Below are positions 1 to 64,000 of a stretch of 64,000 nt of DNA, one piece after another. How positions within the stretch are numbered: position 1 is the stretch's first letter; every line of letters starts with the position of its first letter. Under the pieces are notes generated by a model, which saw only the letters and a program-made list of their open reading frames with translations, made no database searches and was not told the DNA's origin. The stretch spans positions 10,472 to 74,471 of the forward strand of contig JAZRHV010000024.1 of NCBI GenBank assembly GCA_045644925.1. The letters run 5' to 3'. This stretch comes from Alistipes sp. (GTDB lineage: Bacteria > Bacteroidota > Bacteroidia > Bacteroidales > Rikenellaceae). A program made the position numbers and the translations under genes.

Positions 1-1048
1 TGAGCCCCTCTTGCTGCTGCCCATCGCATTCGGTATGTTGCTCACCAACTTGCCGGGTGCCGAGATGTTCCACTCCGACCTCTTCGCAGGCGGTAAGGTA
101 CATTGGTTGGAACTCTACCACAAGGGCGGTCTTCTCGATTACCTCTACCTCGGTGTTAAGCTCGGTATCTATCCTTGCTTGATCTTCGTGGGTGTAGGTT
201 CGATGACTGACTTTGGTCCGCTGATCGCTAATCCTAAGAGCTTCTTGCTCGGTGCCGCTGCACAGTTGGGTATCTTCGCAACATTCCTCGGTGCTTATGC
301 TTTGGGATTTGCTCCTAATGAGTGCGGTAGTATCGGTATCATCGGTGGTGCGGATGGCCCGACCTCGATCTTCCTTACTGCGAAGTTGGCTCCTGAGTTG
401 CTCGGTCCTATCGCTATTGCGGCTTACTCGTATATGGCACTCGTACCGGTTATCCAGCCTCCCATTATGAAGGCTCTTACGACCGACAAGGAGCGTCGTA
501 TCAAGATGTCGCAGTTGCGTCAGGTGTCGAAGACCGAGAAGATTATCTTCCCGATCGTTATTACCATCATCATCTCGTTGCTTCTGCCTTCGGCTGCTCC
601 GCTCGTGGGCTGCTTGATGCTCGGTAACTTGATGAAGGAGTGCGGCGTTGTTGATCGTTTGACCAAGACCGTTCAGAACGAGTTGATGAATATCGTGGTT
701 ATCTTCCTCGGTATCTCGGTAGGTGCTACTGCAACTGCTCAGTCGTTCCTTAACTTCCAGACACTCTTTATCCTTGCGCTCGGTATCGTAGCGTTCAGCT
801 GCGGTAGTGCAGGTGGTGTTCTCTTGGCTAAGTTGATGAACCTCTTTGCTCCTGAGGGCAAGAAGATCAACCCGCTTATCGGCTCGGCAGGCGTTTCGGC
901 TGTGCCTATGGCTGCGCGTGTATCGCAGACCGTTGGTCAGCAGTACGACAAGTCGAACTTCCTTCTGATGCACGCTATGGGCCCCAATGTTGCAGGTGTC
1001 GTTGGTTCGGCAGTTGCAGCAGGTATCCTTTTGGCGTTCCTCGGATAG
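1..1048 (+). CDS. oadB: Na+-translocating decarboxylase beta subunit (OadB/MmdB/GcdB family), 5'-partial
   Basis: Hydrophobic membrane protein with [11 protein letters not shown] and [14 protein letters not shown]-type motifs. The frame is open to the window edge ([11 protein letters not shown]). The substrate of the decarboxylase cannot be determined. Confidence 0.92.
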
Positions 1049-1070
1049 TCCGATACCTTTATATAATAGT

Positions 1071-1100
1071 AAAGAGGGTAGCAGCGATGTTACCCTCTTT
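1071..1100 (+). terminator. intrinsic terminator hairpin
   Basis: AAAGAGGGTAGC..GTTACCCTCTTT inverted repeat after the stop codon. Confidence 0.7.
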
Positions 1101-1157
1101 AATTTTGTCTATTAGTGAACTTTTTGTAACTTTGTTAAAACTTAAATTGTGTAAACT

Positions 1158-1943
1158 ATGAAACGACTTATTTTATTGGCTATTGCAGTGGCGTTTGGTG
1201 TGCAGACGGCCTCTGCGTGGGCGAAATTAGGTCACGAAACTGTTGTCGAGATTGCCAAAAGGCATCTGACTGAGGAGGCAAAGGCAAATATCTCGAAATA
1301 TCTGCCTTACGACATCACGGAGGATGCAATCTGGATGGATAAGAATCGCAAAGGCTCACCTTGGCCCTATTCGAACGATTGGCACTCTTATTATTACGAT
1401 GCGCAGTTCCGCCACGACCCTAATATGAAGATTCGGCACGGAGATACGATGCGCGCACTTGACTTGGCGGAGCGTAACCTTTCGATGTACAGAGAGTTAC
1501 CAGACTCGGCTGTGATCTATAATATCCGTATGATTCTCCACTTTGTGGGCGATATGCACTGCCCGTCGCACTGCAAGTTGGCCGGAGGTCGCGATGACGA
1601 GCCGACGGTCTACGTTAAGGGCAAGAAGTATAAATCATTCCACGCCCTTTACGACAGGATGCCCGATTGGATTTATGGCGAAGATTGTCGGCCTTCGGAG
1701 TTGGCCGAGAAGCTCGATACAGCCAAAAAGGGTGTGATAAAGCGTATCTGCAAGGGCGACCACCACGATTGGGCGCAGGAGTGTATGTATTCGACAAATG
1801 TCATCCATCAGTGGAATCCTCAGGGCGAAACTCGTGTATTGCGAGATGATACGATTGAACTCTCGAAAGAGTTGGTAGAGGAGCAGCTACGCCTCGCCGG
1901 ATATCGTTTGGCACATCTGCTCAACCGATATTTCGGCAAGTGA
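1158..1943 (+). CDS. S1/P1 family nuclease, secreted
   Basis: Signal peptide then W..GH; WMD, WH, HFVGDMHCP and H.LYD zinc-ligand motifs. TAACTTTG -7 box at 1127-1134. Confidence 0.88.
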   Translation: MKRLILLAIAVAFGVQTASAWAKLGHETVVEIAKRHLTEEAKANISKYLPYDITEDAIWMDKNRKGSPWPYSNDWHSYYYDAQFRHDPNMKIRHGDTMRALDLAERNLSMYRELPDSAVIYNIRMILHFVGDMHCPSHCKLAGGRDDEPTVYVKGKKYKSFHALYDRMPDWIYGEDCRPSELAEKLDTAKKGVIKRICKGDHHDWAQECMYSTNVIHQWNPQGETRVLRDDTIELSKELVEEQLRLAGYRLAHLLNRYFGK

Positions 1944-2930
1944 TTAGAGCTGTCCTGTGCAACGGAAATATTTGCGCAGGACGAGTAGTGAGATGAGTTT
2001 CTCTCGCTTCTTGTCGGCAAATTGAGCGATATATTCGTGTGCGTGGCGGATAATCTCCTCGGCCTTTTCGGGGTGTGCCGAGAAATATGCTAAACGCTCC
2101 TCTAAATCTGAATAGTCGGGCTTGATTTCGATGTAGTGATAGTCGGGAATCAGACGGCCCTCCATAAACCACGTCTCGTACGTCGGACGAGGCATTACTG
2201 CTATCGAGTTGGTAGACATTACCCATTTGAGATTTGTTGCTACGTCGTTGCCCTCGATGGTTATGATGTAGCGGTAGCGTAGATGGTCATACATCGAGAT
2301 ATGGGGGACGGTCCACTCCGCAGGTAGTGAGGCGTGGCGATTCGAGATACCGGCATCGCATACTTTCGACCCGAAGTACATCTCCATAAATCTCTTGCGC
2401 AGATGATGATTGTGGTGGTGGCAGTTTATTGCACCGCGGAAAATAGCCCTGTCTTCCTTCTCGCGGAAGGGTATGTTGTCGCGCAGAAAGACAAAGTGGC
2501 GATGTTTGTCAAGATTGAGTACCACCGAGTTGGTGTTGTCATCCGAAATGGGACGGCTCTTGATGATTGAGGGGATGTCGGGGATGTGGGTTACATCGCC
2601 CGGAATCATCTGCCAACGCAACTTGTCATTAAACCAGCGTGTATATTCGTACGAATCGAAGAAGTAGGCTGTGCGTACCTTCTTGCCGAATTTATGCTCT
2701 GCGAGCTGATGAGCCTCTGCGTTGGGTAAAGAACTGTTGTCGTGCAACTTGCAGTAGTAATCCACGCGCTCGAATATGTAGTTGCGGTCGGGACGACCCT
2801 CGACCTTGGCGAGGAGCTTTGTGAGGCGTCGCTGAAAGAGCTGCTTGGGCATCGCATAGCGCATAAAATTGCGGGCAAACCATAAAAATTTTGGTCGCTT
2901 GTTGTGGAGTATGCGATTAAGCCTGTTCAT
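1944..2930 (-). CDS. glycosyltransferase family 90 (LpsA-like)
   Basis: YRYIITIEGNDVATNLKW and WFMEGRLIPDYHYIEIKPDYSDL motifs typical of GT90/LpsA. Confidence 0.8.
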   Translation of the reverse strand: MNRLNRILHNKRPKFLWFARNFMRYAMPKQLFQRRLTKLLAKVEGRPDRNYIFERVDYYCKLHDNSSLPNAEAHQLAEHKFGKKVRTAYFFDSYEYTRWFNDKLRWQMIPGDVTHIPDIPSIIKSRPISDDNTNSVVLNLDKHRHFVFLRDNIPFREKEDRAIFRGAINCHHHNHHLRKRFMEMYFGSKVCDAGISNRHASLPAEWTVPHISMYDHLRYRYIITIEGNDVATNLKWVMSTNSIAVMPRPTYETWFMEGRLIPDYHYIEIKPDYSDLEERLAYFSAHPEKAEEIIRHAHEYIAQFADKKREKLISLLVLRKYFRCTGQL

Positions 2931-2991
2931 CTTGTTGGACGTGTGAGTTGCTTAACAAAAAAGCGACAGAATCTCTGTCGCAATCGTTTTG

Positions 2992-3064
2992 TGATCCCGC
3001 TGGGGCTCGAACCCAGGACCCCAACATTAAAAGTGTTGTGCTCTACCTGCTGAGCTACGAGATC
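2992..3064 (-). tRNA. tRNA-Lys(UUU)
   Basis: Cloverleaf GATCTCGTAGCTCAG...GGTTCGAGCCCCAGCGGGATCA, anticodon loop CTTTTAA. Terminator hairpin at 2963-2981 on the same strand. Confidence 0.95.
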
Positions 3065-3274
3065 AACGCCAATCGGCACGGAATGTCCCGTTTTGGTGGT
3101 GCAAAAGTATAATATTTTTTTATATCTGCAAAACTCTTGGTGGTAATTTTTAATTTTTGTTGATATTTAGAGACTTTGGCGAGTATTTATATGTGTGTGG
3201 GTGTTGGTTGTTTCTGATAAGTTTTCTACCTTTGTGAAATATATCCAAAATTGACCATTGTACACCCAACAGAT

Positions 3275-5929
3275 ATGAAACGACTACTGCTCATATTTTC
3301 GCTTTTGACTATTGCCTTTGAGGTCGTAGCACAGAGCTCTAAAAACACCCTTGAAATCGACCCCGCGAGCTTCCGACCCGTGCAGACCGATGCGTTGTCG
3401 GGCGTGGCTATCGACCCGATAGGTCTCGACCGCTCGAAGCGTCCCTGCGCACGAGTTAAGATGCACGTAAATCGTATGACCCGCGACGAGATTGCCAATC
3501 TCGAAATTCGTCTGCCGGGAGGTAATGTCGTGCTGATGAAAAAGACGGTTGCGGTCGAAGGTAACGGCTTGATTTTCGAACTTACAGCCAAGGAGCAGAC
3601 CCGATTCTATCTCCACCACGAAAAGTATGGAGATTCGAACGAGGTGACGGTCAATCTCGAACCCAATAAAGAGTACCGCATCGAGGCGCAACTTAATCTG
3701 CTATTTTCGATTACCGTAGCATCCAATACCAATGATGCAGAGGTCTATGTTGATGATGTGTTCAAGGGTCGCACGGCTAATGGCCAGGTGCTTACAATCG
3801 AGGAGGTGCTACCCGGAGAACATACTTTGAAATTGCAGTATGGCAGCTCGGTCAAGGAACAGTGCATCAATGTCAATAGTGGTAGCATCTATTTTCGCCA
3901 AGATGTTGATGTTGCGGGTATGCAACCTCAATTTGTGATTTTTGCGGTACAGCCTGTTACGGCTGTGGTTGTGCTTGATGGCGAGATTCTGCCCCTCGAC
4001 GAGGGTGGTGCAACCTTCAAGTCGCTCAAACAGGGTACATATAACTATCGCGTGGATGCCAAGGACTACCACACCGAGAGTGGTACTATCGTTGTCGGTG
4101 GCTCGGAGGTGCGCAAAATTATCAACCTAAAACCTGCATTTGGCTATCTGCGTGTGTTGGGCGAATCTGCTGCGGGCGCATCGGTCTATGTGGATAATAA
4201 ACTTATCGGTACGGCTCCTATTCAGGATTTTCGTCTGCCGAGCGGTAATCATAATGTGCAGATTGTCAAGGCGAAGTATAAAACATATTCGGCCGAAGTG
4301 ATTATATCCGACTCTCAGACAAAGAATATTACACCCTCGCTCGAAGCCAACTTTGCGCAGGTCTCGCTTACGGTGGCTGACGGTGCCGAGATTTGGATTA
4401 ATAACAAAAATATGGGTGCCGGATCGTGGAGTGGCGAGCTTGGTCTGGGTAACTATCGCGTCGAGTGTCGTAAGGAAGGGTATAGGACCTCGGTGCAGAG
4501 TGTTGATGTGACAACCTCAGTGCCTATGATAAAGACACTGATACCGCCTACGCCTATCTACGGCAATATCTCGATTATTAGCAATCCGCTTATGGCGACT
4601 ATCAAGGTCGATGGCAAAACCGTTGGCGAGACACCCAAAAATCTCTCGAATATCCTTATTGGCAAGCATACTATCGAGATTTCGAAGAGTGGCTATGAGA
4701 GTTGGCACAAGGAGGTCTCAGTTGCCGAGGGTCAAACGGCATCGGTTTCGGCTACACTGAGCAAGGTCGCAACGGTAAATAGTGCTGTTTCGACTGCGAA
4801 AACTTACAAGGTCGGCGATTACTACAACGATGGCAAAAAAGAGGGCGTTGTTTTCTGGGTAGATGAAACAGGTCAGCACGGCAAGATTGTAAGTCTTACG
4901 GAGTCGAGTCGCTTGCCGTGGTCTTCGGATACTGCTGAACAGAAACGCTTAATAGGTGCTGATAGTAAGAGTGATGGCGCAAAGAATATGGATGTTGTTA
5001 AGCAGATTCCTGGTTGGCAATCAAAATACCCCGCCTTTAAGTGGTGCGCGGATTTAGGCGAAGGTTGGTATCTGCCGGCAATTGAGGAGCTAAAGATATT
5101 TGCACTTAATAATACGGTTCACGATGCAGTAAATCGAACTTTGGAAACCAAAGGTAAAAAATTGGCCAATAAGGGTGATTCTCGTTGGTATTGGTCTTCG
5201 ACGGAAAGCAATGATCGATATATTGGCGCGGATGAGTTTTGTGCGTGGGGTGTCGGTATGTTTGGCGGTAGCACCGGCAACTACAATAAGAGCGGCAGCG
5301 GCTATGTGCGCGCCATAGCGGCTGTTACTTTTGGTGAGAGTGAATCTAAAACGGCATCTCCGGCATCTGCAACGCCAGCAACACAAGTCGCATCCTCAAA
5401 AACCTACAAAGTCGGAGATTACTACAACGACGGCAGAAAGGTGGGTGTAGTTTTTTGGGTAGATGAATCAGGTAAGCACGGCAAGATTGTAAGTCTTTCA
5501 GAATCGTCAAACGACCTTCAGTGGTCATCAGGTACCAATGAGCAAAAACGCCTGATTGGCGCAGATGATGAGAATAACGGTGCCAATAATATGGCAAAGG
5601 TTAAGCAGATATCGGGTTGGGAAACAAAATATCCCGCCTTTAAGTGGTGTGCCGATTTAGGTGATGGCTGGTATCTGCCTGCGATTGAGGAGCTAAAGAT
5701 ATTTATACTTAATAATACGGTTCGCAATGCAGTAAATCGAACTTTGAAAACCAAAGGTAAAAAATTGGCCAATAAGGGTGATCATTGTTGGTATTGGTCT
5801 TCGACAGAGCATAACTATCAACATTCGTCAGGTGAGTTTTGCGCGTGGTATGTCGGTATGAATGTCGGAGGCACCGGCAACTACGGTAAGTGCGACTACT
5901 ACTATGTGCGCGCTGTCTCCGCTTTTTAG
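3275..5929 (+). CDS. secreted PEGA-repeat protein with two C-terminal DUF1566/Lcl-C (CLec-like) domains
   Basis: Signal peptide from ATG 3275; several PEGA-like repeats (VYVD...G.TP/API, G.H.V.I.K.GY). Two ~176-aa repeats 600 bp apart carry WYLPAIEEL, YWSSTE and YVRAV..F. TACCTTTG -7 box at 3227-3234. Confidence 0.8.
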   Translation: MKRLLLIFSLLTIAFEVVAQSSKNTLEIDPASFRPVQTDALSGVAIDPIGLDRSKRPCARVKMHVNRMTRDEIANLEIRLPGGNVVLMKKTVAVEGNGLIFELTAKEQTRFYLHHEKYGDSNEVTVNLEPNKEYRIEAQLNLLFSITVASNTNDAEVYVDDVFKGRTANGQVLTIEEVLPGEHTLKLQYGSSVKEQCINVNSGSIYFRQDVDVAGMQPQFVIFAVQPVTAVVVLDGEILPLDEGGATFKSLKQGTYNYRVDAKDYHTESGTIVVGGSEVRKIINLKPAFGYLRVLGESAAGASVYVDNKLIGTAPIQDFRLPSGNHNVQIVKAKYKTYSAEVIISDSQTKNITPSLEANFAQVSLTVADGAEIWINNKNMGAGSWSGELGLGNYRVECRKEGYRTSVQSVDVTTSVPMIKTLIPPTPIYGNISIISNPLMATIKVDGKTVGETPKNLSNILIGKHTIEISKSGYESWHKEVSVAEGQTASVSATLSKVATVNSAVSTAKTYKVGDYYNDGKKEGVVFWVDETGQHGKIVSLTESSRLPWSSDTAEQKRLIGADSKSDGAKNMDVVKQIPGWQSKYPAFKWCADLGEGWYLPAIEELKIFALNNTVHDAVNRTLETKGKKLANKGDSRWYWSSTESNDRYIGADEFCAWGVGMFGGSTGNYNKSGSGYVRAIAAVTFGESESKTASPASATPATQVASSKTYKVGDYYNDGRKVGVVFWVDESGKHGKIVSLSESSNDLQWSSGTNEQKRLIGADDENNGANNMAKVKQISGWETKYPAFKWCADLGDGWYLPAIEELKIFILNNTVRNAVNRTLKTKGKKLANKGDHCWYWSSTEHNYQHSSGEFCAWYVGMNVGGTGNYGKCDYYYVRAVSAF
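4799..5926 (+). repeat. internal tandem duplication of the DUF1566-like domain (4799-~5330 and 5399-5926)
   Basis: Both copies start KTYKVGDYYNDG and align at a 600-bp offset. Confidence 0.9.
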
Positions 5930-5973
5930 AATTTAGGCTTTTGTGCGGGCGAGGCCCGAACGCTTTGAATCTT

Positions 5974-6004
5974 TGCGACCGCCTTCGGGCGGTCGCATTT
6001 TTTT
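5974..6004 (+). terminator. intrinsic terminator
   Basis: TGCGACCGCC-TTCG-GGCGGTCGCA followed by T7. Confidence 0.85.
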
Positions 6005-6028
6005 ATCCGTTGTCCAGAGGAGAGAGTA

Positions 6029-6182
6029 TTAGGGAATTTAGGGAAATTAGGGAAATTAGGGAAATTAGAGAATTTAGGGAATTTAGGGAATTTAGCGACT
6101 GCGCTAAAAAACTAAACTCTTTAAATTCCTTAAACTCCCTAACCTCCCTAAATTTTGAATTTTGAATTTTGAATTTTGAATT
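6029..6182. repeat. palindromic 9-mer array (TTAGGGAAW x7, central hairpin, inverted copies) plus TTTTGAA x4
   Basis: Read directly: 9-mers at 6029-6091, TTAGCG-ACTG-CGCTAA centre, (A/C)(C/T)TCC(C/T)TAA-type inverted copies to ~6151, heptamers at 6153-6180. Confidence 0.9.
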
Positions 6183-6233
6183 CCATTTTGTATCTTTGTT
6201 TTTTGGAAACTAATATACAAACTATATTGAATT

Positions 6234-7436
6234 ATGTGTAGAGCCCTGATTATCGGTGCAGGCGGTGTGGGTACCGTCGTGGCACAGAAGGTTGCAGCAA
6301 ATCCCGTATTTACGGATGTGATGCTCGCCAGCCGTACAAAATCGAAGTGTGATGCCGTAGCTGCTGCTATTGGCGGTAATCGCGTGAAGACTGCGCAGGT
6401 AGATGCCGACTCAGTAGAGGAGTTGGTGGCACTGTTTAGCGAGTTTAAGCCCGATATCGTTATCAACGTGGCATTGCCCTATCAGGATTTGACAATTATG
6501 GACGCTTGTTTGGAGTGCGGTTGCAACTACCTCGATACAGCGAACTATGAGCCCAAGGACGAGGCTCACTTCGAGTATTCGTGGCAGTGGGCATATCAGG
6601 ATCGCTTCAAGGAGAAGGGCCTCACGGCTATTCTCGGTTGCGGTTTCGACCCGGGTGTTACCGCTATCTTCACAGCTTATGCTGCGAAGCACCACTTCGA
6701 CGAGATTCACTACCTCGATATCGTAGACTGCAACGCCGGTAATCACGGTATGGCATTCGCTACCAACTTCAACCCCGAAATCAACATTCGCGAGGTGACC
6801 CAGAAGGGTCGCTACTTCGAGAATGGCGAGTGGGTTGTTACCGAGCCTCACCAGATTCACGCTCCGCTCAACTATCCCGAAATCGGTGAGCGCGAGTCGT
6901 ATGTAATCTACCACGAGGAGTTGGAGTCGCTCGTTAAGAACTATCCGACCCTCAAACGTGCGCGTTTCTGGATGACCTTCGGTCAGGAGTATCTCACACA
7001 CCTTCGCGTGATTCAGAATATCGGTATGGCGCGTATCGACCCGATTATCTACAACGGTGTCGAGATTGTTCCTATCCAATTCTTGAAGGCTGTATTGCCC
7101 GATCCGAAGTCGCTCGGCTCGAACTACCACGGTCAGACCTCGATCGGCTGCCGCATCAAGGGTATCAAGGATGGCAAGGAGCGCACCTACTATATCTACA
7201 ACAACTGCGACCACGAAGTGGCATTCAAGGAGACCGGCACACAGGCCGTGAGCTTCACTACGGGTGTCCCCGCAGCTCTCGGTGCTTCGATGTGGGCTAA
7301 GGGCTTGTGGCGTGGTGCAGGCGTCTTCAATGTCGAGGAGTTCGATCCCGATCCGTTCTTGGCCGAGCTTGGCGAGCAGGGTCTGCCTTGGGTCGAGATG
7401 TTCGACGTGGACTTGGAGGTAGATAAGATTAAGTAA
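6234..7436 (+). CDS. carboxy(nor)spermidine dehydrogenase (saccharopine dehydrogenase family)
   Basis: GAGGVG Rossmann motif, YLDTANYEP, GCGFDPG, FATNFNPEINIRE; adjacent to nspC. Confidence 0.88.
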   Translation: MCRALIIGAGGVGTVVAQKVAANPVFTDVMLASRTKSKCDAVAAAIGGNRVKTAQVDADSVEELVALFSEFKPDIVINVALPYQDLTIMDACLECGCNYLDTANYEPKDEAHFEYSWQWAYQDRFKEKGLTAILGCGFDPGVTAIFTAYAAKHHFDEIHYLDIVDCNAGNHGMAFATNFNPEINIREVTQKGRYFENGEWVVTEPHQIHAPLNYPEIGERESYVIYHEELESLVKNYPTLKRARFWMTFGQEYLTHLRVIQNIGMARIDPIIYNGVEIVPIQFLKAVLPDPKSLGSNYHGQTSIGCRIKGIKDGKERTYYIYNNCDHEVAFKETGTQAVSFTTGVPAALGASMWAKGLWRGAGVFNVEEFDPDPFLAELGEQGLPWVEMFDVDLEVDKIK

Positions 7437-7459
7437 CCTTTCCCTAACCATTTATAGCG

Positions 7460-7499
7460 ACCACCCGACTGTGTTTATGCACGGTCGGGTGGTTTTTTT
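7460..7499 (+). terminator. intrinsic terminator
   Basis: ACCACCCGACTGTG..CACGGTCGGGTGGT plus T tract. Confidence 0.8.
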
Positions 7500-7504
7500 G
7501 AGGG

Positions 7505-7609
7505 TTAGGGAAATTAGAGAGATTAGAGAAATTAGAGAAATTAGAGAAATTAGAATATCCCCTTAAACTCCATAAACTCCTTAAATTCCTTAAATTCCTT
7601 AAACTCTCT
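7505..7609. repeat. palindromic 9-mer array (TTAGRGAAA x5 then inverted A(C/T)TCCTTAA-type copies)
   Basis: Same unit and left-direct/right-inverted layout as 6029-6151. Confidence 0.88.
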
Positions 7610-7664
7610 ATTTATAATAAAAAGTGTTATCTTTGCGACATTAAACCAATAATATAGAGTAGTT

Positions 7665-8795
7665 ATGATTGACTTTTCGAAAGTGCCGTCGCCCTGCTAT
7701 GTTTTGGATGAGCAGCTGCTGATGCAAAACCTTGCGACTATCGACCGCGTACGTCGCGAGAGCGGTGCCGAGATTATCGTCGCACTCAAAGCGTGTGCGA
7801 TGTGGAGCATATTCCCCACTTTGGCGCAACATTCGGACGGCGCAACTGCGAGTTCGTTGGCCGAAGCTCGACTCGTATTCGAGGAGTATGGCGAGCAGGC
7901 GCACACCTACGCCCCCGTCTATACCGAGCGCGAAATCGAGGAGTTGATGAACTATTCGAGCCACATAACATTCAACTCGCTCGGCCAGTTCGAGCGTTTC
8001 GGCGCTCGTGCGTTGCTGCGCGGTATCTCGTGCGGTCTGCGTATCAACCCGCGTTATTCGCCCGTCGAGACCGACCTCTACAACCCCTGCGTCGAGGGCT
8101 CGCGTCTGGGTGTTACGCGCGAGGAGCTTGGCGAGCTGCCCGAAGGTGTCGAGGGCCTGCACTTTCACGTTCTTTGTGAGTCGCGCCCAGAACATCTGCG
8201 TAAGGCTTTCGAGGCTGTGGAGGAGCACTTTGGCGACCTGCTCGACAAGGTTAAGTGGCTCAACTGCGGTGGTGGTCACCTGATGACCCACGCCGAGTAC
8301 GATTGCGACGAGCTGATAGCTGTTATTCGTGACTTTAAGGCTCGCCATCCGCACCTGCGTATAATCTTGGAGCCGGGTAGTGCCTTCACCTGGCGCACGG
8401 GCTATCTCGTTGCAAGCGTGGAGGATGTGGTGCGTAATGGCGGTGTCAATACAGCGATGCTTAATGTCTCGTTTGCGTGTCATATGCCCGACTGCTTGGA
8501 GATGCCATATAAGCCGGCAATTATCGGTGCGCACGACCCAGAGGAGGGAGAGAAGGCGTGGCGTATGGGTGGTAATAGCTGCCTGGCCGGCGACTTCTAT
8601 GGCGATTGGGCCTTCGACCACGAGTTGCAGGTTGGTGAGCGCATTATCTTCGAGGATATGATTCACTATACGATGGTTAAAACTACGATGTTTAATGGTG
8701 TGAGCCACCCCTCGATTGCAATAGCAGAGGAGGGTGGCGAGGTGCGCATCGTCAAGGAGTTTGGCTACGAGGATTATAAGACGAGAATGTCGTAA
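7665..8795 (+). CDS. nspC: carboxynorspermidine decarboxylase
   Basis: PSPCYVLDE, ALKA PLP lysine, GLHFH, NCGGGH, ILEPG, MPDCLEMPY, FEDMIHYTMVKTTMFNG. Confidence 0.93.
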   Translation: MIDFSKVPSPCYVLDEQLLMQNLATIDRVRRESGAEIIVALKACAMWSIFPTLAQHSDGATASSLAEARLVFEEYGEQAHTYAPVYTEREIEELMNYSSHITFNSLGQFERFGARALLRGISCGLRINPRYSPVETDLYNPCVEGSRLGVTREELGELPEGVEGLHFHVLCESRPEHLRKAFEAVEEHFGDLLDKVKWLNCGGGHLMTHAEYDCDELIAVIRDFKARHPHLRIILEPGSAFTWRTGYLVASVEDVVRNGGVNTAMLNVSFACHMPDCLEMPYKPAIIGAHDPEEGEKAWRMGGNSCLAGDFYGDWAFDHELQVGERIIFEDMIHYTMVKTTMFNGVSHPSIAIAEEGGEVRIVKEFGYEDYKTRMS

Positions 8796-8823
8796 ATGTT
8801 TGATTGTTAATTAAAAGCAAAAT

Positions 8824-9801
8824 ATGTTATATCCGTTAAAATTTAAGCCGAGACTCAAAGAGCGTATCTGGGGTGGCTCGGTGCTTATCGCCAAAAAAGG
8901 TAAGGCCGCAGGCCGTGTGGATGTCTCTAAAAAGTATGGCGAGAGCTGGGACCTGTCGTGTGTGCAGGGCGATATTTCGAGCGTGGCTTCGGGTGTACTT
9001 AAAGGCAATAATCTCGCAGAGCTTATCGAGGTCTATATGGGCGACCTGGTGGGTGAGAAGATTTTTGAGGAGTATGGCTTGGAGTTTCCGCTGCTGATTA
9101 AAACTCTCGACTGCAACGATGTCCTTTCGGTGCAGGTGCACCCCGACGACGAGCTCGCTGCCGAGCGTCACGACTCGTTGGGTAAGACCGAGATGTGGTA
9201 TATAACCTCGTGCGAGGAGGACGCTGCAATCTATATCGGTTTTAATCGCGAAATCACTCGTGAGGAGTATCTCGAAGCGGTGTCGAACGGCTCTCTTACC
9301 GATATGCTCAATCGCGTAGAGGTTAAGGCTGGTGATGCCTTCTTTATCCCTGCGGGTATGGTTCACGCTCTGGGTAAAGGAGTCCAGGTTGTCGAGATTC
9401 AGCAGACTTCGGATGTGACCTATCGCATCTATGATTGGGATCGTGTCGATAGCGAGGGTAGATCTCGCGAATTGCATACGGCTTTGGCTGTTGATGCTAT
9501 CGACTTTGCGATGCGTCACGAGGATAGCGTCTGCAAATACGAGCCGAAGGTTAATGAGTCGGTCGAGGTTGCAAAGTGCAAATATTTTACGACGAATATG
9601 TTGAAGGTCGAGGGCGAGGTGGTGCGCGATTACGCATCGCTCGACTCATTTGTGATTCTGATGTGTGTCGGTGGCGAGGCTGAGATTGATGCCGACGGCA
9701 AGGTCGAGAAGATGTCGGATGGCGATGTGGTTTTGTTGCCGGCCGAGTTCAACGAAGTGTCGGTCAAGGGCTGCGCTACGCTGCTTGAAGTGAGCATCTA
9801 A
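8824..9801 (+). CDS. manA: mannose-6-phosphate isomerase, class I
   Basis: RIWGG, FPLLIK, LSVQVHP, KTEMWY, GMVHALG, EIQQTSDVTYRIYDW. Confidence 0.9.
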   Translation: MLYPLKFKPRLKERIWGGSVLIAKKGKAAGRVDVSKKYGESWDLSCVQGDISSVASGVLKGNNLAELIEVYMGDLVGEKIFEEYGLEFPLLIKTLDCNDVLSVQVHPDDELAAERHDSLGKTEMWYITSCEEDAAIYIGFNREITREEYLEAVSNGSLTDMLNRVEVKAGDAFFIPAGMVHALGKGVQVVEIQQTSDVTYRIYDWDRVDSEGRSRELHTALAVDAIDFAMRHEDSVCKYEPKVNESVEVAKCKYFTTNMLKVEGEVVRDYASLDSFVILMCVGGEAEIDADGKVEKMSDGDVVLLPAEFNEVSVKGCATLLEVSI

Positions 9802-9819
9802 CGCGATAGTAATAAAACG

Positions 9820-9852
9820 AAAAAAGTGTCGAACAAAATTCGACACTTTTTT
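9820..9852. terminator. bidirectional terminator between manA and panB
   Basis: AAAAAAGTGTCGAA-CAAAA-TTCGACACTTTTTT. Confidence 0.85.
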
Positions 9853-9891
9853 GTTTATAGCCAACAGTCAATGACCATTGGCTAATAGCTT

Positions 9892-10707
9892 CTAATACTG
9901 CTCTTTCTCGTTGGGGAAGTCGAGTGACTTGACATCCTCGACATACTGCGATACAGCATCGGTCATTACCGTATGCAGGTCGGCATAGCGACGCAGGAAT
10001 CGGGGCGAGAAGCCCTTGTTGATGCCGAGCATATCGTGGATTACAAGCACCTGGCCGTCGCATCCCGCACCGGCTCCGATGCCAATAGTCGGAACGGTCA
10101 GCTCCTGCGACACGCGCGTAGCGAGCGCAGCGGGAATCTTTTCGAGAACAATAGCAAAGCAGCCGGCCTCCTCCAAAAGGTGTGCATCGCGAACCAATTT
10201 CTCGGCCTCGGCCTCCTCCTTGGCGCGTACCGAGTAGGTGCCGAACTTGTGAATCGACTGCGGTGTCAGTCCGAGGTGTCCCATCACGGGGATACCTGCC
10301 GAAAGGATGCGCTGTACCGATTCGAGAATCTCCTCGCCACCCTCCATCTTGATAGCATCAGCCTCGGTCTCCTTCATAATGCGGATAGCCGAGTCGAGGG
10401 CGGTCTTTGAGTTGCCCTGATATGTTCCAAAGGGGAGATCGACAACCACCAGCGCGCGCTTTACGCCGCGAACAACTGCGCGAGCGTGGTAAATCATAGC
10501 ATCGAGCGTGATGGGGAGGGTCGATTCGTAACCGGCCATTACATTGGCTGCCGAATCACCGACCAAGATAACGTCAATACCTGCATTATCAACGATTTTC
10601 GCCATCGAAAAGTCGTAAGAGGTGAGCATCGCAATCTTCTCACCGCGTTGTTTCATCTCCGTCAGGCGGAGGGTCGTCACAGGACGAACAGTGCTTTCTA
10701 CCGACAT
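9892..10707 (-). CDS. panB: 3-methyl-2-oxobutanoate hydroxymethyltransferase
   Basis: [45 protein letters not shown]. Confidence 0.96.
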
Positions 10708-10735
10708 AGCTGTTTGAAATTTTATCGCTACAAAG

Positions 10736-11272
10736 TTATCGCTTTAATCCGATTTGGCAAAAGAAATCCCACAAAACCACTCCTCCGCTCACTGAAACAT
10801 TGAGCGAGTGCTTGGTACCGAACTGAGGAATCTCGATTGCTCCGTCACACATATCGACCACCTCTTGATCGACGCCCATAACCTCGTTGCCGAAAATTAT
10901 GGCATATTTTACACCCTCCTCGGCGCGGAATTGGTCGAGCATCACGGCTCCCTCGACCTGCTCGATAGCGAGGATGCGATAACCCTCCGAGCGCAGATGT
11001 TCGACGCACTCGACGGTCGTGGGGTAGTAGCTCCACGCCACGCTCTCCTCGGCTCCGAGGGCGGTCTTGTGAATCTCGCGGTTGGGCGGAGTTGAAGTGA
11101 TGCCGCAGAGGGCGATATGCTCGATTGCAAAGGCATCTCCCGTGCGGAAGAACGAACCCACATTTTGTGCCGAGCGGACGTTATCCAAGATGACAGTTAC
11201 GCCCGTTTTTGCCTGCGTGGCAAACTCTTCGAGCGAAGGTCGATTGAGTTCTGCGTTAGTAATTTTTCTCAT
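10736..11272 (-). CDS. TrmH/SpoU family RNA methyltransferase
   Basis: [38 protein letters not shown]; likely ATG at 11272. Confidence 0.88.
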
Positions 11273-11371
11273 TGTTGCGAATCTTTGCTGCAAAAGTAAG
11301 AAAAATCAAAATATTTTAACTACTTTTGAGGTTGATTTGGGCGGTTTGGCCCTCGAAATGATAAACAAAGG

Positions 11372-12499
11372 ATGCTGAAAAGATTGTCGATACTGATTTT
11401 GTTCACATTCTTGGCTCTGCAATTTGCACAGGGTCAGGATGTTGCGCCCGCGCCTGCGTGTGAGAGCGCGTGTAGCGAGCAATCGGGAGCACTCTTTTTC
11501 GATGGCGAACTTTCAACCCACTTCGACAACGCAGAGTATGACGGCAACGATGTCGGCTACTCGCGAACTATTTTTGCCGTAAGATTGATCCCTGCCCTCG
11601 GCTACCGTTGGGGTAAGGATGGTTGCCACGCTGTGGTGGCAGGTGCCGAGCTTTTGAAAGATTTTGGCTCGGTGCGAACTATCGACGATGCAAAGTTGGT
11701 GGCATACTACCGCTATAAGGACCAAAATTGGGGTGCGTATGCCGGAATCTTCGGTCGAGATGAGTTGGTGGGTCGCTACTCGCGAGCATTCTATTCGGAT
11801 TCGACTCGTATTTACAATGCTTTGGTGCAGGGTGTGGCCGGTCACTACCGCTCGGAGAAGATGTTTGCTGAGTTGGCGGTCGATTGGCATGGCCTCTACT
11901 CGCCTGAGGTGCGCGAGAAGTTCCGCGTCCTGACTTCGGTGGGAGGTAAGTTCGCGAAGTGGTTTGATGCGGGCGTGACGTTGTCGCTTACGCACTACGC
12001 CAATAAATCGACTTTCCGCGGAAACGTGGTTGATAATGCGCTGGGTAACGCCTGGATTGGTGCGCAATTCAAGGCCTTCTTTGACTTTGATGTTAGATTG
12101 GGCTATCTGCAAGCTCTGCAACGCGACCGCAAGGTCTCCGACAGCTGGCTTGCTCCGAAGGGTGGCGAACTCTATGTTAGGCTGTCGAAGTGGGGTGCGT
12201 TTATTGACAATAACCTCTATGTTGGCGAGAATTTGATGCCGCTCTACGAGGTGTGCGGAAACGACGGTTTGAACTATGCGGATGACCTATATGCTGGCGA
12301 CATAACGTATTCCCCCCCCCGAAAATTTTGTAATAGGACGGGATTAGGATATGAACGCACGTTTTGTAAAGAGAGCCTCTCGGTCAAGGCCGAGGTGGCA
12401 CTGATATATATGGGCGGCAAGGTGTCAAACCAGCAACTTGTGGGCATATCGGCTCGATTTGCTCCGACAATTTACGATAAATCGAAACACAAAAAATAG
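11372..12499 (+). CDS. hypothetical outer-membrane (beta-barrel-like) protein
   Basis: Signal peptide and alternating aromatic/Gly strands; no family recognised. Contains a C9 tract at 12312-12320. Confidence 0.6.
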
Positions 12500-12512
12500 A
12501 TATTTTACTTTT

Positions 12513-14198
12513 ATGAGTATGGTAACTGCAACCAATGAGACACGAGAGAAGTCGCTGAACTTCCTCGAAGAGATTATCGAAGAGTCTATCGCCAAGGGCG
12601 AAACGCGAGTGCAAACCCGTTTCCCGCCCGAACCGAATGGCTATCTGCATATCGGACACGCAAAGAGTATCTGCATCAACTTCGGTTTGGCGAAGAAGTA
12701 TGGCGGTCTTTGCAACCTCCGTTTTGACGATACAAACCCCGTGAAGGAGGATGTTGAGTATGTTGATTCGATTAAGCGCGATATCCAATGGCTCGGATTC
12801 CAGTGGGCTGTTGAGCGTTACGCTTCGGACTACTTCGACCAGCTCTACGATTGGGCTGTCGAGTTGATTAAGAAGGGTCTCGCGTACGTCGATGACCAAA
12901 CTCAGGAGCAGATCCGCGAGGGTCGTGGTACCGTTTCGGTGCCGGGTACCGAGTCTCCGTGGCGTAACCGCTCGGTCGAGGAGAATCTCGACCTGTTTGA
13001 GCGTATGAAGGCCGGCGAGTTCGCTGATGGCGAGAAGGTGTTGCGTGCCAAGATTGATATGGCTCACCCCAATATGCTCTTCCGCGACCCGATTATGTAT
13101 CGTATTCTCCACACCGAGCATCACCGCACAGGCGATAAGTGGTGTATCTACCCGATGTACGACTACGCACACGGTCAGAGCGACTCTATTGAGAAGATTA
13201 CTCACTCGATTTGTACCCTCGAATTTGATGTTCACCGTCCGCTCTACGATTGGTTTATCGAGGCTCTGGATATCTATCCCTCGCATCAGTACGAGTTTGC
13301 GCGTCTGAACTTGACCTATACAATGATGTCGAAGCGTAACCTTCTGAAACTTGTGAATGAGGGCGCAGTTATGGGTTGGGACGACCCCCGAATGCCGACT
13401 ATCTGCGCACTGCGTCGTAAGGGTTACACTCCCGCATCGGTGCGAGCTTTTGCCGAGATGGTGGGTGTCGCAAAGCGTGATAACGTGATTGACCTCGGTA
13501 AGTTGGAGTTCTGTGTGCGTGAGGATTTGAATAAGGTTGCCGAGCGTCGTATGGCTGTGCTCAACCCAATTAAGGTTGTGATTACCAACTGGGAGGAGGG
13601 TAAGGTCGAGATGCGCAAGGCTGTAAATAACCCTGAGGACGAGGCCGCAGGTATGCGCGAGGTGCCGTTTGGTCGCGAGCTCTACATCGAGCGCGATGAC
13701 TTTATGGAGAATCCTCCGAAAAAGTATTTCCGCTTGCAGCCGGGTGGAGAGGTGCGCCTGCGCTATGCTTACCTTATCAAGTGCGAGGAGGTTATCAAGG
13801 ATGCGGAGGGCAACGTGGTTGAGTTGCGTTGTACCTACGACCCGCTCTCGGGCGAGGGCTCGTCGAGCGACGGCCGTCGTGTGAAGGGTGTAATCCATTG
13901 GGTATCGGCAGAACACGCTGTCGAGGCCGAGGTACGCCTCTTTAATCCCTTGTTCGTGACCGAGGATCCGAACGATAGCAGCAACGGCCAGACTTCGTGG
14001 GAGGATAATCTCAATCCCGAATCAATGATCAAGACTACGGCGTGGTTGGAGCCCGCATTGGCTACGCAGGAGGTAGGCAAGACCGTTCAGTTCGAGCGTG
14101 TAGGCTACTTCTGTCCCGATACAGACTCTACGCCCGAGCACCTTGTATTCAACCGTACGGTTACGCTCAAAGATTCGTGGGCAAAGATGAATAAGTAA
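12513..14198 (+). CDS. glnS: glutamine--tRNA ligase
   Basis: [34 protein letters not shown]; ATG at 12513 or 12519. Confidence 0.96.
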
Positions 14199-14236
14199 CA
14201 GCAATTGTTTAACCATAAATTTTAATTAAAAAAATT

Positions 14237-15238
14237 ATGAATTTTGTAACTAACGAAAAACTGACAATTATCGGCGCAGCCGGTATGATTGGCTCAAACA
14301 TGGCACAGACTGCTATTATGATGGGTCTGACGCCTAACATTTGCCTCTATGACCCCTACGCTCCCGGTTTGGAGGGTGTAGCAGAGGAACTCAACCACTG
14401 CGGTTTTGAGGGTGTAAACGTAACCTTCACTTCGGACATCAAGGAGGCTTTGACCGATGCAAAGTACATCGTAAACTCGGGTGGTGCTGCTCGTAAGGCA
14501 GGTATGACTCGTGAGGACCTCTTGAAGGGTAATGCCCTGATTGCAGAGGAGTTCGGTAAGAACGTAAAGGCTTACTGCCCCGATGTAAAGCACGTTGTTA
14601 TCATCTTCAACCCTGCTGACATCACAGGCCTTATCACTCTGCTCTATTCGGGCTTGAAACCTTCGCAGGTAACAACTCTCGCAGGTCTCGATTCGACTCG
14701 TCTTCGCAGCGAGCTTGCTAAGCACTTCGGTGTAGCACTCGACGAGGTTGAGAACTGCCGTACTTATGGTGGTCACGGTGAGCAGATGGCTGTTTACGCA
14801 TCGACTGCAAAGGTTCAGGGTAAGCCTCTGACCGAGATTATCGGTACTGACGCTCTCACCGCTGAGCAGTGGGCAGAGATTCAGGAGAAGGTGACCAAGG
14901 GTGGTGCTAACATCATCAACCTTCGTGGTCGTTCGTCATTCCAGTCGCCCGCATACGTTTCGATCGAGATGATCGCAGCTGCTATGGGTGGCAAGCCGTT
15001 CCGTTGGCCTGCTGGTACTTATGTTTCGAACGAGAAGTTCGATCATATTATGATGGCTTGGGAGACTTCGCTCACAGCTGAGGGCTGCCAGCTCAAAGAG
15101 TTGGTTGGTACTCCTGAGGAGGAGGCTGCACTCGCAAAGAGCTACGAGCACCTCTGCGCATTGCGTGACGAGGTTATCGCCCTCGGCGTACTTCCTCCCG
15201 TTGCAGAGTGGAATGCACTCAACCCGAATATTAAATAG
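14237..15238 (+). CDS. mdh: malate dehydrogenase
   Basis: GAAGMIGS, AARKAGMTREDLL, NPAD, LDSTR, GGHGEQM. Confidence 0.92.
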   Translation: MNFVTNEKLTIIGAAGMIGSNMAQTAIMMGLTPNICLYDPYAPGLEGVAEELNHCGFEGVNVTFTSDIKEALTDAKYIVNSGGAARKAGMTREDLLKGNALIAEEFGKNVKAYCPDVKHVVIIFNPADITGLITLLYSGLKPSQVTTLAGLDSTRLRSELAKHFGVALDEVENCRTYGGHGEQMAVYASTAKVQGKPLTEIIGTDALTAEQWAEIQEKVTKGGANIINLRGRSSFQSPAYVSIEMIAAAMGGKPFRWPAGTYVSNEKFDHIMMAWETSLTAEGCQLKELVGTPEEEAALAKSYEHLCALRDEVIALGVLPPVAEWNALNPNIK

Positions 15239-15280
15239 TTAATACCTATATTTTAATAACCAGGGAAATTTAGAAACCAG

Positions 15281-15320
15281 TTGGGGCTGTTCGAGTATTT
15301 TCGGACAGCCCCAATATTTT
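15281..15320 (+). terminator. intrinsic terminator
   Basis: TTGGGGCTGTTCGA..TCGGACAGCCCCAA plus T tract. Confidence 0.75.
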
Positions 15321-15410
15321 TTATTAAAAAAATGTTGAAAAAAATCGCGCAGCATAGTAAATAAACCGATTTTTTTGCTTAATTTTGCGAGCAACAAAAA
15401 TATAAGCCCT

Positions 15411-16880
15411 ATGTCATTTATCAATGAAAGGGTGCAGCAAGAGGGTCTTACCTTTGACGATGTTTTGCTCGTACCCGCTTATTCCGAAGTGTTGCCGCGT
15501 GAGGTTAGTCTTAAAAGCCGTTTTTCGCGTAATATCAGTCTGAACATACCTATTGTGTCTGCCGCTATGGATACCGTGACCGAAGCGTCTATGGCTATCG
15601 CATTGGCGCGTGAGGGTGGTATCGGCGTAATTCATAAGAATATGTCGATTGCCGAGCAAGCTGCGCACGTACGTCGTGTGAAGCGTGCCGAGAATGGTAT
15701 GATTTACGACCCGATTACCATCTGCAAGGAGCAGACCGTAGGCGATGCGCTGGCAATGATGCAAGAGAACAGAATCGGTGGTATTCCGGTTGTGGACGAT
15801 GATTTCAAACTTATCGGTATCGTGACCAACCGTGACTTGCGCTTCCAGCGCGATATGTCGCGTCGCATCGAGGAGGTTATGACCCCGAAGGAGAAACTCG
15901 TTACAACCCATAATAAGGCTCTCGAAAACGCTTCGGAGGTACTGCTCAACAATAAGATTGAGAAACTTCCCGTTGTCGATGATGACGGCCGCTTGGTTGG
16001 ATTGATTACCTATAAAGATATTACGAAGGTTCAGGACCATCCGAACGCTTGTAAGGATTCGAAGGGTCGTCTGCGCGTTGCTGCCGGTGTCGGCATTACG
16101 CCCGACTTTATGGATCGCGTGAAGGCTTTGGTTGATGAGTCGGTTGATGCTATTGTGCTTGACTCTGCACACGGCCACTCAGCTAATATCGTAAATGCTC
16201 TGCGTACTATCAAGCAGACCTATCCCGATTTGGATGTCGTTGTAGGTAATATCGCTACGGCCGAGGCTGCAAAGATGTTGGTAGAGGCAGGTGCCGACGG
16301 TATCAAGGTGGGTATCGGTCCCGGTTCGATTTGTACAACCCGAATCATTGCCGGTGTGGGTGTTCCGCAGCTTACGGCAATCTATGATGCTGCTCAGGCA
16401 GCGAAGGGTAGTGGTGTGCCTATTATCGCTGATGGAGGTCTGCGCTATTCGGGCGACCTTGTAAAGGCCTTGGCAGCAGGAGGTAACTGTGTGATGTGCG
16501 GCTCGATGTTTGCCGGTACCGAGGAGGCTCCGGGCGAGACAATCATCTACAACGGACGTAAGTTCAAGAGCTACCGCGGTATGGGTTCGATTGATGCAAT
16601 GAAGGCAGGCTCGGCTGACCGCTATTTCCAGGGAAAGGATGTTAATGTCAATAAACTCGTTCCGGAAGGAATCGTTGCTCGTGTGCCGTTCAAGGGTACT
16701 TTGAGCGAGACGGTATATCAGTTGGTTGGTGGTATTCGTTCGGGTATGGGTTATTGTGGTGCGAAGGATATCGAGACTTTGCAGAAAGCCAAGTTTATCC
16801 GCATCACAGCTTCGGGTATGAGTGAGAGCCATCCTCACGATGTGACTATCACACACGAGGCACCGAACTACTCGGCATAA
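15411..16880 (+). CDS. guaB: IMP dehydrogenase
   Basis: [20 protein letters not shown] pair, [16 protein letters not shown]. Confidence 0.97.
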
Positions 16881-16925
16881 TGAGTATGAGATAGAATTTT
16901 GAGTGAGAGATAAATAAAGAGGTAT

Positions 16926-18233
16926 ATGAAACAGGATATGATTGTAATTTTGGACTTGGGCAGCCACGAGAATACTGTGGTTGCGCGAGCAATTCGTGCA
17001 TTGGGTGTTTATAGCGAGATTTACCCGCACGACATCACCGTCGAGGAGTTGAAGGCTTTGCCTAATGTGAAGGGTATCGTTATCAACGGTGGTCCCAACA
17101 ATGTTATTGACGGCGTGGAGATTGACGTCAATCACGATATCTATAATGCAGGCTTCCCCGTAATCGCTGCCGGTCACGAGAAGGCTCTCTGCGAGGTTAA
17201 GTTGCCCGCATTTACTTCGGATGAGGAGGCTGCAAAGGTTGCTCTCAAAGATTTCGTCTTCGAGACTTGCAAGGCAGAGGCTAACTGGAATATGGCTAAC
17301 TTCGTGAACGACCAGGTGGAACTCGTTCGTCGTCAGGTGGGCGATAAGAAAGTCTTGTTGGCTCTTTCGGGTGGCGTTGATTCATCGGTTGTGGCTGCGT
17401 TGCTGTTGAAGGCTATCGGCTCGAACCTCGTATGCGTACACGTGAATCACGGTCTTATGCGTAAGGGTGAGTCAGAGAATGTTGTGGAGGTGTTCCGCAA
17501 TCAGCTCTGCGCAAATCTTATCTATGTTGATGCTACCGAGCGTTTCCTTACGAAGTTGGATGGCGTTGCAGATCCTGAGCAGAAGCGAAAGATTATCGGT
17601 GGCGAGTTCATCCGCGTATTCGAGGAGGAGGCGCGCAAGTTGGACGGTATCGACTTCCTCGGTCAGGGTACAATCTATCCCGATATCATCGAGAGCGGTA
17701 CCAAGACTGCGAAGATGGTTAAGTCGCACCACAACGTGGGTGGTCTGCCCGATGATTTGCAGTTCGCACTCGTAGAGCCTTTGAAGCAGCTCTTCAAGGA
17801 TGAGGTGCGTGCTTGTGGTTTGGAGCTCGGTCTGCCTTACGAGATGGTTTACCGTCAGCCCTTCCCCGGTCCGGGTCTTGGTGTTCGCTGCTTGGGTGCT
17901 ATCACTCGCGACCGCTTGGAGGCTGTGCGTGAGTCGGATGCAATCCTCCGTGAGGAGTTTGCAAAGGCTGGCTTGGATAAGAAGGTTTGGCAGTACTTTA
18001 CCGCAGTGCCCGACTTTAAGTCGGTGGGCGTGAAGAACAACGCTCGTTCGTTCGATTGGACAGTAATCATCCGCGCGGTCAATACCGTAGATGCAATGAC
18101 TGCAACTATCGAGCCTCTTGATTGGGATGTATTGCAGCACATCACTGCTCGAATCCTCGCAGAGGTGCCGAACGTAAATCGCGTATGCTACGACCTCTCG
18201 CCGAAGCCGAGCGCAACCATTGAGTGGGAGTAA
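16926..18233 (+). CDS. guaA: GMP synthase with a shortened glutamine-amidotransferase domain
   Basis: SGGVDSS PP-loop, GTIYPD, KSHHNVGGLP, RQPFPGPGL, KPSATIEWE. The N-terminal GATase region is only ~120 aa and lacks GICxG and HPE. Confidence 0.9.
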   Translation: MKQDMIVILDLGSHENTVVARAIRALGVYSEIYPHDITVEELKALPNVKGIVINGGPNNVIDGVEIDVNHDIYNAGFPVIAAGHEKALCEVKLPAFTSDEEAAKVALKDFVFETCKAEANWNMANFVNDQVELVRRQVGDKKVLLALSGGVDSSVVAALLLKAIGSNLVCVHVNHGLMRKGESENVVEVFRNQLCANLIYVDATERFLTKLDGVADPEQKRKIIGGEFIRVFEEEARKLDGIDFLGQGTIYPDIIESGTKTAKMVKSHHNVGGLPDDLQFALVEPLKQLFKDEVRACGLELGLPYEMVYRQPFPGPGLGVRCLGAITRDRLEAVRESDAILREEFAKAGLDKKVWQYFTAVPDFKSVGVKNNARSFDWTVIIRAVNTVDAMTATIEPLDWDVLQHITARILAEVPNVNRVCYDLSPKPSATIEWE

Positions 18234-18329
18234 ATTACTCGAAAATATAGTTTGGAGCCATTTGATTTTGTCGGATGGCTCTTTTTGTTTGGATAAAAGG
18301 AAAAAAGGTTTTATATTTGCGCCCGAATT

Positions 18330-18404
18330 CGGGGTGTAGCGCAGCCCGGTTAGCGCACCTGCTTTGGGAGCAGGGGGTCCCAGGTTCGAATCCTGGTACC
18401 CCGA
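18330..18404 (+). tRNA. tRNA-Pro(UGG)
   Basis: CGGGGTGTAGCGCAG...GGTTCGAATCCTGGTACCCCGA, anticodon loop TTTGGGA. Terminator AAGATGTC-GAAA-GACATCTT at 18424-18443. Confidence 0.95.
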
Positions 18405-18536
18405 CAAAACGAAACGTAGCAAGAAGATGTCGAAAGACATCTTTTTGTTTTATATGCCTCGGTGTAAGTTTACTTACAAACCGAAGGTGTATAAAACAAA
18501 AGAGGTTTGCGTAGCAAACTTCTTGCGGAGTGAAGT

Positions 18537-18663
18537 TTTAAGTGCCCCCGCGGCAAGCGAAACAGGAAAGGCGCCACTTCGCAGACTTTTGGTCTGCGAA
18601 GAAGCCAATTCTGGTACCCTTCGAGATGTTGAAAGTTGATGTGGCTTTAAGTGCCCCCGCGGC
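18537..18663. repeat. 18-bp direct repeat TTTAAGTGCCCCCGCGGC x2
   Basis: Copies at 18537-18554 and 18646-18663. Confidence 0.8.
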
Positions 18664-18743
18664 GTTCCTGGTGCTATATAAAGAAAAAAAAAGCTGTCGC
18701 ACTCGAAAGCGCGACAGCCTTAACTAAGCCTTACGGCAAGTTG

Positions 18744-20954
18744 TTACTTCAACTCGAACTGAGCATTGCTGCGGAGATCGCGCGAAGACGAACCTACATA
18801 AGCGGTAAATGTACCCTTCTCGGTTGCCCAATCGTGCTTCTCGGCATCGAAGTAGGCGAGTGCCGAGCGGTCGATCTCGAACTCTACGACACAGCTCTTA
18901 CCAGGCTCCAAGAATACCTTTTTGAACCCTTTGAGCTCGCGTACGGGACGCTCAACGGTCGAAACATCGTCGCCGATGTAGAGCTGAACAACTTCGCCAC
19001 CCTTGACGCTGCCGGTGTTCTTAACCTTTACAGAAGCTGTAATCTTGCCACCCTCTCTCATCGAGCTCTTGTTGAGTGTGAGGTCGCCATACTCGAATGT
19101 CGTATAGCTCAAACCGTGACCGAAGGGGAATGTCGGCTCGCAGTTGTAGAGGTCGGTCCAACGATATCCTACGAAGATATCCTCGACGTAACGCTGCTGG
19201 TAGCGCGGACGCATAATGCCCTCAGGCTGAATGCTGTCGATGATGCCAGGGTATGACTCCTCGCCTGCAACGTGTGCGCCACACTGGTCGAGTGATGCGT
19301 AGTAAGTGAACGGCAATTTACCCGAAGGATTAACCTTGCCCGAAAGTACGTTTGCAAGTGCATTACCGGCCTCCGAGCCGAGATACCAACCCTGAACAAC
19401 AGCATTAGCTCTCTCGATCCACGGCATTGCTACGGCATTACCACTTAAAATTACGACTGCGGTACGGGGGTTGGCCTCGCAGAGAGCCTCGATAACTTCG
19501 TTCTGACCATAGGGTAGTGCGAAATCCTCGCGGTCGCGACCTTCTGCATCCTGACCTTTGCGCTTGTTAAGACCGCCGATGAAGAAAACTACATCAGCTT
19601 CGGCAGCAGCCTTGCGCAACTCGTCAAGCGAAGCAACCTCGTCAGTAGCATTGCGAGAGTAGCCTCTCATATAGGTAACCTTATCCTCGCCATAGAGTGC
19701 TGTAAGACCATCCAAAGGCTTAATCTCGTACTTAACTTTGAGAGAAGAGCTACCACCACCCTTTGTGAGCATATAGTTCGCATTATCGCCTACGACGAGA
19801 ACTTTATTAACCGCCTCGGGTGCTACGGGAAGTACGTTATTGTTGTTTTTGAGCAGGACAATACCATTCTCGGCAATCGTGCGGGCTACGTCTGCGTGAG
19901 CCTCGGTAGCGAACGAGCCGTAGGGACGCTGGCGATTCATCGTGGTACGGAAAATCATACGCAAGACGTTGCGTACCTTCTCGTCTACGAGAGCAGCATC
20001 GCCCTTGCCCTCAGCGATATACTGTTTGAGCGGGTTAGCCATATGGTAGGTGTCGTAGCCGTTGCTTGCACCTGCGTTTGTAGCCAGACCGTCGGTCCAA
20101 GTACCAAATTCGAGGTCAAGACCGTTGTTAAGAGCCTCGGGTGTGTTCTCAACACCGCCCCAATCCGAGATTACGGTACCGTCAAAGCCCCACTCGCCAC
20201 GGAGGATATCAACCAACAGACGCTTGTTGTGGCAGCAATACTGATTCTGGTGGAGGTTGTACGAGCCCATAATCGACCATGCGCCACCCTCCTGAACAGC
20301 AGCCTTGAATGCGGGAAGGTAAATCTCGTAGAGTGCGCGGTCGCTGACCTGTACGTTAATGTCGTGACGCTTGAACTCCTGGTTGTTGAGAGCGTAGTGC
20401 TTTACGCACGATGCAACGCCAATCTTCTGTACCTCCTGGATGTAGGGAACAACCATCTTGCTTGCCAAGTAGGGATCCTCGCCCATATACTCGAAGTTGC
20501 GGCCGTTGAAGGGAGTACGGTAGATATTTACACCGGGGCCGAGCAATACTGTCTTGTTGCGGTAGCGAGCCTCCTCGCCGATAGCCTTACCATACATTGC
20601 CGACATTGCGGGGTCCCACGATGCCGCCAAGCAGGTGAGTGCGGGGAATGCCATACAGCGGTCGTTTGTCCAGTTTGCACCCTTCCACTCGTCCCAGAGT
20701 ACCTCCTCGCGGATACCGTGAGGACCGTCGGTACACCAGACTTCGGGGATGCCAAGACGGGGAACACCCGGAGATGAGAATTTCGACTGAGCGTGAATCA
20801 TCGCAATCTTCTCGTCGAATGTCATACGCGACAAAGCATCCTCTACGCGCTTTTCGATGGGCTTGCTGTCGTCCAGATAGACCGGAATGTCGTTTCCGCA
20901 CGATGCTGCCCAGAGCAGACAGCTCATTGAAAACAGATAGATTAATCTCTTCAT
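18744..20954 (-). CDS. glycoside hydrolase family 3 (beta-glucosidase-like) lipoprotein
   Basis: Lipobox AASC; TDGPHG, GRNFEYMGEDP, VKHY, ISDW nucleophile, FPFGHGLSYT, Fn3-like tail. Confidence 0.93.
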   Translation of the reverse strand: MKRLIYLFSMSCLLWAASCGNDIPVYLDDSKPIEKRVEDALSRMTFDEKIAMIHAQSKFSSPGVPRLGIPEVWCTDGPHGIREEVLWDEWKGANWTNDRCMAFPALTCLAASWDPAMSAMYGKAIGEEARYRNKTVLLGPGVNIYRTPFNGRNFEYMGEDPYLASKMVVPYIQEVQKIGVASCVKHYALNNQEFKRHDINVQVSDRALYEIYLPAFKAAVQEGGAWSIMGSYNLHQNQYCCHNKRLLVDILRGEWGFDGTVISDWGGVENTPEALNNGLDLEFGTWTDGLATNAGASNGYDTYHMANPLKQYIAEGKGDAALVDEKVRNVLRMIFRTTMNRQRPYGSFATEAHADVARTIAENGIVLLKNNNNVLPVAPEAVNKVLVVGDNANYMLTKGGGSSSLKVKYEIKPLDGLTALYGEDKVTYMRGYSRNATDEVASLDELRKAAAEADVVFFIGGLNKRKGQDAEGRDREDFALPYGQNEVIEALCEANPRTAVVILSGNAVAMPWIERANAVVQGWYLGSEAGNALANVLSGKVNPSGKLPFTYYASLDQCGAHVAGEESYPGIIDSIQPEGIMRPRYQQRYVEDIFVGYRWTDLYNCEPTFPFGHGLSYTTFEYGDLTLNKSSMREGGKITASVKVKNTGSVKGGEVVQLYIGDDVSTVERPVRELKGFKKVFLEPGKSCVVEFEIDRSALAYFDAEKHDWATEKGTFTAYVGSSSRDLRSNAQFELK

Positions 20955-20990
20955 AATTTTAATGATTGGTTAATGATTATTGTGAATATT

Positions 20991-22058
20991 TTAGTTTAGC
21001 TTTTTGTAGTGGCAGTACATCAACTCTCCGTTATTATCGCGCAGGTGCATACCGCCTCCCTGACAGTACCGCCACATCTTGCACTCGGCACACTCGCCCT
21101 TGTGCGCCCACTCGCGATTGCGGAATGGCTCGAATCGTGTCTGCCACACCTCCCAGAATCGGTCGTGGTAGATATTTCCTTGCGAGTAGTCAGCTCTGAC
21201 GCTTGTACAGCCCGAAATCGAGCCATCGACACGTATAGACGCAACCGAAACGCCTGCGGCACACTGATAGAAGTGGTCGCGCACGTCGGCCTCGTAATCG
21301 CCTAAAAAGCCTTCGCAAGCGTAGCTTACATTAATCTTGCCCTCTTTGCGTGTCTGCTTGATAAAGTCGAGTGCGCAGCGGAACTCCTCGTTTGAGAGAT
21401 TGAGCGCAGGGTCATCTGCTGCACGTCCTGCAGGGAAGATTGAGAATATTCGCCAATGGGTGACACCGTGCGCAATAAGCCACTGCTTGAACTCTTCGAG
21501 CCGTGGAAGCATCGGTGGGGTAAGGCAGGTAATAACGTCGCAGGCAATATCTCGGTATTTGAGAATTTCGGCTATTGCGTCTGTGGCGCAGTCGAAAGCC
21601 TTATCGTTGCGACGGATATGGTTGTGAACGTCTGCAAAGCCGTCGAGGCTGATAGAAATCGAGCGCAGACCTGCCTGCACTAACGATGCAAGACGTTCGG
21701 GAGTGAGCAGAACTCCGTTTGTTACCAAACCCCACGGATATCCTCGACGTGCGACCTCGGAGCCGGCTTGCTCCAAATCTTTGCGCATCAGCACCTCGCC
21801 GCCCGAAAAGACGACCAGGAGCTCGCTCGGATTGACATTCGGGGTAATCTCCTCGTCCAGAACTCGTAAAAAATCCTCTAAGGGCATATCTTTCGCTGCG
21901 GCATCTGCTCGGCAGTCGCTACCACAGTGGCGACAGTCGAGATTGCATCGCAGGGTCATCTCCCAAAAGAGGGTACGCATACGATGTTCCTCAACCGTTT
22001 TGCGGTAGAGATTGCTGAATATGCGTAGTGCTGCTCTTTTGCGGAGTTTGCGGAACAT
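20991..22058 (-). CDS. radical SAM/SPASM enzyme of the rSAM/lipoprotein (TIGR04133-like) type
   Basis: CNLDCRHC cluster motif, FSGGE, VTNG, SISLDG; SPASM C...DG..SGC and CAEC-x5-C. Lies 21 bp downstream of a small lipoprotein gene. Confidence 0.85.
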   Translation of the reverse strand: MFRKLRKRAALRIFSNLYRKTVEEHRMRTLFWEMTLRCNLDCRHCGSDCRADAAAKDMPLEDFLRVLDEEITPNVNPSELLVVFSGGEVLMRKDLEQAGSEVARRGYPWGLVTNGVLLTPERLASLVQAGLRSISISLDGFADVHNHIRRNDKAFDCATDAIAEILKYRDIACDVITCLTPPMLPRLEEFKQWLIAHGVTHWRIFSIFPAGRAADDPALNLSNEEFRCALDFIKQTRKEGKINVSYACEGFLGDYEADVRDHFYQCAAGVSVASIRVDGSISGCTSVRADYSQGNIYHDRFWEVWQTRFEPFRNREWAHKGECAECKMWRYCQGGGMHLRDNNGELMYCHYKKLN

Positions 22059-22079
22059 ACGTGCTATTTAGAACTGGTA

Positions 22080-22310
22080 TTATTGCCCGAATTGGTTTTT
22101 GCTTTCCTGGGCTTGAGATTCGATATTATCGGCTTTTTTGACCTCTGACGATGGCTGTACAGGGCGACGAACACCATACATCACGACGATTGAAGGGACT
22201 GTTTCGGCCTTTTTGCCCTTCTCCTTTTCGCTCTTTGGAGCCTCTTTAACTGTCGAGCAGGCGGTCGAGAAACCGAGCAGTGCCACGAGTGCCAATTTGA
22301 AACTTTTCAT
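22080..22310 (-). CDS. small lipoprotein with MYG motif, probable rSAM substrate (TIGR04134-like)
   Basis: LLGFSTAC lipobox (Cys18), VVMYGV at residues 42-47. TACCTTTG -7 box at 22341-22348 on the minus strand. Confidence 0.75.
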   Translation of the reverse strand: MKSFKLALVALLGFSTACSTVKEAPKSEKEKGKKAETVPSIVVMYGVRRPVQPSSEVKKADNIESQAQESKNQFGQ

Positions 22311-22448
22311 ACCGATATATATTTATATACGTTCTTTGTACAAAGGTAATGATTTTGCTCGAAATCGGAAAATAATCGTAAAAAGTTTTGCAAATCAATT
22401 ACTTTTGTTTATATTTGTTAAACCTAACACTATTAACAACTGAACATT

Positions 22449-22652
22449 ATGACCGGAAAAGTAAAATGGTTCGACGGCAAAAAGGGCTACGGTTTTATTA
22501 TTGCCGAAGATGGAAAAGAGATTTTTGTTCACTATACGGGTATCGTTAAAGAGGGTTTCAAGGCGCTCTCAGAGGGTCGTGCCGTAGAGTTTGAACTTGG
22601 GGACGGAGTACACGGCGTGCAGGCTGTAAATGTCGTCGAAGTGAAAGAATAG
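22449..22652 (+). CDS. cold-shock protein
   Basis: GKVKWFD, KGYGFI, IFVHYTGI; terminator hairpin at 22671-22712. Confidence 0.93.
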   Translation: MTGKVKWFDGKKGYGFIIAEDGKEIFVHYTGIVKEGFKALSEGRAVEFELGDGVHGVQAVNVVEVKE

Positions 22653-22737
22653 ATTTATTGCTTTCGGGTTGCGGGTGATTGCTGCTTATACAGACAATCA
22701 CCCGCTTTTTTTGTTAGGGTAGTGCGAGAAACGCAGA

Positions 22738-23646
22738 CTATCGGACGAAATATCCGATGGCAAATACCTCGGTCGAGTTCTCGCCAAGACCTCCGCTCTG
22801 GCTGTTGAGCGCAGTCTGCACTTTTACGAAATCGGCCTGCGTGAGATTTGCCGACTCTCCGTTTGCGGTGACAGCATCGCTCAGTCTGAAACGGTTAAAT
22901 TCCAAGCCTGCGGCAGCTCCTGTGCCACGCATCAGGTCGGTTGTGTTCTCGTTATCGACGTAGCCCCAATCGAATCCTTCTTGAATCCAAATCGTGCCGT
23001 TGAAGTGCGTACGAGGAGCAAGGCGTGTGCCGTGCAGAGTGTAGCACTCTTCCCTGATCCAGGCAGGGTAATAGGAACCGTGCGGGTGCGCTTCAAGGTG
23101 CGCAATCTCGCCACTATTGCCCAAAGAATCCTCCCAACGTATTGGCTGCTTAGGGTAAGTGGCTCTGTGGTAAGTGACTGAGTAGTCGTCTAATACGCCA
23201 TCTTTGCCATATTCTGAGCCTGCAAGCTCATACCACGTGTCATCGGGCTCGCCGTTGCCGTTTTCGTCCTGCATAACCCATACGATGCCGGGCTCGGAAC
23301 TGCCCTCGAAGGGGTTGCCTGCGATGGCGATGTCATAGTCGCCACTGTTGATTACGGGCTTGTCGAAGCCGACCACGATATAGCCTCCAAAACCGCCTAA
23401 CGAGACGAAATTTTTGCGTTCGAGTCGCTCGCGGGCATAATCACACGCTGCTTGCGGAGTAACCTCGCTGCCGTTGAATCCGCTCGTCATCGGGTTGTTG
23501 ATAAATTGACCGGGGGCAGGGGTGTATTCGAGAACATTGGTCGTGAGTAGTAGTTCAGCATCGTCCGTGCCGAATGAATTGGTCATATTGCACGATGTAA
23601 GCATCGCTACAAATAACGCGGGTAATATTTTGACCACCAACCTCAT
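22738..23646 (-). CDS. cell-surface lipoprotein of the type found in Bacteroidetes B12 loci
   Basis: Lipobox LTSC; VLEYTPAPGQFIN, VSLGGFGGYIVVGFD, SEPGIVWVMQDENGNG.PDDTWYEL.GSE, DFVKVQTA. Confidence 0.7.
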   Translation of the reverse strand: MRLVVKILPALFVAMLTSCNMTNSFGTDDAELLLTTNVLEYTPAPGQFINNPMTSGFNGSEVTPQAACDYARERLERKNFVSLGGFGGYIVVGFDKPVINSGDYDIAIAGNPFEGSSEPGIVWVMQDENGNGEPDDTWYELAGSEYGKDGVLDDYSVTYHRATYPKQPIRWEDSLGNSGEIAHLEAHPHGSYYPAWIREECYTLHGTRLAPRTHFNGTIWIQEGFDWGYVDNENTTDLMRGTGAAAGLEFNRFRLSDAVTANGESANLTQADFVKVQTALNSQSGGLGENSTEVFAIGYFVR

Positions 23647-23650
23647 ATCG

Positions 23651-24493
23651 CTACTTCGCAAAGTTGAATTTTAGGTCGTCGATGCAGAAACTGAACGGGC
23701 ACCACATTTCGGGAGCTTTGACCTCCGAGGAGGTGCGCTGCCAATCGGTTGTGAAGCATATTTTATCGACCGTTCCCAGCTTTTCGAGCGAGATACTCTT
23801 CCAGTTGCTTACGATATTGCCGTTATTTGCGAGATAGAACGACATCTCCGATACCTGCTCTCCGTCGAGGTAGCCCATAGCCTTCACGGCCAAGTTTACC
23901 TTCGGGTCGTTCTTCTTAATTTGCAAGTAGGTGTATGTCGCGTTGGCAATCTTGACGCTGACGGGTTTTGCCGGTTTGTCGAACTCGATGGTCGGCAGAT
24001 CGTAAACTCCGTGGCGATCCTGATAGGTGGGCGAAAACCATATCGCATCGTTCGCTATGGCAAATTTATTGTCGCCATTTGTTGCCGAATAGACGCTGTA
24101 TTGGTTGTGGACGGTATCGACCGTCAGTTCGTTATTTGCCGAGATTACAAAGGCGTAGGTCGTGTCGTAGGTGCCGCCCCAAAGTTCCTTGAAATCAGAG
24201 TAGAACGAGCCGAAGTTCGCACCCTGCTCCGAGTAGATAATGTCGTCGAAAAGCATACATCCGACAAGATGATTCGACGCATCCGAGCAGAGCGAAGCTT
24301 GCGCCTTTCCGGCCAAAACATTGGTGTAGGTCATCGGATTATAGCCGTCGAGCGTGAGAGTGCCTAATTCGGCCTCCTCGAAATCTACGGTGTACGCAGT
24401 TTGGATATCCTGCGGAGGATTATCCTGGCACGAAGTACACACCCCAACCGAAATGACTACCGTCATCAACCACCACAAAGAGATTGTTCTCAT
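23651..24493 (-). CDS. DUF4465-like lipoprotein (BtuJ-like cobalamin-binding candidate)
   Basis: Lipobox VCTSC; VKIANATYTY, GNIVSNW..ISL..LG.V.KI.F, P..FCIDD; first gene after the cobalamin riboswitch. Confidence 0.65.
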   Translation of the reverse strand: MRTISLWWLMTVVISVGVCTSCQDNPPQDIQTAYTVDFEEAELGTLTLDGYNPMTYTNVLAGKAQASLCSDASNHLVGCMLFDDIIYSEQGANFGSFYSDFKELWGGTYDTTYAFVISANNELTVDTVHNQYSVYSATNGDNKFAIANDAIWFSPTYQDRHGVYDLPTIEFDKPAKPVSVKIANATYTYLQIKKNDPKVNLAVKAMGYLDGEQVSEMSFYLANNGNIVSNWKSISLEKLGTVDKICFTTDWQRTSSEVKAPEMWCPFSFCIDDLKFNFAK

Positions 24494-24630
24494 AATTACA
24501 TTTGCGAGGCTCCTTACCCCGATTTTGTGCGAAGGAGAATCGAATGGCGGTGGGTTTATGGCTCTGTAAGCACCGAAATATCCGTCAAATTCTGTCCCGT
24601 CCTCCGCAGGTTACAAAATAAATAATGCAA

Positions 24631-24838
24631 AGGCAGGTCTTCTGACTTGTTCCGATTGCGACGCCTTCCCATCCTTACAGCGGACAGTGGCACAAGATTG
24701 TCGCAATTCGTGGGGAAAATCCCCAATGAATATGGCTTTGGGCCTATTCATAGAACTTACAGCAGCGGGAACTGTAACCGACTCTCACGGTTTTCCCTTT
24801 TAATTCCATAGGACGCAAGTCCCTTCGGAAACCAATGC
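24631..24838 (-). ncRNA. cobalamin riboswitch
   Basis: Minus strand reads ...AAAAGGGAAAACCGTGAGAGTCGGTTACAGTTCCCGCTGCTGTAAG...ACTG...GGGAAGGCG...AAGTCAGAAGACCTGCC (B12 box). -7 box TACCTTTG at 24844-24851. Confidence 0.9.
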
Positions 24839-24980
24839 TAACGCAAAGGTATCAAATAATTTGCGATTAACAATACAATGTTAGATATTTTTTTATAACT
24901 TTGCCAGCCTGGGCTATATACTAAGGTATATAGCTCCTATAAATGCCCATTCTGGGCTTAGGTTAGTTAGGAAAATAAAT

Positions 24981-26203
24981 ATGCGAAATTTTCGTAAGTT
25001 GCTGATTATCTTGCTTTTAGCAAGTAGGGGGGGTATTCTCGGGAGTGCCGTACGGAATTTCGTATGGAGTTTCGCGTAAATAATACGACAATCGAGTCGG
25101 AGCGTGGAGACAATGGCGAGCAACTCCGCAAACTCAACGCTTTCCTCGATCAAATCGAAGCCGACACGACTAAAAATATCGTAAATGTTGCCTTCTGTGG
25201 TGCGGCATCTCCCGAAGGAAATACGGAAAATAATCGCCTGTTGGCGCAAGGCCGACTGTCGGCACTCGAACGAGTTGTTCGTGCTAAAATCGAACTACCC
25301 GACAGTATCGTAACCTATAATGATAGTTATATCCCGTGGAGTTATCTCGCTGAGAGAGTCGAAGAGTCTGATCTTCTGCAAAAGGAGGTTATTCTGGGCA
25401 TCATCGGTCGTGAGCCTGTCGTGATAGGCTATATAAACAATCAACTTTTCGATAATCGTGTCGAACTGCTCAAAACACTCGATGATGGGGCGGTGTGGCG
25501 ACAACTCAACGAACGCTATTTCGCGTCTATGCGCAACGCTAGCGTAATTTTTACCACATCCCAATCATCGGTTAAGCCATCCGAAGAGTCTTTGGTTGCG
25601 GATGTTGTCGAGATGCATAAAGCTGAAACTCCGGAGAGGCCAGAGTCGGTAGCGACAGCAGAGGTCGCTGATGATTGGACTCGTCATCTATATCTGAATA
25701 CGAATGCTCTCGGTTGGGCATTGGCTATATTGAATATTGGGGTCGAAATCGACCTGGCAAAGCATTGGTCTTTTGCTATGCCGATATATTATGCGGCGCA
25801 CAACTACTTTGTGCCGACCATTAAATTCCGCACCCTCGCTATCGAGCCGGAGGTGAGATATTGGCTCAAAGAGAATAATATAGGCCTCTTCTTTGGTGCG
25901 CATTTAGGCGTGGCCCAATACAACCTAGCAGTAAATGGCGCAAATCGCTATCAGGACCACAATGGTACATCACCTATGCTGGGCGGTGGAGTTAGCATCG
26001 GTTATCGTTGCGCTATATCGAAGAGTCGTCGTTGGAACGCCGAATTTATTTTAGGTTCGGGCGTTTATAATCTGCATTACGATATTTTTCACAATGATAC
26101 CAACGGAAAATTTATTGATACGCAGCGAAAAACCTATTTTGGAATTGACAACGCTGCTGTCAATATTTCGTACCGTTTTGACTTGAAGCGAGGTAGGCGA
26201 TGA
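24981..26203 (+). CDS. DUF3575/OmpA-like outer-membrane protein heading a fimbrial locus; frameshifted at G7 (25027-25033)
   Basis: Signal-peptide frame from ATG 24981 stops at 25079. The main frame opens exactly at the G tract (in-track ORF 25064-26203). ASPEG and NTNALGW..NIGVE..WS..P..YA...YF..LA.EPEVRYW barrel motifs. Confidence 0.75.
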
Positions 26204-27219
26204 GGATGATGTTGCGCTATATATTTGCGAGTGTGGCATTACTGATGTCGCTTGTGGGTTGTGATATTCACGAATTTCCGATGCAGACACAAAGTGTAGT
26301 CCCGTTTGTGTTGCATCTCAATTTCGACACAAATCTGCCTCTGCACAAGGTGGTGCCGTATGTGCGAAGCGAGTCGAACGATGCAGTGAATGGTGGCGAG
26401 GGTTGTGATGTGCGATACTTGATTAAAGCCTATCGAGCCAATAATGTGGCGGGCGATAACGCTGTTGCCGATGCGACGGTTGTGGTTACTAAGTCCGATA
26501 TCGACAACCTTAATCACTCGGTGAGTATCGAGTTGGAAGAGGGTCAATATACCTTCCGCATTTGGTGCGATTATGTGAAGAGGGGTAGTCGTGACGATAA
26601 CTACTACCTGACGAGCGATTTTGGGGAGATAATCCTTGCAAATCGGGCAGAGCATCAGGGTAGTAACGAATATCGTGACGCTTTTCGCGGAGTTGCGACG
26701 GCAACAGTGTCGGAGACGAGCCGTCAGGCAACTGTCGAGATGCAGCGACCGATGGGTAAGTTCGAATTTATCTCGACCGATATGTCGGAATTTGCAGCTC
26801 GGGTCAAGGCGGATAAAGGAGTGCAAGAGATTGATTGGAACGCATATAGGGTAGTATTTTGTTATGAAATATTTATGCCCTGCTCGTATAACTTGCTAAG
26901 TGATAAGACGGCAGATTCGTGGCAAAAAGTCTACTTCGAGAGTCGTATGACTACCGATGGAGAGGCAGAGGGAGAGATATCGCTGGGATTTGATTATGCC
27001 TTTGTGGACTATCCGAAAACCACGCTGAGCATATCGGTTGCGGTATACGAGCCGAGCGGAGGGTGTGTGGTGATGTCGAAGCCAATAGATGTGCAGATTG
27101 TAAGAGGTGAACTGACAGTGGTTAAGGGCGATTTCTTGACATCGAAGGGCGCGAGTAGCTCGGATGGGGTAGCGATAAACCCAGGTTACGAAGGCGAGGA
27201 TTACAATGTGGAGATTTAG
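26200..27219 (+). CDS. type V fimbria minor/anchor-like lipoprotein (Mfa2/FimB- or DUF6562-like)
   Basis: Lipobox LVGC-DIHEFP, RDAFRG, MQRPMGK, TVVKGDFLT; ATGA overlap with the upstream gene. Confidence 0.6.
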   Translation: MRMMLRYIFASVALLMSLVGCDIHEFPMQTQSVVPFVLHLNFDTNLPLHKVVPYVRSESNDAVNGGEGCDVRYLIKAYRANNVAGDNAVADATVVVTKSDIDNLNHSVSIELEEGQYTFRIWCDYVKRGSRDDNYYLTSDFGEIILANRAEHQGSNEYRDAFRGVATATVSETSRQATVEMQRPMGKFEFISTDMSEFAARVKADKGVQEIDWNAYRVVFCYEIFMPCSYNLLSDKTADSWQKVYFESRMTTDGEAEGEISLGFDYAFVDYPKTTLSISVAVYEPSGGCVVMSKPIDVQIVRGELTVVKGDFLTSKGASSSDGVAINPGYEGEDYNVEI

Positions 27220-27261
27220 ATAAGAAACAACAATTAACACAATTAATAACTTAAACTTTTT

Positions 27262-29253
27262 ATGATGAAAAAACTTTTCTTTTTGATGAGCGCAATGATG
27301 GTTGTCTTTGCCTCGTCGTGTGAGAGCGGATTTGATGGAAAAGAGTCTGCTGGAAAGGCATTGGTTTCGTGCAATGTAGAGATGCCGAAAATCGCAAGCC
27401 GTGCATATAGCGACGGTATGTCTGCAAATGTATTGCAGTATGCTGTTTATGACGCTGCGGGCAACGAGCTGACCGACTTGACCGTAACCGATGGCGAAAT
27501 CTATGGCTCGACTGCTGTTAATTTCGAGCTCGTTGTAGGTCAGACCTACTCGGTAATCTTCTGGGCTGCTGCCGAGGGTGCTCCCTATGCAGTAAACTTC
27601 GCGGACAAGAGTATGACCGTAGATTACACCAATGTAAAGTGTAATGCAGAGGGTTATGATGCCTTCTACAAGTGCGTCGAGTTCGTCGTTACAGGCTCAA
27701 TGTCGATGGATGTAGAGTTGCGTCGTCCTTTTGCTCAGCTCAACATCGGTACGAGCGACTACGTTGCAGCGGCAAAGGCTGGCTACGTTCCTACAAAGTC
27801 GTGGGTAAAGGTTCCGGTCTACACAACTCTTAACTTGCAGGATGGCTCGGTTTCGGGTCAGAGTGCTCAGGAGTTTGGCTTTGCCGAGATTAACAAGGGC
27901 GAGACTTTCCCCGTTGCCGGCTATGACTACCTCGCAATGAACTATTTGTTGGTTTCGGCTGATAAGGAGGTTGTCGAGGTTGAGTTTGCATATACAGCGA
28001 CCGATGAGAGCGCTGCCGTATCGCGTGTCGTAGGCTCGGTGCCTGTGCAGCGTAACCACCGTACCAATATCTATGGTAAACTCTTTACCACGACTGTTGA
28101 TGTGCAAGTCGTAATCGTGCCGGATTATGACGACGAGGATCTCAATAAGGAGGTTGTTGATGCCGTAGAGATTGCTCCCGGCGTATTGTACAATGAGGCT
28201 AGTGCAACATATATGCTCACTAATAAGCAGGGTATTGAGTGGTTGAGAGATGAGGTAAACAACGGCAATACATTTGAGGGTAAAATCGTAACATTGACCG
28301 ACGATATCGATGTAGGTATTGAATACGACGATAATGGCGAGCGCATCTCTTTCGCTACTATCGGAACTTGTAGCAAGAGCGTGAAGAAGCCTTTTAAGGG
28401 TACTTTTGACGGTGATGGTCACTCTATTAAGAATATCTATCAGAATGGTTGGGATTTCGGCTATGAGTATGGCTCTTGGGGATCTGTCGGTTTGTTTGGT
28501 AAACTCGAAGATGCAACCGTTAAGAATGTAACCCTCGAAGGCTTCGAATTGCGTATTGAGGGTGGTAATGTCGGCGGTATCACCGGTAATGCCGCAGGTC
28601 ACTGCGTATTCGAGAATATTACCGTGAAGAACTCGACATTCTGCTCTTACAACAATGGCGTTGCAGGTATTCTCGGTTGGCCCGAGGCTGGTAACTACCT
28701 CTTCAAGAATATCAAGATTGAGAGCGATGTAACTATCGCTGCATTCTGGGGCACCTATGACGCATCTCTTGCGGGTGTTATGGCAGAGGCATACACCGAT
28801 GGTACCTATCATTTCGAGGATATCGAGATTAGCTGCCGACTCGACGCTTTCAACGATGTTATCTCGAACTACAAGTGGTACAACTATCGCCTTAGCGGTA
28901 TGCTCGTAGGTAATGTTGAGACTACAACTACTACCGCAGAGGGTCGCATAATTCCAGACCCCGCATGTTGCAACATCACTTGCAAGAATGTGGTTGTGAA
29001 CTATGGCGACTGGATGAACTATCACTACTGCGTGCCTAACAGCAACAACCAGGGCAACTATCGTGTAGAGCCGGGCTATTCGTATGGCGGTATTCCGGCA
29101 GACCACGATCACACAACTTGCCAGAATGGCGAATGCTGCAATCAACTTCTTCCATTCGACCAGCTCTTTGGTGGTGGTAAGGGTGTTGTGGGTCTTGCAA
29201 CATACGATGGCGTAACTGTAAACTACCCCGCGTCGTACACTCAGGGTAACTAA
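27262..29253 (+). CDS. type V fimbrial-like lipoprotein (DUF6562-like N-terminus, large GLUG-like C-terminal domain)
   Basis: Lipobox FASSC, LRRPFAQLNIGT, VPVQRNHRTNIYGKL, then FKGTFDGDGH.I.N, GLFG.L..ATV.N and VGGITG repeats. Confidence 0.65.
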   Translation: MMKKLFFLMSAMMVVFASSCESGFDGKESAGKALVSCNVEMPKIASRAYSDGMSANVLQYAVYDAAGNELTDLTVTDGEIYGSTAVNFELVVGQTYSVIFWAAAEGAPYAVNFADKSMTVDYTNVKCNAEGYDAFYKCVEFVVTGSMSMDVELRRPFAQLNIGTSDYVAAAKAGYVPTKSWVKVPVYTTLNLQDGSVSGQSAQEFGFAEINKGETFPVAGYDYLAMNYLLVSADKEVVEVEFAYTATDESAAVSRVVGSVPVQRNHRTNIYGKLFTTTVDVQVVIVPDYDDEDLNKEVVDAVEIAPGVLYNEASATYMLTNKQGIEWLRDEVNNGNTFEGKIVTLTDDIDVGIEYDDNGERISFATIGTCSKSVKKPFKGTFDGDGHSIKNIYQNGWDFGYEYGSWGSVGLFGKLEDATVKNVTLEGFELRIEGGNVGGITGNAAGHCVFENITVKNSTFCSYNNGVAGILGWPEAGNYLFKNIKIESDVTIAAFWGTYDASLAGVMAEAYTDGTYHFEDIEISCRLDAFNDVISNYKWYNYRLSGMLVGNVETTTTTAEGRIIPDPACCNITCKNVVVNYGDWMNYHYCVPNSNNQGNYRVEPGYSYGGIPADHDHTTCQNGECCNQLLPFDQLFGGGKGVVGLATYDGVTVNYPASYTQGN

Positions 29254-29290
29254 TCAGGATATAGACCGAAGCTCTTCGGTCAACGCGCTA

Positions 29291-29327
29291 CGGGGTGCAG
29301 ATTTCGGTCTGCACCCCGATTTTTTTT
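29291..29327 (+). terminator. intrinsic terminator
   Basis: CGGGGTGCAGA-TTTCGG-TCTGCACCCCG plus T tract. Confidence 0.85.
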
Positions 29328-29432
29328 GATAGAGTGGGGTGCCGAGGTGTGAAAAATCGGTTTGAATAAAAAAAATATTGCGGAATTGTGGTATAATCAA
29401 AAAAAGTTGTATATTTGCACCACGAAAAAGTT

Positions 29433-29507
29433 CGGGGTGTAGCGCAGTCCGGTTAGCGCGCCAGCTTCGGGAGTTGGAGGTCGCTGGTTCGAATCCAGTC
29501 TCCCCGA
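29433..29507 (+). tRNA. tRNA-Pro(CGG)
   Basis: CGGGGTGTAGCGCAGTCCGGTTAGCGCG CCAGC-TTCGGGA-GTTGG ...GGTTCGAATCCAGTCTCCCCGA. Confidence 0.93.
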
Positions 29508-29736
29508 CAAATCAGAGAGCAGCAGAGTTTAGAACTCTGCTGTTTTTGTTTTGCTTGTGCCGTTCTGCAAGCAGTCCGCACCCGCCAAACAAAAACACCG
29601 CCCTGCGGTCTGCTCTCTGCTTTTGGGTGAGGTTGGTATTCTTGGATTTCTGGTTGAGCGAACAGGGTGTTTGTCGATTGCTCGGTCTGCGACCTGCGCT
29701 TATAATTTCAGCGGTTGTTCGCTCTTCGGCTTTGCC

Positions 29737-29966
29737 GTTCGAATCCAGTCTCCCCGACAAAGTTAGATGCAAAACTTCCAGATGTAATCTGGGAGTTTTG
29801 TTGTTATTTTGGAGGCTTATGCTTGCATAAAGACGAGAAGATAACAACAAAATTTTGCTTGCAAATAAGTTCTGCATTTAACTTTGTAATCTTGCAAAGG
29901 GGCATATCTGGAAAGGCGTAGCGTAGTAGGCGCAGCCTACGGAGTAGCCAATTCGTCTCCCCGACA
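29737..29966 (+). repeat. downstream copies of the tRNA-Pro(CGG) 3' end (att-like)
   Basis: 25-bp GTTCGAATCCAGTCTCCCCGACAAA at 29737-29761 is identical to 29487-29511; 12-bp GTCTCCCCGACA at 29955-29966. Confidence 0.85.
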
Positions 29967-30163
29967 CCCCCCCCCAAAAAAAACATTGGGGAGCTTGAAC
30001 TGCGCAGCAGTCGCACGGATACTAAATAAAAAAAGAAGACAACCTTTCGATTGTCTTCTTCAGTACCCCCTCAGGGGCTGTCCAATGACGAAAATCGTGC
30101 GCGTACAGCGCGTATTTCAACGATGTAGGTTCAACACTTTTGTCGCATTTTGTCGCAATGGGT

Positions 30164-32140
30164 TTATAGCGATATAGAATCTAAAATCTGAGAACTTTCT
30201 AAACGCATGGCTAGTGAACGCTGTACTCTACCTGAAATTTGTTTAATCACCTCTGAATTTGGAATGTAAACCATAATATTAGCAAGGTCTTTATCTGATA
30301 AACTTGGGATTGCAGCACCAGTTCTATACATCATTACTTGCTGTAAAAACAAATTACTTCGCAAATAGAAGAGGAGGTAGTATTTGTCAATTTTAGGATT
30401 ACGCAATACTCTCAATCCATTGGTACAGATGCAATCTTCATGTCGTTTTGTTACAATTGCAGATGCGTGTTTCTCTGTGCCGATAGAATTACCTGCGACG
30501 GCTGTAATAATGTCAGACTCCTGTAATTCATAAGAGGCTCTACTTGGTAATTCGTGAACTTTATAATTTGTAGAATTAATAATTTCTAATGAGTGAGCAT
30601 TAATATCTGAAAGCTCTACATATTCCACATCAAGTTCTTTATTCTTTAATTTGGGGCTCTTGGTTTTTACAATATCAACAACATCACCAAGCTTAACTGA
30701 TGATGCAGATATTTTGTTTAATATGTCATGATTAGCAGGAGAATAAAAATCGTAATCCAAACGACTAGTCAATTCGTTGTAATCCACAACATATGATAAG
30801 CTATCAAAAGAGCGACATCCGTTCAATTTATATTGTTTATAATCAGCTAATACATTCGTGAAATCCTCATCAATGATTGGCGTCCCATTTTTCAGTACGA
30901 TATTACCCAACTTATCCTTTCGGTAAATTGGTGTTCCATTTTTGTTTCCTTGATAACCTAACTTCGTTATTTTGCCAAAGAATAGTGGATACTCTAAATC
31001 ATAATTTAATGTTTGTTTTTCCAAGAACAATAACGAAGTCTTTACACCCGTACCATATGGAATAAATGTTTCTTGAGGCAAATTTACTACTCCTAATATT
31101 TTAGCCTTCTGCTTTATATAGTACCTCAAATAATCCAACGACGGATTCTCAAAATGTCCATTAGGTAAAACAATACCCATTCGACCGCCTTCTTTTAACA
31201 ATTGCAAACATCGTTCGATAAACAATATCTCAGCAGGCTGGCCATTACTAAGCGTCTTTGTTTTGACACATATATTCCCATCTGATTTCCATTTATATCC
31301 CATATCATACTTGTGTAGAATATATGGATCTGTAATCTTCCCTGATGTTCCAAATGGAGGATTAGTTAATAAAATATCAAACCCCTCAAATTTTGAATTA
31401 CTTTGTGCATTAATCTGTAATTGCAATGTGTCAATATCATCAAGAGAATTGCTACATATAATATTATTAGGGGTATTAGCTTCTAGCAACAACTTCATTT
31501 TTGCAATTTTAGCTATATCCTTATTAATATCAATACCACACAAACTGCTGGCTATAAACGAATTACTATCAAAGTTCTGGTTGTGAGTTTGCAAATATTT
31601 AAGTGTTGAATACAAAAAACCGCCACTACCGCAACATGGATCTATAATAGTTTCATGAGGCTGTGGATCTATCATCTTTACACAAAAATTTATAACAGGC
31701 TGTGGTGTGAAAAATTGTCCCCTGCCTTCTTTTTCGTGATGTGATAGGAATTTTTGGAAAGCCAATCCACTTGCATCGTTTGAGTCATTGACAAGGTTTA
31801 CATGTTGCAGTTTATTAACAATAAACGACAATGTCTTGCTAGACATATTTAACGAATCTGACTCCTCAAATATGTCTTGGTATTCTTGTTTTGCAAATTG
31901 GAAAAGTGTAATAATTCTCCTTGAAACATCCTCTGAATGATGAGTCAGTTCTGCTGCTGTAATATAGAATTGTTGTGTACTCTGATTCTCATCAAAGATT
32001 TTAATGAACAGAATTTTTATAAATTCGTTCAATGTTTGATGAGAAGAGAGCCCTTCATTAGCGTATATATAATCATGGATTTCCTCAAATCGCCGTAAAA
32101 GGCTCTCTCCTACTCTTAAATGTGTATTATTACTTTTCAT
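30164..32140 (-). CDS. N6-adenine DNA methyltransferase, HsdM-like, fused to one HsdS-like specificity domain
   Basis: GQFFTP, DPCCGSGGF (motif I), NPPF (motif IV); C-terminal VKLGDVV..ELSDI..LPSRA..TGAAIPSL TRD-like region. Confidence 0.85.
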   Translation of the reverse strand: MKSNNTHLRVGESLLRRFEEIHDYIYANEGLSSHQTLNEFIKILFIKIFDENQSTQQFYITAAELTHHSEDVSRRIITLFQFAKQEYQDIFEESDSLNMSSKTLSFIVNKLQHVNLVNDSNDASGLAFQKFLSHHEKEGRGQFFTPQPVINFCVKMIDPQPHETIIDPCCGSGGFLYSTLKYLQTHNQNFDSNSFIASSLCGIDINKDIAKIAKMKLLLEANTPNNIICSNSLDDIDTLQLQINAQSNSKFEGFDILLTNPPFGTSGKITDPYILHKYDMGYKWKSDGNICVKTKTLSNGQPAEILFIERCLQLLKEGGRMGIVLPNGHFENPSLDYLRYYIKQKAKILGVVNLPQETFIPYGTGVKTSLLFLEKQTLNYDLEYPLFFGKITKLGYQGNKNGTPIYRKDKLGNIVLKNGTPIIDEDFTNVLADYKQYKLNGCRSFDSLSYVVDYNELTSRLDYDFYSPANHDILNKISASSVKLGDVVDIVKTKSPKLKNKELDVEYVELSDINAHSLEIINSTNYKVHELPSRASYELQESDIITAVAGNSIGTEKHASAIVTKRHEDCICTNGLRVLRNPKIDKYYLLFYLRSNLFLQQVMMYRTGAAIPSLSDKDLANIMVYIPNSEVIKQISGRVQRSLAMRLESSQILDSISL

Positions 32141-32196
32141 GGTAATATTGTTTCATTTCCGAGTCAAAGATAATACACATTTGTGTAATATGCAAA

Positions 32197-33138
32197 TCAT
32201 CTTCTGTCTAATTGCGACTTATCAAGTTTTCTTGCCTTAGGTTTAGTCTCTTTAATACACATATCAAGATCTATATACCAAGGTTTTAGCAGGGGATGAA
32301 GTTTAAATTCTTCTTTCTCCACCAAAATATCGATAGTGTAATTTTGTTGCAAATGGTTGGGAGCCTTAGCTTGATGGTTTAGATCTTGACTATTTACAAA
32401 TACAAATTCATGTTTCCCTGTGCGCAAAAATAGATCAAGGCAAAGAATATTGAATTCTGACACCAATGGTCCCGTACTCTTTATATTTAATTCATCTGTT
32501 CGAGTAGATGGCATGTGTGTTTGGATAAGACGGATTGGAGCTTTAAGATCCCAATATGCATCTTCTGTGTATTTATCATCTGCAAAGGTATCAAGCCATA
32601 TTTCTATTTCTTTCTTACTTTTCCACAAGTGAGATAGATCTGGGATACCTGCACCTGGGTTAGAGCTGCTCCACTTAAACTTTGGGAATTTATCTTTATC
32701 CCCTTTAAAAGTATTTTTAGCCTTTTCATAGGCATTTTGCCCCTTTTTGAAAATTTCCTTCAAGTGCTTTGTCCTATCAAAAGAATGCTTGGCAAGGAAT
32801 TTAGCCAATTTCTTTTTATCAGTAAACCCCAATCTTTTCTCAGAATTAGATTTAACACTTTTACACTCTACCACATACCATTCATCATTTGGATTACCTT
32901 TCTTACGAATATAAAAATCTCCGCGAGCATCATCTGTTTTAGCATTGTAACCTCCCTCGGGTTTTTCTTTAATTCGTAATACTTCATATCCGTTTTCTTC
33001 TGCATATCGCTTGAACAAGTTCTCTCCAATAGCGCCAAAAATATAACCTTCTGCTCCTGCACTAGTTTCAAGGACATCATACAGCATGTCTTCATCCACT
33101 CCAAATTTTCTTTTGGCTAAATCACTAAACTTTTCCAT
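32197..33138 (-). CDS. putative PD-(D/E)xK restriction endonuclease
   Basis: GAIGENLF helix, RGDFY, VVECKS; directly upstream of the MTase inside the islet. Confidence 0.6.
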   Translation of the reverse strand: MEKFSDLAKRKFGVDEDMLYDVLETSAGAEGYIFGAIGENLFKRYAEENGYEVLRIKEKPEGGYNAKTDDARGDFYIRKKGNPNDEWYVVECKSVKSNSEKRLGFTDKKKLAKFLAKHSFDRTKHLKEIFKKGQNAYEKAKNTFKGDKDKFPKFKWSSSNPGAGIPDLSHLWKSKKEIEIWLDTFADDKYTEDAYWDLKAPIRLIQTHMPSTRTDELNIKSTGPLVSEFNILCLDLFLRTGKHEFVFVNSQDLNHQAKAPNHLQQNYTIDILVEKEEFKLHPLLKPWYIDLDMCIKETKPKARKLDKSQLDRR

Positions 33139-33395
33139 ATCTCTTATATTATTATAAATTAATTAGACTTTGCGTAAAGATAGTGATTATTTCGTTACAG
33201 AGATACTGCAATGTAGAAGGAGTTTTAACAAAATAAGAAATGAACCTATTGGGACAAATTGTTAAATAGGTTCAGCATAGGTTCAACAAATGTTGCGGAG
33301 AGGTTTAATTTTGCCTAATTCCGCCACGGAACACCGCCAAACCAAGCGTATTTATACGAAAAAAGGACGAAAATCGTTGTGATTTCCGTCCTTCG

Positions 33396-33468
33396 TACCC
33401 CCTCAGGGGCTCGAACCCTGGACCCCAACATTAAGAGTGTCGTGCTCTACCAACTGAGCTAAAGAGGC
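33396..33468 (-). tRNA. tRNA-Lys(CUU)
   Basis: GCCTCTTTAGCTCAGTTGGTAGAGCACGACA-CTCTTAA-TGTTG...GGTTCGAGCCCCTGAGGGGGTA. Confidence 0.95.
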
Positions 33469-33562
33469 ATTTGCATCGGGAATTACTTCCTTTTTGCGAG
33501 TGCAAAGATAATGTCTATTTTTTATTCCTGCAAACTTTTTTGCGAAAAAATAGCAAAAAATG

Positions 33563-34882
33563 TTATTTTTTAATTGTCGGCATTGTGCTACCGTCAATCT
33601 GGTCGTTGTTCCATTCGCCACCTGCGCCCAAGAATATTATCGGGCGTATGGGTTCCAAACCTTTGAGCATCAGATAACTCTCGTAGAGATTGATGCCGTT
33701 TGTCGTACCTCCGCCAAGCGAAAATGCGACTACCGAGGGGTGCGACTTGGCCGAGTGGTACATTTCGCCTGCGCGAGCCAAATAAAACTCTTTCCACATA
33801 GGATTGTTACTCGGATTACCATTGCGCTTGATATTTCCGGCTCCGTGCGAGGTATCAACAGCCATCTGGGGGACAACATAAATGCCCACCGAGTCACAAC
33901 GAGCATATAGCGCATCAGCTGCTATACCGGCCTGTACCATAAGAGCGTTGTAGCCTTGGAGTTTGAGGGCTGCAATCTCGATTGCGGTAATATCATTGCT
34001 TGCCATAGCTACACGCAGAGCCGCAGACTTGCCATTTACCGACAATTTCTTGTCATTGTATTTCACCTCGCGCAGACCGATGGGTACTGCGATATTCTCG
34101 GCATATCGCCCCTCGACCTGATTACGCACAACAAGACGCATAAGATTGGGGTTGTGGATGCTCCACAGCCACTTTGCAGGCACAACAGCTGCGAATGATA
34201 CGGTATCCTCACCACGCATTTCGAGCTCGATATCCTTGTATCCGTACGCGATGCGAGTGGTGTCGGGCGCGAGCAACTCATAGTGTATGCGCGAACTTTT
34301 GGGATTAAGCGCATCGGTTTTGACTACGATGTTGAACTCGGTAATCGCATCGCCACTGTCGTTCAGACGTGTTGTGTTGTCTATATCGCGTACACGGATT
34401 GTGGGCTGCGAGAGGATTGTAACCTTGCCGAGTGCGGGTGCGGCAGAGACGAGAAGTGCTGCTGTCGGATTGTTGCTCGGTATGGTTATCTGCAACTCGT
34501 TGATGCCTTGTTGTGACTTTTTAGTCACGTTGAACTCCGCAGGGTTTGTGCCATTGGTTGTTGAGCCGACCTCCGAACCGTTTACAGCCACGATATAGCC
34601 ACTCGATGCCGATTCCACGCGCAGGAGCAGCTGGCGGTTGAGCCAAGCGGCAGGGTAGACGTACGTGGTTGTGAAGATGACGTTGCCGTCGCTCTCGGCA
34701 CGTTTCCACTCGGTCAGCGGAGTGATGTAGCGCGAGGGCGAGTCGCTCGATAGCAGAGCTTCGTCCACTGTGGCGTAGGGCTTGATTGCACGACGCGGTA
34801 ATTCGCAATTCTGGCTCGTGGAAGTTTGAGCATACAGAGTTGATGCGAACAAAATGGCTATTACGGATAGTATGGTTTTCAT
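33563..34882 (-). CDS. secreted GH2-like (beta-galactosidase-like) protein, truncated and apparently lacking the acid/base Glu
   Basis: Signal peptide from ATG 34882; LLLRVESA.S.Y.V.VNG, NPAEFNVT, QPTIRVRD, WS..NPNL, GLREV. HPSVVAFSLGGG replaces HPSxxxWSLGNE. Confidence 0.7.
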   Translation of the reverse strand: MKTILSVIAILFASTLYAQTSTSQNCELPRRAIKPYATVDEALLSSDSPSRYITPLTEWKRAESDGNVIFTTTYVYPAAWLNRQLLLRVESASSGYIVAVNGSEVGSTTNGTNPAEFNVTKKSQQGINELQITIPSNNPTAALLVSAAPALGKVTILSQPTIRVRDIDNTTRLNDSGDAITEFNIVVKTDALNPKSSRIHYELLAPDTTRIAYGYKDIELEMRGEDTVSFAAVVPAKWLWSIHNPNLMRLVVRNQVEGRYAENIAVPIGLREVKYNDKKLSVNGKSAALRVAMASNDITAIEIAALKLQGYNALMVQAGIAADALYARCDSVGIYVVPQMAVDTSHGAGNIKRNGNPSNNPMWKEFYLARAGEMYHSAKSHPSVVAFSLGGGTTNGINLYESYLMLKGLEPIRPIIFLGAGGEWNNDQIDGSTMPTIKK

Positions 34883-34901
34883 AATTTTTCTATCTTTGTG
34901 C

Positions 34902-35079
34902 CAAAGATACGAATAAGCGAGCAAGAAATATCAAGTTTGCTTGAATATTTTTTACAGCGAGCGAAAGTATTTTCGAGCGCAAGCTCAAAGATACGAATAA
35001 GCGAGCAAGAAATATCAAGTTTGCTTGAATATTTTTTACAGCGAGCGAAAGTATTTAGGAGATTTATCTCAAAGATACA
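34902..35079. repeat. 84-bp tandem repeat (2 full units plus a partial third)
   Basis: CAAAGATAC recurs at 34902, 34986 and 35070; a ~70-bp core is identical in copies 1 and 2. Confidence 0.9.
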
Positions 35080-35095
35080 AATTTTTCGTTAAACA

Positions 35096-35542
35096 ATGGC
35101 CGAATATCCAAAACTCAATTTTCCTGCCGTAGTTTTACCGCAATATGAGCGTGATGGCAAAACCTACGTTCCCGACCGTGTACGTGGCGGATATTTGGTG
35201 CTTACTCCCGAAGAGTGGGTGCGCAGGCACGTTATCGAGTATTTGGTAAATTGGTGTAGTGTCGAACTGCAACGCATCGTTACGGAGTATCCTGTTGCGC
35301 TAAACGGACAGCCGCAACGTGCAGATATCGTAGTTGTCGATAGCGAAGGAGGTCCGCAGATGCTTGTCGAGTGTAAGGCAGCGGATGTGAAAATCACGCA
35401 AGATGTATTAGACCAGGCTGTAAGATACAACTCGGTGGTCGGTGCACGTTATCTAATGCTGACAAACGGATTAAAAACATTTTGTTTCGAGGCGTGTGGA
35501 GGCGGAAAATATCAGAAATTAGATAGTATTCCTAAATTATAA
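35096..35542 (+). CDS. stand-alone HsdR N-terminal (HSDR_N_2) domain protein
   Basis: LTPEEWVR, RADIVV, LVECKA, Q.VRYN, LTNG. Confidence 0.8.
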   Translation: MAEYPKLNFPAVVLPQYERDGKTYVPDRVRGGYLVLTPEEWVRRHVIEYLVNWCSVELQRIVTEYPVALNGQPQRADIVVVDSEGGPQMLVECKAADVKITQDVLDQAVRYNSVVGARYLMLTNGLKTFCFEACGGGKYQKLDSIPKL

Positions 35543-35567
35543 AAGGAGCGAAATTCGCTCCTTTTGT

Positions 35568-36317
35568 CTATAACGACGGATAATTCTCGCGGATATAGTT
35601 CTGGAATGTCTCCTTGTAGTTCTCTCCAATGGGGACATATTCGTTGTTGCTCAGGAATATGCGACCGCGAGCGTAGCCTGTGATACATTTCAGATTGACG
35701 ATATACGAGCGATGTACGCGCATAAACATATCCGAAGGCAGGGTAGTTTCGATATTCTTGATGCGGAACAGGGTTGTAATTCGAGTGCCGTCGGCAAGGT
35801 GCAGACGGACATACTCGCCCGCACTCTCGATATAGATAATCTCGCGAACCTTGATAAGCGAAACCTTATGGTCTGCACGTATCGAGATGTGCTCGTCATC
35901 GCTCTCCGAAGGCTCGGCTTCGCTGTTGCCCGTAGAGGCTCCGCTGTGGCCCTTGATTAGCTCGTGGAGTGATTGTGCCTTGTTGGCCGAACGCTCGAAA
36001 TCCGCAAAACTGAAAGGTTTGAGCAGATAGTCCAACGCATCGAGCTTAAAGCCCTCTACTGCATACTCCGAGTAGGCTGTCGTGAAGATAATCAGCGGTC
36101 GTTGGCCCGTGAGCGAGCGCACGAACTCGGTGCCCGTAAGGTCGGGCATATTGATATCGACAAATATCAAATCGACGCTCTCACTCTCCAAAAAATGCTG
36201 TGCATCGACGGCATTACTGAACTCTGCCACGTGTTCGAGGAATGGGACCTTCGAGATATAGGCTCTAATCTGGGCCAGAGCCAACGGCTCATCATCAATC
36301 GTAATAGACCTAATCAT
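35568..36317 (-). CDS. LytTR family response regulator
   Basis: IDDEPLA, FVDINMP, FTTAY, YLLKP; FMRVHRSYIVN LytTR domain. Confidence 0.92.
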   Translation of the reverse strand: MIRSITIDDEPLALAQIRAYISKVPFLEHVAEFSNAVDAQHFLESESVDLIFVDINMPDLTGTEFVRSLTGQRPLIIFTTAYSEYAVEGFKLDALDYLLKPFSFADFERSANKAQSLHELIKGHSGASTGNSEAEPSESDDEHISIRADHKVSLIKVREIIYIESAGEYVRLHLADGTRITTLFRIKNIETTLPSDMFMRVHRSYIVNLKCITGYARGRIFLSNNEYVPIGENYKETFQNYIRENYPSL

Positions 36318-36318
36318 T

Positions 36319-37407
36319 TTATTTACACGGAATTATAAGTTCTACGGTATATTCATTCTGCTTCGAATCATCAATCAGCAGCGAGTAGTTTGCGCCATAG
36401 AGCATATCGAGGCGTTTGCGTACATTTTCGAGTCCGATGCCACCCTTGCCCTGCTTTGATTCGTTGTGTCGCGAGTTGCGAATCGTGCAGCAGAGATTCA
36501 GAGGTTCTTTCTTGATGTTGATATGAATAAACGAAGGCTTACTATAACTTACGCCGTGCTTGAATGCATTTTCGACAAAGACAATCAGCAGCAGCGGCGG
36601 AATAAACATATTTACCGTTCCGGTGCGGGGATAGTTGAAGCGGATGTCGATATCTTTGGTGTAGCGTATGCGCATCAGGTTGATGTAGTTCGACACGAAC
36701 TGCAACTCGTTTTGCAGTGAGGTTTGGTGCGAACTCGAATCATAGAGAACATAACGCATCATCTTCGAAAGTTCGATAATATTCTCCTTTGCGCTCTCGG
36801 TATCAATATCAATCAATGCGTGGATATTGTTGAGCGTATTCATAAAGAAGTGCGGATTTATCTGGTATTTCAGATAATCCATCTCGGCTTGCAGGCTTTG
36901 GCGACGCATAATCTCGTACTTACGTTCGTCGTCAATCGACTTGTAGAAGTATTTAATCGCGATATTTGCCGTTACCATTGCACTCGCCAGCAAGATATTC
37001 CAATACCACTGATAATCGGTCAGTGATGCGCCTTTTAGGCGTGTGTAGTTGTGTACTGCGGCTATGCCGACAAAGATTTTACCCTCGTTATACTGCTGGT
37101 AGAGCTCGACGCAACCGAACATAACCACAATCAGCGTCGTCGTGACGATGAGGTATATGATATACTTCATCTTGAAGAGCAGTCGCGAGAATATCAGGTT
37201 GTGGATCAAAAAGACGATAAAGAAAGGTGTAATCTTCAACCAGGCGATAGCCAAATTGTTGATATTGAATCTCTCGGCCATCATACCCGAATTGAGCAAC
37301 GGCACGAAATAGATACCAAGCCAAATGAACGTATAGAGCAGATTCTCGCCCAATACGCCTTTGGTAAAGAGTTGTCTAAATCCTAATGTTCGGACCCATG
37401 CTTTCAT
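36319..37407 (-). CDS. LytS/YehU-type sensor histidine kinase
   Basis: TM helices; LKYQINPHFFMNTLNNI, FVENAFKHG, GGIGLENV. Confidence 0.92.
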   Translation of the reverse strand: MKAWVRTLGFRQLFTKGVLGENLLYTFIWLGIYFVPLLNSGMMAERFNINNLAIAWLKITPFFIVFLIHNLIFSRLLFKMKYIIYLIVTTTLIVVMFGCVELYQQYNEGKIFVGIAAVHNYTRLKGASLTDYQWYWNILLASAMVTANIAIKYFYKSIDDERKYEIMRRQSLQAEMDYLKYQINPHFFMNTLNNIHALIDIDTESAKENIIELSKMMRYVLYDSSSHQTSLQNELQFVSNYINLMRIRYTKDIDIRFNYPRTGTVNMFIPPLLLIVFVENAFKHGVSYSKPSFIHINIKKEPLNLCCTIRNSRHNESKQGKGGIGLENVRKRLDMLYGANYSLLIDDSKQNEYTVELIIPCK

Positions 37408-37475
37408 ATCGCAAAGATTGATTCCTTAAAAAAACAGAGGGAGGCTTTTGCGCCTCCCTCGTGTCGTAAACCGTA

Positions 37476-39170
37476 TTAGAGTTTAAGAGTATTGGCGTTG
37501 TAGAGGTATCGCTTGATACTCTTCTTCGGAGTCTTCTCGAACTCGATGGGGTAGATAGTGATGTTTGCCACCTTCTCGTAGTTCGCCTGCAAAGCATTAA
37601 GCTGTTTGAGGTTCTCCTCCATAATCTCGGTGAGCTTAGCACGCTCGATACCCTCGGCATCTGCCGTAGCGTAGTCGGGCACAACCAGCGCGTGCAACTT
37701 GCCGTTGTTCTCGATGATGAGTGATTCGAGTACCAGGTACATATTATTGAGCTTGTCCTCGATCTCCTCAGGATAGATATTCTGACCATTGCCGGTGAGA
37801 ATCATTGTCTTGCAACGACCGCGGATATAGAGTGTGCCATCCTCGTCGATAGTACCCATATCGCCTGTGTGCAACCAACCGTCCTTTTCGAGTACGGCCT
37901 TGGTGTCCTTCTCATTCTTGTAGTAACCAAGCATTACCTGCTCGCCCTTGACCTGGATTTCACCCGCCACGTTGTGGGGGTCGTTCGAGTCGATGCGTAC
38001 CTGGCAATAATCCTTCAGATACTTACCACACGACTGTGCCTTAAACTTGGCAGGGTCGGTCGTAACGCTGATGAGTGGAGCACACTCGGTCATACCATAA
38101 CCCACGGTGATGGGGAAACCGATCTTCTGCAAGAATGCCTCCGACTCCTTGTTCATCGGAGCACCACCACATACGAAGATGCGGACATTGCCACCGAATG
38201 CGGCCATAAGCTTGTTCTTGATTACCGAATAGATAGCTGTGTTCAAGAGCGGAATCTTCACTGCGATACTCATCGGGCCCTTTTCGAGCAGCGGGAGTAC
38301 CTGCTTGCGATATACCTTTTCGAGCACGAGAGGTACCGTACAGATAATCTCAGGACGGACAACCTGCAATGCTTCGAGCAGAATCTTCGGAGTCGGCATC
38401 TTACCGAGCAGCGTGATGTGACCGCCGGCTGCCAGCGGGCAGAGGAAGTCGATAGCGCAACCGTAAGCGTGAGCCAACGGCAAGAACGAGAGCGTACGGC
38501 TACCGGGGTAGAAGAATGGATCTCCGTTTGCGTGCTTAGCGTTCATAACGTACTCTACGTTTGCCGTGAGGTTGTTGATCGTAAGCATTACACCCTTCGA
38601 GTGACCGGTGGTTCCCGATGTGTAGTTCAAGAGCGATACCTGATCGTTCGGAACACGCGCATACTTGATGTCGGTTACACGGAAACCATTAGTGTACTTT
38701 GTGCGGTAGTGCTTCGTGAGGTTCTTCATGAACTTTTCGAGCTTGCTCTCCTTTGCGTAGATTACGTGGTAATCAGTAAGCGAGAATACACCCTCGACGT
38801 TCGGAATATCCTCAGGCTCTACTGCATCCCAATAGGTGTCGCCGAGGAATAACAAACGGCTCTCCGAGTGGTTGATGATATGAATGTAATCGGTCGGAGT
38901 AAAGTCCTGAAGAATCGGGACGATGCAGGCTCCGTATGTCAGTGTCGCGATGTACGCGATACACCAACGAGGGTTGTTGCGGCCGATAAGAGCAATCTTC
39001 TCTCCTTGTTTGATGCCGGCTTTGTCGAAAAGCATATGGAGCTTTGCGATCTCCTTTGCCATTTCGTAGTACGAGAAGGTCTCGTTCTTGAAATAGTCGG
39101 TAAGAGCGGGCATTTCGCGGTGTTCGCGAAAGCTCATCTCATACATTTCAATAAGATTGGATTTTAACAT
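37476..39170 (-). CDS. long-chain fatty acid--CoA ligase (AMP-binding)
   Basis: YTSGTTGHSKG, GYGMTEC, WLHTGD, GQNIYPEEIE. Confidence 0.88.
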   Translation of the reverse strand: MLKSNLIEMYEMSFREHREMPALTDYFKNETFSYYEMAKEIAKLHMLFDKAGIKQGEKIALIGRNNPRWCIAYIATLTYGACIVPILQDFTPTDYIHIINHSESRLLFLGDTYWDAVEPEDIPNVEGVFSLTDYHVIYAKESKLEKFMKNLTKHYRTKYTNGFRVTDIKYARVPNDQVSLLNYTSGTTGHSKGVMLTINNLTANVEYVMNAKHANGDPFFYPGSRTLSFLPLAHAYGCAIDFLCPLAAGGHITLLGKMPTPKILLEALQVVRPEIICTVPLVLEKVYRKQVLPLLEKGPMSIAVKIPLLNTAIYSVIKNKLMAAFGGNVRIFVCGGAPMNKESEAFLQKIGFPITVGYGMTECAPLISVTTDPAKFKAQSCGKYLKDYCQVRIDSNDPHNVAGEIQVKGEQVMLGYYKNEKDTKAVLEKDGWLHTGDMGTIDEDGTLYIRGRCKTMILTGNGQNIYPEEIEDKLNNMYLVLESLIIENNGKLHALVVPDYATADAEGIERAKLTEIMEENLKQLNALQANYEKVANITIYPIEFEKTPKKSIKRYLYNANTLKL

Positions 39171-39213
39171 ATTTTATTATTTTAAGTTTGTCCGCAAATC
39201 AGGTACGGTTAAA

Positions 39214-39942
39214 CTAATTATTCTCTTCTTTACTATTCTCTTCGTTATTTTGCTCTGCGCTATGCTCGCCATCCGGCTTGCTGTTGGGCTCCCAAAGTCG
39301 AATCTTCGACTCGGTACCGTTCTTCAAACGCTCGATATTCTTGCGGTGTGTCCACAGCAACAACAGTGCGACCAAAATCGAGAAGACGATAAACGTCCAC
39401 GAGATATCGCCATAACGCTTATAAGCTGTGTGCGAGAATATTCCGGTGAAGATGGGGAAGCAGCAGCCTGCAATCATCGAAGCAAGCGAGACGTAGTGTG
39501 ATACCATAAATACCAAGAACCAAACACCTAAGCACAAGAGGATAATGGTCGGGTGGATTCCGGTCATCGCTCCCACAAGCGTAGCTACGCCCTTGCCGCC
39601 CTTGAAATTGGCGAATACGGGGAAGATGTGTCCCAATACGACAAATACGGTTGCGACGATTTTGAGGTTAATAACCCAGGGAGCCGATATATGAGAGTCG
39701 TATTTTAACAGCGAAACGAGAGTTACTGCGACAAAACCCTTGATGAAGTCAATTGCAAATACGGGTAACGCAGCTCGACGACCGAGTACGCGCAGCATAT
39801 TGGTTGTGCCGGCATTTTTGCTGCCGTGTTCGCGGATGTCAACGCCAAAATATCTGCGTCCGATCCACACAGCAGAGGGAATCGAGCCTAACAGATAGGC
39901 GATTATCATCAACATTACCGCGCAATAATAAGTTACTATCAT
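39214..39942 (-). CDS. plsY: glycerol-3-phosphate acyltransferase
   Basis: AYLLGSIPS, DIREHGSKNAGTTN, GHIFP, GGKGVAT, HRKNIERL. Confidence 0.93.
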   Translation of the reverse strand: MIVTYYCAVMLMIIAYLLGSIPSAVWIGRRYFGVDIREHGSKNAGTTNMLRVLGRRAALPVFAIDFIKGFVAVTLVSLLKYDSHISAPWVINLKIVATVFVVLGHIFPVFANFKGGKGVATLVGAMTGIHPTIILLCLGVWFLVFMVSHYVSLASMIAGCCFPIFTGIFSHTAYKRYGDISWTFIVFSILVALLLLWTHRKNIERLKNGTESKIRLWEPNSKPDGEHSAEQNNEENSKEENN

Positions 39943-40093
39943 AAGCCTCAATTTTAGGCAAAGTTCGCCACAAATATAGTAATTTTTTTACATTATAGCT
40001 TTTTTGAGTAAAAAATGTGTTGTTGGTTATTCAGTTTCGAGGGATTGTATTATATTTGCGTCCCGTATAGTGTTTACTTTATAAATAAGGTGT

Positions 40094-41089
40094 ATGACAT
40101 TACGTAATGTATTAGAGCCGATGTTTTCGGCACGTTGGTGGAGATCTTGGATTTCTATCTTTTGCGGTTGCGCTATTATGGCCGCTGGATATGTGTTTTT
40201 TATCAATCCCTACAACATCGTGCCGGGTGGTGTGTATGGCGCAAGTATCGTTATGCATAACCTCTTCCCCTCGATTCAGGTTGGTACCTTCGGCTATATG
40301 TTCGATATTCCGTTGCTGATATTGGCTTTGATAATTTTTGGCGGAGGATTTGGTGCCCGTACAATCATTGCGGCACTGCTCACTCCGGGTCTGATGAATA
40401 TTATGTCGAGTCTTGCCTATCCGACAAAGGAGGCATTGCAGGCTCTCGATCCCTCGCAGTTGTTGGATGGTAAAATCGATTTGTCAAACGATTTGATGCT
40501 TGCAACGATTATGGGTTCAGTTATGCTCGGTGTAGGTGTCGGCCTTGTGGTACGTAATCAGGCAACAACCGGTGGTACGGATATCGTCGCTATGATGCTC
40601 CAAAAATATGCACACATCAAGTTCTCGAACGGAGTACTGTTGGCTGATGCAGTTGTCGTATTAGCAGGTCTGCTTGTTATTGGCTTTGGTTGGGGTACTG
40701 CTGACGATATCGAGACAGGCGGTTGGATGCTCTCGCTCTACTCGCTTATCGCAATCTTCCTCTCGTCACGAGTTATTGCTCGCGTGATTGACGGTGCATC
40801 GTACGATAAGATGATTTTTATTGTAAGCGAAAACCATCAGGAGGAGTTGCGTAAGTTTATTACTGTTGATCTCGATCGCAGTGCTACCTATATCAAGGCT
40901 CGCGGAATGTACACAGGTGCCGAGAAGGAGATGATTTTCCTTGTGGTTAGTCGCAAGGAGGTCAAGAGTGTTGAACATCGTATCAAGGATATCGATCCGC
41001 AAGCGTTTATGGTTGTAACCGATGCTTACGATACATATGGCGAGGGATTCAAGCCGCTGCCTGATAAGGATGAGATACAGGCTGCATAG
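40094..41089 (+). CDS. YitT family membrane protein
   Basis: PGGVYG, ATTGGTD, C-terminal DUF2179-like domain (IKDIDPQAFM). Confidence 0.88.
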   Translation: MTLRNVLEPMFSARWWRSWISIFCGCAIMAAGYVFFINPYNIVPGGVYGASIVMHNLFPSIQVGTFGYMFDIPLLILALIIFGGGFGARTIIAALLTPGLMNIMSSLAYPTKEALQALDPSQLLDGKIDLSNDLMLATIMGSVMLGVGVGLVVRNQATTGGTDIVAMMLQKYAHIKFSNGVLLADAVVVLAGLLVIGFGWGTADDIETGGWMLSLYSLIAIFLSSRVIARVIDGASYDKMIFIVSENHQEELRKFITVDLDRSATYIKARGMYTGAEKEMIFLVVSRKEVKSVEHRIKDIDPQAFMVVTDAYDTYGEGFKPLPDKDEIQAA

Positions 41090-41126
41090 GGTATGGCACC
41101 GTCTAATAAGAAACTTTTAAGGAGAT

Positions 41127-42485
41127 TTGGAACAGAGAATTATAAATAATTTGCGCCCCTTGCAGGGTAATGGTCGTAAACTCTATGTCGAGACCTACGG
41201 TTGCCAGATGAATGCCGGCGATACCGAGATTGTCGTGTCGTTGATGCAGGACGATGGCTATTTCTATACCGACCGCGTCGAGGAGGCAGATATCGTGTTG
41301 GTCAATACCTGCTCGATTCGCGATAATGCCGAGCAGCGAGTATGGGGTCGTCTGAGCGAGTTGCGTCGCTACCGCAAGGCAAAACCGTCGCTTATTTTGG
41401 GCGTTATCGGATGTATGGCCGAGCGTTTGAAGGAGTCGCTTATCGAGTCGGAGTATGGTGTCGATATCGTGGCCGGCCCCGATGCCTACCGTGACCTTCC
41501 GCGTCTGGTGCGTGAGGTCGAGGCCGGTGGTAAGGGTATCAATGTCCTGCTTTCGCGCGAGGAGACCTATGCCGAGGTGGCACCTGTCCGTTTGGATAAG
41601 AATGGCGTGTCGGCATATATCTCGATTATGCGTGGTTGCAACAACTACTGCTCGTATTGCGTGGTGCCCTACACCCGCGGTATCGAGCGTAGCCGTGACC
41701 CTAAGACCATCTTGGCCGAGGCGCAGACCCTCTTCGAGAATGGCTACCGCGAGGTTACACTGCTTGGCCAGAATGTCAATTCTTACAAGTTTGACGATGT
41801 CGATTTCCCCGAATTGATGCGCAGAGTTGCCGATGTTTCGCCGTTGTTGCGTGTGCGCTTCGCAACGTCGCATCCGAAGGATATGAGCGATGCTCTGCTC
41901 GAAGTTATGGCTTCGAAACCCAATATCTGCCACTGCATTCATCTCCCCGCGCAGTCGGGATCGACCGTGATGCTCGAAAAGATGAATCGCAAATACACTC
42001 GTGAGTGGTACCTCGATCGCATAGCTGCAATTCGTCGCTATATGCCCGATTGCGCTATTACGACCGACCTTATCGCAGGATTTACCGGCGAGACCGAGGA
42101 GGATCACCAGATGACTCTCTCGTTGATGCGCGAGGTGGGCTATGAGTTTGCCTATATGTTCAAGTACTCGGAGCGTCCCGGAACATTTGCGCAGCGTCAT
42201 ATGGGCGACGATATCCCCGACGAAGTAAAGACCAAGCGTCTGTCGGAGATTATCGAGTTGCAGAACGAACTTTCGGCCGAGAGCAACCGTCGTGATGTGG
42301 GCAAGGAGTTCGAGGTGTTGGTCGAGGGCGTGTCGAAACGCAGCGACAAGCAGCTCTTTGGCCGTACGTCGCAGAATAAGGTGGTGGTCTTCGACCGTGC
42401 AGACTATAAGCCCGGTGACTACGTGAGAGTAAGGGTTACGGCAGCCTCGTCGGCAACCTTACAGGGGGAGGTGATTGGGAATTGA
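41127..42485 (+). CDS. miaB: tRNA-i6A37 methylthiotransferase
   Basis: TYGCQMN, NTCSIR, GCNNYCSYC, TRAM domain. Confidence 0.95.
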   Translation: MEQRIINNLRPLQGNGRKLYVETYGCQMNAGDTEIVVSLMQDDGYFYTDRVEEADIVLVNTCSIRDNAEQRVWGRLSELRRYRKAKPSLILGVIGCMAERLKESLIESEYGVDIVAGPDAYRDLPRLVREVEAGGKGINVLLSREETYAEVAPVRLDKNGVSAYISIMRGCNNYCSYCVVPYTRGIERSRDPKTILAEAQTLFENGYREVTLLGQNVNSYKFDDVDFPELMRRVADVSPLLRVRFATSHPKDMSDALLEVMASKPNICHCIHLPAQSGSTVMLEKMNRKYTREWYLDRIAAIRRYMPDCAITTDLIAGFTGETEEDHQMTLSLMREVGYEFAYMFKYSERPGTFAQRHMGDDIPDEVKTKRLSEIIELQNELSAESNRRDVGKEFEVLVEGVSKRSDKQLFGRTSQNKVVVFDRADYKPGDYVRVRVTAASSATLQGEVIGN

Positions 42486-42488
42486 TAA

Positions 42489-42567
42489 TTCAAAATTCAA
42501 AATTCAAAATTCAAAATTCAAAATTCAAAATTTTCTCTAAACTCCTTAAATTCCCTAAACTCACTAA
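42489..42567. repeat. TTCAAAA x6 followed by 9-mer CCTAA-type units
   Basis: Heptamers at 42489-42530 and 9-mers at 42531-42567; same two units as 6029-6182. Confidence 0.88.
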
Positions 42568-42602
42568 AAAAGAATAAAAACTTAAATAAAGAGATATAAA
42601 TA

Positions 42603-43703
42603 ATGGCTTTACAATGTGGAATCGTGGGTTTGCCCAACGTCGGTAAATCGACCCTTTTCAACTGCTTGTCGAATGCAAAGGCGCAGTCGGCAAACTTTCC
42701 TTTCTGTACGATTGAGCCCAATGTGGGCGTGATTACCGTGCCCGATGAGCGACTTATCCGTCTGGCCGAGATTGATAACCCGAAGCGTGTGGTGCCGACC
42801 ACTATCGAGATTGTCGATATCGCTGGTCTGGTAAAGGGCGCATCGCGTGGCGAGGGTCTGGGTAATAAGTTCCTTGCAAATATTCGTAATACAAATGCAA
42901 TTATTCACGTTCTGCGCTGCTTCGAGGATGGTAACATTACTCACGTAGACGGCTCGGTGGATCCCGTGCGTGATAAGGGCGTTATCGACACCGAATTGCA
43001 GCTCAAAGACCTCGAAACGGTCGAGAACCGTATCGCAAAGGTGCAGAAGCAGGCTCAGACCGGTGGCGATAAGACAGCAAAGCGTCAGTATGATATTCTG
43101 CTCCGCTATAAGGAGGCTTTGGAGCAGGGTTTGAGTGCCCGCACCGTCGAACTCGACAAGGAGGAGCGCAAGGTGGTTAGCGACCTGAATCTCCTGACCG
43201 ATAAGCCGGTGCTCTATCTCTGCAATGTAGATGAGAAGAGCGCAGTAACGGGAAATGCTCACACCGAGGCTGTGAAGGCTGCAATCGCAAACGAGAATGC
43301 CGAAATGCTTATCGTGGCAGCGGCTACCGAGGCTGATATTGCCGAGTTGGAGAGCTACGAGGAGCGTCAGATGTTCTTGGAGGATATGGGCCTTACCGAG
43401 TCGGGTGTAGCACGTTTGATCAAGGCTGCCTACAAACTGCTTGATCTCGAAACTTTCTTTACAACTGGTGCTGACGAGACCCGCGCTTGGACCTACAATA
43501 AGGGTATGAAGGCTCCGCAGACTGCCGGCATCATCCACACCGACTTCGAGAAGGGATTTATTCGTGCCGAGGTTATCAAGTATAACGACTATACAACCCT
43601 CGGTTCAGAGAAGGCTTGCCGCGATGCGGGTAAAATTGGTATCGAGGGTAAGGAGTACATCGTGCAGGATGGCGACATTATGCACTTCTTGTTTAATGTT
43701 TAA
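42603..43703 (+). CDS. ychF: redox-regulated ATPase YchF
   Basis: GLPNVGKST, FPFCTIEPN, DIAGLV, TGS domain. Confidence 0.96.
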   Translation: MALQCGIVGLPNVGKSTLFNCLSNAKAQSANFPFCTIEPNVGVITVPDERLIRLAEIDNPKRVVPTTIEIVDIAGLVKGASRGEGLGNKFLANIRNTNAIIHVLRCFEDGNITHVDGSVDPVRDKGVIDTELQLKDLETVENRIAKVQKQAQTGGDKTAKRQYDILLRYKEALEQGLSARTVELDKEERKVVSDLNLLTDKPVLYLCNVDEKSAVTGNAHTEAVKAAIANENAEMLIVAAATEADIAELESYEERQMFLEDMGLTESGVARLIKAAYKLLDLETFFTTGADETRAWTYNKGMKAPQTAGIIHTDFEKGFIRAEVIKYNDYTTLGSEKACRDAGKIGIEGKEYIVQDGDIMHFLFNV

Positions 43704-43723
43704 TCAATTAAAATTCGAAATAT

Positions 43724-45259
43724 ATGTCAAGAGAGGTAAGAGTACGTTTTGCACCGAGCCCGACGGGTCCCCTGCATATGGGCGGTGTTCGTACAGCACT
43801 TTATAACTATCTGTTTGCTCGTCATCACGGCGGTAAGATGATTCTGCGTATCGAGGATACCGACTCGCAGCGTTTTGTGCCGGGTGCCGAGGATTATATT
43901 ATCGAGTCGCTCAAATGGTGCGGTATCGAGATTGATGAGGGTGTGGGCGTTGGTGGTCCGCACGCTCCCTATCGCCAGAGTGAGCGTCGTGAAATCTATC
44001 TCAAATATGCAAAGCAGCTCGTAGAGGCAGGTTGGGCATACTACGCTTTCGATACTTCGGAGGAGTTGGATGTTCTGCGTAAGGAGGCCGAGGAGAAGGG
44101 CGAAACTTTCGCCTACAACTATTCGGTACGCGAGAAGTTGCCCACATCACTCTCGCTTTCGGCCGAGGAGGTCGAGGAGCGCATCGCACGTGGCGATATC
44201 TGGGTTATTCGTTTCAAGATGCCCGAAAATGAGGTTGTCGAGATGGACGACCTGATTCGTGGCCATGTTAAGGTTAATACTTCGACTCTGGACGATAAGG
44301 TGCTCTATAAGAGTGCGGATGCACTGCCGACATACCACCTTGCAAATATCGTGGATGACCATTTGATGGAGATTTCGCACGTTATCCGTGGCGAGGAGTG
44401 GTTGCCTTCGTTGCCGTTGCACTATTTGCTCTACAAGGCATTTGGCTGGCAGGAGACACAGCCCCAATTTGCGCACCTCCCGTTGTTGCTCAAACCGACA
44501 GGCGGTGGTAAACTCTCGAAGCGTGACGGTGACAAGATGGGCTTCCCTGTATTCCCGCTCTTCTGGACTTCGCCTACCACGGGCGAGACTGCTCACGGTT
44601 ACCGCGAGGATGGCTACTTCCCTGAGGCATTCGTCAATATGTTGGCTCTGCTTGGCTGGAATCCAGGTACCGAGCAGGAGTTGTTCTCGATGGACGAACT
44701 CGTTGCAGGTTTCTCGCTCGACCGCGTGTCGAAGTCGGGTGCACGTTTCCAGCCCGATAAGGCTAAGTGGTTCAACGCACAGTATATGCACCGCAAGAGC
44801 GATGCAGAGCTCGCTGTGCTCTATCAGCCGATTTTGCGTGAGCACGGTATCGAGATCTCGGATGAGGTCGCAGGTAAGGTCGCAGGCATTATGAAGGAGC
44901 GTGCAACATTTATCGGCGATTTGTGGGATTTGACCTCGTATTTCTTCGTTGCTCCCACCGAGTACGAGGAGAAGCAGGCCCGCAAGTATTGGAAGGGTAA
45001 TAATCCGACCATTTTGGCAGAGGTACGCGAGGTGCTGGCGGGTATCGACGACTTCTCGCTCGAAAATACCGAGAAGATTGTTCACGCCTGGATCGAGAGC
45101 AAGGGTTACGGTATGGGACAGGTAATGAATACTTTGCGTTTGGCTCTGGTTGGTGCAGGCAAGGGCCCCGGTATGTACGATGTGACGGCCTTCCTCGGCA
45201 AGGAGGAGTGCTTGAAGCGTATCGACGCTCTATTCGCAAACCTTCAACCGGCAGAATAA
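43724..45259 (+). CDS. gltX: glutamate--tRNA ligase
   Basis: [26 protein letters not shown]. Confidence 0.96.
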
Positions 45260-45286
45260 ATTAACGACCTTAAAACTTCAAAATAT

Positions 45287-46345
45287 ATGAAAACTACAAT
45301 CGAACAACACGTGTGGGGTATGACCCACGAGGGCGAGGCGGTAATCCTCTACACCCTGCGCAACGAGAATGGATGCGAGGTGCAAATCTGCAATCTCGGT
45401 GCAACGCTTGTGTCGGTAAAATATCCCGATGCTAAGGGCGAGGTTGCAGATGTAATCCTCGGCTACAAGAGCTTCGAGAGCTACTACAACGACCCGGCTT
45501 GCTCGGGTAAGAGCATCGGTCGCGTGGCTAACCGTATCGCTAACGGCCGTATGACGGTCGAGGGCGTGGAGTATAACCTCGAAACAAATAATGGCCCCAA
45601 CCACCTGCACGGTGGCTCGCACGGCTACGGAACAAAACTCTGGGAGAGCCGTGTAGAGGAGAATCGAGTTGTCTTTGCTCTGACATCCGAGGATGGCGAT
45701 GCAGGCTATCCGGGTGAGGTTAATGTCGAGGTGGCTTATGACCTGGACGAGGATAACAATATCAACATCCTCTTTATGGCGAAGTCGGACCGCATAACTC
45801 CCGTAAACCTTACGAACCATACCTATTGGAACTTGAAGGGCGAGGAGAGTGGCGATATTCTCGACCACGAGATGCGTCTTTGCTGCTCGCAGGTACTCGA
45901 AATGAACGATGTGCAGATTCCTACGGGTAAGCACCTTGACGTAGCAGGTACGCCGATGGACTTTACCGATTGGCGTCGTTTTGGCGATGGTATCAATGCC
46001 GAGTTTAACCATATTAAGGATTTCCGTGGCTATGACCACTTCTTCGTATTGGATAATTGGAAGCCCAACATCTTGCAGAAAGTTGCCGAGTTGCGCGAGA
46101 AGACCACGGGCCGTAAGGTGACCGTTCTATCGTCGCAGGCGGGCGCTATGGTCTACACCGGTAACTGGCTGTCGGGTGGTTGCCCCATTACCAAGTCGGG
46201 CGGCAGATATGCCGACTACGCAGGTGTGGCTATCGAGTGCCAGAACTATCCCGATGCAGTAAATCACGAGAATTTCCCCTCGATTCTGCTTTCGCCTGAG
46301 CAGACCTACTGCCAGAAGATTGTGTTCAACCTCGGCCTTGAATAA
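45287..46345 (+). CDS. galM: aldose 1-epimerase
   Basis: GRVANRI, NHLHGG, NLTNHTYWNL, YDH, ECQ. Confidence 0.9.
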   Translation: MKTTIEQHVWGMTHEGEAVILYTLRNENGCEVQICNLGATLVSVKYPDAKGEVADVILGYKSFESYYNDPACSGKSIGRVANRIANGRMTVEGVEYNLETNNGPNHLHGGSHGYGTKLWESRVEENRVVFALTSEDGDAGYPGEVNVEVAYDLDEDNNINILFMAKSDRITPVNLTNHTYWNLKGEESGDILDHEMRLCCSQVLEMNDVQIPTGKHLDVAGTPMDFTDWRRFGDGINAEFNHIKDFRGYDHFFVLDNWKPNILQKVAELREKTTGRKVTVLSSQAGAMVYTGNWLSGGCPITKSGGRYADYAGVAIECQNYPDAVNHENFPSILLSPEQTYCQKIVFNLGLE

Positions 46346-46470
46346 CAGAGTGGAGGTATCGGTATGATATGTAGAGCGACCTTCTTCCGAAGGCCGCTCT
46401 TTTTGATTTTTTACGTTGCTTTTTAACTTTTGGTAGGCATTGCCGTCTTATTAGTGAAACCAAACCGAAG

Positions 46471-47016
46471 ATGACCGTAGCGAATGCAGAAATATTACGA
46501 TTGTTAGCTGACTCCGATAGACGAAACGAGGGGTTTGCCCTGCTGGTCGAGGCTTATACCGAGCCGCTATATTGGCATTTGCGACGTATGGTGGTTGTCC
46601 ACGAGGAGGCCGAAGATGCTTTGCAGGAGGTCTGGATTAAGATTTTTGCCTCGTTGGATGATTATCGCGGGGATGGCGATGCGCTGAGAGCCTGGTGCTA
46701 TCGAATAGCTACGAATGCGGCCATAGACCGCCTGAGGCGAAGATGCCGTTGGCGATTTGTAACTATCGACAACTTGGGGCGTGAACTCGCAGGGTTGGTA
46801 ACGTACGAGGAGAGCGAATCCTCCGAGTCGGTCGAAGTTAAGTTCCAACGGGCTATACTCTCGCTTCCGGCAAAGCAACGGTTGGTTTTTAACTTGCGCT
46901 ACTATGACGAGCTGACCTACGACGAGATTAGTCGTGTAACGGGAATTAGCGAATCGTCGTGCAAAACGAATTATCACTATGCGCAGCTGCGCGTTAAAGA
47001 GTTGATGACAAGATGA
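46471..47016 (+). CDS. ECF sigma-70 factor
   Basis: AEDALQEV, W.YRIATN, LP.KQR.VF.LRYY.EL.Y.EI. Confidence 0.88.
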   Translation: MTVANAEILRLLADSDRRNEGFALLVEAYTEPLYWHLRRMVVVHEEAEDALQEVWIKIFASLDDYRGDGDALRAWCYRIATNAAIDRLRRRCRWRFVTIDNLGRELAGLVTYEESESSESVEVKFQRAILSLPAKQRLVFNLRYYDELTYDEISRVTGISESSCKTNYHYAQLRVKELMTR

Positions 47017-47336
47017 AAGAGTTTGATTTTGAAAATGTAGGCAAACGAATGCCGTATAGCGTTCCCGAAGGATTCTTCGAGGGCGCAAAGCGTCGAGCAG
47101 GCGAGATTGCAGCCTCGTCGCAGAGCGGTGTGCATTGTAGATTTTCACCGATATTTAGCCGTGTGGCGATTGCTGCGGCTGTGGTCTTGGCTCTCTGCGG
47201 AGCTGCGTGGTGGACCGTTGATTATAACTCGCTCGAACGTCGCCACGAACGACTCTTGGCCGATATCTCGACCGACCTGCTTATGGAGTTGGTTAGCGAG
47301 TATGACCCCACAGCCGATGAATCAGAATATTATTAA
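47013..47336 (+). CDS. single-TM protein, probable anti-sigma partner
   Basis: ATGA overlap with the sigma gene; PYSVPEGFF motif and one TM segment. Confidence 0.6.
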   Translation: MKEFDFENVGKRMPYSVPEGFFEGAKRRAGEIAASSQSGVHCRFSPIFSRVAIAAAVVLALCGAAWWTVDYNSLERRHERLLADISTDLLMELVSEYDPTADESEYY

Positions 47337-47371
47337 GAAACCTTATTACAAATAATTAAAACCAGAGAACT

Positions 47372-47845
47372 ATGAAACGAGTTATTATGTCGATGCTGCT
47401 CGCAGTAGCAGTTGCAGGAATTTCGTTTGCACAGGAACCCCAGGCTAATCCGGCTAAAACTCAGCCCACCGAGGAGCAGAAGGCGAAGATGCAGGAGCGT
47501 AAAGAGATGTTCGAAATCCGTACGCAGATTATCAAGGAGGAGTTGAAACTTACGGATGAGCAGTTCGAGAAATTTGTGCCTATCTACCGCAGCTATGGTA
47601 AGGCTAAGAACTTCAACTCTGTGAAGCACAAGAGAATTGATTGGGCTACGGCAACAAAGCAGGAGATGAACGAGGCGTTGAAGGCTCGCCTTGATAATAC
47701 AATCAATACCGCTATGGTGCGCAAGACCTTTATCCCGATTTTTGAGGAGGTGATTACTCCGCAGCAGGTAAATCAACTCTACAAAATCGAGAATACCCTT
47801 ACCAAGAAGGCTCGTGAGGAGTACGAGAAGAGAAAAGCGCAGTAG
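47372..47845 (+). CDS. secreted helical protein (Spy/CpxP-like)
   Basis: Signal peptide, ELKLTDEQ..F, VITPQQ. Confidence 0.6.
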   Translation: MKRVIMSMLLAVAVAGISFAQEPQANPAKTQPTEEQKAKMQERKEMFEIRTQIIKEELKLTDEQFEKFVPIYRSYGKAKNFNSVKHKRIDWATATKQEMNEALKARLDNTINTAMVRKTFIPIFEEVITPQQVNQLYKIENTLTKKAREEYEKRKAQ

Positions 47846-47870
47846 TTTGTAGTTAGTTTATGTTGCGTAG

Positions 47871-47904
47871 AAATGGGCTGTCCGCAGTGTCGGACAGCCC
47901 ATTT
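47871..47904. terminator. bidirectional terminator
   Basis: AAATGGGCTGTCCG..CGGACAGCCCATTT between convergent genes. Confidence 0.75.
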
Positions 47905-47957
47905 CGTGTGGATATATAGAGCTGCGCAGCGATGTGCAGATATGTGTGCTGTGCGGG

Positions 47958-48530
47958 CTAATTCGTCAAGATAACCTCTTCGAGAGTTACCGTCCAGTTG
48001 AAGAGTTCATTGGCGCATTGCAGCTGCATCTGGGCAATCTGCGAGTGGTTGGTTGTGTCGGCCAAGATGGCATTGACAAACTGATCCATCGTCGAGTAGG
48101 TGTTGTCGATTTTGCTTGCCAGACAGTTGTAGAAGGCGTGCTGCTGTGCGCGGTCAAGGCCTGCGGGCAGGATGTTCTGGCTCACGAGCGAAGGGTAGGG
48201 GAAGATGTGGCGCATATTACGCGCATCGGCATCGAGTTCTTCGACGATTGTCGTAACAACATAGACCTGCACGGTGTCGTTCACGCCCGGCATCTTGACA
48301 AAAGAGGTATAGACGGGGTAGTCCTCCTCCAATGCGAGGGCTACGTCGTCAGTGAAGAGCATAAATTCGGCATCGGTCAGGTTGTTCAGATAGAGCATAC
48401 GTCGATATTGGCGCAACGCCTCACGCATCGACTGACGCTGCGAACGATTCCACTTTGCCTGCTCCGAGCAGCCTGTGATTGAGAGTAATGCGAGTGTCAC
48501 CATCGACACAGAGAGTAAAAATCTTTTCAT
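47958..48530 (-). CDS. hypothetical lipoprotein
   Basis: MKRFLL...ITGC lipobox from ATG 48530. Confidence 0.65.
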   Translation of the reverse strand: MKRFLLSVSMVTLALLSITGCSEQAKWNRSQRQSMREALRQYRRMLYLNNLTDAEFMLFTDDVALALEEDYPVYTSFVKMPGVNDTVQVYVVTTIVEELDADARNMRHIFPYPSLVSQNILPAGLDRAQQHAFYNCLASKIDNTYSTMDQFVNAILADTTNHSQIAQMQLQCANELFNWTVTLEEVILTN

Positions 48531-48666
48531 CGTAAACTTTGATTTTGGTTTTACTTCCCCGTTCAGTGCAATCCACGTGCCAAAAGTCAAGATAGTGGAT
48601 TTGTCTAATGTAATACAAAAAAAAGCCCGGACAAGCCGAGCTCCTAACAAATATTTCACGTGCATA

Positions 48667-49626
48667 TTACTCCAAGAAATCCTTGTTTACAACGACCTTG
48701 ACCGCACGGTGTAAGATGTTGAAATCGAGTGGGGTATGGCCGAGTAACTCACCATCAACTTCAACTGTTGTTTCGGGTGAAGATTCGACGCGGATGCGGC
48801 TACCTTGCAGGTGCTGAACGTGGCCAATCTCGTAAATCTTGCCGTTGAAAAGTTTTTTCAGGCGGAAGACTACGTGCCACCAATGCACGGGGCGAATAAG
48901 TGTAATATCGAATAATCCGTCATCGGCAGCCGCCAATGGGAGCTGCATAATGCCGCCACCGTTGTACTTGCAGATACCGATAGCAAAACTAAACAAGTGG
49001 CCGTTATAGACCAACTCGTCGTCGATCCAAATCTTCGTGCCGGGCGACTTGTAGCTAAAGAATGCCCGCACCAAGCAAGAGAGGTAGAGGCTCTTACCCT
49101 TGCGGCCCTTTGCCTTCTCGTGGTTGTAGAGCTTGATTGTTTGGGCATCAAGTCCACCACCTGCGACGTTCGCCACGTAGCGCGTCTGGCGGTACTTTGC
49201 CTCCTCGTACGACACCTCGCCGACATCTTGCAGAAAGGTATAACCCTCGCGAATGGCGCGGATAGCCTCCGAGTAGCGACGAGGGATGCCGAACATCCTA
49301 ATCCAGTCGTTGCCCGTGCCGACCGAAATCACGCCAAGGGTAATATCGGTCGAGGGTACATCCTTCTGGATGAAAAGTCCGTTTACGACCTCGTGCAGAG
49401 TGCCGTCGCCACCAACAACGATGATTTTGCGGTAGCCCTGCTGTATCGCGCTGACGGTCAGTGCCGTCGCGTGGTGCTTGTGCTCTGTGAATACGGGGTC
49501 GGCTGTGATATTGTTGTCGCGCAGGAGTTTCGAGATTCGAGGAAAATCCTTCAAACCAAGTCCCATTCCTGCTACGGGATTGACTATCGCAAACCAGCGT
49601 TCGCTTATGGGTGTATTATTCTCCAC
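48667..49626 (-). CDS. diacylglycerol kinase family (YegS/BmrU-like) lipid kinase
   Basis: IVNPVAG, GGDGTLHEV, GTGNDW, GGG, DGE. Confidence 0.9.
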   Translation of the reverse strand: MENNTPISERWFAIVNPVAGMGLGLKDFPRISKLLRDNNITADPVFTEHKHHATALTVSAIQQGYRKIIVVGGDGTLHEVVNGLFIQKDVPSTDITLGVISVGTGNDWIRMFGIPRRYSEAIRAIREGYTFLQDVGEVSYEEAKYRQTRYVANVAGGGLDAQTIKLYNHEKAKGRKGKSLYLSCLVRAFFSYKSPGTKIWIDDELVYNGHLFSFAIGICKYNGGGIMQLPLAAADDGLFDITLIRPVHWWHVVFRLKKLFNGKIYEIGHVQHLQGSRIRVESSPETTVEVDGELLGHTPLDFNILHRAVKVVVNKDFLE

Positions 49627-49630
49627 GATG

Positions 49631-51082
49631 CTATGCTTTTACGGGTGCGTTCTTTAATGTGTCGAGCATAAACTCATAGAATTTCGCTACCGATGCAATC
49701 TCAACCTTCTCATCAGGAGAGTGGGGGTAACAGATTGTCGGGCCGAACGATATCATATCGAGGTTGGGGTAGACACCGCCGATGATGCCACACTCCAAAC
49801 CTGCGTGGATAGCCATAACTGCCGGCTCCTTGCCATAGAGGGCGTTGTACGAAGCCTTCATAGCATGGAGAATGGGCGACTGCATATTGGGATTCCAACC
49901 ATCGTAACTTCCCGACAACTCAACAGTTGCACCAGCCAACTCAAATACTGCTTTAATAGCCTCACCGAGTGCCTCCTTCTCGCTGTTCATCGAGCTGCGG
50001 AGCAAACATTGCAGGCGGATAGTCGAGCCGTCCGATACTACGCGAGCCATATTTGTAGAGGTCTGCACCAGGCCCTCCATCGCTACCGACATACGGATAA
50101 CGCCGTCGGGAGCACCGATAACAGCCTTCGAGAGTGACTCTGCTACTGCTGACGGGATAACCTCTGCGGGCATTTCGCAACTTTCAGCAAAGATTGAGAT
50201 GCTGTCCTCAATTCCCTCGAATTCAGCGATAATCTTCTTCTCATATTCTGCAACTTCGGCTGCAAATTCAGCTGCATTTTTCACGAGCAGCACAGCCGTA
50301 GCCTCGCGCGGAATTGCATTGCGCAGACCTCCGCCATCAACCGATGCGAGCAACCATTCGAGCGACGTGTGGCGCAAGAAACGGAACAACAGACGGTTGG
50401 CATTACCGCGCTGGTAGCCAATCTGGATGCCTGAGTGTCCGCCCTTCAATCCCTTGACGGTCAGAGCTACCGCCTCGTAGCCCGCGGGAGCTGCCTCGGC
50501 AGTGTAGTCGAAGCGGATGTTCGCATCCAGGCCTCCTGCACAACCCACATAGAGTTCGCCTTCGGTCTCGGAGTCGAGGTTGAGAAGGATGTCGCCGGTG
50601 AGCAATCCTGCCTTCAAGCCGAAGGCACCATCCATACCGGTCTCTTCGGTTGCGGTAAAGAGTGCTTCAACCTGGCCGTGTTCGAGTGTATTGTCTTCAA
50701 GCACAGCGAGAATGGCCGCTGCACCGATACCATTATCAGCTCCGAGTGTAGTGCCGTTAGCCGTAACCCACTCACCGTCGATATAAGCCTCAATAGGGTC
50801 GTTCTCGAAGTCGAAAACCTTGTCGTTATTCTTCTGCGGAACCATATCGAGGTGAGCCTGCAAGATTACACCCATACGATTCTCGTAACCGGGCGTTGCC
50901 GGCTTGCGAACATATACGTTGCAAGCATCATCGACTTTGTATTCGAGATTATGAGCCTTTGCAAACTCGACAACATACTCACGAATCTTCTCTTCGTGGT
51001 GCGACGGGCGCGGAATATTGACAATCTCGCTGAAATGTTTCCACACCAACGAGGGTTTTAGTGCTTTAAGATTCTTGTCCAT
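49631..51082 (-). CDS. pepD: aminoacyl-histidine dipeptidase
   Basis: QAHLDMV, TLGADNGIG, ATEETGM, NLDSE, GGHSG, HAGLECG, HSPDE. Confidence 0.93.
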   Translation of the reverse strand: MDKNLKALKPSLVWKHFSEIVNIPRPSHHEEKIREYVVEFAKAHNLEYKVDDACNVYVRKPATPGYENRMGVILQAHLDMVPQKNNDKVFDFENDPIEAYIDGEWVTANGTTLGADNGIGAAAILAVLEDNTLEHGQVEALFTATEETGMDGAFGLKAGLLTGDILLNLDSETEGELYVGCAGGLDANIRFDYTAEAAPAGYEAVALTVKGLKGGHSGIQIGYQRGNANRLLFRFLRHTSLEWLLASVDGGGLRNAIPREATAVLLVKNAAEFAAEVAEYEKKIIAEFEGIEDSISIFAESCEMPAEVIPSAVAESLSKAVIGAPDGVIRMSVAMEGLVQTSTNMARVVSDGSTIRLQCLLRSSMNSEKEALGEAIKAVFELAGATVELSGSYDGWNPNMQSPILHAMKASYNALYGKEPAVMAIHAGLECGIIGGVYPNLDMISFGPTICYPHSPDEKVEIASVAKFYEFMLDTLKNAPVKA

Positions 51083-51096
51083 AGTGTTCAATTTTA

Positions 51097-52116
51097 TTAG
51101 TTGTTATTTTCTTGATTATCATTATTCTCAGATGCGTTATCTCGTGCTTTGCTTCGCTCAGCACCGTCGCGGTCAAAGGCCTCGACAATATGCTTTACGA
51201 GATCGTGGCGAACGATGTCGCGCTTGTCAAATTCGACAAAACCAATCCCCTTGATACCCTTAACGATATTCATCGCCCGCATCAGTCCGCTATCGCTTCG
51301 GCGCGGAAGGTCTATCTGGGTCATATCGCCCGTAACGACAAATCGCGCATTGCGACCCATACGGGTCAGGAACATCTTAATCTGCGAAAGGGTAGTGTTT
51401 TGTGCCTCGTCCAAAATTACGAAGGCGTTATCGAGTGTACGACCGCGCATATAGGCCAGAGGTGCAATCTGTACGGTGCCATCCTCCATAAATTTCTGCA
51501 ACTTTGCGGGAGGAATCATATCGTTCAGTGCATCGTATAGAGGCTGCAAATAGGGGTCGAGTTTGTCTTTGAGGTCGCCGGGGAGAAATCCGAGCTTTTC
51601 ACCTGCCTCGACTGCGGGACGGGTCAGGATTACTCGCTTGACGTGCTTGTCACGCAGAGCTCTGACGGCTAAGGCGATAGCTGTATAGGTCTTACCCGAA
51701 CCCGCGGGACCGACGGCAAATATCAGGTCGTTTGTGCGGTAGAGCTCAACAAGCTTCTGCTGATTGACCGTACGTGCTCGGATTATGTTACCGTTATTGC
51801 CATAGACGATTACATCTTTAAGGTCGGGCGCAGCATCCTCACTTTGTTGTGAGATACCTTTTGCAAATGATTGAGCGACAACCTCTTTTGATATGTGACC
51901 ATAGCGGTTATAGTAGGCTATAAGCCCCTGCATTTTACGCTCGAAATCCTCGATGTCGCTCTTTGAGCCGAAGGCTTTGAGCGTCGATCCGCGAGCGATG
52001 ATTTTCAACTTCGGATGCAGTGCTTTAATCTGCTCGATGTAGACGTCGTTTGCTCCGTAGAGTTCGCGTGTATCGACACCGTCGATAAATATCTCTTTGT
52101 TTGTTGTTTCGGTCAT
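51097..52116 (-). CDS. phoH: PhoH family ATPase
   Basis: GPAGSGKT, RPAVEAGEKLGFLPG, YMRGRT, DEAQN. Confidence 0.93.
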   Translation of the reverse strand: MTETTNKEIFIDGVDTRELYGANDVYIEQIKALHPKLKIIARGSTLKAFGSKSDIEDFERKMQGLIAYYNRYGHISKEVVAQSFAKGISQQSEDAAPDLKDVIVYGNNGNIIRARTVNQQKLVELYRTNDLIFAVGPAGSGKTYTAIALAVRALRDKHVKRVILTRPAVEAGEKLGFLPGDLKDKLDPYLQPLYDALNDMIPPAKLQKFMEDGTVQIAPLAYMRGRTLDNAFVILDEAQNTTLSQIKMFLTRMGRNARFVVTGDMTQIDLPRRSDSGLMRAMNIVKGIKGIGFVEFDKRDIVRHDLVKHIVEAFDRDGAERSKARDNASENNDNQENNN

Positions 52117-52119
52117 ATA

Positions 52120-52761
52120 TTAAAACAAAAATCCAATTTTTAGTGAAATAGATGTAAGCTTCGAGTTAAATTCTGCACCCTCGAAGTTGTTGAGCGAGGG
52201 GGTGAAATAACCCATATATCGGGCATCTATCATATAGCGTCGCAGTAGCACTACGGCAACACCTGCGCTGTAACCGAAGGTGGGTCTGACACCTCCGAAC
52301 ATTACTCGCTCCTCCGCAGTATTGGGGTAGAAGTAGTTGTTCATTACCGTAAATACCGGTCCGGCATTGATTCTCACGATATTGGCAAAGCGCAACGAGA
52401 GTAGCACGGGGATATCGACCGAATGGCCCTTGACTTTGACATCCTTCTTTGCTCCCTGCACTCCGATTTTAAGAGTTTGGTTTTGGTAGTTTACCTCTGG
52501 CTGAATGGCGAAGAAACGGCCTATTTTCAGAGCAGTATGCAGACCTGCACCGACACTCAGGGGTGATTTGACTGTTGTGCCGCTCGGAGCCTTGTCGATA
52601 TTAATCGTGTTGTAATACGCCGCAGCAGTAAGGCCCCACTCGAATCGTATATTCGGCTTTTTTTTGCCTTTCTGATTGGTCGTATCGTCGCCAATATTCG
52701 CTGCGGACAGTGGTGCTGTCGCAGTCAATATGCCGATTAAAAGTATCAAAAATCTCTTCAT
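52120..52761 (-). CDS. outer-membrane beta-barrel (porin family) protein
   Basis: Signal peptide, IQPEVNY, DIPVLL, C-terminal Phe. Confidence 0.75.
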   Translation of the reverse strand: MKRFLILLIGILTATAPLSAANIGDDTTNQKGKKKPNIRFEWGLTAAAYYNTINIDKAPSGTTVKSPLSVGAGLHTALKIGRFFAIQPEVNYQNQTLKIGVQGAKKDVKVKGHSVDIPVLLSLRFANIVRINAGPVFTVMNNYFYPNTAEERVMFGGVRPTFGYSAGVAVVLLRRYMIDARYMGYFTPSLNNFEGAEFNSKLTSISLKIGFLF

Positions 52762-52929
52762 AACTCACTTTGAATCTTCAAATATACTCCTTTTCGCTGA
52801 AATATCACATATTTTCCGCTTTTTATTTGTCAAAAAATAGAGTATCTTTGCACCGTTGTTTAACAAAGTGCTTCGATCTTCGTTTGAAAGAACGACGTTT
52901 CGTGGCAGAATATTTCACTTGTAAAAGTT

Positions 52930-54234
52930 ATGAGTTTAGTTGCGATTGTGGGTCGCCCGAATGTCGGCAAAAGTACCCTCTTTAATCGTTTGGTAGGTCA
53001 GCGTCAGGCTATTGTCGATGCAACAGCAGGTACGACACGTGACCGCCACTATGGTAAGACCGATTGGAATGGCCGCGAGTTCTCGGTGATTGACACCGGA
53101 GGTTATACGGTCAATAGCGAAGATATCTTCGAGGACGACATTCGTCGCCAGGTGATGCTCGCCATCGACGAGGCAGATGTGATTCTCTTTCTTGTCGAGG
53201 TAAATACGGGCGTGACAGACCTTGATATGATGATGGCGGATATCTTGCGTCGCACCGAGAAGAAGGTGTTGCTTGTCTGCAATAAGGTTGATAACTACGA
53301 CCTTATCTATTCGTCGCACGAGTTCTATTCGCTTGGTCTTGGCGATCCGTATTGTATCAGCTCGATGTCGGGTAGCGGTACCGGAGATTTGATGGACGAG
53401 ATTTTGCGCCTTCTGCCCGAAGATTGCGAGGCAGAGTATGCCGAGGAGTTGCCACGTATCACTATCGTAGGCCGTCCGAATGTGGGTAAATCGTCGCTTA
53501 CGAATGCCTTGCTTGGCGAGGAGCGTAATATCGTAACTTCGATTGCAGGCACCACTCGCGACTCGATTCATACCCGCTACAATAAGTATGGAATGGACTT
53601 CTATCTGGTCGATACCGCAGGTATGCGCAAGAAGGGTAAGGTAACCGAGGATTTGGAGTTCTATTCGGTTATGCGTTCGATTCGTGCTATCGAGAATTCG
53701 GATGTGTGTATCTTGATGTTGGATGCATCGCAGGGTATTGAGCAACAAGACCTTAATATCCATAATCTTATCGTCCGCAACCGCAAGGGGTGTGTTATCG
53801 TTGTAAATAAGTGGGACTTGATTGAGAAGGATAGCAACACGATGAAGGAGTGGAAGGAGTTTCTCGAAAAGAAGCTTGCTCCGTTCAGCGATATTCCGCT
53901 GATCTTTACCTCGGTTATCAATAAGCAGCGTATTCTCGATGTTTTGCAGACGGCTATTCGTGTCTTCGAGTCGCGTCGTCGTCGTATTCCGACCTCGGAG
54001 CTTAACGACTTTATCCTCCCGATTATCGAGGAGACTCCGCCACCCTCGACTAAGGGTAAGTACATCCGCATCAAGTATGCTACGCAGTTGCCCACTCCGA
54101 CTCCGCAGTTTGCATTCTTTGTCAATCTGCCGCAGTATATCCGTGAGCCGTATCGTCGATTCCTCGAAAATAAGATGCGCGAAAATTGGGATTTTTCGGG
54201 CGTTCCGATGCAGATTTACTTCCGACAGAAATAA
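52930..54234 (+). CDS. der: ribosome biogenesis GTPase Der (EngA)
   Basis: Two GRPNVGKS G-domains, DTGG/DTAG, KH-like tail; terminator at 54254-54280. Confidence 0.97.
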
Positions 54235-54338
54235 TAAAAACTCAGTTTTTGATAAAAAGGCCGCTTACGCGGTCTTTTTTATTTGTGAATTGTGAATTAT
54301 TTTGTAATTTTGAGGATTGAATATACTTGTCGAAAAAT

Positions 54339-55736
54339 ATGAATCTATCCGAGATACAAAACCGACTGCAACAAGTGTTGCAACTCGTCGAAGATTGGCA
54401 CGAAAAGGGTGTCAATGAATTGGAGCGCGACCTTGCGCTCGGAATATTGCGCGAAATCTATGCAGATATGCGATTTAACGCAACTCCGCAGCCCGAAACA
54501 ATAGATGCCGAGGAGCCACAGAGCGTAGCTGCGCCTATGGTAGACAATGCCCCCTCTGTTGCGAAGGAGAATACGTCAGAGCAGTTTGAGGATGCGCTGC
54601 CCATAGGTGTTGCGATATCGCTCGATGATGTCTTTGAGAGCTTTATTCACGACGAGCTGATTCCCGTAAAGGAGGAGCTTACTTCGCAGGATAGCGAGGC
54701 TACGGCCGAGTTAGGTGATGTGTCAATGCCAGAGCCGGCAGTAGAAGAACTCCCCGTTGAGCCGGAGAGTACGCCCGTTGCGGAGGTTGTGTCGGAGGAG
54801 CCCGAAATGATTGAGCCTGCGCCTGTCGTTGAACCGCAGCCCGAAGTCGAGGAGGACAAACCCGAAACAGAGCCAGAACCGGAGAGTGAGCCCGAAAAGG
54901 AGGCTGATGCAGCTGCTGAAATAGCGGTTGAAACAGAGGTGGCTCCTGCTGTCGAAGTCGAACCCGAAGTGCAGCAGCCAACCGTAAACGAGTTCGCGAT
55001 GGGACAGCCTTCACTCTTTGGTGACGAGGTAATCACGCCTCGCAAGTCGCGTAGAACGAGGATGATGTCGCTCTATGACGACGAGCCGGAGATGACGGTG
55101 ACGATTTTTAAGAAACAGGAAGTTGCGGTTGAGCAGCCTATGCAGCCCGAAACACCTGCTCCCGTAGTCGAGGAACCGATTGTTGTGGCAGTCGAGCCCG
55201 AATTTGAATCGGAGGAGTTCGTCGAGGTGGATGTGGCTACTGCTCCCGTAGTAGAGATGCCCACCGAGCCGGAAGCTGATACACCTGCAATGCCGGCCGT
55301 AGAGGAACCTGCGAATATCGAGGATTGTTTGCCTGCCGAAAACGAAACTCCCTATATCGAGCCTCAAATTGAGGTTGCAATAACAAAAGCTGCAACGAGC
55401 GTCGTGCCCGAATCGGACCAGGTACTTGGAGAGGTAATCAAGAGCGATGTGCGAACTATTGCAGACACAATAACTCCGAAGAGCAAGACCGTTGAGCAGA
55501 TGGCCAAGGGTGCGATAAGCGATATCGGCAAGGCAGTCGGCATTAACGATCGCTTCCTGCTGATTCGCGACCTGTTTGGTGGTAGCAGTGAGATGTACGA
55601 GCAGGTTGTCGCTCGCCTGAATAGCTTTGACAACTTGGAGGATTGTATGATTTACATCGTCGAAAACTTTGATTGGAATCCCAATTCGGATGGCGCAAAG
55701 CTGATGATGGAACTTATCGAACGTAAATACAGCTAA
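54339..55736 (+). CDS. hypothetical protein: N-terminal helical domain, long Glu/Pro-rich linker, conserved-looking C-terminal domain
   Basis: 469-aa ORF with host-like codon use; C-terminal GINDRFLLIRDLF.G motif. Confidence 0.7.
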   Translation: MNLSEIQNRLQQVLQLVEDWHEKGVNELERDLALGILREIYADMRFNATPQPETIDAEEPQSVAAPMVDNAPSVAKENTSEQFEDALPIGVAISLDDVFESFIHDELIPVKEELTSQDSEATAELGDVSMPEPAVEELPVEPESTPVAEVVSEEPEMIEPAPVVEPQPEVEEDKPETEPEPESEPEKEADAAAEIAVETEVAPAVEVEPEVQQPTVNEFAMGQPSLFGDEVITPRKSRRTRMMSLYDDEPEMTVTIFKKQEVAVEQPMQPETPAPVVEEPIVVAVEPEFESEEFVEVDVATAPVVEMPTEPEADTPAMPAVEEPANIEDCLPAENETPYIEPQIEVAITKAATSVVPESDQVLGEVIKSDVRTIADTITPKSKTVEQMAKGAISDIGKAVGINDRFLLIRDLFGGSSEMYEQVVARLNSFDNLEDCMIYIVENFDWNPNSDGAKLMMELIERKYS

Positions 55737-55737
55737 T

Positions 55738-56439
55738 ATGTCGAAGTTATACGTAGTGCCCACCCCGATAGGAAATCTCGGTGATATAACTCTTCGTGCA
55801 GTCGAGGTGCTGCGCGAGGTTGATTTTATTCTTGCCGAGGATACTCGCACGACATCGTTCCTGCTCAAACATCTCGGTATCGAGAAGAAGATGTATTCGC
55901 ACCATAAGTTCAACGAACACGCAACGGTGCGTATGGTTGCCGAGTCTATCGAGGCAGGCAAGACTGTGGCATTGGTATCGGATGCGGGAACGCCCGGAAT
56001 CTCGGACCCCGGATTTCTGCTTGTGAGAACTTGTGTCGAGGTAGGTATCGCAGTGGAAACGCTGCCCGGAGCAACGGCCTGCATCCCTGCGTTGGTGCAG
56101 AGCGGATTTCCGTGTGACAGATTCTGCTTCGAGGGATTCTTGCCGCAGAAGAAGGGTCGCAATAAGCGTTTGCAGGAGTTGGCTGATGAGGAGCGTACAA
56201 TGATATTTTACGAATCGCCATTCCGCGTAGTGAAGTGTTTGGAGCAGTTTGCCGAGGTCTTCGGCGATGAGCGTGAAGTGTCGGTTACTCGTGAAATATC
56301 CAAAAAGTTCGAGCAGACGGTGCGCGGTACGGTAGCCGAGGTTGCCGAGCATTTCCGCCACAACGAGCCGAAGGGAGAGTTTGTAATAGTCCTTGCGGGA
56401 CGTCCTAAACCTAACAAGAAGAGAGATGAGATTGAATAA
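55738..56439 (+). CDS. rsmI: 16S rRNA C1402 2'-O-methyltransferase
   Basis: VPTPIGNL.DIT.RA, EDTR, SDAGTPGISDPG, YESP.R, REISK. Confidence 0.94.
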   Translation: MSKLYVVPTPIGNLGDITLRAVEVLREVDFILAEDTRTTSFLLKHLGIEKKMYSHHKFNEHATVRMVAESIEAGKTVALVSDAGTPGISDPGFLLVRTCVEVGIAVETLPGATACIPALVQSGFPCDRFCFEGFLPQKKGRNKRLQELADEERTMIFYESPFRVVKCLEQFAEVFGDEREVSVTREISKKFEQTVRGTVAEVAEHFRHNEPKGEFVIVLAGRPKPNKKRDEIE

Positions 56440-57382
56440 CGATAATGCAAAACTAAACTTCTGGCAGAAGGTAGGGTTGGAGTTGCTGTGGGCTTTGTGT
56501 AGATTTATTGCAATTCTGCCGTACTTTGTGCAGCACTACATCATTCAGGAATTTGTCTATTTCGTGGTATATCACTGTGTTCGTTATCGTCGCAAACTTG
56601 TGACAAAGAATTTGCGCGGCTCATTTCCCGAAAAGAGCGAGAAGGAGATTGCTGTGATTCGACGCAAGTTCTATCGCAACCTCGCGGAGGTAATGGTCGA
56701 TACGGTTGTTATGGCCCGTATGAGCGAGAAGGAGTGCCGCGAGCGTATGGTCTTTGCCAATAACGAAGAGGTTGTTAATTTTGTCGGTGACCGCAATTTT
56801 ATTGCAATGACCTCGCATATGGGTTGTTGGGAGTATCTGGGATTTTGGGGTATGTGGCTGCCCAATCACATTTTGGTTGCGGTATATCATAAGCTCCATA
56901 ACGAGGTCTTCAACGAACTCTATAAGCGTCTGCGCGACCACGAGAGCGAACTTCCGGTTGCATCGTACGATTCGTTGCGATTCTTTATCCGCAACAACAA
57001 GGGCTATGAGGGTAAGCGTCTTGCTCTTGGCTTGATTTCGGACCAGAATCCGCCCCGTCTGCCCGACAGCCATTGGTACCGATTCCTCAATCGCGACACA
57101 CTCTTCTTTGAGGGTAGTGAGCAGTTGGCCGTGAAGTTTGGAATACCGATTTTCTATATCCGCCAGCGCAAGGTGCGTCGTGGTTACTACGAGGCTCAAA
57201 TGGAGCTGGTGTACGATGGTATAGAGGAGGTTTCTCAATACGAAATTACCGAGCGATATGTACGTCTGCTCGAACGAGATATTCAGGAGTGCCCCGAAAT
57301 GTGGGTGTGGTCGCATCGTCGATGGAAGCATACACCTGAGGGTAAGTATCGCCCGATAATGCGTCCTAATCGAAAGTTGTAG
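56426..57382 (+). CDS. lipid A lauroyl-type (LpxL/HtrB family) acyltransferase
   Basis: H.GCWE, SDQNP, RFL..DT.F, W.WSHRRWK. Confidence 0.85.
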   Translation: MRLNNDNAKLNFWQKVGLELLWALCRFIAILPYFVQHYIIQEFVYFVVYHCVRYRRKLVTKNLRGSFPEKSEKEIAVIRRKFYRNLAEVMVDTVVMARMSEKECRERMVFANNEEVVNFVGDRNFIAMTSHMGCWEYLGFWGMWLPNHILVAVYHKLHNEVFNELYKRLRDHESELPVASYDSLRFFIRNNKGYEGKRLALGLISDQNPPRLPDSHWYRFLNRDTLFFEGSEQLAVKFGIPIFYIRQRKVRRGYYEAQMELVYDGIEEVSQYEITERYVRLLERDIQECPEMWVWSHRRWKHTPEGKYRPIMRPNRKL

Positions 57383-57385
57383 ATT

Positions 57386-58402
57386 ATGCACCGAACAGCT
57401 GTTGTCATACTTAATTGGAATGGAGCGAAACATCTGCGCAGATTCCTGCCGAGCGTGATCGAGAATACGCCCGCAGAGGTGCGCATCATCGTTGCAGACA
57501 ATGGCTCGACAGATGATTCGGTGGAGATTCTTGCGGGGGAGTTTCCGAGTGTCGAAGTAATCCGCTTGGACTGTAATTACGGCTTTGCCGAGGGCTATAA
57601 TCGTGTTTTGGAGCAGATCGATGCCGAGTATTGCGTATTGCTCAACTCGGATGTCGAGACCCCCGAAGGGTGGTTAGAACCGCTTGTCGCACGACTTGAT
57701 GCCGACGAGAGTGTGGCCGCAGTTGCTCCAAAGTTGCTATGGAGCGAGGATCACAAACAGTTCGAATATGCAGGAGCATCGGGCGGATTTATCGACTTTT
57801 TGGGCTATCCATTCTGTCGAGGCCGCATAATGAAGTGCGTGGAACAGGATTGTGGTCAGTATGATGATGCACGTGAGGTTTTCTGGGCAAGTGGAGCAGC
57901 ATTTTGTTGTCGCCTCGAAGTCTTTAAGGCATTGGGCGGATTCGCCTCGGAGTTCTTTGCTCATATGGAGGAGATAGACCTCTGCTGGCGTATGCAGTTA
58001 GCCGGATATCGTATTGAGATTGAACCGCACAGTAGGGTATTCCACTATGGAGGTGCGACCTTGGCCGTGGATTCGCCAAATAAGATTTTTTTGAATCATC
58101 GCAATAATTTGGCGATGCTCTATCGTTGTGCGACACCGTGGCAGAGATGCGTGGTTGCTGTCGTAAGGCCTCTGCTCGATGCATTGGCTGCATTGAGTTA
58201 TGCAGTGAAGGGTAATTTGCGCGGTGCGTGGGCGGTAGCGAGAGCCTATGGCGACTTTTTGCGTTGGCATAAGCAGCTCTCCGCAGAGCGCAAGCAGGTT
58301 CGCTCGACGGCAAAACTAACAACGCTGCCTACGACAATTTATCGTGGGTCGATTGTGCTGCGATATGCTTTCGGTAAGCGGAAATTCGAAAAAATGATGT
58401 AG
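57386..58402 (+). CDS. glycosyltransferase family 2
   Basis: VILNWNG, DNGSTD, NYGFAEGYN, LLNSDVE, EEIDLCWR. Confidence 0.9.
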   Translation: MHRTAVVILNWNGAKHLRRFLPSVIENTPAEVRIIVADNGSTDDSVEILAGEFPSVEVIRLDCNYGFAEGYNRVLEQIDAEYCVLLNSDVETPEGWLEPLVARLDADESVAAVAPKLLWSEDHKQFEYAGASGGFIDFLGYPFCRGRIMKCVEQDCGQYDDAREVFWASGAAFCCRLEVFKALGGFASEFFAHMEEIDLCWRMQLAGYRIEIEPHSRVFHYGGATLAVDSPNKIFLNHRNNLAMLYRCATPWQRCVVAVVRPLLDALAALSYAVKGNLRGAWAVARAYGDFLRWHKQLSAERKQVRSTAKLTTLPTTIYRGSIVLRYAFGKRKFEKMM

Positions 58403-58407
58403 AAGAT

Positions 58408-59127
58408 ATGCGTAAACTGATTATCATACCAACCTACAACGAGAGTGAAAACATTGAGGCAATGGTTGCCAAAGTCTTTTCGCTGGATGGCGATTTTCAT
58501 CTGCTCGTAATCGACGATGGCTCGCCCGACGGAACAGCCAACATAGTTCGTGCGTTGCAAGAGAGCAATCCCGACAGATTGTTTCTCGTTGAGCGTAGCG
58601 GAAAACTCGGCTTGGGTACAGCCTATATCGCAGGATTTAAGTGGGCTTTGGAACACGATTACGATGCCGTTTTCGAGATGGATTGCGACTTCTCGCACAA
58701 CCCCGATGATTTGTTACGTCTGACTGCGGCTATGGAGGAGGGTGCAGATGTGGTTGTCGGCTCGCGCTATGTTACGGGCGTAAATGTTGTGAATTGGCCA
58801 TTATCGCGACTGTTGATGTCGTACTTTGCGTCTAAATACGTGCGTATGATTACACGTATGCCTGTCAATGATGCAACGGCCGGATTTGTGGGCTATCGTC
58901 GTGAGGTATTGCAGACTCTCGATCTCAATAGAGTGCAGATGGTTGGTTATGGCTTCCAGATTGAGATGAAGTACTCCGCCTGGAAGTTGGGATTCAAGAT
59001 TCGCGAGGTGTCGATTATCTTCGTGGATCGCGTTTTGGGAACGTCTAAAATGTCGAGTGGAATCTTTGGCGAAGCATTCTTTGGGGTGTTGAAATTGCCG
59101 TTCCGCAGAATTAAACGCAGAGGTTAG
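58408..59127 (+). CDS. polyprenol monophosphomannose synthase (GT2)
   Basis: IPTYNE, DDGSPDGT, KLGLGTAY, MDCDFSH, GFQIEMK. Confidence 0.88.
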   Translation: MRKLIIIPTYNESENIEAMVAKVFSLDGDFHLLVIDDGSPDGTANIVRALQESNPDRLFLVERSGKLGLGTAYIAGFKWALEHDYDAVFEMDCDFSHNPDDLLRLTAAMEEGADVVVGSRYVTGVNVVNWPLSRLLMSYFASKYVRMITRMPVNDATAGFVGYRREVLQTLDLNRVQMVGYGFQIEMKYSAWKLGFKIREVSIIFVDRVLGTSKMSSGIFGEAFFGVLKLPFRRIKRRG

Positions 59128-59150
59128 AAACATATAAATTTATACCATAT

Positions 59151-60617
59151 ATGAAAACAGGTTTCGATAACGAAAAGTACCTTCGGATTCAGTCCGAGCA
59201 GATTAAGAAGCGCATCAGCCAATTTGGAGATAAGCTCTACCTCGAATTTGGCGGAAAACTCTTTGATGACAACCACGCCAGCCGTGTCTTGCCAGGATTC
59301 CTACCCGATAGCAAGTTGCGTATGCTGATGCAGCTGAGCGATTATGCGGAGATTATCACAGTAATCAGCGCAATCGACATCGAACGAAATAAGATGCGTA
59401 GCGACCTCGGTATTACTTACGACGAGGATGTGCTGCGTCTGCGTGGCGAGTTCGAGAATGCAGGGCTCTACTGCGGAGGTGTCGTTATCACTCACTACAA
59501 CGGCCAGGCGAGTGCCGATGCCTATCGTCAGCGATTGGAGCGTATGGGAATTAAGGTCTATTTCCACTACACCATTGACGGTTATCCCCACAATGTCGCA
59601 CTTATTGACTCGGAGGAGGGATTTGGCCGCAACGACTTTGTCGAGACTTCACGCCCGCTCGTTATTGTTACTGCTCCCGGCCCTGGCAGTGGTAAAATGG
59701 CGGTCTGCCTGAGCCAGCTCTACCAGGAGAATCGTCGTGGTCAGAAGGCTGGATATGCTAAGTTTGAAACCTTCCCCGTGTGGAATCTTCCGCTTAAACA
59801 CCCCGTAAATATGGCTTACGAGGCTGCTACGGCCGATTTGAACGACGTTAATATGATTGACCCGTTCCATCTCGAAGCTTACGGAAATATTGCTGTGAAC
59901 TATAACCGCGATATCGAGATTTTCCCCGTACTGAATGCAATTTTCGAGGGAATCTATGGCGAGAGTCCCTATAAGTCGCCGACCGATATGGGTGTCAATA
60001 TGATTGGTAACTGTATCTCGGACGAGGAGGTCTGCTGCAAGGCTGCGCAGGAGGAGATTATCCGCCGCTACTACTACGCGCTATGCAAACTTGCCGAGAA
60101 GGGTAGCAACGAGAACGAGGTTAATAAGATTGCGCTCATTATGAAGCAGGCGAAACTTACGACCGACTTCCGTCGCACGACCGTGGCTGCTCGCGAGAAG
60201 CAGGCGGAGAGCGGAGGTGCTTCGGCTGCTATCGAGTTGCACGACGGTACGATTATTACCTCGCGTACAAGCTCGCTGCTCGGTTCGAGTGCTGCACTGC
60301 TGCTCAATGCTACGAAGCATCTGGCAGGCATCCCGCACGATAAAAAGCTGATTGCCGAGGATCTTATCTCGCCAATTCAAAAGACCAAGGTCGAGTATCT
60401 GCACGGCCACAATCCGCGTCTGCATACTGACGAAGTATTGGTGGCATTGTCGCTGTTGAGCAATCACGATGAGGATTGTCGCAAGGCTCTCGACCAGCTG
60501 CCCAAATTGAAGGAGTGCCAGGTACACTCGACGGTAATGTTGAGCGAGGTGGACCGTAAGATATTCAACAAGTTGGGTGTAGGCCTTACGTGCGACCCCG
60601 TGACAAAGGTCGAATAG
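59151..60617 (+). CDS. DUF1846 domain protein
   Basis: YLEFGGKLFDD.HASRVLPGF, APGPGSGK, FETFP.WNLPL.HPVN, SPTDMGVNM, NPRLH.DEVL. Confidence 0.85.
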   Translation: MKTGFDNEKYLRIQSEQIKKRISQFGDKLYLEFGGKLFDDNHASRVLPGFLPDSKLRMLMQLSDYAEIITVISAIDIERNKMRSDLGITYDEDVLRLRGEFENAGLYCGGVVITHYNGQASADAYRQRLERMGIKVYFHYTIDGYPHNVALIDSEEGFGRNDFVETSRPLVIVTAPGPGSGKMAVCLSQLYQENRRGQKAGYAKFETFPVWNLPLKHPVNMAYEAATADLNDVNMIDPFHLEAYGNIAVNYNRDIEIFPVLNAIFEGIYGESPYKSPTDMGVNMIGNCISDEEVCCKAAQEEIIRRYYYALCKLAEKGSNENEVNKIALIMKQAKLTTDFRRTTVAAREKQAESGGASAAIELHDGTIITSRTSSLLGSSAALLLNATKHLAGIPHDKKLIAEDLISPIQKTKVEYLHGHNPRLHTDEVLVALSLLSNHDEDCRKALDQLPKLKECQVHSTVMLSEVDRKIFNKLGVGLTCDPVTKVE

Positions 60618-60651
60618 GGTAGCTCTACGCTTGTTAAGAGTTTTGGGGATT

Positions 60652-61578
60652 ATGGGTCAAAGTGCGAAAATAAAAGGTCTGATGTCGTTCTTGTTGGTGG
60701 CGATGCTGTCGATTGTCGGTGTCGCGCAGGCGCAGACCACCATTGAGCGACCCAATTTAAGTATTCCCTCGAAGATTGGTCCGGCTTATTTCGGACCAAA
60801 CGCCTTTCCGGTGCCCGATATGCTCGATGGTCGCACATCTTCGGATATGCGTTTGGAACTCTATGGCGACTGCTTTCTCGGCACAACTACCGGCTCGGTT
60901 GCTGATGATATCACGGCAGACGTCTTCGCCAAATTGACAATTCCGCTCTTTACGCCCAAGGCCAACCTTACGGTCTGGATGCCTATGTTTGAGTACTTCT
61001 CGACCTCTGCCGAGGTTAATGCATTGCGCCGACTGCCTAATGCAAAGGATTTGCAGGGGCTCGATTCGGGTGATGTTTATGTGTCGGCAGATATTCAGAT
61101 TCTGAATCAGGAGCGTCATCATTGCGATATGGCGGTACGTGCTGCTCTGAAAACAGCCTCGGCAAATCGCTTTGCCGAGGGTAGATGTTATGATGCTCCG
61201 GGATATTTCTTTGATGTGGCCGTGGGACGTGGCTTTGCGCTGAATGGCGGTGCAGGTGGCGCACTGCGTATGGCTGTTTCGACAGGCTTTCTCTGTTGGC
61301 AGACCGATAATGGCCGTCAGAATGATGCGGTGATGTATGGCGCGCAGTTGGCGTATGGATATAAGCGATTCGCTATTGATACAACATTTGGCGGTTATGT
61401 AGGCTGGGAGAATGATGGAGATCGCCCAATGACCCTCAAAACCAATCTCTCGTATGCTTTTGGCGATTGGTCGTTGCGCTTGTCACACCAAGTGGGCTTT
61501 ATGGATTGGCCCTACCACCAGATTCGACTTGGCGTCGCCTGGAATTTCGACATTCTCTCTAAATTAAATAAAAAGTAG
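60652..61578 (+). CDS. hypothetical outer-membrane protein
   Basis: Signal peptide ending AQA, beta-strand pattern; start uncertain (60631/60652/60682). Confidence 0.6.
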   Translation: MGQSAKIKGLMSFLLVAMLSIVGVAQAQTTIERPNLSIPSKIGPAYFGPNAFPVPDMLDGRTSSDMRLELYGDCFLGTTTGSVADDITADVFAKLTIPLFTPKANLTVWMPMFEYFSTSAEVNALRRLPNAKDLQGLDSGDVYVSADIQILNQERHHCDMAVRAALKTASANRFAEGRCYDAPGYFFDVAVGRGFALNGGAGGALRMAVSTGFLCWQTDNGRQNDAVMYGAQLAYGYKRFAIDTTFGGYVGWENDGDRPMTLKTNLSYAFGDWSLRLSHQVGFMDWPYHQIRLGVAWNFDILSKLNKK

Positions 61579-61601
61579 GGCCGTATGACCCTACTTTAAT
61601 T

Positions 61602-62426
61602 TTATCTGATATCTTTGGCCGGTGTAATCCACGGCATACGTTTCTTGATGGCTGTCAGCACCTCGACAGGGATGTCGGTGCAAGCGATGTCTGCGCCCAA
61701 GGCAACTGCAAGTTGGAAATCTTCGACGCACTTGCCGGGCCAGAGATTTACGATAAGACCCTCTTTGTGAGCTGCAACCATAGCCTTGCGAGATGTGCCT
61801 TCAACCCTGCAAGCAACTCGTTTGAATCCCAACTCTTTGAGATGTGCAATAAGGTTGTCGCTCATCGGCTCACGGGTAATCAGCGCACACTCAGCATTGG
61901 GGTAGAGACGTTTCATTGTAAGAATTGCGCGCTCGTCGAATGACGAAAAGATGTAGAGCGCACCCTTGGGTTTAGCGGCCATAACAGTCTTGTAGAGTTT
62001 GTCGCAGTAAACTTCGAGCTGCTCAGGAGTGTAGTCATTCGACTTCATCTCCCACTCCACGTAGTGTATATCTTTGTGGCTAAAAAACTCGGCTAACTTA
62101 TCTGCAAAGAGCACAGGGTTACCTTTCTTGCTGCGATACTGCTCCAAGTCGGCACGCAGGCTCTTCTCTACGACCACATCAACACCGAAAACTCGTTTAA
62201 GTGAAGAGTCGTGCGAGATTACAATATGATTATCGGCTGTCAGACGCACATCGGTTTCGTAACTGCGTACACCCTCCTTGTAGGAGCCGACGAATGCCGA
62301 AAGAACATTCTCCTCGAACTCGTAACGGCCGCCACGGTGGGCGATAAGTTCTACCTCTACGGGCTTTTGCGCCGAGGCTGTTATGGACATAATAGTAAGG
62401 ACAAAAGTGTAAAATAAGCGTTTCAT
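61602..62426 (-). CDS. glycerophosphodiester phosphodiesterase family protein
   Basis: IAHRG, EN, ETDV.LT.D, SHD, SSFD, TD.P. Confidence 0.88.
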   Translation of the reverse strand: MKRLFYTFVLTIMSITASAQKPVEVELIAHRGGRYEFEENVLSAFVGSYKEGVRSYETDVRLTADNHIVISHDSSLKRVFGVDVVVEKSLRADLEQYRSKKGNPVLFADKLAEFFSHKDIHYVEWEMKSNDYTPEQLEVYCDKLYKTVMAAKPKGALYIFSSFDERAILTMKRLYPNAECALITREPMSDNLIAHLKELGFKRVACRVEGTSRKAMVAAHKEGLIVNLWPGKCVEDFQLAVALGADIACTDIPVEVLTAIKKRMPWITPAKDIR

Positions 62427-62556
62427 GTCTTTTGATTTTAGGTTATCTTTATTACAAAGATAGTAAAAATATCCAACTTCTGCGCAGAAATTTTTAATTA
62501 GAAACTCAAGATACCACCGGTTACGTGGGTATTACTTTCGATACCCGCGAGATTTT

Positions 62557-62792
62557 TTAGGGAGAATAAGGAAATTAAGGATGTTAAGGAACACCCGCAA
62601 AAGTCAGCGGAAAAGAGTAATGGCAACGAATGGCATTTAATGGCATTCGCTCCCGCTGGTCGCTTAATGGCATATAATGAAAAAACAATTAGTTTCTCAC
62701 TCAGCCATTAAGCACTCTTCGGAGTGCGATCGCCATTAAGTGAGCGCAAGCGAACGCCTGCCATCAAGGGCTGAAAGCCCGAATGCCATCAA
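62557..62792. repeat. intergenic repeat cluster: 9-mer TTAAGG/TTAGGG units, then AATGGCA x4 facing GCCATYAA x4
   Basis: 9-mers at 62557-62592; AATGGCA at 62619, 62629, 62639, 62666; GCCATYAA at 62704, 62732, 62760, 62785. Confidence 0.8.
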
Positions 62793-63092
62793 ACCCAAAT
62801 TTTATATATCCCCACCGACTTTTGCAGGTGAGCCGTCGAACGGTCGCAGTAGGTTTGAGCAGACCGAGCAGGGAAGATGTTTGAGCGGAGGCGGCAACGA
62901 AGTTGCAAGCATTGGGCAAATAAACTAAAAGGAAATTTATTTACTTTTTGATTATATGCACAAGGCTTACTATTGCACAGCAATACGCCTACGCTACAAT
63001 AACACAACTGCGCAGATAAGTCTGCCACACCGCCACCGACTGTGCGAGTTCCCTACGCACAAAAAAAAAGACGACTTGAAAAAGTCGTCTTG

Positions 63093-63166
63093 CGGTGCGT
63101 AGGGGACTCGAACCCCTGACCCCGTGCGTGACAGGCACGTATTCTAACCAGCTGAACTAACGCACC
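63093..63166 (-). tRNA. tRNA-Asp(GUC)
   Basis: GGTGCGTTAGTTCAGCTGGTTAGAATA CGTGC-CTGTCAC-GCACG ...GGTTCGAGTCCCCTACGCACCG. Terminator at 63068-63091. Confidence 0.95.
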
Positions 63167-63244
63167 AATTGCTGATTGCGATTGCAAAGGTAGTACAATT
63201 TTCTTTACCTCCAAACTTTTTTGCAACTTTTTTTATAAAAAATA

Positions 63245-63778
63245 TCACTTTTTGAAGAAAGAAAATTGCACACTTCCGTAACTTCTTAATTGATAGAAAT
63301 TTGGATGTGACGAAAAATCCTGCTTCGCAGAGTGCTCAAAGATGAAAATTCCATCCTCGCGCAGCAAATCTTTCTCGAAAACGGCATCAACGACCTTTTC
63401 GCTGCCTTCCAAGTCGTAGGGAGCGTCCGAAAAAATCAGGTCAAACTGCTTGGTGACGCTTTTGAGATAGAGAAAAACATTCGCTTTCACGACAAACATA
63501 TTGCCAAATCCGAGCTCGCGAGCCGTCGAACGGATAAAGTTGAAGTGCACGGGATTAATCTCTACGGATGTGACACTGCGAGCTCCGCGTGATGCGAACT
63601 CATAGCTTATCGAGCCCGTACCTGCAAAGAGGTCCAGCACATCACACTCCTCGTAATCGACCATATTGGTCAATACATTAAAGAGGTTCTCCTTGGCAAA
63701 GTCCGTGGTGGGACGTGCTCGCAGATTCTTGGGTGGATTGATTGTTCGCCCCTTATATTTGCCGCTAATTATTCGCAT
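63245..63778 (-). CDS. rsmD: 16S rRNA m2G966 methyltransferase
   Basis: MRIISG, RPTTD, LDLFAGTGS, DAPY, YG.V.F. Confidence 0.9.
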   Translation of the reverse strand: MRIISGKYKGRTINPPKNLRARPTTDFAKENLFNVLTNMVDYEECDVLDLFAGTGSISYEFASRGARSVTSVEINPVHFNFIRSTARELGFGNMFVVKANVFLYLKSVTKQFDLIFSDAPYDLEGSEKVVDAVFEKDLLREDGIFIFEHSAKQDFSSHPNFYQLRSYGSVQFSFFKK

Positions 63779-64000
63779 TTTACTACTTTGTAATATTGTT
63801 TCAGGAGATTTCGCAGTGAGTTGGTGTCGGTGCCGGCTACGTGAATCGAAAAATCCTCCGACGGGAACTCGCTGACCAGTCGCTCAACGAAATATAGAAC
63901 ATCATCAGCCGACGGCATAGATATAGCTTCGCAGAACTCAACCTTCTCGCCATTGTAGAGTTTGAAGTATACGACGCTGCCTGCATTATATATATATAGG
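63769..64000 (-). CDS. DUF3822-like protein, 5'-partial
   Basis: Own translation: ...SADDVLYFVERL...LRNLLKQYYKVVKCE*. The stop overlaps the rsmD start, the usual Bacteroidetes arrangement as I recall it. Confidence 0.6.
   Translation of the reverse strand, partial: LYIYNAGSVVYFKLYNGEKVEFCEAISMPSADDVLYFVERLVSEFPSEDFSIHVAGTDTNSLRNLLKQYYKVVKCE

Follow-up and report, generated by a model that had tools for sequence, protein, structure and literature searches.

Tandem lectin-like heads of an Alistipes PEGA protein carry two probable DGR variable regions that match a template repeat found in phage tail modules

The window, i.e., the whole 64,000-nucleotide stretch of Alistipes sp. DNA that was analysed, contains a gene for a PEGA protein whose C-terminal part consists of two similar domains (Table 1). 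The 884-aa protein begins with an N-terminal hydrophobic, signal-like segment, MKRLLLIFSLLTIAFEVVAQ; next come a stalk of the PEGA/beta-sandwich type and, in tandem, two Lcl_C/DUF1566 heads. Pfam searches assigned four PEGA domains (E 1.2e-39) and two Lcl_C/DUF1566 domains (E 4.8e-17); the stretches in the stalk comprise amino acids 150–213 and 431–498 of an 885-aa query, plus two more PEGA matches. MKRLLLIFSLLTIAFEVVAQ was read by eye from the translation as a Sec-type signal peptide, suggesting that the product is a putative surface-type protein. Its homologues are PEGA proteins of Alistipes/Rikenellaceae, and the two-head layout, extended to three heads in relatives, recurs across this protein family. 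The gene is chromosomal, having housekeeping neighbours and being syntenic with two related loci, L004 and L005.

Table 1. Features of the PEGA-protein gene, its two heads and the adjoining 3′ flank (positions in the window)
Feature	Position	Strand	Basis or remark
Target-protein gene, 884 aa	3275..5929	+	ORF and translation
Stalk, DUF2846-like domain and PEGA repeats	3719..4765, approximate	+	Pfam stretches
Head 1, Lcl_C/DUF1566 C-type-lectin-fold domain	4796..5332	+	Direct repeat with head 2; Pfam Lcl_C
VR1, variable region of head 1, TR-homologous core GAGTTTTGTGCGTGG...TATGTGCGCGCC	5234..5314	+	Adenine-restricted TR mismatches
Degenerate IMH-like 3′ end of VR1, ATAGCGGCTGTTACTTTT versus GTGTCCGCTTTT in other VRs	5315..5332	+	
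Head 2, Lcl_C/DUF1566 C-type-lectin-fold domain	5396..5926	+	Pfam Lcl_C, best stretch aa 745–882
VR2, variable region of head 2, full 93-nt TR-homologous stretch	5834..5926	+	Adenine-restricted TR mismatches
IMH of VR2, GCGCGCTGTCTCCGCTTTT	5908..5926	+	Identical to the IMH of the L015 and L090 phage cis-VRs
Post-stop motif TTAGGCTT	5933..5940	+	Conserved 3′ flank
Two hairpins downstream of VR2	5943..5997	+	Small hairpin, 5943–5961; GC-rich 10-bp stem with TTCG loop, 5974–5997

Searching the PDB by sequence gave no match to head 2, so a fold search was needed. The AF2 model of this head had a pLDDT of 96.4, and Foldseek returned as top match the C-terminal domain of Legionella Lcl (8q4e_A, E 7e-7), followed by snaclecs and the CRDs of C-type lectins. 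Pfam Lcl_C, the AF2 model and the Foldseek matches to Lcl-C and C-type lectins all agree with the CLec-like fold proposed for the heads in a reading of the sequence alone (hereafter, the sequence-only reading). As modelled, the head is a C-type-lectin-like fold, of a kind that tolerates variation, and the predicted heads may bind ligands outside the cytoplasm; a role as surface adhesin, put forward in the same reading, is a candidate function.

The two domains align at an offset of 600 nt in a patch at their C-terminal ends, as the sequence-only reading had it, and of 603 nt mid-domain, due to a 3-nt indel. Across 22 codons of the patch (5246–5311 versus 5846–5911) they differ at 15 nt, seven at codon position 1, seven at position 2 and one at position 3 (GGT/GGA); this count, the placement of 14 differences at positions 1 and 2, and the codon pairs are exactly those that the reading had listed. 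Its further observation of many synonymous differences upstream was reproduced as well, since 34 of 112 codons with identical amino acid differ there in DNA. Third-position differences occur in 47 of 148 codons upstream versus 2 of 26 in 5234–5313 (Fisher p = 0.0097), and differences at positions 1 and 2 go from 46/296 upstream to 14/52 in the patch. Third positions are homogenised within the patch. Ordinary divergence of a tandem duplicate, with positive selection on a binding loop and no retroelement, might account for the concentration of non-synonymous changes in a region that forms a loop, and statistics taken from this gene by itself are of modest strength (p about 0.01). This explanation is contradicted, to the point of having a negligible probability, by a template found outside the window and by alleles of another strain, both described below.

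In the first scan for the template repeat (TR), every variable position was set to N. This masked scan returned a TR with A at all variable positions and with 5′ and 3′ parts that were identical, unforced. The repeat, termed type a, reads TGG AAT GTC AAT ATG AAT GAC GGA AAC ACC AAC AAC AAC AAT AAG AAC AAC AAC AAC TAT GTG CGC GCT GTC TCC GAA TTT in the contigs L015 and L090. It is nearly identical to the remote template that had been predicted from the two heads (TGG AAT GTC ... AAC ACC AAC AAC ... AAT AAG AAC AAC AAC AAC TAT GTG CGC GCT GTC TCC GCT TTT). In both contigs it is flanked by a bAvd gene on one side and a gene for a DGR reverse transcriptase (RT) on the other; an AAC-rich copy beside RT and Avd, of the kind for which the sequence-only reading had proposed a search, thus exists in Alistipes-derived contigs of other samples.

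The type-a TR was present in three independent contigs, namely L015, L090/L091 (part of an Alistipes sp. MAG) and L003/L013 (part of an Alistipes MAG, and also represented in IMG/VR). The cassette in L090 and L015 has the order target gene, bAvd (PF22296; PHROG 3206 ‘Avd protein of DGR’), TR, RT. Genes for tail sheath, tape measure and baseplate hub are located upstream of the cassette and form a contractile-tail phage module, and all three contigs with the type-a TR represent phage tail modules that were either binned with Alistipes or assigned to it; none of the contigs joins the phage to the chromosome of the target. Their three cis-VRs are all mutually different and mismatch the TR at adenines only. 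Searches with the TR-specific pattern yielded one contig among viral contigs and one in the JGI metagenome collection; a single scan of genome contigs yielded one TR and nine VRs. The nearest cultured relatives of the cassette RT are those of Bacteroides uniformis phages (46–49% amino acid identity); among GenBank phages, megablast with the module gave no match.

In DGR homing, template adenines are mutated, and an IMH at the 3′ end of the VR guides replacement. The restriction of VR–TR mismatches to adenines had been set as a test beforehand, and it was observed in both heads with a TR that was taken from other samples (L015, L090, L003), not from the genome of the target. VR2 mismatches the L015/L090 TR at 18 of 34 adenines and at none of 59 other bases (Fisher p = 3e-10), and the VR1 core mismatches the type-a TR at 18 of 32 adenines and one of 46 other bases (p = 3e-8), the sole exception being TGT versus TGC at 5242. 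All 15 differences between the heads in the patch fall on an adenine of this independently found TR. Among the TR types compared, only type a fits both VRs of the window; types b and c give 3–9 non-A mismatches. Sixteen TR adenines are unchanged in both VRs (among others in ATG, ACC, AAC, AAG and TAT codons), which requires selection or chance; the cis-VR of L090 shows that such sites can mutate. Positive selection in the absence of a retroelement is difficult to reconcile with a repeat beside Avd and RT that has A at every variable base and matches every non-adenine base.

Alleles of both VRs were available from a ruminant gut metagenome, X1, which holds a conspecific strain (42–58% of 31-mers shared, the best value among the runs); these runs, including X1, are all Logan contigs of ruminant gut origin, and the comparison is one between strains at contig level. 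The X1 allele of VR2 differs from that of the window at 13 sites, all of which are TR adenines, and at 0 of 59 non-A sites, and the adjoining 3′ flank (5927–6030) shows 2 differences in 104 nt. In the 30 nt of VR1 that are visible, 10 sites differ, again all TR adenines, and the segment downstream (5302–5400) has 3 differences in 99 nt. The 5′ half of the VR1 allele was set aside; gapped alignment there gave an implausible stop codon. A further X1 contig, of 172 nt, also covers VR2; its differing 3′ flank assigns it to another gene, and it was not accepted as an allele. The flanks in X1 are about 97–98% identical to the window. Since the VRs of the two strains, as far as visible, differ only at TR-adenine sites, both must have been rewritten after the strains diverged, and near-identical flanks (the linker 5302–5467, and 5927–6030) around adenine-only differences point to rewriting at the locus itself. 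This is the opposite of the synonymous-dominated divergence that would have spoken against hypermutation. The confinement of allelic differences to the same TR-adenine bases, together with the TR match, refutes ordinary positive selection without a retroelement, unless the matches are artefacts.

Six Rikenellaceae/Bacteroidales MAGs yielded eight further VRs of the same framework, and the 8-kb loci that hold these contained no RT. One of the eight VRs (L007) has no non-A mismatch to the type-a TR, and in another protein (L001) head 1 fits TR type a and head 2 type b. The closest full-length homologues (P0002 and P0003; 60–62% identity) have a different genomic context, appear paralogue-like, and were used solely for comparison of the VR framework. 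The syntenic orthologue in L004 is 86.5% identical in nucleotide sequence across the stalk, up to window position 4778; beyond this point, L004 and L005 have an FGE-sulfatase head instead, inserted between flanks that are exactly conserved at window positions 4778 and 6174. Heads thus do get swapped at this locus.

Such swapping lends some plausibility to the idea that the two-head C-terminus, or its last ~100 nt, was acquired by recombination with a paralogue or with the tail gene of a phage, in which case the adenine pattern would have been written in the donor and never here; the 3′ flank motifs, which are common to the phage targets, point in the same direction. Upstream of the VR, however, the heads share only ~34–37% protein identity with the phage targets, and similarity starts sharply at the TR boundary. 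This onset, and the X1 flanks that are near-identical while both VRs differ at adenines only, led us to reject wholesale import of the VRs from a phage gene, and import of the cassette in any of these forms appears very improbable.

The two heads differ in their homing signals. GCGCGCTGTCTCCGCTTTT is conserved as the IMH in all chromosomal VRs found, and in VR2 it deviates from the IMH* of the TR only by GCT versus GAA (5921–5923). The 3′ end of VR1 has 6–7 non-A mismatches to the TR/IMH; its GC-rich start is kept, the next 12–18 nt have diverged, and a 6-nt insertion is present. The internal VRs of relatives retain GCCGTGTCCGC. Downstream of VR2, the folded DNA reaches –22.6 kcal/mol (z = –3.43), a value that none of 200 shuffled sequences equalled, whereas the 100 nt downstream of VR1 contain no significant hairpin (z = +0.82). 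The hairpin layout of VR2 is the same in the phage cis-VRs and in other chromosomal VRs, and by analogy to the Bordetella paradigm these hairpins may have a role in homing. A T run after the hairpin at 5974–5997 is terminator-like. TTAGGCTT, invariant or nearly so across nine aligned 3′ flanks of phage and chromosomal VRs, probably has a function. The degenerate signal of VR1 suggests that the two heads may differ in competence today; VR1 is likely to be still competent, albeit this conclusion is weaker than that for VR2.

With respect to the whereabouts of the retroelement, the statement of the sequence-only reading that the window holds none was upheld by every approach. In tblastn searches of the window with full-length DGR RT and Avd, nothing scored better than E 0.66; a profile HMM built from 65 DGR RTs gave a best E of 1.5 against the six-frame translation of the 64 kb; blastn with the TR retrieved only the two VRs, and a repeat search revealed no third copy. 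Without RT, Avd and TR in the window, the gene is a remote target, presumably served in trans. Samples containing the species (X1, X5, X45, X46) showed only other TR variants instead of type a, in contigs that can show presence, not absence. X1 itself contains three related DGR cassettes, assembled at ~25x, none of them with the type-a TR. The missing repeat in the contigs of these samples is weak negative evidence. Phage contigs are often lost in MAG binning; among the GTDB representative genomes with such VRs, the TR was also present in one of seven.

These observations could also mean that the VRs are relics, written by a DGR that has since been lost from the lineage, for example with a departed phage, and now evolving in the ordinary manner. 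A window without retroelement, a conspecific in X1 that has type-a VRs and no assembled type-a TR, the lack of a TR in six of the seven VR-bearing representative genomes, and the degenerate IMH of VR1 would all fit. On the other hand, VR2 shows 0 of 59 non-A changes relative to a TR that comes from unrelated samples, compared with 9–13% of sites in the syntenic orthologue, and both VRs have adenine-site differences between strains that are ~97–98% identical. Identity at non-A sites combined with allelic adenine differences implies that, measured against the divergence of the strains, the last homing is very recent. Besides, the IMH and the flank of VR2 are intact, and a failure to find the element in contigs or MAGs is weak evidence. 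We therefore regard relic targets as unlikely, yet distinctly less so than cassette import.

Taken together, the gene is a real DGR remote target. Both patches are very probably DGR variable regions of the DUF1566/‘CLec2’ class, each located at the C-terminus of one of two tandem C-type-lectin-fold heads on a PEGA stalk, and we infer that the serving retroelement is phage-borne. An ordinary bacterial gene thus seems to be hypermutated from a distant template, possibly one carried by a phage. In the established DGR mechanism, as applied to this gene, the TR would be transcribed, and the DGR reverse transcriptase together with Avd would copy the TR RNA into cDNA, misincorporating opposite template adenines; the cDNA would then replace the VR, guided by the IMH at its 3′ end. 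Adenine-specific misincorporation would convert AAY into NNY codons and reset the non-adenine positions to the TR. The retroelement may reside on a contractile-tailed Alistipes phage or prophage, as suggested by the fact that every type-a TR copy found ends such a tail module. While resident, the phage would diversify its own tail-fibre-like protein in cis and the heads of the host in trans.

The class assignment relates the protein to LdtA, the target of the Legionella pneumophila DGR, which falls into category d (DUF1566/‘CLec2’) of Wu et al. 2018 (PMC5758913). Both have a C-terminal VR in a DUF1566/Lcl_C fold, AAY-rich TR codons and a target of the secreted or surface type. In Legionella, however, the cassette is located beside the target on a genomic island and each protein has a single VR, whereas here one ORF on a PEGA stalk carries two, no cassette is present within 64 kb, and the TR occurs in phage tail modules only. 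Chromosomal targets far from the RT, with homing in trans, are shared with the DGR of Treponema denticola, which serves TvpA and six further remote targets (PMC5758913). The Treponema system is cellular and acts on FGE-sulfatase-type heads; in the present case, every matching TR found is phage-associated.

The DGRs of Bordetella phage BPP-1 (Mtd; avd-TR-brt) and of Bacteroides uniformis phages (F1/F2/F4, PMC8143477) have the same order of target, Avd, TR and RT at the end of a tail module; the pairing of IMH with IMH* and the hairpins that follow the VR are likewise shared. They are described as diversifying the phages' own tail protein, and a host chromosomal match to a phage TR lies outside those descriptions. 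Remote targets are not expected for phage-associated DGRs according to Wu et al. (PMC5758913). Targets with multiple or internal VRs are rare: the 372 DGRs of the same authors include a single CLec1 gene with three VRs and, in the CLec2 class, a single gene whose VR is internal (Wu et al. 2018, PMC5758913), and VRs in Bacteroides were reported to be uniformly C-terminal (10.1101/2024.11.15.621889). As in those exceptional genes, more than one VR per ORF means here, in a CLec2/DUF1566-class protein, that the IMH of the internal VR must also encode protein. A metagenome survey lists PEGA among the domains that were new to predicted DGR targets (Roux et al., 10.1101/2020.04.01.020958); targets in that survey were tied to a TR on the same contig, while the gene described here has no cassette nearby.

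The locus demonstrates that raw sequence can suffice to recognise a DGR target that has no retroelement nearby, and that public data can then yield the template predicted for it. For remote targeting in Rikenellaceae it is a clean and testable example, in which a single protein presents two independently rewritten lectin heads, one of them with a non-canonical homing signal and nevertheless variable between strains. The strain-level replacement of whole heads, two DUF1566 domains versus one FGE-sulfatase domain, on a conserved stalk constitutes a second layer of variability at the locus. A phage-borne template that matches host genes exactly is a lead; the putative link between phage template and host gene is unusual. 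Our tentative suggestion, for which the odds are somewhat unfavourable, is that one Alistipes phage DGR template rewrites the phage's own tail-fibre-like head in cis and, while resident, the DUF1566 heads of host PEGA proteins in trans, leaving the host genes behind as ‘orphan’ hypervariable loci after loss of the phage. If true, this would contradict the expectation of Wu et al. 2018 that there are no remote cellular targets, and would explain why hypervariable loci in MAGs often lack any retroelement. Related ligand-binding heads of phage and host would then be hypermutated by a common system, in which each phage TR variant would have heads of its own to serve, so that two heads of a single host protein could depend on different variants (cf. 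L001), and resident phages could reshape the surface-protein repertoires of their hosts.

The target gene codes for a PEGA-stalk protein with two DUF1566 heads (Table), which form a repeat of 83-86% identity at an offset of 600/603 nt. Judged by eye, its N-terminus MKRLLLIFSLLTIAFEVVAQ is a putative Sec-type signal without a lipobox cysteine. The AlphaFold2 model of head 2 (pLDDT 96.4; 29 homologues as input) had as its top PDB fold match the C-terminal domain of Legionella Lcl (8q4e_A, E 7e-7, TM 0.70 on target), followed by C-type lectin domains of snake venom and mannose receptor, in agreement with the C-type-lectin-like fold proposed by the sequence-only reading; by sequence alone, head 2 had no match in the PDB.

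Features of the target gene and other elements of the window
Feature	Position	Strand	Remarks
Target gene ORF	3275-5929	+	884 aa
PEGA, four stretches	in 3275-5929 product	+	Pfam E 1.2e-39
DUF2846-like N-terminal domain	in 3275-5929 product	+	Pfam
Lcl_C/DUF1566, two stretches	in 3275-5929 product	+	Pfam E 4.8e-17
Head 1	4796-5332	+	direct repeat with head 2
Head 2	5396-5926	+	direct repeat with head 1
VR1 core	5234-5311	+	compared with type-a TR
VR2	5834-5926	+	compared with type-a TR
Post-stop motif TTAGGCTT	5933-5940	+	3' of VR2 stop codon
Small hairpin	5943-5961	+	downstream of VR2
GC-rich terminator-like hairpin	5974-5997	+	downstream of VR2
tRNA-Lys(ttt)	2991-3064	-	~200 nt upstream of target gene start
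tRNA-Lys(ctt)	33395-33468	-	30 kb away
Two tRNA-Pro genes	18330 and 29433
84-nt unit, 2.2 tandem copies	34902-35082		91-100% identity; intergenic-looking stretch

The patches 5246-5311 and 5846-5911 differ at 15 nt, of which seven each are at codon positions 1 and 2 and one (GGT/GGA) is at position 3, with the codon pairs exactly as listed before database searches. The synonymous differences reported upstream of the patch were likewise found, 34 of 112 codons for identical amino acids varying in their DNA. Third-position differences amount to 47/148 codons upstream vs 2/26 in 5234-5313 (p = 0.0097), and differences at positions 1 and 2 to 46/296 vs 14/52. The patch is therefore hyper-diverged at codon positions 1-2 and homogenised at the third, as should be expected for two copies rewritten from one template.

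A first scan for the template repeat (TR) in IMG/VR, with the framework of the variable regions (VRs) as query and all variable positions set to N, gave one contig with two matches. Its minus strand carries, in order, a 384-aa gene with a terminal VR, a 123-aa ORF, a non-coding copy with adenine at every N position, and the start of a reverse transcriptase (RT) gene. A second contig (L015) was found via a TR-specific pattern, and a third (L090/L091), from an Alistipes sp. MAG, by RT protein search. The type-a TR of L015 and L090, GAGTTTTGCGCGTGG AAT GTC AAT ATG AAT GAC GGA AAC ACC AAC AAC AAC AAT AAG AAC AAC AAC AAC TAT GTG CGC GCT GTC TCC GAA TTT, is nearly the same sequence as the template predicted from the two heads. 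The small ORF codes for the accessory protein bAvd (PF22296; PHROG 'Avd protein of DGR'); the non-coding AAC-rich copy adjoining a DGR RT and Avd exists, in contigs from other samples. All three contigs with type-a TR are phage tail modules, with genes for tail sheath, tape measure and baseplate hub upstream of the cassette, and the closest cultured relatives of the RT are DGR RTs of Bacteroides uniformis phages (46-49% identity). The VRs in the cassettes' own target genes (cis-VRs) are all different and each departs from its TR at adenines only, which shows the element to be active in nature.

VR2 mismatches the type-a TR at 18/34 adenines and at 0/59 other bases (Fisher p 3e-10), a fit on par with that of the cassettes' own VRs; the VR1 core does so at 18/32 adenines and 1/46 other bases (TGT vs TGC at 5242; Fisher p 3e-8), as the proposed adenine restriction predicts. 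This fit is not circular, because the scan constrained only 30 framework bases within a 53-nt stretch, leaving free both the adenines at variable positions and the identity of the 5' (GAGTTTTGCGCGTGG..GTC) and 3' (CGCTGTCTCCG..TTT) parts. Similarity of TR and VR begins abruptly at GAG (5834/5234); 5' of the VR, phage targets and window heads share just 34-37% protein identity. TR types b (ATG AAC AAT GGC; L092 and contigs from metagenomes X1, X3, X4, X5 and X45) and c (L017) fit worse, with 3-9 non-adenine mismatches.

The VR2 3' end, GCGCGCTGTCTCCGCTTTT, exactly matches the homing signal (IMH) of the cis-VRs in L015 and L090; its only difference from the TR counterpart, IMH*, is GCT vs GAA. 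The downstream fold has z = -3.43, and this 3' layout recurs in the cis-VRs of the phages and at six further chromosomal VRs. VR1 retains TATGTGCGCGCC and then continues with ATAGCGGCTGTTACTTTT; in other VRs, among them the internal VRs of L010, L012, L001 and L002, this place is taken by GTGTCCGC(T)TTT. No hairpin was found 3' of VR1 (z = +0.82).

Multi-headed proteins also occur elsewhere. L010 and L012 ('Bacteroidaceae bacterium' MAG contigs) contain ORFs with at least three DUF1566 heads, whose internal VRs have an intact IMH (GCCGTGTCCGCTTTT) reading through into the linker. P0002, a two-head, paralogue-like protein (L001 4028-6718), has a head-1 VR closer to TR type a than b (4 vs 7 non-A mismatches) and a head-2 VR closer to type b than a (1 vs 3), so this single protein may draw on two different retroelements.

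The gut metagenome X1 holds a conspecific strain (42-58% of sampled 31-mers common with the window). Its VR2 allele, on a 378-nt contig over 5790-6179, differs at 13 positions inside VR2 (5849, 5850, 5861, 5865, 5869, 5870, 5876, 5880, 5885, 5886, 5892, 5897, 5900), 13/13 being TR adenines, with 0/59 non-adenine changes (p = 4e-7); past the stop codon, 104 nt contain a single substitution and a single 1-nt deletion. The VR1 allele (374-nt contig, same linker attached) differs at 10 positions in the 30 nt visible, again all TR adenines (10/10), and over 5302-5400 shows three differences, with the same degenerate IMH. Variation in the visible VRs is thus confined to TR adenines and not synonymous-dominated, and both heads were therefore rewritten after the ~97-98%-identical strains split. 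VR1, with its unusual 3' end, appears to be a working target now or very recently.

As the sequence-only reading stated, no retroelement was found within the 64-kb window. The target gene is chromosomal, its neighbours (GT90 glycosyltransferase, saccharopine dehydrogenase, Orn/DAP decarboxylase, mannose-6-phosphate isomerase) being syntenic with the orthologue loci L004/L005 (86-91% nt identity). Seven GTDB representative genomes have VRs of this framework, one of them with the TR (1/7); no RT lies within 8 kb of any of eight chromosomal VR loci, among which L007 (428-kb contig) has 0 non-adenine mismatches to the type-a TR. In X1, a single gut sample, three or more related DGR cassettes (TR and RT start), aligned to L015 2200-2460, are assembled at ~25x; the type-a TR is in none of the three, although the conspecific VR allele is type-a-derived (NNT GAC GGN). 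This TR distribution fits a mobile phage-borne DGR unfixed in the species; it is equally compatible with incomplete assemblies. The source genome itself may have a cellular copy of the retroelement.

The 60 nt 5' of the TR (GTACTCTCATTTAGAGTTAAGAGCAAGATAATCGCAGAAG) are strongly conserved across X1 cassettes and viral loci L016-L019 and L092, and may form a structure within the TR RNA. In the type-b cassette L092 (1772-2886), gene calling splits the RT into two overlapping ORFs (182 and 200 aa), with a radical-SAM gene after them; the RT could be frameshifted or mis-assembled.

In L004 from a close relative (4126-5109; also L005), a single FGE-sulfatase head replaces both DUF1566 heads and the 3' flank (window 4779-6173) at sharp breakpoints, with stalk (86.5% identity) and downstream genes (90.7%) conserved. 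The C-terminus of this head is likewise NNY-rich (RGGSW...GFRLV type), which makes the head a probable target of a different DGR class. At 6029-6182, 7505-7606 and 42480-42568 of the window lie intergenic arrays of 9-nt repeats (TTAGGGAAT / TTAGAGAAA), followed by their inverted copies and 7-nt AATTTTG/AATTCAA runs, with like arrays at the same intergenic sites in L004. Over 6141-6182, contig depth in ruminant gut metagenomes runs into the thousands, and the repeat must therefore be very common in them.

DUF1566 heads constitute DGR target category d/CLec2, to which Legionella LdtA also belongs (PMC5758913), and Roux et al. (10.1101/2020.04.01.020958) observed PEGA domains on such targets. Remote targets are known, e.g. 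seven in Treponema; the same survey states that they are unexpected for phage-associated DGRs, and found all but one remote case to be non-phage (PMC5758913). A gene with an internal VR or with several VRs is seldom seen: of 372 DGRs, a single CLec2 gene had an internal VR and a single CLec1 gene three VRs (PMC5758913). For Bacteroides, VRs were reported to lie uniformly at the C-terminus (10.1101/2024.11.15.621889). Gut prophage DGRs can have a distal second VR, in the described cases within the prophage (PMC12629997); in the literature searched, no host chromosomal gene was found described as matching a phage TR. The TR mismatches, almost all at adenines, and the X1 alleles support the DGR interpretation, and with it the target gene as a remote target within the DUF1566 class. 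Uncommon are its two VRs in one ORF, an internal VR with a non-canonical IMH that appears to be working or recently so, and a template so far known only from phages; that a phage-borne template rewrites a host chromosomal head gene is possible, though less likely than not.

Follow-up and report, generated by a model that had tools for sequence, protein, structure and literature searches.

A candidate two-gene RiPP-lipoprotein module in Alistipes: a radical SAM/SPASM enzyme and a 76-residue lipopeptide with an invariant Tyr-Gly site

Introduction

The TIGR04133/TIGR04134 pair is so far a named Bacteroidota 'system' without a function, yet it is abundant, with more than 500 matches in one metagenome scan. 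In the window (the whole 64,000-nucleotide stretch of Alistipes sp. DNA analysed here), the gene for a radical SAM (rSAM) enzyme with a SPASM domain directly follows the gene for a 76-residue lipopeptide with a Met-Tyr-Gly motif. What does the enzyme do, and is the small lipopeptide its substrate? An earlier note on this DNA had suggested that the enzyme is a splicease acting on a surface lipoprotein. Scott et al. 2022 (Chem) reportedly described 939 predicted spliceases, with 27 tested. Full-text literature searches, with that dataset outside their scope, yielded nothing relevant on TIGR04133/TIGR04134 or on spliceases of Bacteroidota or acting on lipoproteins.

Two bodies of earlier work bear on the question. 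The natural sites of the splicease PlpXY are MYG and LYG, and the core of the precursor PlpA3 reads AVAAMYGVVFP (PMC10533398). Spliceases require an activating helix, and some are binary systems that manage without a Y protein (PMC11414181). Elastase, chymotrypsin and cathepsin B are inhibited by spliceotide ketoamides, but not by the peptides before splicing (PMC11626197). Separately, work on the DAG-RiPPs has demonstrated lipobox RiPP precursors that receive their modification in the cytoplasm before the lipoprotein pathway takes over their processing; the study itself mined MNIO neighbourhoods only (PMC13056109).

Results

The ORF coordinates bear out the order and spacing previously described for three genes on the minus strand. 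The precursor lipopeptide gene (22080..22310) is followed, 21 bp downstream of its stop codon, by the rSAM/SPASM gene (20991..22058, 355 aa), and after a further 36 bp by the gene for a GH3 glycosidase lipoprotein (18744..20954, 736 aa), which has Glyco_hydro_3, Glyco_hydro_3_C and Fn3-like domains according to Pfam and a lipobox-like N-terminus, MKRLIYLFSMSCLLWAASC. A cold-shock-domain (CSD) gene (22449..22652, plus strand, CSD at 82 bits) diverges from the peptide gene. The other neighbours encode GlnRS, MDH, IMPDH, GuaA, tRNA-Pro and proteins with DUF4465, DUF3575 and DUF6562. In the loci compared, the gap between the peptide and rSAM genes ranges from 3 to 21 bp. No RRE/PqqD gene, protease or exporter lies within about 8 kb of the locus, as had been claimed at the outset; there is also no conserved protease gene near the module, no gene for a splicease Y protein (Y-type activator) near the locus, and no heme or tetrapyrrole gene among its neighbours.

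The precursor reads MKSFKLALVALLGFSTA-C18-STVK...IVV-M44-Y45-G46-VRR-P50, followed by its tail. The signal peptide (residues 1-17) and the lipobox Cys18 (MKSFKLALVALLGFSTA|C; 22257..22310, minus strand) were assigned by eye and include a near-invariant L-L-G-F (22269-22280). The context of Cys18 is that of a textbook signal peptidase II (SPII) substrate, with a basic n-region, a hydrophobic h-region and S-T-A-C. The mature peptide of 59 residues comprises a K/E-rich linker, a core of 12 residues with prolines at both ends (P39-S-I-V-V-M-Y-G-V-R-R-P50; 22161..22196, minus strand), and a variable, low-complexity tail of 26 residues. The predicted modification site, M44-Y45-G46 with invariant Y and G, is encoded by ATG TAT GGT (22173..22181, minus strand).

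Neither Pfam nor NCBIfam has a match for the peptide. Homologues number 57, with E-values as low as 3e-34, and a profile search returned 207 clusters at 50% identity. What the homologues have in common is the signal peptide and the core, while linkers and tails vary; L12, G13, F14, A17, C18, S19, Y45, G46 and P50 are invariant in the alignment. Since homologues are many and both the signal peptide and the core are conserved, the 76-codon ORF is a real gene, and not a chance reading frame.

Conservation of the YG dipeptide had been set beforehand as the test on which the splicing idea could fail. The idea passes this test clearly: the dipeptide is kept in 194 of 196 related peptides. The preceding position is M in 184 and L in 17 of 205 sites (201 for M or L together), position +2 is V in 191 of the 205, and position +5 is P in 194. 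The family core consensus is P-R-I-V-V-(M/L)-Y-G-V-R-x-P, with mostly M at position -1, and the core of the window peptide matches it. Two or three copies of the core are present in 16 proteins, L057 among them. The spacing between the lipobox Cys and the Tyr ranges from 24 to 113 residues in the family, and most partners lack any other Cys. The partner peptides contain no second universally conserved residue that would be fit as a cross-link partner. Taken with the gene pairing described below, this pattern argues strongly that the rSAM enzyme modifies the invariant M-Y-G site of the lipopeptide.

The enzyme itself belongs to TIGR04133 (578.9 bits against a cutoff of 425, E 3e-174, covering residues 5-354 of 355), a family that has the status 'hypoth_equivalog'. 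A cluster mate carries the JGI name 'radical SAM enzyme (rSAM/lipoprotein system)'. Pfam identifies Radical_SAM (65.8 bits) and SPASM (31.4 bits) domains. The CX3CX2C motif of radical SAM enzymes is formed by C38/C42/C45; in addition to these, Cys49 and Cys178 and seven Cys of the SPASM region (248, 266, 284, 323, 326, 332 and 349) are invariant in the family. The N-terminus is a conserved basic segment, LRKRxaL..F, and both a signal peptide and an RRE domain are absent from the 355 residues. The pairing of enzyme and lipoprotein, which the earlier note had put forward, holds almost without exception: a lipobox ORF that bears YG lies upstream at 81 of 85 TIGR04133 loci, and the other four are contig ends or contain a frameshift.

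The earlier assignment of the pair to TIGR04133/TIGR04134 holds for the enzyme, but not for the peptide. TIGR04134 (cutoff 39.8 bits) leaves the window peptide and all of 52 relatives without a match, even at E<=10, whereas it scores 89-123 bits on the long partners found at other TIGR04133 loci. The long partners have about 150 residues, including, after the YG site, a folded beta-sandwich domain of about 100 residues ('YTVKGxVxDxxGxPIxGIxV') that the window peptide lacks. Short and long partners, which are both encoded directly upstream of the enzyme, have only the LLGF-lipobox signal peptide and an xYGxP site in common and are otherwise unrelated. LLGF occurs in 213 of 219 short and 18 of 21 long partners. 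The site takes the form (E/M/C)YG(T/S/A)P in the long partners, where YG lies 6-15 residues after the Cys, compared with 27 in the window peptide. In a neighbour-joining tree, the rSAM clades sort by partner type, and the clade of the short-peptide type is nested within the long-partner clades. The nesting, together with the missing beta-sandwich, agrees with the earlier proposal of a reduced substrate and suggests that the short peptides arose by reduction from the TIGR04134 lipoproteins of about 150 residues.

The proposal of a surface location finds no support for this peptide. Acidic stretches after the Cys are the Bacteroides signature for the cell surface and outer membrane vesicles (PMC13056109). 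The long TIGR04134 partners are rich in D/E in this region, whereas the short family has a conserved S-T-V-K-N/E-A-P after Cys18, in which the first four positions are free of acidic residues; in the window peptide, C-S-T-V-K-E, there is an E at +6 only.

For comparison with the spliceases, PlpA3 was used as a query to obtain a PlpX-family locus, L001. A second match of the same scan, L002, encodes a Nif11-like peptide without YG and has no rSAM gene, and was discarded. The window locus resembles those of the spliceotides (PlpX/PlpY-PlpA and PcpXY, type I, Pleurocapsa) in that an rSAM/SPASM gene lies beside the gene for a ribosomal X-Y-G precursor, in which the natural X is Met or Leu. Multi-site precursors are another shared feature, as they occur among some relatives of the window peptide. 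The type II binary systems RhaX/RasX/RcsX (Rheinheimera) share the layout without a Y protein. The similarity extends to the sequence around the site: SIVVMYGVRRP of the window and AVAAMYGVVFP of PlpA3 have V-x-x-M-Y-G-V-x-x-P in common, and VAAMYGVVFP parallels IVVMYGVRRP. The differences concern the precursor, which has a Sec/SPII lipoprotein signal peptide and not a Nif11/NHLP-type leader, the locus, which lacks a protease and an exporter, and the hosts, which are gut Bacteroidales; moreover, splicing is a prediction here.

The window enzyme aligns end to end with the TIGR04103 (PlpX-family) homologue (E 2e-27, 27% identity), far better than with any solved SPASM enzyme (best 45 bits), and the PlpX homologue in turn scores 143 bits with the TIGR04133 model. 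However, the window enzyme lies outside TIGR04103/IPR026482, at 104.6 bits against a cutoff of 725, whereas a true member (L001:1708-2937) reaches 806.7 bits. It also lacks the fourth Cys of the CX2CX5CX3C motif of the PlpX homologue, and Cys49, Cys178 and Cys248 are extra relative to that protein. This implies that the ligation of the auxiliary cluster differs from that in the PlpX homologue.

Reciprocal HMM scores place the enzyme in one SPASM sub-branch with AhbD, NirJ, TIGR04053, TIGR03913 and the spliceases, and these families are the nearest NCBIfam neighbours of the window enzyme and of the PlpX homologue alike. The scores of the window enzyme for these families, among them AhbD (116 bits), NirJ2 (114.8 bits) and NirJ (104.5 bits), are all far under the family cutoffs, and AhbD and NirJ differ from the window enzyme in having tetrapyrrole substrates and no pairing with a lipobox peptide. 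As the scores for TIGR03913, AhbD, NirJ2 and TIGR04053 are about equal to that for the splicease family, relatedness alone does not single out splicing.

Discussion

The layout of the window locus, with an SPII/lipobox precursor beside a cytoplasmic enzyme gene and no dedicated protease or exporter, is that of a DAG-RiPP cluster. Like DybA/DybH, it consists of two genes, has an SPII signal peptide in the place of the 'leader', would leave maturation and lipidation to the housekeeping lipoprotein pathway, and comes from the phylum Bacteroidota. In the DAG-RiPPs, an MNIO enzyme acts on a C-terminal CPxCGxG, whereas here an rSAM/SPASM enzyme is predicted to act on an internal YG. The reading that we favour is a self-contained two-gene RiPP-lipoprotein module in which Tyr45 is modified in the cytoplasm. 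Splicease chemistry is the leading candidate for the reaction, at about even odds.

According to this proposal, the 76-residue precursor would be made in the cytoplasm and bound there by the TIGR04133 enzyme, through the LLGF signal-peptide helix, the local 12-residue core, or both. The enzyme would then act on Tyr45 of the invariant M-Y-G. A splicease-type reaction would excise a tyramine equivalent (-135.07 Da, C8H9NO) and join C1 of Met44 to the former C1 of Tyr45, leaving an alpha-keto-beta-amino (ketoamide) residue. The modified peptide would subsequently be exported by Sec, diacylglycerylated at Cys18, cleaved by signal peptidase II and N-acylated, a route on which a dedicated protease or exporter would be unnecessary. 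The product, ...I-V-V-[ketoMet]-G-V-R-R-P... on a flexible lipid tether, might plausibly act in the cell envelope by mimicking a substrate and inhibiting serine or cysteine proteases covalently but reversibly. We infer the order of events, the splicing chemistry and the inhibitor function from the features of the two genes and from the known systems. Since the enzyme is cytoplasmic and its partner exported, the two can meet only before export, in the roles of enzyme and substrate. In view of the helix that spliceases require (PMC11414181), we conjecture that the signal peptide could double as a leader, or activating helix, for the rSAM enzyme. Candidates for an activating helix are the LLGF signal-peptide helix and the conserved N-terminal segment of the enzyme.

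The most serious competitor of splicing is another radical reaction at the YG site, which we regard as unlikely, but well worth considering. It could be a Tyr-Gly-X cyclophane of the triceptide type (Tyr ring to the +2 C-beta), an epimerisation, either to D-Tyr or at the neighbouring Val/Ile, or a beta-oxidation or dehydrogenation of Tyr. The peptide chemistry of SPASM enzymes is diverse, and the auxiliary-cluster Cys pattern, which differs from that of the PlpX homologue, would suit a different chemistry. The +2 residue always has a C-beta (V/T/S/A/C), as a cyclophane would require, but it varies widely, down to Ala, and the only residues conserved throughout are Y, G and a P close by. Beta-branched residues, such as radical epimerases target, abound in the core; on the other hand, the core matches natural splice sites specifically, in M/L-Y-G and in the MYGVxxP of PlpA3. 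The enzyme also matches the cyclophane and cross-link maturases YhhB (55.7 bits), WgkB (69 bits) and DynA (59.8 bits), but less well than it does the splicease family, with which it has full-length similarity (104.6 and 143 bits in the two directions).

A more distant alternative is that the peptide is not a substrate at all. The enzyme would then have a different target, either another protein or a small molecule or cofactor such as a tetrapyrrole. The lipoprotein would merely be co-transcribed, perhaps as a carrier or receptor of the product. The AhbD, NirJ2 and NirJ scores that match the score for the splicease family would be in line with such a function, as would the provisional 'hypoth_equivalog' status of TIGR04133, and yet we judge it improbable. 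The near-perfect co-occurrence of the two genes, the sorting of rSAM clades by partner type, the short invariant motif inside otherwise freely evolving, disordered peptides, the duplication of the core in some partners and the absence of heme and tetrapyrrole genes nearby all speak against it. A functional complex is moreover argued against by the different compartments of the enzyme and the mature lipoprotein. Finally, Cys18 might not, or not only, be a lipidation site, but could donate a thioether to the core as in sacti- or ranthipeptides. Cys18 is invariant, the enzyme is short of one canonical SPASM Cys ligand, a feature of enzymes that have an open coordination site, and the nearest solved structures include CteB (36.7 bits), whose auxiliary cluster binds a Cys of the substrate. 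However, the textbook SPII context explains the invariance by the lipobox, the Cys-to-Tyr spacing is variable, with YG only 6-15 residues past the Cys in the long partners, and further Cys are absent from most partners. We have therefore rejected this extremely improbable reading.

Returning to splicing, a bolder generalisation is conceivable, though we hold it to be less likely than not. Gut and rumen Bacteroidales may widely make lipid-anchored ketoamide peptides and proteins with a spliced backbone, with the LLGF helix as the splicease-activating leader and the 76-residue form as a minimised, protease-inhibiting warhead. Such a warhead would present an alpha-ketoamide, derived from Met, in a binding loop of 12 residues between prolines, and serine or cysteine proteases of the host or of competitors, met at the cell envelope, would be its putative targets.

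For a family pair that has been a name without a function, the analysis provides a sharp hypothesis, with one enzyme, one invariant Tyr-Gly, a predicted loss of 135 Da and a natural minimal substrate of 59 residues. If it is true, tyramine splicing would extend to dominant gut commensals, and the spliceotides would for the first time have a defined place in the cell, anchored by lipid in the envelope, and a native route of maturation. Radical SAM chemistry would join the DAG-RiPP paradigm, with the first DAG-RiPP of the rSAM type. Membrane-tethered ketoamide inhibitors made by gut bacteria would be relevant to the interactions between host proteases and the microbiota, and the compact pair of splice tag and leader could be of use in protein engineering.

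The genes on either side differ in their association with the module. The GH3 gene follows the rSAM gene at L091, L093 and L094, but not at L003-L008 and L089-L090. As it adjoins the module in close relatives only, its inclusion in the system could not be upheld, and GH3 was rejected as a functional partner. At the window locus, the GH3 gene is probably co-transcribed with the module: no terminator-like site was found in the 36-bp gap between the rSAM and GH3 genes, and the strongest such site (18690-18721, minus strand) lies directly 3' of GH3. Evidence of transcription is minimal: a single metatranscriptome run yielded one contig of 167 nt, on the rSAM gene, which is too little to show an operon. 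Upstream, a Bacteroidota-type -7 box, TACCTTTG (22341..22348, minus strand), lies 31 nt before the ATG of the peptide gene. The established promoter consensus of Bacteroides underlies the reading of TAnnTTTG as a -7 box, and on account of this match we take TACCTTTG to be the putative promoter of the peptide gene; the pattern occurs 75 times in the window, against 35.6 expected. The intergenic region of 138 bp is common to the peptide gene and the divergent CSD gene. The latter is upstream in 22 of 27 distinct short-type loci, compared with 1 of 17 long-type loci, and is thus a conserved neighbour of the short-peptide form.

Gene arrangement and enzyme family

The gene for the 76-aa peptide (22310-22080, minus strand) is followed on the same strand by the genes for a 355-aa protein with Radical_SAM and SPASM domains (22058-20991) and a 736-aa GH3 protein (20954-18744), a glycosidase with a lipobox-like N-terminus. 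The gaps are 21 bp and 36 bp, which confirms the three-gene arrangement described in an earlier note based on the sequence alone. Its remark that RRE, protease and exporter genes are missing also holds, since no RRE, protease or transporter gene lies within ~8 kb of the peptide/rSAM pair. The genes in this range (GlnRS, MDH, IMPDH, GuaA, tRNA-Pro, a cold-shock-domain gene, DUF4465, DUF3575 and DUF6562) are housekeeping or unrelated. The GC content of the window is flat at ~0.5, and its sequence is found in gut and bovine-gut metagenomes.

By profile score, the 355-aa enzyme is an unambiguous member of TIGR04133 (578.9 bits, cutoff 425), the radical SAM family of the Bacteroidota rSAM/lipoprotein system. 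It lacks a signal peptide and has a conserved N-terminal segment, LRKRxaL..F. The earlier note had named TIGR04133 and TIGR04134, the catalogued long lipoprotein partner, as the relevant families. The assignment stands for the enzyme, but not for the peptide, which like 51 relatives has no TIGR04134 match even at E<=10.

A family of short lipoproteins with a YG site

The window peptide, MKSFKLALVALLGFSTAC18-STVKEAPKSEKEKGKKAETVPS-IVVM44Y45G46VRRP50-VQPSSEVKKADNIESQAQESKNQFGQ, opens with a basic n-region, which leads through a hydrophobic h-region to an S-T-A-C lipobox. Behind this come a charged linker, a conserved core and a low-complexity tail. In an alignment of 57 homologues found by sequence search, L12, G13, F14, A17, C18, S19, Y45, G46 and P50 are invariant, and the linker and tail vary freely. 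Searching 1.84 billion representatives with a profile (E<=1e-3) gave 207 clusters at 50% identity, with proteins of 72-171 aa. Judged by these relatives, the ORF is a real and widespread gene. The YG dipeptide, whose conservation the earlier note had proposed to check, is clearly retained, being present in 194 of 196 family sequences; the exceptions are one MYC variant and one frameshifted sequence. The core consensus over the 196 sequences is P-R-I-V-V-M-Y-G-V-R-x-P. The tyrosine is preceded by Met at 184 of 205 sites and by Leu at 17, with Val at position +2 (191/205) and Pro at position +5 (194/205). Two to three core copies occur in 16 of the 196 proteins, and the Tyr lies 24-113 residues downstream of the lipobox Cys. 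Such a pattern is that of a tethered site for recognition or modification rather than of a folded domain.

Pairing with the enzyme and long partners

The genes of five out of five diverse peptide homologues are each followed, after 3-13 bp, by a Radical_SAM/SPASM gene. From a metagenome scan with TIGR04133, 80 loci were taken out of more than 500 matches. A lipobox ORF with YG precedes the rSAM gene in 81 of the 85 loci having a recognisable one, and the remaining four are contig ends or a frameshift. The pairing is thus essentially obligatory.

The partners fall into two classes, short window-like peptides and proteins of 117-280 aa. The latter belong to TIGR04134 (89-123 bits, cutoff 39.8). 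They carry (E/M/C)-Y-G-(T/S/A)-P at 6-15 residues after the lipobox Cys, followed by a 'YTVKGxVxDxxGxPIxGIxV' beta-sandwich and frequently a second MYG. Both classes have in common only the YG(x)P site and a signal peptide whose L-L-G-F, directly ahead of the lipobox, is almost invariant (213/219 short and 18/21 long partners). In a neighbour-joining tree, rooted on a PlpX homologue and without bootstrap, the enzymes with short partners form one clade nested among those with long partners. By this topology the minimal peptide looks derived and reduced, in line with the reduced substrate guessed at earlier. In a few variant partners the architecture seems intermediate between the two forms, or expanded. 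The L057 peptide, upstream of an rSAM gene at ~2980, has two full cores (MLMYGVPMPDG and SVMYGVPFPDG), and behind both of them stands a similar 'FPDGSLVKP(I/V)SEEEA(K/Q)RLI' segment; the cores at loci L045 and L060 are MYGVPFPDG and MYGPP.

The pairing was already catalogued as TIGR04133/04134 with no function assigned, and a JGI name exists. New are the YG site and LLGF signal peptide as sole features common to all partners, the large short-peptide family outside TIGR04134, its reduced and derived character, and the link to splice-site sequences. Scott et al. 2022 reportedly predicted 939 splicease systems from YG-rich neighbours of SPASM enzymes, and the short-peptide family may already be among them. 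In the accessible literature, which in this case does not extend to that paper, no mention of the family was found.

Chemistry at the YG site

Very probably, the pre-lipoprotein is modified by the enzyme at its YG site. Weighing the points for and against, tyramine excision to a ketoamide, as proposed in the earlier note, appears evenly balanced. X-Y-G defines all known spliceotide precursors, and the prototype PlpXY works on MYG and LYG (PMC10533398). The cores of PlpA3 (AVAAMYGVVFP) and the window peptide (SIVVMYGVRRP) have V-x-x-M-Y-G-V-x-x-P in common, and the precursor beside a TIGR04103 (PlpX family) enzyme at locus L001, from a cyanobacterial MAG (Xenococcaceae), contains IYGSP, similar to the (E/M)YG(T/S)P of the long partners. 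The alignment of the window enzyme with this L001 enzyme spans both proteins in full (27% identity, E 2e-27), and the matches of the window enzyme to solved SPASM enzymes are far weaker (BlsE 45 bits, CteB 37 bits). Reciprocally, the PlpX homologue scores 143 bits against TIGR04133. The partners also have no other universally conserved residue as a candidate for cross-linking. However, at 104.6 bits the window enzyme is outside the PlpX family (cutoff 725), and it scores equally against TIGR03913, AhbD, NirJ2 and TIGR04053. It also lacks the last Cys of the CX2CX5CX3C motif of the PlpX homologue, and has additional invariant cysteines (Cys49, Cys178 and Cys248). Another Tyr-centred radical reaction is possible, if rather less probable than splicing. 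Little likelihood is left for a thioether model or for a peptide that is not a substrate at all.

In L001, the precursor (1321-1599) is of Nif11 type and ends in ...GGRFNVIYGSPWKPWPWPF, and the splicease homologue lies at 1708-2937. The listed 8 kb of this locus, covered for ORFs of at least 70 aa, contain no PlpY-like ORF of that size.

Predicted maturation and product

The enzyme depends on Fe-S clusters and SAM in the cytoplasm and carries no signal peptide, whereas its partner is exported. They can therefore only meet as enzyme and substrate, prior to export. The enzyme would act on the pre-lipoprotein in the cytoplasm, and Sec, Lgt, LspA and the N-acyltransferase would take care of later maturation, which would account for the missing protease and exporter. 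A recent study of Bacteroidota, which mined MNIO neighbourhoods only, demonstrated such a route for MNIO-modified 'DAG-RiPPs' (PMC13056109). Its use with a radical SAM enzyme instead of an MNIO would be new. The conservation of LLGF in two otherwise unrelated partner classes suggests that the signal peptide doubles as leader for the enzyme. Spliceases require an activating helix, from a Y protein or the leader (PMC11414181); by analogy, the signal-peptide helix or the LRKRxaL..F segment could provide it here.

Cleavage before Cys18 would yield a triacylated 59-residue lipopeptide. If spliced, it would read ...P-S-I-V-V-[alpha-keto-beta-Met]-G-V-R-R-P... on a tether of ~25 residues. Ketoamide spliceotides whose warheads derive from Met or Leu are inhibitors of elastase, chymotrypsin and cathepsin B, and the unspliced peptides show no activity (PMC11626197). 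The proline-bracketed, beta-branched core would look like a substrate-like inhibitor loop.

PMC13056109 gives a D/E-rich stretch after the Cys as the surface/OMV signature of Bacteroides. Long partners are D/E-rich right behind the Cys, which makes a surface location of TIGR04134 proteins plausible. The short family continues C-S-T-V-K-(N/E)-A-P, with no acidic residue in the four positions past the Cys and, in the window, the first E at +6. The earlier description of the window peptide as a surface lipoprotein is thus unsupported.

Transcription and neighbouring genes

A -7 box of Bacteroidota type, TACCTTTG, is located at 22348-22341 (minus strand), 31 nt before the peptide ATG. No terminator-like site is present in the 36-bp rSAM-GH3 gap, and the strongest hairpin with T-run (18721-18690) follows GH3, so that GH3 is probably co-transcribed with the pair. 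GH3 lies downstream of the rSAM gene in the window and its close relatives L091, L093 and L094, and not in L003-L008 and L089-L090. The -7 motif TAnnTTTG occurs 75 times in the window, versus 35.6 expected (0/100 shuffles reach 75), which is consistent with Bacteroidota origin.

The peptide gene shares its upstream intergenic region with a divergent cold-shock-domain gene (22449-22652, plus strand), ahead of which a second TAnnTTTG copy is found (22410-22417, plus strand). Such a gene accompanies 22 of 27 distinct short-type loci versus 1 of 17 long-type loci, and was noted at L006-L008 and L089-L094. It may reflect inherited synteny only, or co-regulation. In L091, synteny with the window includes the DUF4465 gene, the next gene and the cold-shock-domain gene.

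A cobalamin riboswitch (82.3 bits; 24615-24851, minus strand) precedes two minus-strand genes (23651-24493 and 22738-23661), for a DUF4465 protein and a 307-aa lipoprotein with no Pfam match. Together they look like a B12-regulated surface/uptake operon ending beside the cold-shock gene. The GMP synthase (16926-18233, plus strand) has only 435 aa; its glutamine amidotransferase half, matching only profile positions 1-76 of 190, appears truncated or degenerate. A DUF3575 gene (379 aa) and two DUF6562 genes (339 and 663 aa) at 25064-29253 (plus strand) look like a putative Bacteroidota outer-membrane or fimbria-like cluster.

What the first reader, a model, noticed from the sequence alone, without database searches (positions are those of the whole stretch)
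24981..25079. G7 homopolymer frameshift switches off the first gene of a fimbrial operon
Seen: ATG 24981 gives a signal peptide (MRNFRKLLIILLLAS) that runs out of frame and stops at 25077-25079. The main frame opens right after TAG 25025-25027, at G7 (25027-25033). G8 or G5 fuses them into ...LLLASRGGYSRECRTEFRMEFRVN..., resembling the N-terminus I recall for this family (RTEICVDFRVN). The next gene is coupled by an ATGA overlap. Inference: a contingency locus controlling pilus display by slipped-strand mispairing, currently OFF; the alternative is a homopolymer sequencing error.
Basis: partly seen in the sequence, partly recalled or inferred. Interest (0 to 1): 0.65.

Follow-up and report, generated by a model that had tools for sequence, protein, structure and literature searches.

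The report
Poly-G on/off switch heading pilus operon
A run of seven G's separates the export signal from the body of the first gene of a pilus-like operon in an uncultured gut Bacteroidales bacterium. The run is 7, 8 or 9 G's long in closely related strains, so it is most likely a slippage on/off switch, a type I found no report of in this bacterial order in the papers I could search.

Summary
ATG 24981 opens a signal peptide that crosses G7 (25027-25033) and stops at 25077-25079. The 391-codon main frame opens right after TAG 25025-27.

- **Missing signal peptide.** Full-length homologues (410-420 aa) carry exactly this signal peptide. A natural G8 allele in the sister species reads straight through and aligns without gaps.
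- **Tract length varies.** Seven haplotypes of two species carry G7 (4), G9 (2) and G8 (1), with identical bases immediately flanking the run.
- **Not an old pseudogene.** dN/dS between the species is 0.14 at dS 0.93, the same as intact neighbours.
- **Gene products.** The first gene models as an OmpA-like domain plus a small outer-membrane barrel (DUF3575). The next gene has a type V pilin fold.
- **Genome context.** The genome holds 44 G/C runs of 7 or more, where about 3 are expected. Three others sit in signal peptides of surface proteins. The excess is genus-wide.

The slipped-strand switch, OFF here, is supported. Recoding at G7 is a minor rival. The mechanism is classical, but I found no report of it in this order.

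The parts
24896..24903 (+). Bacteroidetes-type -7 promoter box TAACTTTG of the operon
   Evidence: Matches TAnnTTTG, a consensus recalled from my own knowledge. It is identical in the sister species while the surrounding bases differ. Function is inferred. The sigma-70 scan found nothing, as expected for this phylum.
24911..24957 (+). 5'UTR with two hairpins (24911-24936 and 24945-24957)
   Evidence: RNA fold -24.5 kcal/mol, z -2.3. The first stem GGGCTATATAC/GTATATAGCTC is replaced by CGCATA/TATGCG in the sister species. Its role is unknown.
24981..25026 (+). Start codon and signal-peptide codons (MRNFRKLLIILLLAS + first two bases of the Arg codon AGG)
   Evidence: It aligns with the signal peptides of 410-420 aa homologues. 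Only 2 of 46 nt differ from the sister species.
25027..25033 (+). G7 homopolymer, the switch; G8 (also G5 or G11) is in frame
   Evidence: The length is G7, G8 or G9 in related contigs with identical bases immediately flanking the run.
24981..25079 (+). Abortive 32-codon reading frame produced by the G7 allele (stop 25077-25079)
25028..26203 (+). Body of the head gene: OmpA-like periplasmic domain plus DUF3575 small outer-membrane barrel. Databases call it from the internal ATG 25064 as 379 aa with no signal peptide.
   Evidence: Pfam DUF3575 1.2e-35. AlphaFold model pLDDT 77.5. Foldseek hits to OmpA-like peptidoglycan-binding domains and to the NspA, OmpW and OmpX barrels. dN/dS 0.136.
26200..27219 (+). 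Gene 2: DUF6562 lipoprotein with a type V pilin (Mfa2/FimB-like) fold; ATGA overlap with the head gene
   Evidence: Pfam DUF6562 4.4e-70. Invariant lipobox Cys21. Some homologues also hit PF08842 Mfa2. Model pLDDT 82. Foldseek hits BT2657, DUF1812, Mfa2 5nfi, Mfa3 and Mfa4 at E 1e-10 to 1e-5.
27262..29253 (+). Gene 3: 663-aa protein with a DUF6562-like region; candidate stalk or tip subunit
   Evidence: Pfam DUF6562 2.6e-09. Same gene order in the sister species. dN/dS 0.149.

Best explanation
The G run in the signal-peptide-coding end of the head gene is a slipped-strand (homopolymer) phase switch.

**ON state.** With G8 the ribosome reads from ATG 24981 through Arg-Gly-Gly into the mature protein. 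That protein is an exported two-domain outer-membrane protein: an N-terminal OmpA-like domain and a C-terminal DUF3575 barrel.

**OFF state.** With G7 (this assembly) or G9, translation stops after 32 or 33 codons. The only start left in the main frame is ATG 25064, which is GTG in the sister species. A protein made from there has no signal peptide, so the barrel cannot reach the outer membrane.

**Shown here.** The anatomy, the tract-length polymorphism, a natural ON allele, long-term purifying selection, the pilin fold of gene 2, and a genome-wide and genus-wide excess of G/C runs.

**Inferred.** Changes arise by replication slippage and are reversible. The OFF state also lowers the two pilin-like genes, through loss of the ATGA translational coupling and through polarity over about 1.1 kb of untranslated mRNA. 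The phenotype would be presence or absence of a type V pilus-like surface structure.
For: 1. **Frame anatomy**.
2. **Homologues.** They are 410-420 aa and begin with a signal peptide such as MRIYKVCILLILLLFASGTAYSQENRTEIRVDFRVN. The window's two frames join onto this without a gap at G8.
3. **Natural G8 allele.** The sister species allele (L015) reads MRNLRKLLIILLLASRGGYSQECRTEFRVEFRVN... It aligns gap-free across the junction with P0006 (57% identity, E 4e-34). The rest of that operon lies on another scaffold from the same sample.
4. **Tract census.** The window is G7. A second contig of the same species, 0.4% diverged, is G9. The five sister-species haplotypes are G7, G7, G7, G9 and G8. The bases immediately flanking the run are identical.
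5. **Reproducibility.** Contigs identical over their overlap, from up to three assembly sources, give the same length.
6. **Selection.** dN/dS is 0.136 at dS 0.93 for the body. Genes 2 and 3 give 0.176 and 0.149, and an intact neighbour gives 0.118. The 11 codons between the tract and the internal start are conserved in the main frame.
7. **Lineage-specific tract.** No G/C run longer than 4 occurs in the signal-peptide DNA of the 27 other homologues for which a signal-peptide start could be extracted.
8. **Genome context.** G/C runs number 627, 45, 7, 13, 23, 1 for lengths 5 to 10. Three other runs lie in signal peptides of surface proteins, all in frame at G9: two BACON lipoproteins and a SusC-like receptor.
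9. **Genus-wide excess.** G8 words number 6-294 per genome in the genus, against mostly 0-15 in other families of the order. A complete same-genus genome shows the same length profile.
10. **An exported protein.** The head gene models as an OmpA-like domain plus an 8-stranded-type barrel, which needs a signal peptide.
Against:
- **Variation follows haplotypes.** The differing haplotypes are 0.4-1.3% apart. The one haplotype seen in several samples (L008/9/12/13/14) is always G7. Fast switching is therefore not demonstrated.
- **Six of seven haplotypes are OFF, and G7 dominates in both species.** This could mean selection for OFF, or some expression from G7 by recoding.
- **One study.** All sister-species contigs appear to come from one study, so the samples are not fully independent.
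- **Mismatch repair is present.** MutS and MutL are both found. The hypermutability cannot be ascribed to loss of repair as in Campylobacter.
- **Not all runs are gene switches.** About a dozen of the genome's G runs belong to a terminator/T-run/G-run/9-mer-array arrangement.
Confidence: 0.75

Rival explanations
1. Programmed recoding. G7 is the working allele, and the full-length protein is made from it by a -1 ribosomal frameshift on G GGG GGU, or by RNA polymerase slippage that adds one G to the mRNA. The DNA-level length changes would be secondary.
For: G7 is the commonest state in both species (4 of 7 haplotypes) even though the gene is under purifying selection. The zero-frame codons AG-G GGG GGU formally fit an X XXY YYZ heptamer, and a -1 slip gives exactly the G8 protein (read from the sequence).
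Against: There is no significant or conserved structure 5-9 nt downstream of the run (z -1.1 in the window, +0.36 in the sister species). The tract is not fixed, since G8 and G9 alleles exist. G9 alleles would need a different shift. No RNA data could be consulted.
Confidence: 0.1
2. Assembly or sequencing error in this genome. The true consensus here is G8, the gene is simply ON, and the finding is an artefact of homopolymer miscalling.
For: The genome is a 27-contig metagenome-assembled genome and its reads could not be inspected. G/C run lengths in this genome and in a same-genus complete genome stop sharply at 9, which might hint at a technical ceiling.
Against: G7 is also the length in four other haplotypes of the sister species. 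Identical contigs from megahit-style, scaffolded and Logan assemblies give the same length, while other samples give G8 or G9. Even if this one call were wrong, the locus would still be length-variable.
Confidence: 0.08
3. Plain pseudogene. A homopolymer indel has permanently inactivated the head gene, and the operon is decaying.
For: Six of seven haplotypes are out of frame. Public annotation calls only a truncated 379/380-aa product.
Against: The 391-codon body has no stop or other indel in either species. dN/dS is 0.136 at dS 0.93, the same as intact neighbours. The signal-peptide codons upstream are even better conserved (2 of 46 nt). An in-frame G8 allele exists. The downstream genes are intact and constrained.
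Confidence: 0.05

Closest known systems
Neisseria gonorrhoeae/meningitidis pilC (poly-G tract in the signal-peptide-coding region; Jonsson et al. 1991, cited from my own knowledge; phasome overview PMC5953494)
   Same: A G homopolymer inside the signal-peptide codons of a pilus-associated gene. Length changes of plus or minus 1 put the mature protein in or out of frame. The organism has working mismatch repair and many such tracts.
   Different: Different pilus type (type IV against type V-like) and an unrelated protein (tip adhesin against an OmpA-like/barrel outer-membrane protein). The phylum differs too. Switching rates are measured for pilC and not here.
Campylobacter jejuni poly-G/C phasome (PMC8355987, PMC8437040)
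   Same: A small genome with tens of G/C runs of 8-10, far above expectation and with a mode near G9. The runs sit in 5' coding regions and intergenic regions of surface-structure genes.
   Different: C. jejuni lacks MutS/MutL-type repair (my own knowledge), whereas this genome has both. Its targets are mostly glycan-modifying enzymes. Here they are a pilus-operon head gene, BACON lipoproteins and a SusC-like receptor, and many runs belong to a terminator-associated intergenic arrangement.
Invertase-driven phase variation in Bacteroidales (invertible promoters of capsule, SusC/SusD and fimbrial loci; reviewed in PMC11868660)
   Same: The same ecological logic: stochastic ON/OFF of surface structures in gut Bacteroidales.
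   Different: The mechanism differs. No inverted repeats flank the promoter here and no recombinase lies next to the operon. The switch is a homopolymer inside the coding sequence. The review mentions no simple-sequence-repeat switch in Bacteroides.
Type V pili of Bacteroidales (FimA/Mfa family; Mfa2 anchor PDB 5nfi, BT2657 PDB 4qdg)
   Same: Gene 2 is a lipoprotein with the two-domain type V pilin fold. Some of its homologues also hit Pfam Mfa2.
   Different: The sequence family is DUF6562, not the FimA or Mfa1 families. The operon is headed by an OmpA-like/DUF3575 barrel whose role in pilus biogenesis is unknown. Polymerisation has not been shown.

Membership tests
Simple-sequence-repeat contingency locus (translational phase variation by slipped-strand mispairing) | Homopolymer or short repeat inside the 5' coding region | tested here: met
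   G7 at 25027-25033, codons 16-18 of the signal peptide.
Simple-sequence-repeat contingency locus (translational phase variation by slipped-strand mispairing) | A change of repeat number moves the full ORF in and out of frame | tested here: met
   G7 and G9 stop after 32 or 33 codons. The natural G8 allele (L015) reads through into the body.
Simple-sequence-repeat contingency locus (translational phase variation by slipped-strand mispairing) | Repeat number is polymorphic among otherwise near-identical sequences | tested here: met
   Seven haplotypes 0.4-1.3% apart carry G7 x4, G9 x2 and G8 x1. The bases immediately flanking the run are identical.
Simple-sequence-repeat contingency locus (translational phase variation by slipped-strand mispairing) | High-frequency, reversible switching within a clonal population | not testable with these tools
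The one haplotype seen in several samples is always G7.
Simple-sequence-repeat contingency locus (translational phase variation by slipped-strand mispairing) | The gene is otherwise maintained by selection (not a decaying pseudogene) | tested here: met
   dN/dS 0.136 at dS 0.93 against the sister species, equal to intact neighbours.
Type V (FimA/Mfa) pilus operon | Lipoprotein subunits with the two-domain type V pilin fold | tested here: met
   Gene 2 has an invariant lipobox Cys. Its model has pLDDT 82. Foldseek hits 4qdg, 3gf8, 5nfi (Mfa2), 5nf4 (Mfa3) and 5dhm (Mfa4), E 4.5e-10 to 1.8e-5.
Type V (FimA/Mfa) pilus operon | Stalk subunit with an Arg/Lys cleavage site and a C-terminal donor strand, polymerising into a filament | not tested
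   Gene 3 was not modelled. R72 of gene 2 is invariant, but cleavage and polymerisation cannot be tested here.
DUF3575 (PF12099) outer-membrane barrel family | Score above Pfam's gathering threshold | tested here: met
   122.8 bits against a cut-off of 21.1, residues 220-384. The barrel fold resembles NspA, OmpW and OmpX.
OmpA-like peptidoglycan-binding domain | Sequence-family match and peptidoglycan-binding fold | tested here: inconclusive
   There is no Pfam OmpA hit. The N-terminal half of the model matches OmpA-like domains (3td5, 5u1h, 4rha, 1r1m, 6top) with target TM 0.6-0.66 and E about 1e-3. Binding residues were not checked.
Programmed -1 ribosomal frameshift site | Slippery heptamer plus a conserved stimulatory structure 5-9 nt downstream, with fixed sequence | tested here: not met
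   The heptamer G GGG GGU is present. No significant or conserved downstream structure was found, and the tract length is not fixed.

The most novel reading that the evidence does not exclude
This locus may be one element of a genus-wide poly-G 'phasome' in an abundant gut Bacteroidales genus.

On this reading, tens to more than a hundred G8-G9 runs per genome sit in signal peptides of surface proteins and in promoter-like spacers. The affected proteins include a pilus-operon head gene, BACON lipoproteins and SusC-like receptors.

Together these runs would form a second phase-variation system, independent of invertases, that has gone unnoticed because gene callers silently restart OFF alleles at internal start codons. 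The conserved OFF length G7 in two species could further mean that low-level recoding supplements the DNA switch.
Probability: 0.45. Interest if true: 0.75.

Novelty: new member of a known kind. Interest (0 to 1): 0.55.

Why it matters
Phase variation in gut Bacteroidales is currently explained almost entirely by invertible DNA (review PMC11868660). Eight full-text searches, six of them aimed at this question, found no report of homopolymer switches in Alistipes or Bacteroidales.

If these G runs are real switches, three things follow.

- Surface display of pili, lipoproteins and nutrient receptors in a major commensal genus varies by a mechanism that inverton-finding tools miss.
- Strain-level metagenomics treats the changes as noise, and annotation hides them by calling truncated genes.
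- The locus links a DUF3575/OmpA-like barrel to a type V pilus-like operon. No outer-membrane component is established for such operons, and the switch offers a natural ON/OFF pair for testing the barrel's role.

Tried and rejected
- **Reads.** No tract-length distribution or RNA evidence was obtained.
- **Metagenome pattern scan.** A scan for the flanks with a variable gap returned only the one contig already known.
- **Gene 2 lookups.** Fetching contigs through gene 2, to avoid bias towards OFF alleles, returned no new contig that spans the tract.
- **Relatives at DNA level.** A DNA search of 40 relatives found no orthologous stretch. Genus-level protein homologues are all intact, 413-464 aa open frames.
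- **Inverton hypothesis.** No inverted repeats flank the promoter, so I rejected it.
- **RNA elements.** Rfam finds only the cobalamin riboswitch of the divergent operon on the minus strand. The sigma-70 scan was empty.
- **-1 frameshift stimulator.** No significant or conserved structure lies downstream.
- **Other databases.** NCBIfam found nothing for the three operon genes beyond one far-sub-threshold hit for gene 3. Sequence searches of the PDB found nothing.
- **5'UTR alifold.** Two sequences were too few to be informative.
- **L015 'truncation'.** I first read it as a deletion of the operon in the only ON strain. I rejected that because the rest of the operon lies on another scaffold of the same sample.

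Full report
**Observation.**
- ATG 24981 starts MRNFRKLLIILLLAS. The reading runs through G7 (25027-25033) and stops at 25077-25079 after 32 codons.
- A second frame opens directly after TAG 25025-27 and stays open for 391 codons, to TGA 26201-26203.
- The next ORF starts at 26200, giving the ATGA overlap.
- Public gene calls start the head gene at the internal ATG 25064, as a 379-aa product with no signal peptide.

**What the genes are.**
- *Head gene.* The main frame hits Pfam DUF3575 in residues 220-384 (1.2e-35). An AlphaFold model built on 39 homologues has pLDDT 77.5 and shows two halves. The N-terminal half matches OmpA-like peptidoglycan-binding domains (3td5, 5u1h, 4rha, 1r1m and PorE 6top; target TM 0.6-0.66). 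The C-terminal half matches small outer-membrane barrels (NspA, OmpW, OmpX, CarO). Such a protein has to be exported.
- *Gene 2* (26200-27219). It is a DUF6562 lipoprotein (4.4e-70) with an invariant lipobox Cys. Some homologues also hit Pfam Mfa2. Its model (pLDDT 82) matches the Bacteroidales type V pilin structures BT2657, DUF1812, Mfa2, Mfa3 and Mfa4 at E 4.5e-10 to 1.8e-5.
- *Gene 3* (27262-29253). It carries a weaker DUF6562 match.
- 'Fimbrial operon' is therefore justified at fold level, although filament assembly is untested. The divergent upstream operon is governed by a cobalamin riboswitch on the minus strand.

**The frame break is real relative to the family.**
- About 450 homologues were found, and the listed ones are mostly 405-425 aa. 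Those I read begin with a signal peptide followed by (S/A)QE.RTEI.VDFRVN.
- The window's signal peptide and body join onto this pattern without a gap when the run is G8.
- Nature provides that allele. In the sister species (77-78% protein identity) contig L015 has G8 and reads MRNLRKLLIILLLASRGGYSQECRTEFRVEFRVN... It aligns gap-free across the junction with a full-length homologue (E 4e-34).
- L015 breaks near the 3' end of the gene. The rest of the operon lies on another scaffold of the same sample (L119), so this is an assembly break and not a deletion.

**The tract varies.**
- In the window's species the window has G7. A second contig, 0.4% diverged (L004), has G9.
- In the sister species five haplotypes, 0.5-1.3% apart, carry G7 (L001-3), G7 (L007), G7 (L008/9/12/13/14), G9 (L010/11) and G8 (L015). 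The bases immediately flanking the run are identical.
- Contigs that are identical over their overlap, from up to three assembly sources, give the same length. This argues against an assembler artefact.
- Two caveats apply. The contigs seem to come from one study. The variation tracks haplotypes, and the one haplotype seen in several samples is always G7. Strain-level polymorphism is therefore shown, but rapid within-clone switching is not.
- Lookups through gene 2, which do not depend on the state of the tract, found no further contig that covers it.

**It is not an old pseudogene.**
- Against the sister species the body has dN/dS 0.136 at dS 0.93.
- Genes 2 and 3 give 0.176 and 0.149, and an intact neighbour gives 0.118.
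- The signal-peptide codons differ at only 2 of 46 nt. The 11 codons between the tract and the internal start are conserved in the main frame. The internal 'start' is GTG (Val) in the sister species.
- Both species are mostly caught in an OFF length. Long-term constraint therefore requires that OFF be transient (reversible) or bypassed.

**The tract is lineage-specific, and the genome is rich in such runs.**
- In the 27 other homologues for which a signal-peptide start could be extracted, none has a G/C run longer than 4 in that DNA.
- In this 1.87-Mb genome G/C runs number 4677, 627, 45, 7, 13, 23, 1 for lengths 4 to 10. That is a second peak of 44 runs where about 3 are expected.
- Three other runs lie in signal peptides and are in frame at G9: two BACON-domain lipoproteins and a SusC-like TonB-dependent receptor.
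- Several others sit in promoter-like positions, for example between TTTG and TATATTTG at C5:13301.
- About a dozen belong to a recurrent intergenic arrangement of terminator hairpin, T run, G run and an array of 7-9-mers. Not every run is a gene switch.
- The excess is genus-wide: 6-294 G8 words per genome in the genus, against mostly 0-15 in other families of the order. The first 400 kb of a complete same-genus genome shows the same profile (5, 5, 17, 0 for lengths 7 to 10).
- MutS and MutL are both present.

**Mechanism.**
- The best reading is a classical slipped-strand translational switch, with G8 ON and G7 or G9 OFF. It sits in the c-region of the signal peptide and encodes Arg-Gly-Gly.
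- In the OFF state the barrel protein is either not made or made without its export signal.
- Loss of the ATGA coupling, and polarity over about 1.1 kb of untranslated mRNA, should also lower the two pilin-like genes. This step is inferred.
- No inverted repeats flank the promoter, so an inverton is unlikely.

**Rivals.**
- *Recoding at G7.* G GGG GGU formally fits a -1 slippery heptamer and would give the G8 protein. However, no significant or conserved downstream structure was found and the tract is not fixed.
- *An error in this assembly.* It cannot be excluded without reads. It would not change the nature of the locus.
- *A plain pseudogene.* The selection data and the G8 allele contradict it.

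**Comparison and novelty.**
- The closest analogue in design is Neisseria pilC, which has a poly-G tract in the signal-peptide codons of a pilus-associated gene. The closest analogue in genome-wide pattern is the Campylobacter jejuni poly-G phasome (PMC8355987, PMC8437040).
- The 2025 review of phase variation lists only invertase-type switches for Bacteroides (PMC11868660). Searches for homopolymer or simple-sequence-repeat switching in Alistipes or Bacteroidales found nothing.
- Earlier notes of this scan report similar poly-G switches in other Alistipes and gut Bacteroidales genomes, one of them in a DUF3575 head gene of a pilus operon. They agree with this reading but are not independent evidence.
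- I file the locus as a new member of a known kind of switch, in an order where I found no report of that kind.

Noticed in passing
window 29967-29975 (C9, preceded on the minus strand by T8), window 12312-12320 (C9); genome C24:158, C12:1969, C13:1445, C19:47423/47470, C17:10149/10285, C10:171839, C10:211861, C23:79030, C6:62502: About a dozen G/C runs sit in a recurrent intergenic arrangement: a terminator-like hairpin, a T8-10 run, a G8-9 run, then an array of 7-9-mers (GGGTTAGAT, GGGGAGATT and TTAGGGAG types). A complete same-genus genome has G9 followed by A12-13 just after stop codons. The function is unknown.
   Followed up: partly
whole genome and G004 first 400 kb: G/C run lengths peak at 9 and stop there: 7, 13, 23, 1 for lengths 7-10 in this genome, and 5, 5, 17, 0 in the complete genome. 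A/T runs reach 10-13. I could not tell whether this sharp ceiling is mutational equilibrium, selection or a technical limit.
   Followed up: no
window 24911-24957: The 5'UTR of the pilus-like operon folds into two hairpins (z -2.3). The first stem is replaced by a different self-complementary sequence in the sister species, which looks compensatory.
   Followed up: partly
genome C20:9536, C25:22629, C27:7940: Three other poly-G runs (G9, in frame) lie inside signal peptides: two BACON-domain lipoproteins (342 and 679 codons) and a 1046-aa SusC-like TonB-dependent receptor. They are candidate further switches.
   Followed up: partly
genome C5:13301: A G9 run lies between TTTG and TATATTTG, about 66 nt upstream of the ATG of a 996-codon ORF. 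It is placed like a promoter-spacer homopolymer.
   Followed up: no
genome C2:1003 and C5:1249: Two G8-9 runs share a flank motif (ATAAGGGTAT.GAAT.CCCCTCC.CGA ... G run ... TATT), each about 1 kb from a contig end. They may be the ends of a repeated or mobile element.
   Followed up: no
window 24981-24990 and 25056-25065: A 10-nt inverted repeat (ATGCGAAATT / AATTTCGTAT) could pair the true start-codon region with the internal ATG region, enclosing the G run. It may be chance.
   Followed up: no
window 24615-24851, minus strand: A cobalamin riboswitch (82 bits) heads the divergent DUF4465 lipoprotein operon, directly upstream of the pilus-operon promoter.
   Followed up: no

Follow-up and report, generated by a model that had tools for sequence, protein, structure and literature searches.

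A miniature integrase-free cassette with restriction-modification cargo at tRNA-Lys, one of a family in ruminant-gut Rikenellaceae

Introduction

CIMEs, known from Streptococcus ICESt1/ICESt3-type elements and their accretion arrays, are bounded by attL and attR sites that stem from the target gene's 3′ end and lack integrase and transfer genes. They stand in tandem with other elements, their mobility has been proposed or shown to depend on the integrase of an incoming element, and each is regarded as having arisen on its own by decay of an ICE or IME (Guedon et al. 2017, PMC5704250). Integron gene cassettes are small, promoter-dependent and recombinase-less, line up in arrays at a single site and pass from genome to genome; their recombinase is encoded outside the cassette, and they rely on an attC hairpin, an attI/IntI platform and a shared Pc promoter. 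The pseudo-SCC and SCC-like cassettes at rlmH (orfX) of staphylococci and enterococci are also recombinase-less, are bounded by direct repeats of a conserved gene's 3′ end, form tandem stacks and use recombinases from a neighboring cassette. SCC itself uses serine recombinases (Ccr), targets a protein gene and carries larger, heterogeneous cargo without conserved complex arms.

tRNA/tmRNA-targeting integrase-only defense islands and tycheposons combine partial-tRNA direct repeats, defense cargo, tandem stacking at tRNA hotspots and helper-dependent transfer between cells with their own tyrosine integrase, at a size of 10–50 kb (10.1101/2024.08.29.610337; 10.1101/2020.12.28.424599). Mobile restriction-modification (R-M) units are gene pairs flanked by direct repeats; one lies in a tRNA gene and has an integrase, another class has long target duplications (over 30 bp), and R-M systems are on record as replacing one another allelically at one locus (Furuta, Abe & Kobayashi 2010, PMC2853133).

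Here we analyzed a 64,000-nucleotide stretch of an Alistipes sp. genome (hereafter the window), in which a foreign insert of ~3.3 kb with two genes and 33% GC lies at the end of a tRNA-Lys gene, in a region of 48–50% GC. With other miniature cassettes from ruminant-gut Rikenellaceae, the insert, which we class as CIME-like, forms a family whose members share ~250-bp ends and differ from species to species in their R-M cargo.

Results

The insert lies between copies of the tRNA-Lys 3′ end

The target is tRNA-Lys with anticodon CTT (33395–33468, minus strand; ARAGORN), a gene conserved at 100% throughout the genus. The proximal, attL-type core (33395–33411, minus strand; AGCCCCTGAGGGGGTAC in the tRNA sense) is made up of its last 17 nt, and the same 17 bp recur exactly as the distal, attR-type core (30063–30079, minus strand). 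This repeat, GTACCCCCTCAGGGGCT, had been reported at both ends in the initial annotation, and GC drops to 0.32–0.36 between the two copies, against 0.46–0.51 outside. The core is thus identical between element and tRNA 3′ end, as in lambda-type attP/attB pairs, and the insert carries the attL and attR of a site-specific integration at the 3′ end of its target gene, as CIMEs do. A syntenic relative with an empty tRNA-Lys site was sought, and none was close enough.

The initial annotation had also placed a terminator-like hairpin just outside the distal repeat, which we located at 30032–30061 (minus strand). It is the native tRNA-Lys terminator, displaced when the cassette inserted: a 32–35-nt stretch spanning the hairpin, with its end at the distal core, recurs at 100% identity in four loci. 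In G178 it directly follows the tRNA-Lys core, and in G281, G177 and L169 it follows distal cores. The adjoining 29985–30031 (minus strand) may be a remnant of a further small module that ends in a degenerate third core (GCGCAGTTCAAGCTCCCC). By eye, and weakly, it resembles the end of a ~105–140-bp "mini-module" that lies between core copies in G012, G313, G154, G100 and L059. Apart from this degenerate third core, other att scars in the same intergenic region are repeats of the tRNA-Pro 3′ end.

Repeated motifs occupy both arms

Inward of the proximal core lies a conserved right arm (P′-type; 33269–33394, minus strand), which is 88–97% identical over 126 bp in ~14 other genomes. Next to the core it contains a predicted replacement terminator hairpin for the tRNA (33362–33394), whose sequence differs among cassettes while its pairing is kept. 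At its other end the arm closes with tandem TGAACCTAT repeats 11 bp apart (33266–33274 and 33277–33285), with ATAGGTTCA at 33266 and 33277. The third, inverted TGAACCTAT (33241–33249) belongs to a cargo-specific leader (33139–33268, minus strand), which also holds a promoter-like region upstream of the nuclease gene with a sigma-70-like match at 33178–33151. Both this leader and the inverted repeat within it are common only to cassettes with the R-M cargo of the window (L056–L060). In the other cassettes the aligned leader position holds a TAnnTTTG box just 5′ of the cargo start codon, and the right arm of these sister cassettes appears to run into a Bacteroidetes-type promoter box.

The left arm (P-type; 30080–30166, minus strand) contains two tandem copies of TGCGACAAAA (30138–30157, the coordinates of the tandem TTTTGTCGCA) and GTTGAACCTA (30126–30135), followed by a core-proximal segment of "type A" that includes GACGAAAATCGT (30087–30098). 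Its first 37–41 nt are 94–100% identical in other cassettes, and the whole arm is 95% identical in G006:C31, where it lies beside different cargo. Two motifs occur at both ends of the insert, TAGGTTCAAC at 30126 and 33278 and GACGAAAATCGT at 30087 and 33366.

These shared, tandem and inverted motifs had all been picked out in the initial annotation, and every one was confirmed. In the whole 1.87-Mb genome, TAGGTTCAAC (two copies), GACGAAAATCGT (two) and ATAGGTTCA (three) are confined to the ends of the islet. Within the window, TGAACCTAT has three matches against 0.38 expected by chance and TGCGACAAAA three against 0.19, two of the latter being the tandem pair. We consider as candidate arm sites the two GAACC(TA) copies on the right and, on the left, the two copies each of TGCGACAAAA and GAACCTA, which are conserved across cassettes. 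As judged from these motifs, both arms would carry repeated arm-type sites of the lambda type. GACGAAAATCGT is the weakest of the listed motifs as a recombination site, because on the right it coincides with the descending strand of the hairpin that serves the cassette as tRNA terminator and its match at both ends is limited to the "type A" left-arm variant (the window and G006).

The cargo is a predicted R-M system

In keeping with the initial annotation, the cargo consists of only two genes (30164–32140 and 32197–33138, both minus strand). Integration and transfer genes are absent, and both genes belong to a predicted R-M system with a PD-(D/E)XK-type nuclease and an N6-adenine methylase fused to one specificity domain.

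The putative restriction endonuclease (32197–33138, minus strand) is a 313-aa protein without a match in Pfam, NCBIfam or PADLOC. It has 509 homologues, and D74, E91 and K93 are invariant in 35 sequences; the D74...E91-x-K93 motif is placed on predicted beta-strands (AlphaFold2, mean pLDDT 85). A Foldseek search with this good model returned no significant structural neighbor in the PDB and only weak matches to nucleases (DrdV, Hjc and HinP1I; best E 0.06), and a profile search against PDB sequences gave no meaningful match. Relatives that are more distant have a C-protein HTH gene overlapping the start of the nuclease gene, with the same methylase downstream.

The second gene (30164–32140, minus strand) encodes a 658-aa predicted N6-adenine DNA methyltransferase with a single target-recognition domain (an M.S fusion). 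Pfam places N6_Mtase at residues 125–379 (E 4e-36), with Eco57I also matched, and Methylase_S at residues 481–640 (E 6e-9); PADLOC assigns MTase_II (E 1e-79), and among PDB sequences the protein is closest to RM.BsaXI and type I M subunits. Catalytic and target-recognition domains are thus predicted in one protein, as in type II R-M systems. An exact-protein look-up gave no record. We rejected an identity as MADS, since the NCBIfam scores were 338 bits for MAD2 (cut-off 720) and 51 for MAD5 (cut-off 400), and NCBIfam found no further mad genes beside the methylase.

The same arms enclose unrelated cargo

We found arm matches in ~38 of 376 genomes of the genus (~10%), with strong right-arm matches in ~20 and left-arm matches in 29 of the 376, and further members of the family in a Tidjanibacter MAG and in metagenome contigs. 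Hindgut MAGs of cattle, sheep and yak are the main source of the cassettes. A Methanophagales match (L160) was discarded; it matches neither arm nor core and seems to be a 19-mer hit by chance.

Thirteen cassettes could be delimited with both arms, at 0.7–3.4 kb and 34–39% GC. Read in the tRNA sense, their common layout is a core, a tRNA terminator hairpin, a right arm with tandem GAACC repeats and the cargo, then, 3′ of the cargo, a left arm with TGCGACAAAA and GAACCTA twice each and a second core; the cargo has the orientation of the tRNA in all 13. Between arms that are ~88–100% identical, these cassettes hold at least 11 unrelated cargo sets. These include enzymes of the DpnII, HaeIII, HincII, MvaI/BcnI, NlaIII/IceA and MjaI-like kinds, a type IIG-like enzyme (HSDR_N with N6_Mtase), DUF488×2 with DuOB, and the window's nuclease with its methylase-specificity fusion; almost all cassettes carry an R-M system. 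In the arm alignment, long blocks are conserved, the terminator keeps its structure, and the cargo boundaries coincide in nearly all cassettes. Altogether, the family exists, with arms conserved while the cargo is unrelated, and the alternative cargo expected between the same ends supports the reading of the islet in the initial annotation as an integrase-free cassette in a swappable slot.

In most sister cassettes the distal core is ACCCCCTGAGGGGGTAC or a decayed variant, and one G-to-C variant at position 2 (ACCCCC...) is common to the distal cores of most cassettes, which would follow if the distal side derives from the element. Tandem arrays also occur, as the arrangements in G006:C31, G154, L057 and L164 show, and G154 and L164 contain left arm-core-right arm junctions.

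An integrase clade at tRNA-Lys shares the arm repeats

We then turned to the recombinase. An iterative HMM search seeded with a tRNA-Lys-adjacent integrase found no integrase in the fetched cassette loci, and none was present among the large ORFs of the loci found later. The source genome (G000) encodes only three Xer-like tyrosine recombinases and, elsewhere, a 126-aa truncated integrase fragment.

Homologues of the G012 integrase (58–81% identical) lie ~450 bp downstream of tRNA-Lys(CTT) in 12 genomes. Among the tyrosine integrases adjacent to tRNA-Lys, arm repeats co-vary with the integrase subclade: only the G012/G136/G268 subclade has TTGTCG(C/T)A/TGCGACAA and two GAACCTA copies in its arms, and the others at tRNA-Lys(CTT) have other repeats. 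The 90-kb tRNA-Lys element of G011 was rejected as a helper; its arms use GGTTACGAA repeats. In G012 the integrase-proximal arm carries CCATTGCGACATTATGCGACAAAAG ~70 bp from the core, the distance seen in cassettes, and in G268 the integrase sits on a prophage-like element. The initial annotation had proposed to look for an integrase whose element shares the motifs, and this tRNA-Lys-specific clade fits that description. Its arm repeats and its position next to tRNA-Lys make it a candidate helper. Elements of the candidate helper carry the TGCGACAA/GAACCTA block mainly in their tRNA-proximal arm, and cassettes carry it in their distal arm, so that helper and cassette arms share motifs and are not simple positional homologues (except for the G012 distal arm). 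The clade is absent from the source genome and from most cassette-bearing genomes, and no species representative was found to have both it and a cassette. As the helper integrase is absent from the source genome, the window cassette is at present fixed, an R-M locus whose sites are intact.

A conserved host recombinase could account for the lack of an integrase in the cassettes by moving them as XerCD moves IMEX elements, and the examined loci with these arms indeed lack an integrase while G000 has its three Xer-like recombinases. We nevertheless hold this to be extremely improbable: no dif-like sequence is recognizable in the core or arms, including the core-proximal left arm, insertion is at a tRNA 3′ end, as is typical for phage-type integrases, the mobile integrase clade has matching arm repeats, and only ~10% of the genus genomes have cassettes.

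Cassettes crossed between divergent species and reached non-tRNA sites

The L056 cassette is 98–99% identical in DNA to that of the window, while the GH2-like gene adjoining it has only 39% protein identity to its counterpart in the window, which argues for recent horizontal transfer. The L057 cassette, 99% identical, abuts at its right end a 22-bp pseudo-tRNA end with no tRNA upstream, and the L058–L060 cassettes (84–88% identical) lie in other contexts. Cassettes have thus recently crossed from one divergent species to another and entered sites other than tRNA genes.

This bears on the view that the islet is the decayed, immobile stump of a larger integrase-bearing element (a prophage or ICE), its likeness to other cassettes being vertical. 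Such decay is the usual origin of CIMEs (PMC5704250), and the tRNA-Pro repeats and degenerate third core in the intergenic region, like the truncated integrase elsewhere in the genome, would fit it. However, the contrast between cassette and neighboring gene excludes vertical descent, unrelated cargo joins the arms at the same points, and no parent element combining the same arms with an integrase turned up in the 376 genus genomes, in 185,579 species genomes or in a metagenome scan. The initial annotation had named a larger element with a deleted integrase, and no cargo exchange, as the case that would speak against it; the examined loci are instead integrase-free with coinciding cargo boundaries. 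The decayed-stump view is therefore largely refuted already, and we give it very little credence.

At secondary sites, the G185a junctions are hybrids consistent with a crossover inside GGGG|TAC. On both sides of the G154b insertion stands a 16/17-bp repeat of sequence that belongs to the target itself, which a simple tyrosine-recombinase crossover does not predict and which counts against mobilization by an integrase. We looked for circular forms among the islet-sized contigs L056–L060 and found no terminal overlaps; for the many homologue-bearing contigs of 3–4.8 kb, considered as circles, assembly breaks at the repeated tRNA end are the better explanation.

The cassettes could also now spread and swap cargo by homologous recombination only, the att-like features being historical. 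The tRNA-Lys gene with the right arm, and the left arm with the core, would then be homology arms after transformation, transduction or conjugative chromosome transfer. With arms 88–100% identical across species and the tRNA 100% conserved, each side offers ~120–210 bp of homology, which suffices for allelic exchange without an integrase; cargo boundaries fall where the conserved arms end, distal cores have often decayed, the helper integrase is missing from most cassette-bearing genomes, and R-M systems elsewhere are documented to have undergone allelic substitution (PMC2853133). Yet homologous recombination cannot fill an empty tRNA-Lys site, because the homology is one-sided, fails to explain non-tRNA-site insertions with hybrid junctions (G185a, G154b and L058), and leaves unexplained the phased tandem arm repeats that match those of the integrase clade. 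We therefore regard it as unlikely to be the sole process.

Discussion

We consider it probable that the insert is a non-autonomous integrative cassette, one of a miniature family, that is moved in trans by a tRNA-Lys-specific integrase. Such a cassette would in effect be a lambda-type attP of ~250 bp, split by integration, together with expression-ready cargo. The core on the tRNA side would restore the tRNA-Lys 3′ end and the arm would supply a replacement terminator. From the repeats in its own arms, we infer that an integrase of the G012/G136/G268 clade would catalyze integration and excision in trans. Spread could occur by co-excision or co-transfer with the helper when both stand in tandem, and cargo at an occupied slot may also be replaced by homologous recombination through the tRNA and arms. 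Several observations weigh against this explanation: the decayed distal cores of many sister cassettes, the finding of no species representative with both helper clade and cassette, the differing arm position of the shared repeat block, the G154b junction, and homology long enough for allelic exchange without an integrase.

We further suggest, tentatively and with the odds rather against it, that tRNA-Lys(CTT) in these Rikenellaceae is an integron-like slot without an integron, where cassettes would be captured, stacked and exchanged by a transiently present phage-type tyrosine integrase, for instance during lysogeny by a temperate phage that targets tRNA-Lys. The attC hairpin, attI/IntI platform and shared Pc promoter of integrons are all absent here: no attC-like imperfect inverted repeat was found at the cassette end, and the arrays have no adjoining integrase. 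The sites are instead lambda-type and attP-like (a tRNA-end core plus arm repeats), and each cassette has its own terminator and promoter region. The lack of a recombinase, the 3′-end direct repeats and the tandem stacking are shared with pseudo-SCC and SCC-like cassettes.

The cassettes match CIMEs in their att sites, missing integrase and transfer genes, tandem arrangement and proposed route of mobility. They differ in that no autonomous parent was found, although their arm motifs recur in elements of the integrase clade (prophage-like in one genome), and in comprising ~40 occurrences of one minimal format (split ~250-bp attP, terminator and promoter) in Bacteroidota hosts, with coinciding boundaries and differing cargo that is nearly always R-M. 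At 0.7–3.4 kb and without a recombinase, they are set apart from the defense islands and tycheposons, whose tRNA repeats, defense cargo, stacking and helper dependence they share. Their direct-repeat-flanked R-M gene pairs resemble the mobile R-M units, for which conserved shared arms were not described (PMC2853133).

It has long been puzzling how R-M systems pass from genome to genome when no obvious mobility genes accompany them, and this family offers a concrete, testable vehicle: a ~250-bp attP-like scaffold, bringing its own terminator and promoter region, makes any R-M operon a unit that can be directed to a tRNA gene of universal conservation. Should the helper integrase be confirmed, arms and integrase together would be a compact tool for site-specific integration in hard-to-engineer Bacteroidota. 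The cassettes could explain strain-level differences in methylomes and in susceptibility to phages and plasmids and, if the integron-like slot reading is true, phage infection itself would reshuffle the R-M repertoire of the host population.

A probable restriction-modification cassette at the 3' end of tRNA-Lys

The tRNA-Lys(CTT) gene lies on the minus strand at 33395-33468, and its final 17 nt (AGCCCCTGAGGGGGTAC in the tRNA sense) recur exactly at 30063-30079, confirming the repeat, or core, that the initial annotation had seen at both ends of the insert (30063-33411). The 3,315 bp between the core copies have a GC content of 32-36%, against 46-51% in both flanks and 50.4% in the genome. All of the short motifs originally read at the insert ends were recovered in place. 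A search of the whole 1.87-Mb assembly found TAGGTTCAAC, ATAGGTTCA and GACGAAAATCGT confined to the two ends, and TGAACCTAT and TGCGACAAAA occur in the window 8- to 15-fold above shuffled expectation. One terminator hairpin (33362-33394) sits inside the insert, after the proximal, tRNA-side core, and the terminator-like hairpin noticed just outside the distal core maps to 30032-30061. The 32-35-nt stretch spanning this outer hairpin recurs with 100% identity at four other loci: in genome G178 it follows the tRNA-Lys core directly, and in G281, G177 and L169 it follows distal cores. It is therefore the native tRNA-Lys terminator, pushed outward by insertion.

The cargo is a pair of minus-strand genes. 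The first product, of 658 aa, combines an N6-adenine methylase domain with a single type-I-like target-recognition domain; its top PADLOC class is type II methyltransferase, MADS models score far under their cut-offs, and its nearest solved structures are RM.BsaXI and type I M subunits. The second, of 313 aa, had no match in the family libraries searched and has 509 homologues. Its D74...E91-x-K93 residues are invariant and fall on strands in the predicted structure, a confident model (pLDDT 85) whose structural neighbors are weak matches, every one a nuclease. Relatives 64-70% identical have a small HTH controller gene that overlaps the beginning of the nuclease gene, and a methylase of this kind lies downstream, giving the classical C-R-M order. 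We take the two genes to encode a type II-like restriction-modification (R-M) system, with the 313-aa protein as its probable nuclease.

As had been proposed, the insert is integrase-free. Starting from a tRNA-Lys-adjacent integrase as seed, an iterative HMM search found no integrase ORF in the fetched cassette loci, sister loci included, and none appeared among the large ORFs of loci fetched later. The recombinases of the window's own genome are three Xer-like proteins and a 126-aa integrase fragment on another contig (C25 ~10868-14065, L005). This fragment is the C-terminal part of a Bacteroidota-type tyrosine integrase and adjoins a gene that, read from sequence, resembles BREX BrxL (Lon-like ATPase); the locus would be a second decayed defense island.

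The same ends enclose different cargo across the genus

The right arm (126 bp, counted inward from the proximal core) has strong matches in ~20 of 376 genus genomes, and the left arm with its core (94 bp) is found in 29 of 376, giving ~38 genomes combined; one Tidjanibacter MAG and metagenome contigs add further cases. Records with arm matches are labeled Alistipes sp. or Rikenellaceae bacterium at NCBI, and most come from the hindgut of cattle, sheep and yak. Thirteen cassettes could be delimited with both arms (0.7-3.4 kb, 34-39% GC), all 13 with cargo oriented in the tRNA direction. Alternative cargo, the predicted signature of a swappable slot, was indeed found: besides the window's pair, cassettes carry DpnII (Dam + DpnII + DpnA), HaeIII, HincII, MvaI/BcnI, an IceA/NlaIII-type enzyme with two methylases, MjaI-like cargo (two variants), a single-chain HSDR_N + N6_Mtase enzyme, an N4/N6 methylase with an unknown protein, or a 134-aa orphan. 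The cassette of G100:C6 (L095 10159-12163) encodes two DUF488 proteins and a DuOB (dual OB) protein in place of an R-M system, a trio that may be an uncharacterized defense system given the R-M company in sister cassettes.

Joined as left arm-core-right arm, cassette ends align over ~250 bp with long conserved blocks, and the core-adjacent terminator varies in sequence while its pairing is kept. In most cassettes the right arm extends past a third GAACC repeat as far as a TAnnTTTG box, which immediately precedes the cargo start codon. The window's left arm deviates from the others in its core-proximal 55 bp, a "type A" variant common to G006:C31, where different cargo adjoins. Homologous exchange through these conserved arms is a serious, if partial, rival to mobilization in trans.

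Other assemblies proved, by exact-protein look-ups, to hold the window's cassette too. Between the tRNA and the end of the methylase gene, L056 matches it at 98-99% identity, while the upstream neighbor in L056 shares only 39% protein identity with the window's GH2-like gene; this sequence comparison indicates that the cassette was recently transferred horizontally, between divergent species and into the same tRNA. The L057 cassette is 99% identical, and its right end adjoins a 22-bp pseudo-tRNA end, upstream of which there is no tRNA. For L058-L060 identity is 84-88%, and their cores are full, decayed or absent. Contigs with nuclease homologues are mostly 3.0-4.8 kb, roughly cassette size, which suggests that assemblies routinely break at cassette ends, as with multi-context repeats; cassettes are thus probably under-represented in binned genomes.

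Secondary sites and neighboring att scars

The window's distal core is intact, whereas distal cores in the family frequently decay through indels in C and G runs. The family also forms arrays, among them left arm-core-right arm junctions in G154 and L164, and some cassettes lie away from tRNA-Lys. Junctions of one, G185a, are hybrids consistent with crossover inside the core's GGGG|TAC. Another, the DpnII cassette G154b (G154:C12, L093), has a rubrerythrin-like gene's terminator as its target. The direct repeat on its two sides, 16/17 bp, copies that terminator sequence (ACCCGAGAGGGATRTAC) rather than the tRNA core, which is not predicted by simple tyrosine-recombinase crossover.

A conserved, gene-less mini-module of 105-140 bp separates core copies in G012:C16 (L086 2836-2989), L059 (1-160), G313 (L106), G154 (L092), G100 (L095) and G268:C50 (L173). 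It comprises a terminator, an inverted degenerate tRNA-Lys 3'-end copy, a CCTCCC...GGGAGG hairpin and GTGTAAACTAAACGAGCA...GCGCAGTCG, then the core. G013 has a 287-bp module between cores. In the window, a plus-strand tRNA-Pro(CGG) (29433-29508) converges with tRNA-Lys; its last 25 nt recur at 29738-29762 and 11 nt again at 29957-29967, with terminator hairpins after the first two end copies (29515-29547 and 29769-29801). The layout, a core followed by a terminator, repeats that of the tRNA-Lys side and bounds a gene-less ~250-bp module; a C8A8 tract (~29969-29984) marks where the two att-scar arrays abut.

A candidate helper integrase shares the cassette's arm repeats

In 12 genus genomes, tRNA-Lys(CTT) is followed after ~450 bp by an integrase 58-81% identical to that of G012:C16, and arm repeats co-vary with subclade among tRNA-Lys-adjacent integrases: TTGTCTA in the 62% group, GGTTACGAA in the G011 element, and TTGTCG(C/T)A/TGCGACAA with two GAACCTA copies in G012, G136 and G268. 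This third set corresponds exactly to that of the cassette, and the integrase-proximal arm of G012 also has CCATTGCGACATTATGCGACAAAAG, spaced from the core as in the cassette. The initial annotation had suggested seeking an integrase whose element shares the motifs, and one was found. The G268 element is prophage-like, its long ORFs resembling phage tail genes on inspection. None of the cassette-bearing species representatives was found to have this clade; helper and cassette are therefore not stably co-resident. The G011 element, in a complete genome of the genus (G011:C1 319060-409032), spans ~90 kb at tRNA-Lys(CTT) and is bounded by the core and ACCCCCTGAGGGGGTAC, with its integrase directly after the tRNA and GGTTACGAA/CGTAACC repeats in both arms.

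Altogether, the descriptive core of the initial annotation and two of its three proposed checks held, and we infer mobilization of the cassette in trans. R-M units at tRNA genes were previously known solely with their own integrase (PMC2853133), and our literature search found no published description of this integrase-less family. Its nearest known concept is the cis-mobilizable element, or CIME (PMC5704250), and in function it recalls integron cassettes and pseudo-SCC.
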